Notes under the pieces: model-generated | What the model saw: the letters and a program-made list of their open reading frames with translations, nothing else | Told to the model about the DNA's origin: nothing | Databases searched by the model: none | Made by a program: the position numbers and the translations under genes | NCBI GenBank assembly: GCA_041562555.1 | Contig: JBFEXS010000078.1 | Span: forward strand, 1-10,417 | DNA length: 10,417 nt | Direction: 5' to 3' | Origin: Sulfurimonadaceae bacterium | GTDB taxonomy: Bacteria; Campylobacterota; Campylobacteria; Campylobacterales; Sulfurimonadaceae | Shown here: positions 1 to 10,417 of the stretch, piece by piece | How the letters are laid out: the number at the start of each line of letters is the position of its first letter | Numbering within the stretch: the stretch's first letter is position 1

Positions 1-511
1 AACCGATATAGTGTGCACGCTGTTCAGATACGTTCTCATAACGAGGACCGTGTACGATCGCAAGTTCCGGACAAACCTCTGCACAGTATCCACAGAAGAT
101 ACAACGACCCAGGTTGATCGTATACTCAGAGACCTCTTTACGGGAGTTCTCATCAATACGCGTGTCCATACGGATACAGTCAGAGATACAGATCTTTTCA
201 CAAAGACCACAACCGATACAACGCTCTGTACCAGATTCCCAAAGACGCTGCATCTCATGTACTGCACGGTAACGTGGACCGATAGGCAGTTTTTCCGCCG
301 GGTATTGAACAGTGTGGATGTCAAACTTGAACATCTCGCGCAGTACAACCCATAGCCCTACGAAAAGCTCCAGTTTGAACGTACGATCTACAACACGTTT
401 GAATTTACCCCATCCTGTGGTCGGGTAATCTTCAATATCCACCAAATAGTATGATGAACCTTCCGTCACATTTCTATCTTTAAAATTCTCTAAACTTGGT
501 AATTTTCCCAT
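1..511 (-). CDS. nuoI: NADH-quinone oxidoreductase subunit I (3' end beyond window)
   Basis: Not in the ORF track; translated by hand as (M)[15 protein letters not shown]...[17 protein letters not shown]...[18 protein letters not shown]...[24 protein letters not shown]..., open to the edge. Two CxxCxxCxxxC [4Fe-4S] motifs (N6a/N6b) and follows nuoH. Tandem ATGs at 514 and 511; AAGG spacing favours 511. Confidence 0.96.
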
Positions 512-520
512 CATAAACCC

Positions 521-1504
521 TTAAAACATCATCACAAAGCCAGTGATAACAACGTTAATCACTGCCAGTGGCATTAGAATCTTCCAACATAAAGCCATCA
601 ATTGATCCGGTCTTACATCCGGCCACGCAGCACGTGTCCACAGGAAGAAGAAGAAAAAGAAAGATACTTTTCCTAAAAGTGCAAGTGCCCCGCCAATTGA
701 ACCGTCACCGAAACCACCAAAGAAGATGATCGAGATCAAGAACGCATAGAAGAACATATTCGCATACTCACCGATAAAGAATAGACCCCAACGCATACCT
801 GAGTATTCCGTACCGAAACCGTCAATGATCTCGTGATCGTTCGCTACCAGGTGAAATGGTGTACGACCTGTCTCAGCAAAACCTGCGATCAGGAAAAGTA
901 CCATTGCGACCGGTTGATATACTACCATCCAGTAACCATCTGTCTGGAAGTTGTTCAGATCGATCAGTGAGAAAGAACCAACCATCATCAGTGGAGCAAG
1001 CAGTGACAGACCAGTGATCACCTCGTATGAGATAAATACTGCCGCACCACGCGCCGCTGATAGAAGTGAGTATTTATTTGCAGAAGCCATACCACCAAGA
1101 AGTGGACCATACAGACCGACTGCCATTACCGCCAGTACATAAAGAACACCAACATTGATATCTGCGACGATAGGATTGACCGTATAACCACCAATCGTGA
1201 AAGAAGGCATAAATGGGATCGCTGCTGCCGCCATGAACGCAGTCGCTGCCGTGATAACCGGAGCAACTTTGAAGATGCGTGCCACAACATTTGTCGGGAT
1301 GATATCCTCTTTTGTAAACAGTTTGATACCGTCCGCAGCTACTTGCGCAAGACCGTAAGGTCCAACGACCATTGGCCCAAGACGTCTTTGCATAAACGCA
1401 AGTACCTTACGCTCAAAATAGGTCCCCAGACCTGCAAGCGCAGAAAACACAGTTAAAATGACAACGATCTTGATGATCGTCTCAATTATATATGCTGTAT
1501 CCAT
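521..1504 (-). CDS. nuoH: NADH-quinone oxidoreductase subunit H
   Basis: 327-aa polytopic membrane protein with ERKVLAFMQRRLGP, ADGIKLFTKED, ISYE, TEYSG and RPDQLM motifs; lies between nuoG and nuoI. Confidence 0.97.
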   Translation of the reverse strand: MDTAYIIETIIKIVVILTVFSALAGLGTYFERKVLAFMQRRLGPMVVGPYGLAQVAADGIKLFTKEDIIPTNVVARIFKVAPVITAATAFMAAAAIPFMPSFTIGGYTVNPIVADINVGVLYVLAVMAVGLYGPLLGGMASANKYSLLSAARGAAVFISYEVITGLSLLAPLMMVGSFSLIDLNNFQTDGYWMVVYQPVAMVLFLIAGFAETGRTPFHLVANDHEIIDGFGTEYSGMRWGLFFIGEYANMFFYAFLISIIFFGGFGDGSIGGALALLGKVSFFFFFFLWTRAAWPDVRPDQLMALCWKILMPLAVINVVITGFVMMF

Positions 1505-1506
1505 AT

Positions 1507-3993
1507 TTATACCCTTTCAATTGAAGCTGTTGTAAAACGGTAACCGTCAAACAGAGCCTCTGATTTTAGTTTAGAATCAAATGTAGTCAGATATGCGATC
1601 TCACCATCGATAAAGTGGTCATGTGACACTTCGACTTCAAGTTCACCCTTCGCTGTACTGACTTTGACCTTATCCCCTTCAGAGATGCCGTTTGCTTCCA
1701 TATACGCTTTTGACGCATGTAGACCCGGTTTCTCTTTAGACTGGTGTGCTTTAGCAGTAAAGTCTGAGAACTGGCGAACCGGATTCGCAAGATACAGTGC
1801 TTTTTCAATGCTTGCATCGATCATCGGCTCTACGTTCTCATCTGCACCCGTAGCAACCGTGACCTTGTCAAGTACATAACCACGTACTTCCGTACCATCA
1901 TTCTCATAATGGTTTGGAAGGTTATCAAACTTCTCAGCTTTGAAACCTTTCGCTGTTGGAAGTGCTTCAGTATAATCGATTGTCAACTCTGCTTCCATAC
2001 CCAGTGCATTCGCGATATCGTTAAGTACGTATCCGCCATACCCCAGAGCAGCATTTGTCGGGTTGACACGCTTGTTGATCGATGTCAATGTACCCTCTTG
2101 CTGATTCATTGCCGGCATATCTAGGTCACCTTCGCCAAGTGCAGAAAGAACGAAATCTGCCTCTGTGTTGTAACCGATAGCATATGAACCTGCTGCATCA
2201 TCAAGATCACAGATCTGAGAAACACCAAGTGTATTTGCCAAGGCAGGGATCATTACCAATTCGAAATCTGTATACTTCTCGATCAATGCACACAGACGTG
2301 CAAGGTTTTTAGATGCCGGATGCGTATATAGGTCTGGTCCGACCATTAATACGAATGCATCCTTTTTCTTCAGGAATTTGTCCATGTTCTCTTCGAAGTT
2401 TTTCGGTGCGTTCAGGATCTCTAGCAGACGGTTCTCATCAACTTCGACCTCTTTAGAAACAGTCTTAGAAACCATAGTCGACTTTTCGACTTCAACTTCT
2501 TCCTCTTCTCCTGTCTCTTCGTTGACTTTCATCTCTTTGACCATCTCAACGACTTTCTCTTTCACTGTCTCTTCAACAGTGATCGTCTTGATCGTGTGGA
2601 AGCTCGCGATGTACTCTGTGACAGATGCAGGCAGTTTCTCTTTGTCTGCAAACAGGTCAAGCATAAGGTAAAGAGCCGCTTCTTCTTGAAGTGGTGCATG
2701 GTTGATGGACATAACCGATTTACCCATCTGATCGATCACCGGGTCAACTACAGGATGGAAATAAAGACCTGCACCCTTGTTCATCGTCATTGAGTTGTTG
2801 AAGGCATAACGTGCATTCGGGTTATCCGTTTTTAGTGCCGTACCTACCGAAACAATAAAGTTTGCATCATGTGCCACTTTAAGATCTGCTCCATACAGGG
2901 CAGTTCCTGAGATCTCTGAGTAATTTTCCAGGAAGTCTTGGAACGCTTTTGCTTCAGGGTTTACAAGCTTGTATCCTCTCTGCTCTTTAAGACGTTGAAG
3001 GATATATGCCTCTTCATTCGTGATCGTAGAAGTAAACTTGATCGTATCTGCTTTGCTAAAGGCTTGTACAGTTTTCATGAATGCAGCTTCGTCTTTTTCT
3101 ACGCCTCTGTTTTCATAATCATACCCGTAACGTCCCGCACCACACAGTGATACATAGTTCCACTCATTGATAACGCGGTAGATCTTGTCTTCCGGGTTAT
3201 CGATTGATTCATGCTTCACATCATAATTGATCTGACAACCTGCAGAACAGTGTCCACATGTTGCTGGAACCTGTGTCTGCTCCCATGCATTTGATGTGTA
3301 CATGAAGTCAGTGCTGACAAGTGCACCGACCGGACAAACTGCAGCACACTCACCACATGATGTACAGTCTAGCATATCACCGCCTGCAGTCAGACCGATG
3401 ATAGACTTGTTCAGTTTGTTCCACATCGCATACGCATCTTTAGGCATAGACTCTTTTTGATCTTCTGAGATACCTTCAGCACCACGAGGAACCGTTTTAA
3501 GCGAGTTGTCACCGATCATATCTTTACATACCGTCACACAACGCTCACATACGATACACAGACCTGCGTCATAATGGATGTGACCCCAGTCAAGTACTGG
3601 ACGTGCAACATCAGGTACTGTATATGACTGAGAATCGACACCGATCTCTAAAGTATAGTTCTGAAGCTCACACTCCCCTGACTGATCACATACACCACAC
3701 TGAAGCGGGTGGTTTACATCATATACTTCCATGATCGCACGACGTTCTAACTCGATGTTCTCCGTTGATGTCGTGATCTGCATGCCATCTTTTGCTTTTG
3801 CATTACAAGCATATACTTGTTTACCGTCAGCTTCTACAAGACATATACGACATGCCAATGTAGGGCTACAACGTGTTAAATAACAAATAGCTGGAATAAA
3901 AATATCATTGGCACGAGCGGCGTTGAGTACGAACTCACCCTCTTGTGTCTGAATCTCTTTTCCATCAATATTAATCGTAACTAGTTTACTCAT
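1507..3993 (-). CDS. nuoG: NADH-quinone oxidoreductase subunit G (Campylobacterota type)
   Basis: Motifs in order: [2Fe-2S] (IPAIC...ACRIC...YAC), HPLQCGVCDQSGEC, CIVCERCVTVC, CTSCGECAAVCP, CGHCSAGC-x30-C, then a molybdopterin-oxidoreductase-like C-terminal region. The start is ATG 3993 (GGAGG 6 nt upstream) rather than the TTG at 3996 given in the track. Confidence 0.96.
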   Translation of the reverse strand: MSKLVTINIDGKEIQTQEGEFVLNAARANDIFIPAICYLTRCSPTLACRICLVEADGKQVYACNAKAKDGMQITTSTENIELERRAIMEVYDVNHPLQCGVCDQSGECELQNYTLEIGVDSQSYTVPDVARPVLDWGHIHYDAGLCIVCERCVTVCKDMIGDNSLKTVPRGAEGISEDQKESMPKDAYAMWNKLNKSIIGLTAGGDMLDCTSCGECAAVCPVGALVSTDFMYTSNAWEQTQVPATCGHCSAGCQINYDVKHESIDNPEDKIYRVINEWNYVSLCGAGRYGYDYENRGVEKDEAAFMKTVQAFSKADTIKFTSTITNEEAYILQRLKEQRGYKLVNPEAKAFQDFLENYSEISGTALYGADLKVAHDANFIVSVGTALKTDNPNARYAFNNSMTMNKGAGLYFHPVVDPVIDQMGKSVMSINHAPLQEEAALYLMLDLFADKEKLPASVTEYIASFHTIKTITVEETVKEKVVEMVKEMKVNEETGEEEEVEVEKSTMVSKTVSKEVEVDENRLLEILNAPKNFEENMDKFLKKKDAFVLMVGPDLYTHPASKNLARLCALIEKYTDFELVMIPALANTLGVSQICDLDDAAGSYAIGYNTEADFVLSALGEGDLDMPAMNQQEGTLTSINKRVNPTNAALGYGGYVLNDIANALGMEAELTIDYTEALPTAKGFKAEKFDNLPNHYENDGTEVRGYVLDKVTVATGADENVEPMIDASIEKALYLANPVRQFSDFTAKAHQSKEKPGLHASKAYMEANGISEGDKVKVSTAKGELEVEVSHDHFIDGEIAYLTTFDSKLKSEALFDGYRFTTASIERV

Positions 3994-5458
3994 CAACTTC
4001 CTCCAATTTTACTCGTTTATAACGGTATTCATCATAATTATCTGTACTGTCAAAGACAGGGTTGTAAGCTATCGTTCCTTTAAGGTCTTCAGATACCTTA
4101 AATTTACGTTGATAGGTTTTACCGTCCATTTCAAAACGTACCATAGCTCCAGTTTCGATCTTAGCTGCCATCGCAAACTGCTTTGATCCCAATAGCATCA
4201 GCTCATCTTCTTCATGACCTGCCTGGGATAAAGGATGGTTGCATCGGTAAACGACTGTTCCGTTAAACTCGGAAATGTCATCTACCTCTTCAACACGTTC
4301 ATCCTCGCTCATGACATCCAAATTCGCCAGTTCATATCCTCGCATCGCCTCGGATACTGTACTGTCCATTTCAAGATCATCAAACGCAACAGCTTTGTAC
4401 CCTGACGTAGCAGGAAGCTTAGCCGTATAATCTGTTGTTCTTGTTGCGTGAATGTCCAATGCATTCGCAATGTCGTTTAAGTTATATCCATCAAAAGGAT
4501 TCTCCAGATCAAGTGCGAAAACGCTCTTGTTCAACGAGGTAAAGGTCCCCTTTTGCTGATTCAGTCCCGGCATGTCCAGATCACCGTCTCCCAAAAAGGA
4601 GAGCGTGTAATCCGCTTTGACGTTATAGCCGATCGTCTTGCCTTCTATCGCCTCATCCAGATCACATATGAGCGCAACACCCAAAGTGTTAGCCTCAGAT
4701 GGGATCATGACAAGTTCGACATCACTGTATTTAGAGATCATGCCAAGTATCTTGGCAATGTTTTGCGATCGCGGATGATTGAACAGATCCGATCCGACTA
4801 CCAAAACACTTGTCTCAAGTTCAGCAAGCTTTTGAGCCATATCCTCAAACTCTTCCTCACCGACACTGCTCTCACCACAGATATAACCGACATCCAAATC
4901 ATCAAAGAAAGATTGGTTTCTAGCCTTTCCTTCTTCATTGACAAACAGGTCAGCCAACATAGCGACCAGACCCTCTTCACTTCCTACTTCATATTTGATA
5001 TGCTCTGTCACAATATCATGAAGTGATTCGTCCTCAAGGGGATGCATATAGGCAATATATGCCTCTTTCTCACTGCTCGCAATCTCAAGTGCCTTTGCAA
5101 GCCTCGGATTATCGGCCTTGACCGATGAACCAAGAACAATGACACCATCACATGTCTCAACCTTGTTCAGGTTACCACCATAAAGGTGTTTCCCGCCGAC
5201 ACTTCCAAAGGCCTTTAAAAAGTCCTGGAACCTTTTGGCTTCTTTGTTTATCAGCTTATACCCGTACTTTTCTTTCAAGGTCTGAAGAATCATTGCTTCT
5301 TCATTCGTTATCACCGAATTAAAGATGATACTTTTTGCCTCTTTAAAGACGTCTAGTGTCTTTGCAAAGGCAGCTTCATCTTTTTTCGCACGGTTTTCAT
5401 AATCATAAATAACCTGTCCTGCTTCACATAACGATTCTAAGGCATGGACATTATTCAT
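3986..5458 (-). CDS. Fe-S-less paralog of the NuoG C-terminal region in the nuoF position (probable long NuoY/Cj1574c/HP1265-type accessory subunit)
   Basis: Intact 490-aa ORF, colinear with the adjacent NuoG from SLCxAG onward (YDYENR, KDEAAF, ITNEEA, FQDFL, ELVMIP, ANTLGV, GDLDMP, LNDIANAL). No CxxC cluster motifs and no NuoF FMN/NADH motifs. Its stop overlaps the nuoG start (ATGAGTAA). Confidence 0.85.
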   Translation of the reverse strand: MNNVHALESLCEAGQVIYDYENRAKKDEAAFAKTLDVFKEAKSIIFNSVITNEEAMILQTLKEKYGYKLINKEAKRFQDFLKAFGSVGGKHLYGGNLNKVETCDGVIVLGSSVKADNPRLAKALEIASSEKEAYIAYMHPLEDESLHDIVTEHIKYEVGSEEGLVAMLADLFVNEEGKARNQSFFDDLDVGYICGESSVGEEEFEDMAQKLAELETSVLVVGSDLFNHPRSQNIAKILGMISKYSDVELVMIPSEANTLGVALICDLDEAIEGKTIGYNVKADYTLSFLGDGDLDMPGLNQQKGTFTSLNKSVFALDLENPFDGYNLNDIANALDIHATRTTDYTAKLPATSGYKAVAFDDLEMDSTVSEAMRGYELANLDVMSEDERVEEVDDISEFNGTVVYRCNHPLSQAGHEEDELMLLGSKQFAMAAKIETGAMVRFEMDGKTYQRKFKVSEDLKGTIAYNPVFDSTDNYDEYRYKRVKLEEVDE

Positions 5459-5469
5459 AATTTTCTCGC

Positions 5470-5694
5470 CTATTTCTTAACTACTATTGTCCAGTCGACT
5501 TCGTTAAACTTCAATGAGTTTAAAAGCTCACAACCACACTCTTTCATCATGTCAGCAGAACGTTGTACACCAGAGAAGTCACCGATCTCGAACAAGAAGA
5601 TGATAACCTCACCTGCAGTGATCTCGTTTGTGACGATCTCTCTCATACGTCCGTCAAAGTCTGCTTTCAGATGTCTTAAATCATAACGTTTCAT
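5470..5694 (-). CDS. nuoX: Small Campylobacterota complex I subunit in the nuoE position (NuoX / Cj1575c / HP1264 'chain E' family)
   Basis: 74 aa, MKRYDLRH...GEVIIFLFEIGDFS...ELLNSLKFNEVDWTIVVKK, matching the family as I recall it. TAATG overlap with the nuoD stop. No NuoE [2Fe-2S] motif. Confidence 0.88.
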   Translation of the reverse strand: MKRYDLRHLKADFDGRMREIVTNEITAGEVIIFLFEIGDFSGVQRSADMMKECGCELLNSLKFNEVDWTIVVKK

Positions 5695-6932
5695 TATCTA
5701 TCCACCTCACCAAATACGATATTTGTAGTACCAATGATAGATACAACATCCGGGATCATTGAACCTGGAAGTAGATCCGTTAAAATACCCGTATGCCAGA
5801 AAGACGGTGCACGCATTTTTAAACGGTACGGATATGGACCACCTTGAGAGTTGATGTAGAAACCAAGCTCCCCTTTTGGTGATTCAGTTGGAACATATAC
5901 CTCACCAACCGGAGGGCGCATACCCTGCGTAACAAGTACAAAGTGCTGCATCAACGAGTAGTTCTGCGTCATGATATCCAGCTTAGGTGCTGAGATATAC
6001 TGCGGTGCATGTGCCATCAACTCAGTCTGATTATTCTCTTGTGTCTCTTTATACATGTTGATCGTTTGATAAAGGATCTTTGCAGACTCACGCATCTCAG
6101 CCATATACAGCTTATAACGCGCGTAGTTGTCACCTTTGTCAGAAACCGGGACATCAAAATCCACTTCGTCGTATAGCTCATACGGCTCTTCTTTACGAAT
6201 ATCCCACTCAACGCCGGAAGCACGTAGCATAACGCCTGAACAACCCCATGAATGTGCCATCTCTGTTGAGATAACCCCTACGTTTTCCATACGCATCTTC
6301 CAGATACGGTTGCTATCAAGTAGATCTTCATAATCTTTAAGATCTTGTGGGAACTTATCCAAGAACGCTTTCAAGTCATGGATAAAGTTATCCGGGATAT
6401 CCAATGGAACACCACCGATACGTACAGCTGAGTGTGTTAAACGTGCCCCACAGTAATCTTCGATAATATCCATAAGGTATTCACGCTCACGGAAAGCATA
6501 CAGGAACACTGTCATAGCACCGATATCAAGCGCTGTTGTCGCCAACCAGAAAAGGTGAGACATCAAACGGTTGATCTCAAGAAGCATCATACGGATAACT
6601 TTTGCACGACGTGGCACTTCAAGTCCGATAAGCTTTTCAACTGCAAGTGCGAACCCGTAGTTGTTTGAGCTTGATGCGATATAGTCCATACGGTCCGTAG
6701 TCGGTAGGAACTCGTTGTAGATCATGTTCTCTGCCATCTTCTCCATACCACGGTGAAGATAACCGACATCCGGATGTGCTTTAACGATTTGCTCTTGTTG
6801 CAGGTGCAGTATCAGACGTAACTGACCGTGAGCAGACGGGTGCTGAGGACCGAAGTTGACAACCATCTCGTTGTCTTTGCGGTCAAAGCTGATATTTTCA
6901 AAAAATGGTCTTAATCTATTTGGCTGTTGCAT
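5694..6932 (-). CDS. nuoD: NADH-quinone oxidoreductase subunit D
   Basis: 412 aa with [48 protein letters not shown] and terminal GEVDR. Confidence 0.98.
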
Positions 6933-6939
6933 ATCAATC

Positions 6940-7746
6940 CTAACGCTTACGATCTGTAATAGTTACAGCTTCGTCTTCAATGAATTTAGAAAGGGCAAAT
7001 ACACCACCCTCTTCTTGATACCCCAGTGGAGTCTCTGGTTGATCTTCTTTAAACTCAGCACCGCGAGGAACTTCATGACCAAGACGTCCGAAACGCTCTG
7101 TATCATAACGATCAACAACTGCTGGATCACGGTTTTCAGGCCCGATGATATCGCGCGCTTCTTTCCCATAGATCTTGTCAACTTCATACCATGAAGCTGC
7201 TTCATCACCCTGTAAAGGATAGGTCTTAAGAAGTGGATGTCCAACCCAGTCATCCGGCATTAGGATACGTTTCATATATGGGTGATTATTCACCTTCACA
7301 CCGAACATATCATACATCTCACGCTCTGCCCAGTCAGCTGAACGATAGAGTGGGTTAAGAGATTCGACTGCTTGCTCTTTATCAATGAAACATTTCACAC
7401 GAACACGTTTACGTTTGCTCATTGAAAGGAATTGGTAGAAGACTTCGAATTGACCTTGTTTAGCCAACCAGTCGATTGCCGAACACTCTGAAAGCTGGTT
7501 ATAGTCACAATTTTCTTTAAGCGCTTTAGCAACTGTAAAGTTGTCTTCAGGGTTGATGATAACGACAAGCTGACCCACTTGGATATACGCTTCTTTAACC
7601 TCTGCAACTGCTTTGATCGCCTCAAGGTCAGCTGCAAAAACGTCATCTGTTTCTACCTCGAATTTCGCGACTTGAGGTGCAACCCAATAACGGTCTGTAT
7701 AGTACGGTTTTTTCTGTACATTATCTTTTGGTACATATCTTCTCAT
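6940..7746 (-). CDS. nuoC: NADH-quinone oxidoreductase subunit C
   Basis: 268 aa with [13 protein letters not shown] and [24 protein letters not shown] overlap with the nuoB stop. Confidence 0.96.
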
Positions 7747-8255
7747 TACACCAACCTCTTTTGACGTTGTGACTTACCTGCTTTTTCCGAACGGATCTTC
7801 TTTTGAAGCATCATAACGGCATATTGAAGTGTCTCAGGACGAGGTGCACACCCCGGAAGATAAAGATCGACAGGAATAATACGGTCAACCCCCTGAACTG
7901 TTGCATAGGTATTGAACATACCACCAGTGTTTGCACATGAACCCATTGAGATAACCCAACGAGGCTCCGGCATCTGATCATAAAGACGCTTGATGAACTC
8001 AGCGTGCTTCTTTGTCAATGTCCCTGCAACGATCATAAGGTCAGACTGACGAGGAGATGCACGGAAGATTGTACCAAAACGGTCAAAGTCATAACGTGAT
8101 GCACCGGAAGCCATCATCTCAATACCACAACAAGCAAGACCATAAGTCATCGCCCATAGTGAGTTTGAATGCCCCCAGTTGATAATTTTATCTACAGAGG
8201 TCAATGCTACCGGCAAACCTCCGTCTTGTGTATAATTTACTTGATGCTGTGCCAT
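7746..8255 (-). CDS. nuoB: NADH-quinone oxidoreductase subunit B
   Basis: 169 aa with N2 ligands in [19 protein letters not shown] and PGCAPRPE, plus [17 protein letters not shown]. Confidence 0.98.
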
Positions 8256-8626
8256 TCAAGCGCTCCTTTTTTCCATGCATATATAAAACCAATTGCAAGT
8301 AATAAGATAAATAACATCATCTCTACAAATCCAAACCAACCAAGCAGTGTAAAATCAATTGCCCATGGAAACATGAAAACAACCTCTACATCAAATAGAA
8401 GGAATAGCAAGGCGAAAAGATAAAACTGTGTTGAGATACGGTTAGGCTGCTTAGTTACCTCAGGACCACACTCATAGATAGAAAGTTTGATCTTCTCAGA
8501 TGTCTTTGCTGCAAGCTTGTGACTTACCCAACGTGCAGCAATTGTTGTTGCATAAAATGCCCCAAACGTCAGCACAAATAGTAAAAATACCCCAAAGTAT
8601 GGGTGATCTACAGGAATATGTTCCAT
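8237..8626 (-). CDS. nuoA: NADH-quinone oxidoreductase subunit A
   Basis: 129 aa, three hydrophobic segments, [16 protein letters not shown] and [18 protein letters not shown]; overlaps nuoB by 19 nt. Confidence 0.97.
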
Positions 8627-8663
8627 AAATACCTTTCTTAATCTATACAGTTAACTCCCTAAA

Positions 8664-8687
8664 GAAAGCCCTTATTAAGGGTATTTC
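8664..8687 (-). promoter_or_regulatory. Inverted repeat/hairpin in the putative nuoA leader
   Basis: The minus strand reads GAAATACCCTTAATAAGGGCTTTC, with core CCCTTA-N-TAAGGG at 8669-8681. Confidence 0.35.
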
Positions 8688-8720
8688 CCGTTTTTCTGCA
8701 TAAATAGACATAATGGCGAC

Positions 8721-8743
8721 ATACTATCGTAATAAGGATTAAA
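8721..8743 (-). promoter_or_regulatory. Putative sigma70 promoter of the nuo operon
   Basis: The minus strand reads TTTAATCCTTATTACGATAGTAT: a GnTAnnnT-type -10 box (TAGTAT, 8721-8726) with upstream TTTAA and T-tracts, as in Campylobacterota RpoD promoters. It lies just downstream of the terminator-like hairpin. Confidence 0.4.
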
Positions 8744-8757
8744 GAGAATTGATATTG

Positions 8758-8801
8758 AAAAGGGAAAAAGCCCCCTGTAACCTATGGAAACACGAGGCTT
8801 T
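8758..8801 (-). terminator. Putative intrinsic terminator of the AAA ATPase gene
   Basis: The minus strand reads AAAGCCTCGTGT-TTCCATAGGTT-ACAGGGGGCTTT, an imperfect stem-loop running into TTCCCTTTT, about 35 nt after the stop. Confidence 0.55.
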
Positions 8802-8820
8802 CAGAGCATTATTTGACTTA

Positions 8821-8838
8821 TAAGAATTATAATTCTTA
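8821..8838. repeat. Perfect 18-bp palindrome TAAGAATTATAATTCTTA
   Basis: Equals its own reverse complement, overlaps the ATPase stop codon, and has TATAAT on both strands. Confidence 0.8.
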
Positions 8839-10417
8839 ATTATTTATGAACCCGACTGACTTTTCTGAATCAAATGTCCCGGATTTTTCTTTTTCGATCT
8901 CTTTGATAAAGTCGTTTAATCCAAAAACAGGTTCTTCTCTTGTAGCAACTTGATATGCAGTGTTCTTAACAATAAGATTTATCTGTCCGCCCGTCAAAGC
9001 ATAATCCGCCAACACATTACTGTCAAAGCCCTCTTCATAAGGTGCGTTCTGTGGCAACATCTTTTCCCAAAGCAATCTTCGCTGTTCTACATTAGGTTTT
9101 TTGAACTCTATCTTATAGTTAAACCTTCTGGAAAAGGCCGGATCGATATTTTCCAATAGGTTTGTCGTTGCGACTAAAAGCCCCTGGAAGTTCTCAATCT
9201 GTTCTAAAAAGATATTCTGCATCTGATTATGCATCTGATCTGTTGATGAACCAACCCCCTGTGAACGTGCTCCAAGAAATTGATCCGCCTCGTTAAGCAA
9301 GAGGATAGGCTCCGTTTTTGTCTTTTGCGTGAGCTCATAATAGGTATCAAAAATCTTACGAACATTCTTTTCACTCTCACCTACATACATGGAGAGTATC
9401 TTTGAACAGTCAAATGCCAGCACCTGGCGCTTCAAAGATTTCGCTAGAGAATACGCTGTCATGGTCTTACCTGTACCGGGATGGCCATAAAACATGACCC
9501 GTGCATCTATCCCTCTGCGCTTGTCACGTAACCCCCACTCTTGCAAGCGCGCTACGACCTCTTTGTCCACTTGACGCATCAATGCATTAAGCGTTTCGGA
9601 TGTTTTTGGATTTAGTACGACGTCATCCAGTGATGTGTCCGGTTCGATCAGCTCAAAGATGTCCTGCTCTTTGATTAACATATCTAATTTTAGTTTGCGT
9701 ACTTTCTTTTTCTTTTGCGGATGAATGATCTCCTGTAGAACTTCATCCACAATATAAAAAGCCCGACTGATCCCCCCAAAAGGATTCAGCATCTCCTCAT
9801 AATCGATAAACTCTTCTTCGATAAGCTTTGATCCATCCTCAAGCAAGGATCTATTCTTGATACGTTCATATTCATCTAATGAGATGAGATCAATCAGATT
9901 GTTCATCTCACGTAAATTATTGTCCCCTGCTGAATACTCCTCTTTTAATAAGGCTAAAAATATGATCTGTTCCTTATCGTCAAGTTTCTTTTGTTTAAAG
10001 AACCTCTCCAATGATACTTCTTGCTTCGTAACAGCCAACCTGTCTTCAATACGCTTCTCAAGCAGCTCGAGTTTGTTTTTAACACGACTGATACCTAAGG
10101 CATTCTCATTTACATTGTGACGGATCGAACTCATTTTCTGATAAGACTCGATACGGAAGAACTGATCCTGTAGATATTCCAAATGATCTTCATAGGGCTT
10201 GATTTCCGGAAGATCTAGTTCGGCATTCCCTTCTTCAAGAAGTTTCAGGAATGAGGGTGTTAATGAGACTGCTGAATTCAATAACTCAAGATGTGACATA
10301 TCAGAAATCTTTAATGGCTGGAAAGATTGTTGTACCAACCATCCGGATTCTAAAGCAGACTTGACCGTTGGTAGATAATCAAGATAAATATAGTTCTTAT
10401 CACCAAAAATTTCTTGT
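8836..10417 (-). CDS. AAA+ family ATPase (classical AAA clade), 5' end beyond window
   Basis: Walker A GHPGTGKT, pore loop SMYVGESEKN, Walker B ILLLNE, SRH TTN...DPAFSRRF. The frame stays open upstream of the track's TTG start at 10338 (QEIFGDKNYIYLDYLPTVKSALESGWLVQQ) to the window edge. Confidence 0.92.
   Translation of the reverse strand, partial: QEIFGDKNYIYLDYLPTVKSALESGWLVQQSFQPLKISDMSHLELLNSAVSLTPSFLKLLEEGNAELDLPEIKPYEDHLEYLQDQFFRIESYQKMSSIRHNVNENALGISRVKNKLELLEKRIEDRLAVTKQEVSLERFFKQKKLDDKEQIIFLALLKEEYSAGDNNLREMNNLIDLISLDEYERIKNRSLLEDGSKLIEEEFIDYEEMLNPFGGISRAFYIVDEVLQEIIHPQKKKKVRKLKLDMLIKEQDIFELIEPDTSLDDVVLNPKTSETLNALMRQVDKEVVARLQEWGLRDKRRGIDARVMFYGHPGTGKTMTAYSLAKSLKRQVLAFDCSKILSMYVGESEKNVRKIFDTYYELTQKTKTEPILLLNEADQFLGARSQGVGSSTDQMHNQMQNIFLEQIENFQGLLVATTNLLENIDPAFSRRFNYKIEFKKPNVEQRRLLWEKMLPQNAPYEEGFDSNVLADYALTGGQINLIVKNTAYQVATREEPVFGLNDFIKEIEKEKSGTFDSEKSVGFINN

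Follow-up and report, generated by a model that had tools for sequence, protein, structure and literature searches.

In Campylobacter and Helicobacter the complex I genes nuoE and nuoF are replaced by two others, which have been regarded as a new kind of electron-input module with no known ancestry. A similar replacement is met in a Sulfurimonadaceae bacterium (assembly GCA_041562555.1, contig JBFEXS010000078.1, positions 1 to 10,417; this whole stretch of 10,417 nt is called here the window), whose nuo operon carries in the slot of nuoF an open reading frame for a protein of 490 amino acids. A sequence-only reading had taken it for an Fe-S-free duplicate of the adjoining NuoG and for a possible half of a heterodimeric electron-input module. 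Where did this gene come from, and what keeps it in place?

The open reading frame between nuoX and nuoG

The reading frame contains no stops or frameshifts; the spacing after the nuoX stop (11 nt) and the overlap of its final codons with the nuoG ATG at 3993-3991 are as first described. The window is organized as follows.

2-514 (-), nuoI, running past the contig end
521-1504 (-), nuoH
1507-3993 (-), long NuoG, epsilon type (PRK08493, 1141 bits), Fe-S motifs all intact
3986-5458 (-), truncated short NuoG (NuoG1-delta), 490 aa, assigned by ORF, BLASTP, tree, AF2 model and PRK08493 (397 bits)
3989-4303 (-), NuoY core block 2 of the latter, residues ~386-490, C-terminal double-psi beta-barrel domain (E 6e-24)
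4304-4684 (-), middle segment, residues ~259-385, present here and missing from NuoY proteins (occupancy profile)
4685-5170 (-), NuoY core block 1, residues ~97-258 (NuoY profile, E 4e-46)
4850-4897 (-), conserved acidic motif LDxGYxxxESxVGEEE in core block 1
4973-4993 (-), conserved acidic motif YEVGSEE in core block 1
5459-5469 (-), spacer of 11 nt with the start site inherited from the deleted flavoprotein gene; deletion junction
5470-5694 (-), nuoX, 74 aa (PF16514), homolog of HP1264 (PDB 2lxr), reported to bind FMN
5694-6932 (-), nuoD
6940-7746 (-), nuoC
7746-8255 (-), nuoB
8237-8626 (-), nuoA
8836-10416 (-), AAA ATPase, 5′ end beyond the contig, the customary upstream neighbour of the operon

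Compared by BLASTP with the adjoining long NuoG (1507-3996; ATG at 3993, in-frame TTG at 3996), residues 9-176 of the 490-aa protein match residues 283-453 (42% identity, E 7e-36) and residues 205-488 match 536-829 (41%, E 1e-55); over NuoG residues 274-829 the identity is about 41%, and the global alignment gives 207/483 identities (43%). Two stretches counted by hand in the sequence-only reading, 69/117 without gaps and 49/74, were reproduced exactly, the second with one gap. Homology with the C-terminal two-thirds of NuoG was thus upheld, but not as a continuous alignment: it is broken at residues ~177-204, and the segment there carries a motif diagnostic of another NuoG lineage (see below).

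The part missing from the 490-aa protein holds the [2Fe-2S], N4, N5 and extra-cluster motifs and three of the four N7 ligands. The protein has five cysteines as against 22 in long NuoG, and only Cys11 aligns with a cluster ligand (the fourth N7 Cys, NuoG C285). Fe-S Pfam families gave no match, nor did PF00384/molybdopterin, the NuoF family (FMN/NADH domain and N3 cluster motif) or a sequence search of the PDB, and the score of 397 bits with PRK08493, the long epsilon-type NuoG family, lies below the curated cut-off of 591. An AF2 model (pLDDT 85.6, below 50 for the N-terminal 17 residues) predicts the FdhA/NuoG fold, with Foldseek matches to FdhA and NuoG chains at E 1e-18 to 1e-14 and TM-scores of 0.56-0.71. 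As modelled, the protein has the overall fold of Mo-bisPGD enzymes. It corresponds to the C-terminal, Mo-bisPGD-fold part of a second NuoG paralog that has lost its Fe-S head, and to a long form of the NuoY proteins considered below.

Loss of an NADPH module

The presence of two NuoG copies in Campylobacterota is already known from a preprint (bioRxiv 10.1101/717884). We read the gene order in 35 loci of relatives and 80 named loci, 71 with a flavoprotein upstream. In most free-living Campylobacterales the order is nuoX, an NfnB/GltD-like NADPH flavoprotein of ~670 aa with a NuoF-type N3 domain, a short NuoG of ~750 aa and a long NuoG of ~830 aa. Tree and profile evidence identifies the window gene as a truncated ortholog of the old second paralog, short NuoG, and not as a duplicate of its neighbour; of the earlier proposal the homologous fold stands. 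In a quick tree of 59 rows the 490-aa protein falls inside the short-NuoG clade (SH-aLRT 100), next to a full-length sister sequence from its own genus; it is 61% identical to that sister as against 40% to its own neighbour, and it scores 633 bits with the short-NuoG profile vs 449 with the long one. The DxGYxxxES motif, which replaces an insert of long NuoG, occurs in 8/8 truncated and 16/21 short NuoG proteins and in none of 30 long ones. A fresh tandem duplication is contradicted by the tree, and similarity at the DNA level is confined to two stretches of ~200 bp at 68-70%.

The junction is informative as to the event. GGCGAGAAAATT-ATG stands at the 490-aa gene where full-length relatives have AGCGAGTAAATT-ATG ahead of the flavoprotein. 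This marks a single in-frame deletion of ~2.8 kb that, in one subclade within a Sulfurimonadaceae genus, took the flavoprotein together with the first ~250 codons of short NuoG and placed the C-terminal part of the latter on the flavoprotein's start site. The identical junction and an open frame in seven other genomes of the genus rule out an assembly artefact or a pseudogene. Of 41 genomes, 24 encode a full flavoprotein, and the 11 in which the slot gene is reduced all lack one; the window's genome (89% complete) has only a 31% GltD match elsewhere. What took place is the loss of an NADPH module rather than the gain of an electron-input module.

The genome has a second, canonical complex I with a true NuoF on contig C7. 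As the cause of the loss it is not discriminating, NuoF being found in 7/8 truncated and 5/7 full-state genomes of the genus. ATP-citrate lyase is retained in G011, G009 and G036 though the flavoprotein is absent, so the module loss does not strictly track loss of autotrophy. In the sister genome G002 the flavoprotein has a stop near a contig end that is missing from the overlapping contig, and this case was set aside.

NuoY within and outside complex I

New is the relation to NuoY, the protein of 205-340 aa encoded in the Cj1574c/HP1265 slot, which profile comparisons indicate to be this short NuoG reduced still further. All 28 NuoY proteins, a set that includes slot proteins of the C. lari group, C. 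sputorum and H. pylori and does not include C. jejuni Cj1574c itself, score 57-227 bits on the full-length short-NuoG profile vs 3-90 on that of long NuoG, and the NuoY profile reaches only E 2.5e-7 on long NuoG vs 4e-46 on core block 1 in the window. Residues E157, D189 and E196 are invariant among 21 short NuoG, eight truncated and 28 NuoY proteins, and F428 is also among the invariant residues common to the 490-aa protein and NuoY. The NuoY model (pLDDT 94) aligns with Mo-bisPGD enzymes over 229 of 235 residues (Z 17.2). Hence the link to Cj1574c/HP1265 drawn by the sequence-only reading from shared position holds as homology of the slot genes, with the slot protein being a cut-down second NuoG: the carriers in Campylobacter, Helicobacter, Sulfurospirillum and Arcobacter have the same gene as the window, with more sequence lost. 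Topology tests, run with 10 long-branch rows left out, allow NuoY to form one clade (p-AU 0.52); a common origin for all ~490-aa forms comes out as borderline (p-AU 0.059; lnL 34.6 lower).

Of 38 genomes without NuoX and the long NuoG of this complex I, 34 have NuoY, and three of the 34 have no NuoD-family genes at all. Both operon flanks have gone from around it in G184 as compared with G035 and in G033, G052 and G108 as compared with G120 and G183. The neighbourhoods of orphan NuoY vary by lineage, some lying at the old operon site and some after hemN; in G068 and G121 the gene adjoins moeA, which there reads from the other strand, and in G238 it overlaps mobA. The AAA ATPase gene directly adjoins orphan nuoY in Aliarcobacter-type genomes. 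Apparent HemN-NuoY fusions (frames of 688-695 aa) proved to be separate ORFs in 3/3 cases, and epsilon-type POR/OOR gained no support as a partner: genomes without NuoY have it, and the window's genome yielded none.

That NuoY survives alone speaks for a function in binding, without redox activity and in part unconnected with complex I, and is in keeping with published essentiality data. We would give even chances to the proposition that the C-terminal core of short NuoG escaped complex I and became a small, near-universal Campylobacterales protein with an essential redox-inert job of its own, the window protein being an independent, recent and partial replay. A per-strain TraDIS list names Cj1574c, Cj1575c, nuoB and nuoD for C. 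jejuni 11168, and the 16 "nuo" matches in the file are all nuoB, nuoC or nuoD; polarity on an essential cj1575c/cj1574c would be expected to give this pattern, and Cj1575c alone could produce the same. If true, the proposition would explain an essential Cj1574c beside non-essential downstream nuo genes and would overturn its reading as a flavodoxin-oxidising NuoF replacement.

Retention of the remnant

Selection on the 490-aa gene is purifying but relaxed. The dN/dS ratio is 0.147-0.264 in 21/21 pairs, vs 0.023-0.066 for the long NuoG C-terminus and 0.016-0.065 for NuoD, a constraint 3-5 times weaker. The earlier claim of a maintained, Fe-S-free gene of NuoG fold in the nuoF slot, for which dN/dS had been proposed as a check, is thereby borne out: all pairs are well below 1 and the frame is open in the seven other genomes. 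In two expression runs 5% of the words were represented, and mapping was confined to short contigs of diverged relatives.

With the cluster ligand set absent, conduction of electrons by the 490-aa protein is impossible. We lean, by a modest measure, towards the reading that it is left over from NADPH-module loss, is one gene with NuoY, and is retained for a binding function that is redox-inert and lies partly outside complex I. By stripping the flavoprotein and the Fe-S head the deletion would have deprived complex I of NADP(H) coupling and left a ferredoxin:menaquinone oxidoreductase of the Campylobacter kind, with NuoX and the clusters of long NuoG as the probable entry route for electrons and NADH left to the canonical complex I. 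The conserved acidic core around E157, D189 and E196 may act as an adaptor or scaffold that binds a metal or a basic surface of a protein; this job would be at least partly independent of complex I, which would explain why NuoY has outlived the operon in many lineages.

The best of the other explanations, in which the protein is devoted to complex I and joins long NuoG in forming a flavodoxin/ferredoxin docking site, as the sequence-only reading had it, we regard as improbable. The gene stays between nuoX and nuoG in all eight genomes with ~490-aa forms, in G036 and in the 15 NuoY operons viewed; the two NuoG copies of the ancestral operon were probably in contact for electron passage, and Cj1574c is said to mediate electron transfer from flavodoxin to complex I (review, PMC4178425). 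The 490-aa protein is, on the other hand, strongly acidic (net charge -43) and so are the two ferredoxin-like proteins here (-17 and -23), which would set like charge against like; searches for a flavodoxin in the window's genome, G003 and G036 found none; the conserved core persists in the 34 genomes described above; the operons of G009 and G026 have nuoX and long nuoG without the protein; and a C. jejuni BN-PAGE band contained NuoC, NuoD and NuoG only, by a low-coverage method (PMC7717971). The complex prediction of NuoY (from G144) with near-full long NuoG, run with alignments, scored 0.00 with the controls not folded, and carries no weight for or against binding.

Somewhat less probable still is a decaying remnant whose ORF mainly preserves translational coupling from nuoX to nuoG, residual constraint merely avoiding misfolding. 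Besides the relaxed dN/dS and the poorly modelled first 17 residues, the genus-mate G009 (89% complete) speaks for it: an 88-aa in-frame ORF, with no further copy in the genome, has kept its start and the nuoG overlap despite several internal deletions, beside intact nuoX and long nuoG. Against it stand a dN/dS near 0.19 across 490 codons in seven genomes at 61-79% identity with no stops, the acidic residues invariant in NuoY and likewise here, and orphan NuoY with no nuo genes to couple. The slot gene is not indispensable everywhere, because besides the G009 remnant five genomes are without it: G026, where nuoX is directly followed by a single NuoG, and G253, G259, G030 and G032, in which a profile search found neither slot gene nor NuoY.

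A chaperoning or cofactor-carrying function of the core, for Mo-bisPGD enzymes (Nap, Fdh) or in the folding of NuoG, is the least probable of the three, for although its predicted fold is a clean subset of those enzymes and orphan NuoY lies by moeA or mobA in three genomes, moeA reads from the other strand in either case and other orphans are found where the operon used to be or following hemN; no Moco-dependent enzyme is known to be essential in C. jejuni.

Comparison with known systems

With the Mo-bisPGD enzymes (FdhA/FdhF, NapA) and the cofactor-less C-terminal part of NuoG/Nqo3 the 490-aa protein appears from its model to have the fold in common, but it lacks their N-terminal Fe-S domains and is only 12-14% identical. 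The deleted flavoprotein matches the GltD-like NADPH domain of the StnABC and NfnABC (Bfu family) transhydrogenases (9bov, 8oh5, 9n5u; E 1e-80 to 1e-70) and also their NuoF-like subunit; that module is precisely what the window's genome has lost, and the remnant is without a redox centre.

The non-canonical complex I of Sulfurimonas denitrificans comprises Suden_1824 (NfnB-like), Suden_1823 (short NuoG) and Suden_1822 (long NuoG), and the preprint describes the complete layout as shared by all Sulfurimonas and Sulfurovum (bioRxiv 10.1101/717884). The operon and the two NuoG paralogs are the same here, the window gene being the short-NuoG ortholog and, like it, without the long-NuoG insert. The window's genome differs in having no flavoprotein and a deleted Fe-S head, which makes its Sulfurimonadaceae subclade an exception within the family and a set of natural knock-outs of the module that has been proposed to feed the family's reverse TCA cycle with NAD(P)H.

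Closest are the NuoY operons, with the order nuoD-nuoX-[slot gene]-nuoG, no flavoprotein, and a homologous slot gene with common invariant residues. The window protein is not of the compact form: it has 490 aa as against 205-340, with residues ~1-96 and 259-385 absent from NuoY. Its origin appears to be a separate one, by truncation of a full short NuoG inside a single genus, and no flavodoxin was found in its genome. The window thus provides the link that identifies NuoY as a cut-down second NuoG left after loss of the NADPH module. Because NuoY has survived alone in separate lineages where both operon flanks are gone, the function of the essential Cj1574c/HP1265 protein becomes testable through named invariant residues, with natural complex-I-free strains as controls.

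The 490-aa ORF of the nuo operon and its descent

The epsilon-type nuo operon of the window contains the following elements:

window, minus strand: epsilon-type nuo operon in the order nuoA-B-C-D, nuoX, 490-aa ORF, long nuoG, nuoH, nuoI
minus strand: nuoX, 74 aa, PF16514
3986-5458, minus strand: 490-aa ORF, between nuoX and long nuoG

In pairwise alignment the 490-aa protein matched residues 283-453 and 536-829 of the long NuoG with 41-42% identity, and the hand counts of the sequence-only reading (69/117 and 49/74 identities) were reproduced. Of its five Cys residues only Cys11 corresponds to a ligand, namely the final one of cluster N7; the reported presence of a NuoG-like, Fe-S-free ORF in the slot after nuoX was thus borne out, and the finding is real. 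AlphaFold2 (25-row alignment) modeled the protein with pLDDT of 85.6, poorly in residues 1-17, and Foldseek matched the model to formate dehydrogenases and NuoG/Nqo3.

The gene was searched for in 41 genomes and the loci of 35 relatives were mapped. The usual layout comprises nuoX, a ~670-aa protein that joins the C-terminal (N3) domain of NuoF to a GltD/NfnB-like NADPH flavoprotein, a short NuoG of ~750 aa in which every Fe-S motif is present, and a long NuoG of ~830 aa. Among 80 named loci the flavoprotein lies upstream in 71, the ~490-aa form is found in five, labeled Sulfurimonadaceae or Campylobacterales bacterium, and four are cut by contig ends. In a 59-row, quick-search tree of the C-terminal region common to the NuoG proteins, the 490-aa protein groups with those of six genus-mates in one clade (SH-aLRT 100). 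The sister of this clade is an untruncated short NuoG from the same genus, the long NuoG clade being separate; the protein is 61% identical to this short NuoG versus 40% to its own neighbor, the long NuoG. Placement and identities indicate a truncated ortholog of an old paralog, and it is highly probable that the 490-aa protein is a truncated short NuoG. A new duplicate is ruled out on the same grounds; the sequence-only reading had proposed a duplicate of the neighboring nuoG.

Other arrangements were noted in the mapped loci. Short and long NuoG C-termini of one genome cluster together in the 59-row tree (SH-aLRT 100) in L042 (genome G031) and L037 (G038), which suggests gene conversion between the two genes. 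Single-NuoG operons have the order nuoX-flavoprotein-NuoG(747)-nuoH in locus L137 and nuoX-NuoG(765)-nuoH in L044 (G026). In the Sulfurovum-like loci L075, L084, L089, L092, L096, L102, L109, L121, L126, L133 and L134 the NuoX-matching ORFs are 212-254 aa long instead of ~75 aa, by real extension or start-call artefact.

The full flavoprotein is encoded in 24 of the 41 genomes; genome searches did not detect it in the genus's eight genomes with the ~490-aa form or in G009, G036 and G035, the best result in these reduced-slot genomes being a ~31% GltD match or nothing. Since the spacer 3′ of nuoX is almost identical to that ahead of the flavoprotein in full-state relatives (those with flavoprotein and full short NuoG), and the ORF begins at about codon 250 of short NuoG, a single deletion of about 2.8 kb is indicated. 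A family survey gave matches in 135 of 141 genomes, with frames of at least 740 aa in 126, of 487-499 aa in five (all in the window's genus) and shorter ones in four. In G036, from another family, the form is 472 aa long, starts differently and is placed elsewhere in the 59-row tree; one origin for this and the genus forms is not formally rejected (p-AU 0.059). Nei-Gojobori dN/dS is 0.147-0.264 in all 21 pairs of seven truncated genes. Lower values were obtained for the long-NuoG C-terminus (0.023-0.066, 6 pairs), NuoD (0.016-0.065, 15 pairs) and the full short NuoG of five genus-mates (0.057-0.117, 6/10 pairs unsaturated); hence the gene is maintained, as the sequence-only reading had supposed, yet under relaxed selection.

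Within the genus the truncated and full states interleave on a NuoC+NuoD tree, and the short NuoG lineage of five full-state genomes (L031, L033, L034, L053, L054) differs from that of G002 (L025), so that the flavoprotein/short-NuoG module looks like a swappable cassette.

Relation to NuoY

An order-wide search with a profile seeded with the 490-aa protein found a match in 244 of 251 genomes, the best 150 matches being listed. In the follow-up genomes the slot flanked by nuoX and long nuoG holds an ORF of 234-339 aa, which matches two profile blocks. These NuoY proteins were taken from Campylobacter insulaenigrae, C. ornithocola/lari, C. sputorum, H. pylori (328 aa) and Sulfurospirillum, where they are annotated as hypothetical or 'subunit F'; the Arcobacter nitrofigilis genome was identified through its NuoG. 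When profiles of 21 full-length short NuoG and 30 long NuoG were compared, the former scored better for 28/28 NuoY (57-227 vs 3-90 bits). E157, D189, E196 and F428 are invariant in short NuoG, the truncated form and NuoY. The alignment of a NuoY model (pLDDT 94) with Mo-bisPGD enzymes covers 229/235 residues at Z 17.2 and rmsd 3.0. We regard it as almost certain that NuoY is a homolog of the truncated short NuoG. Among NuoY-bearing kin, one Helicobacter (L146, G214) and one Arcobacteraceae genome (L154, G143) retain the full module of flavoprotein and two NuoG copies; NuoY may have had a single origin or several.

The resemblance has not gone wholly unnoticed, because some database names for NuoY already read 'chain G-like'. 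Our literature search, which did not extend to Weerakoon and Olson 2008 (which may bear on the point) or the supplements of bioRxiv 10.1101/717884, found neither a derivation of NuoY from short NuoG nor a report of NuoY surviving alone.

NuoY without complex I and the proposed role of the remnant

Among genomes of the order without a strong NuoG-type match in the profile search, 38 have neither long NuoG (2/2 positive controls matched) nor NuoX. One NuoY is kept in 34 of these 38, related genomes among them not being independent cases (14 of the Nautiliaceae-type family f14, 10 Arcobacteraceae, 5 Campylobacteraceae, 4 Helicobacteraceae, 1 other), and was missing in the four others searched (completeness 96-100%). 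No NuoD-family gene at all was found in G090, G048 and G128; those of seven other checked genomes are fused or hydrogenase-type. Synteny comparison revealed two deletions sparing nuoY. In G035 nuoA..N lies between genes for a 546-aa ABC protein and a 789-aa protein, and in G184, of the same genus, their orthologs (67% and 71%) enclose nuoY alone. In G120 and G183 a 287-aa gene, a ~260-aa gene and topA come no more than two genes after the operon; in G033, G052 and G108 an AAA ATPase gene and nuoY precede genes matching those 3′ of the G120/G183 operon.

In the nine f14 loci viewed (L167-L173, L049, L156) the orphan nuoY lies 3′ of hemA-hemE-hemB-hemC-hemN, usually ahead of a DJ-1 family gene. 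An AAA ATPase gene is conserved upstream of the nuo operon and, in Aliarcobacter-type genomes, upstream of orphan nuoY as well; that of the window (8836-10416) belongs to no curated family, its CDC48/IteA-like matches all being below cut-off. The NuoY barrel is similar to the N-domain of CDC48-type ATPases.

Weerakoon and Olson reportedly could delete nuo genes but not cj1574c. A supplementary TraDIS list contains Cj1574c, Cj1575c, nuoB and nuoD for strain 11168 and lacks Cj1566-1573, all 16 nuo entries of the file being nuoB, nuoC or nuoD (PMC10077673, file 3). A role of NuoY outside complex I is consistent with both. Against a retained role count G009, in which nuoX and long nuoG are intact and the slot holds an 88-aa in-frame remnant (L050:6440-6706), G026, with one NuoG directly after nuoX and the slot gene absent, and the main text of the TraDIS study, which singles out Cj1575c and reports it to be non-essential in C. 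lari (PMC10077673). The G009 ORF results from several in-frame internal deletions, its start and nuoG overlap being kept. On balance, we think that remnant and NuoY probably act partly outside complex I.

The NADPH flavoprotein and Fe-S head have been lost, the cofactor-less fold is stable and selection acts on its acidic core. Complex I would now transfer electrons from ferredoxin to menaquinone via NuoX, which binds FMN in H. pylori (PMC6269979), and long NuoG. The source genome (89% complete) encodes a two-subunit KorAB-type 2-oxoacid:ferredoxin oxidoreductase (contig C4:3889-6757) and two small ferredoxin-like proteins; the usual epsilon-type POR and OOR of four subunits, flavodoxin, ATP-citrate lyase, SoxB and NiFe hydrogenase were not found in it. 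This gene content, together with a canonical complex I, fits a heterotroph in which ferredoxin is the donor. ATP-citrate lyase is missing in 7/8 truncated versus 2/7 full-state genus-mates (exceptions G011, G009 and G036).

The canonical NuoEFG complex I of the genome (L056:7049-10285, contig C7) is its second one and has NuoE and NuoF, a NuoCD fusion and a short NuoG of 517 aa; NuoF occurs in 14/17 genomes of the genus versus two of eight other genera in the family. A lone [FeFe] hydrogenase with a SnoaL-like tail (L057:5991-8093, contig C26) is group A6-like (657 bits vs cut-off 765).

The reading slightly favored overall is that of a truncated short NuoG, homologous to NuoY, with a role partly outside complex I. 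The sequence-only reading had suggested a docking heterodimer of the protein with long NuoG, which is unlikely: the remnant's net charge of -43 argues against docking of acidic carriers and for binding of a basic surface or metal. A decaying spacer seems more doubtful still, and a Mo-enzyme chaperone is the least plausible.

Comparison with the known two-NuoG complex I

The interest lies mainly in the identified origin of NuoY and in the probable function outside the complex thereby exposed (background: PMC4453560, PMC6682613, PMC2628731, PMC4584990, PMC4178425, PMC3561388, PMC3144371, PMC5438104, PMC7717971, PMC4585668). The full layout has already been published for Suden_1824/1823/1822 in bioRxiv 10.1101/717884, which attributes the observation of two NuoG copies to Weerakoon and Olson and suggests that electrons run in reverse, to NAD(P)+ and ferredoxin. 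The full two-NuoG complex I is already known, and the truncated form is a variant of it.
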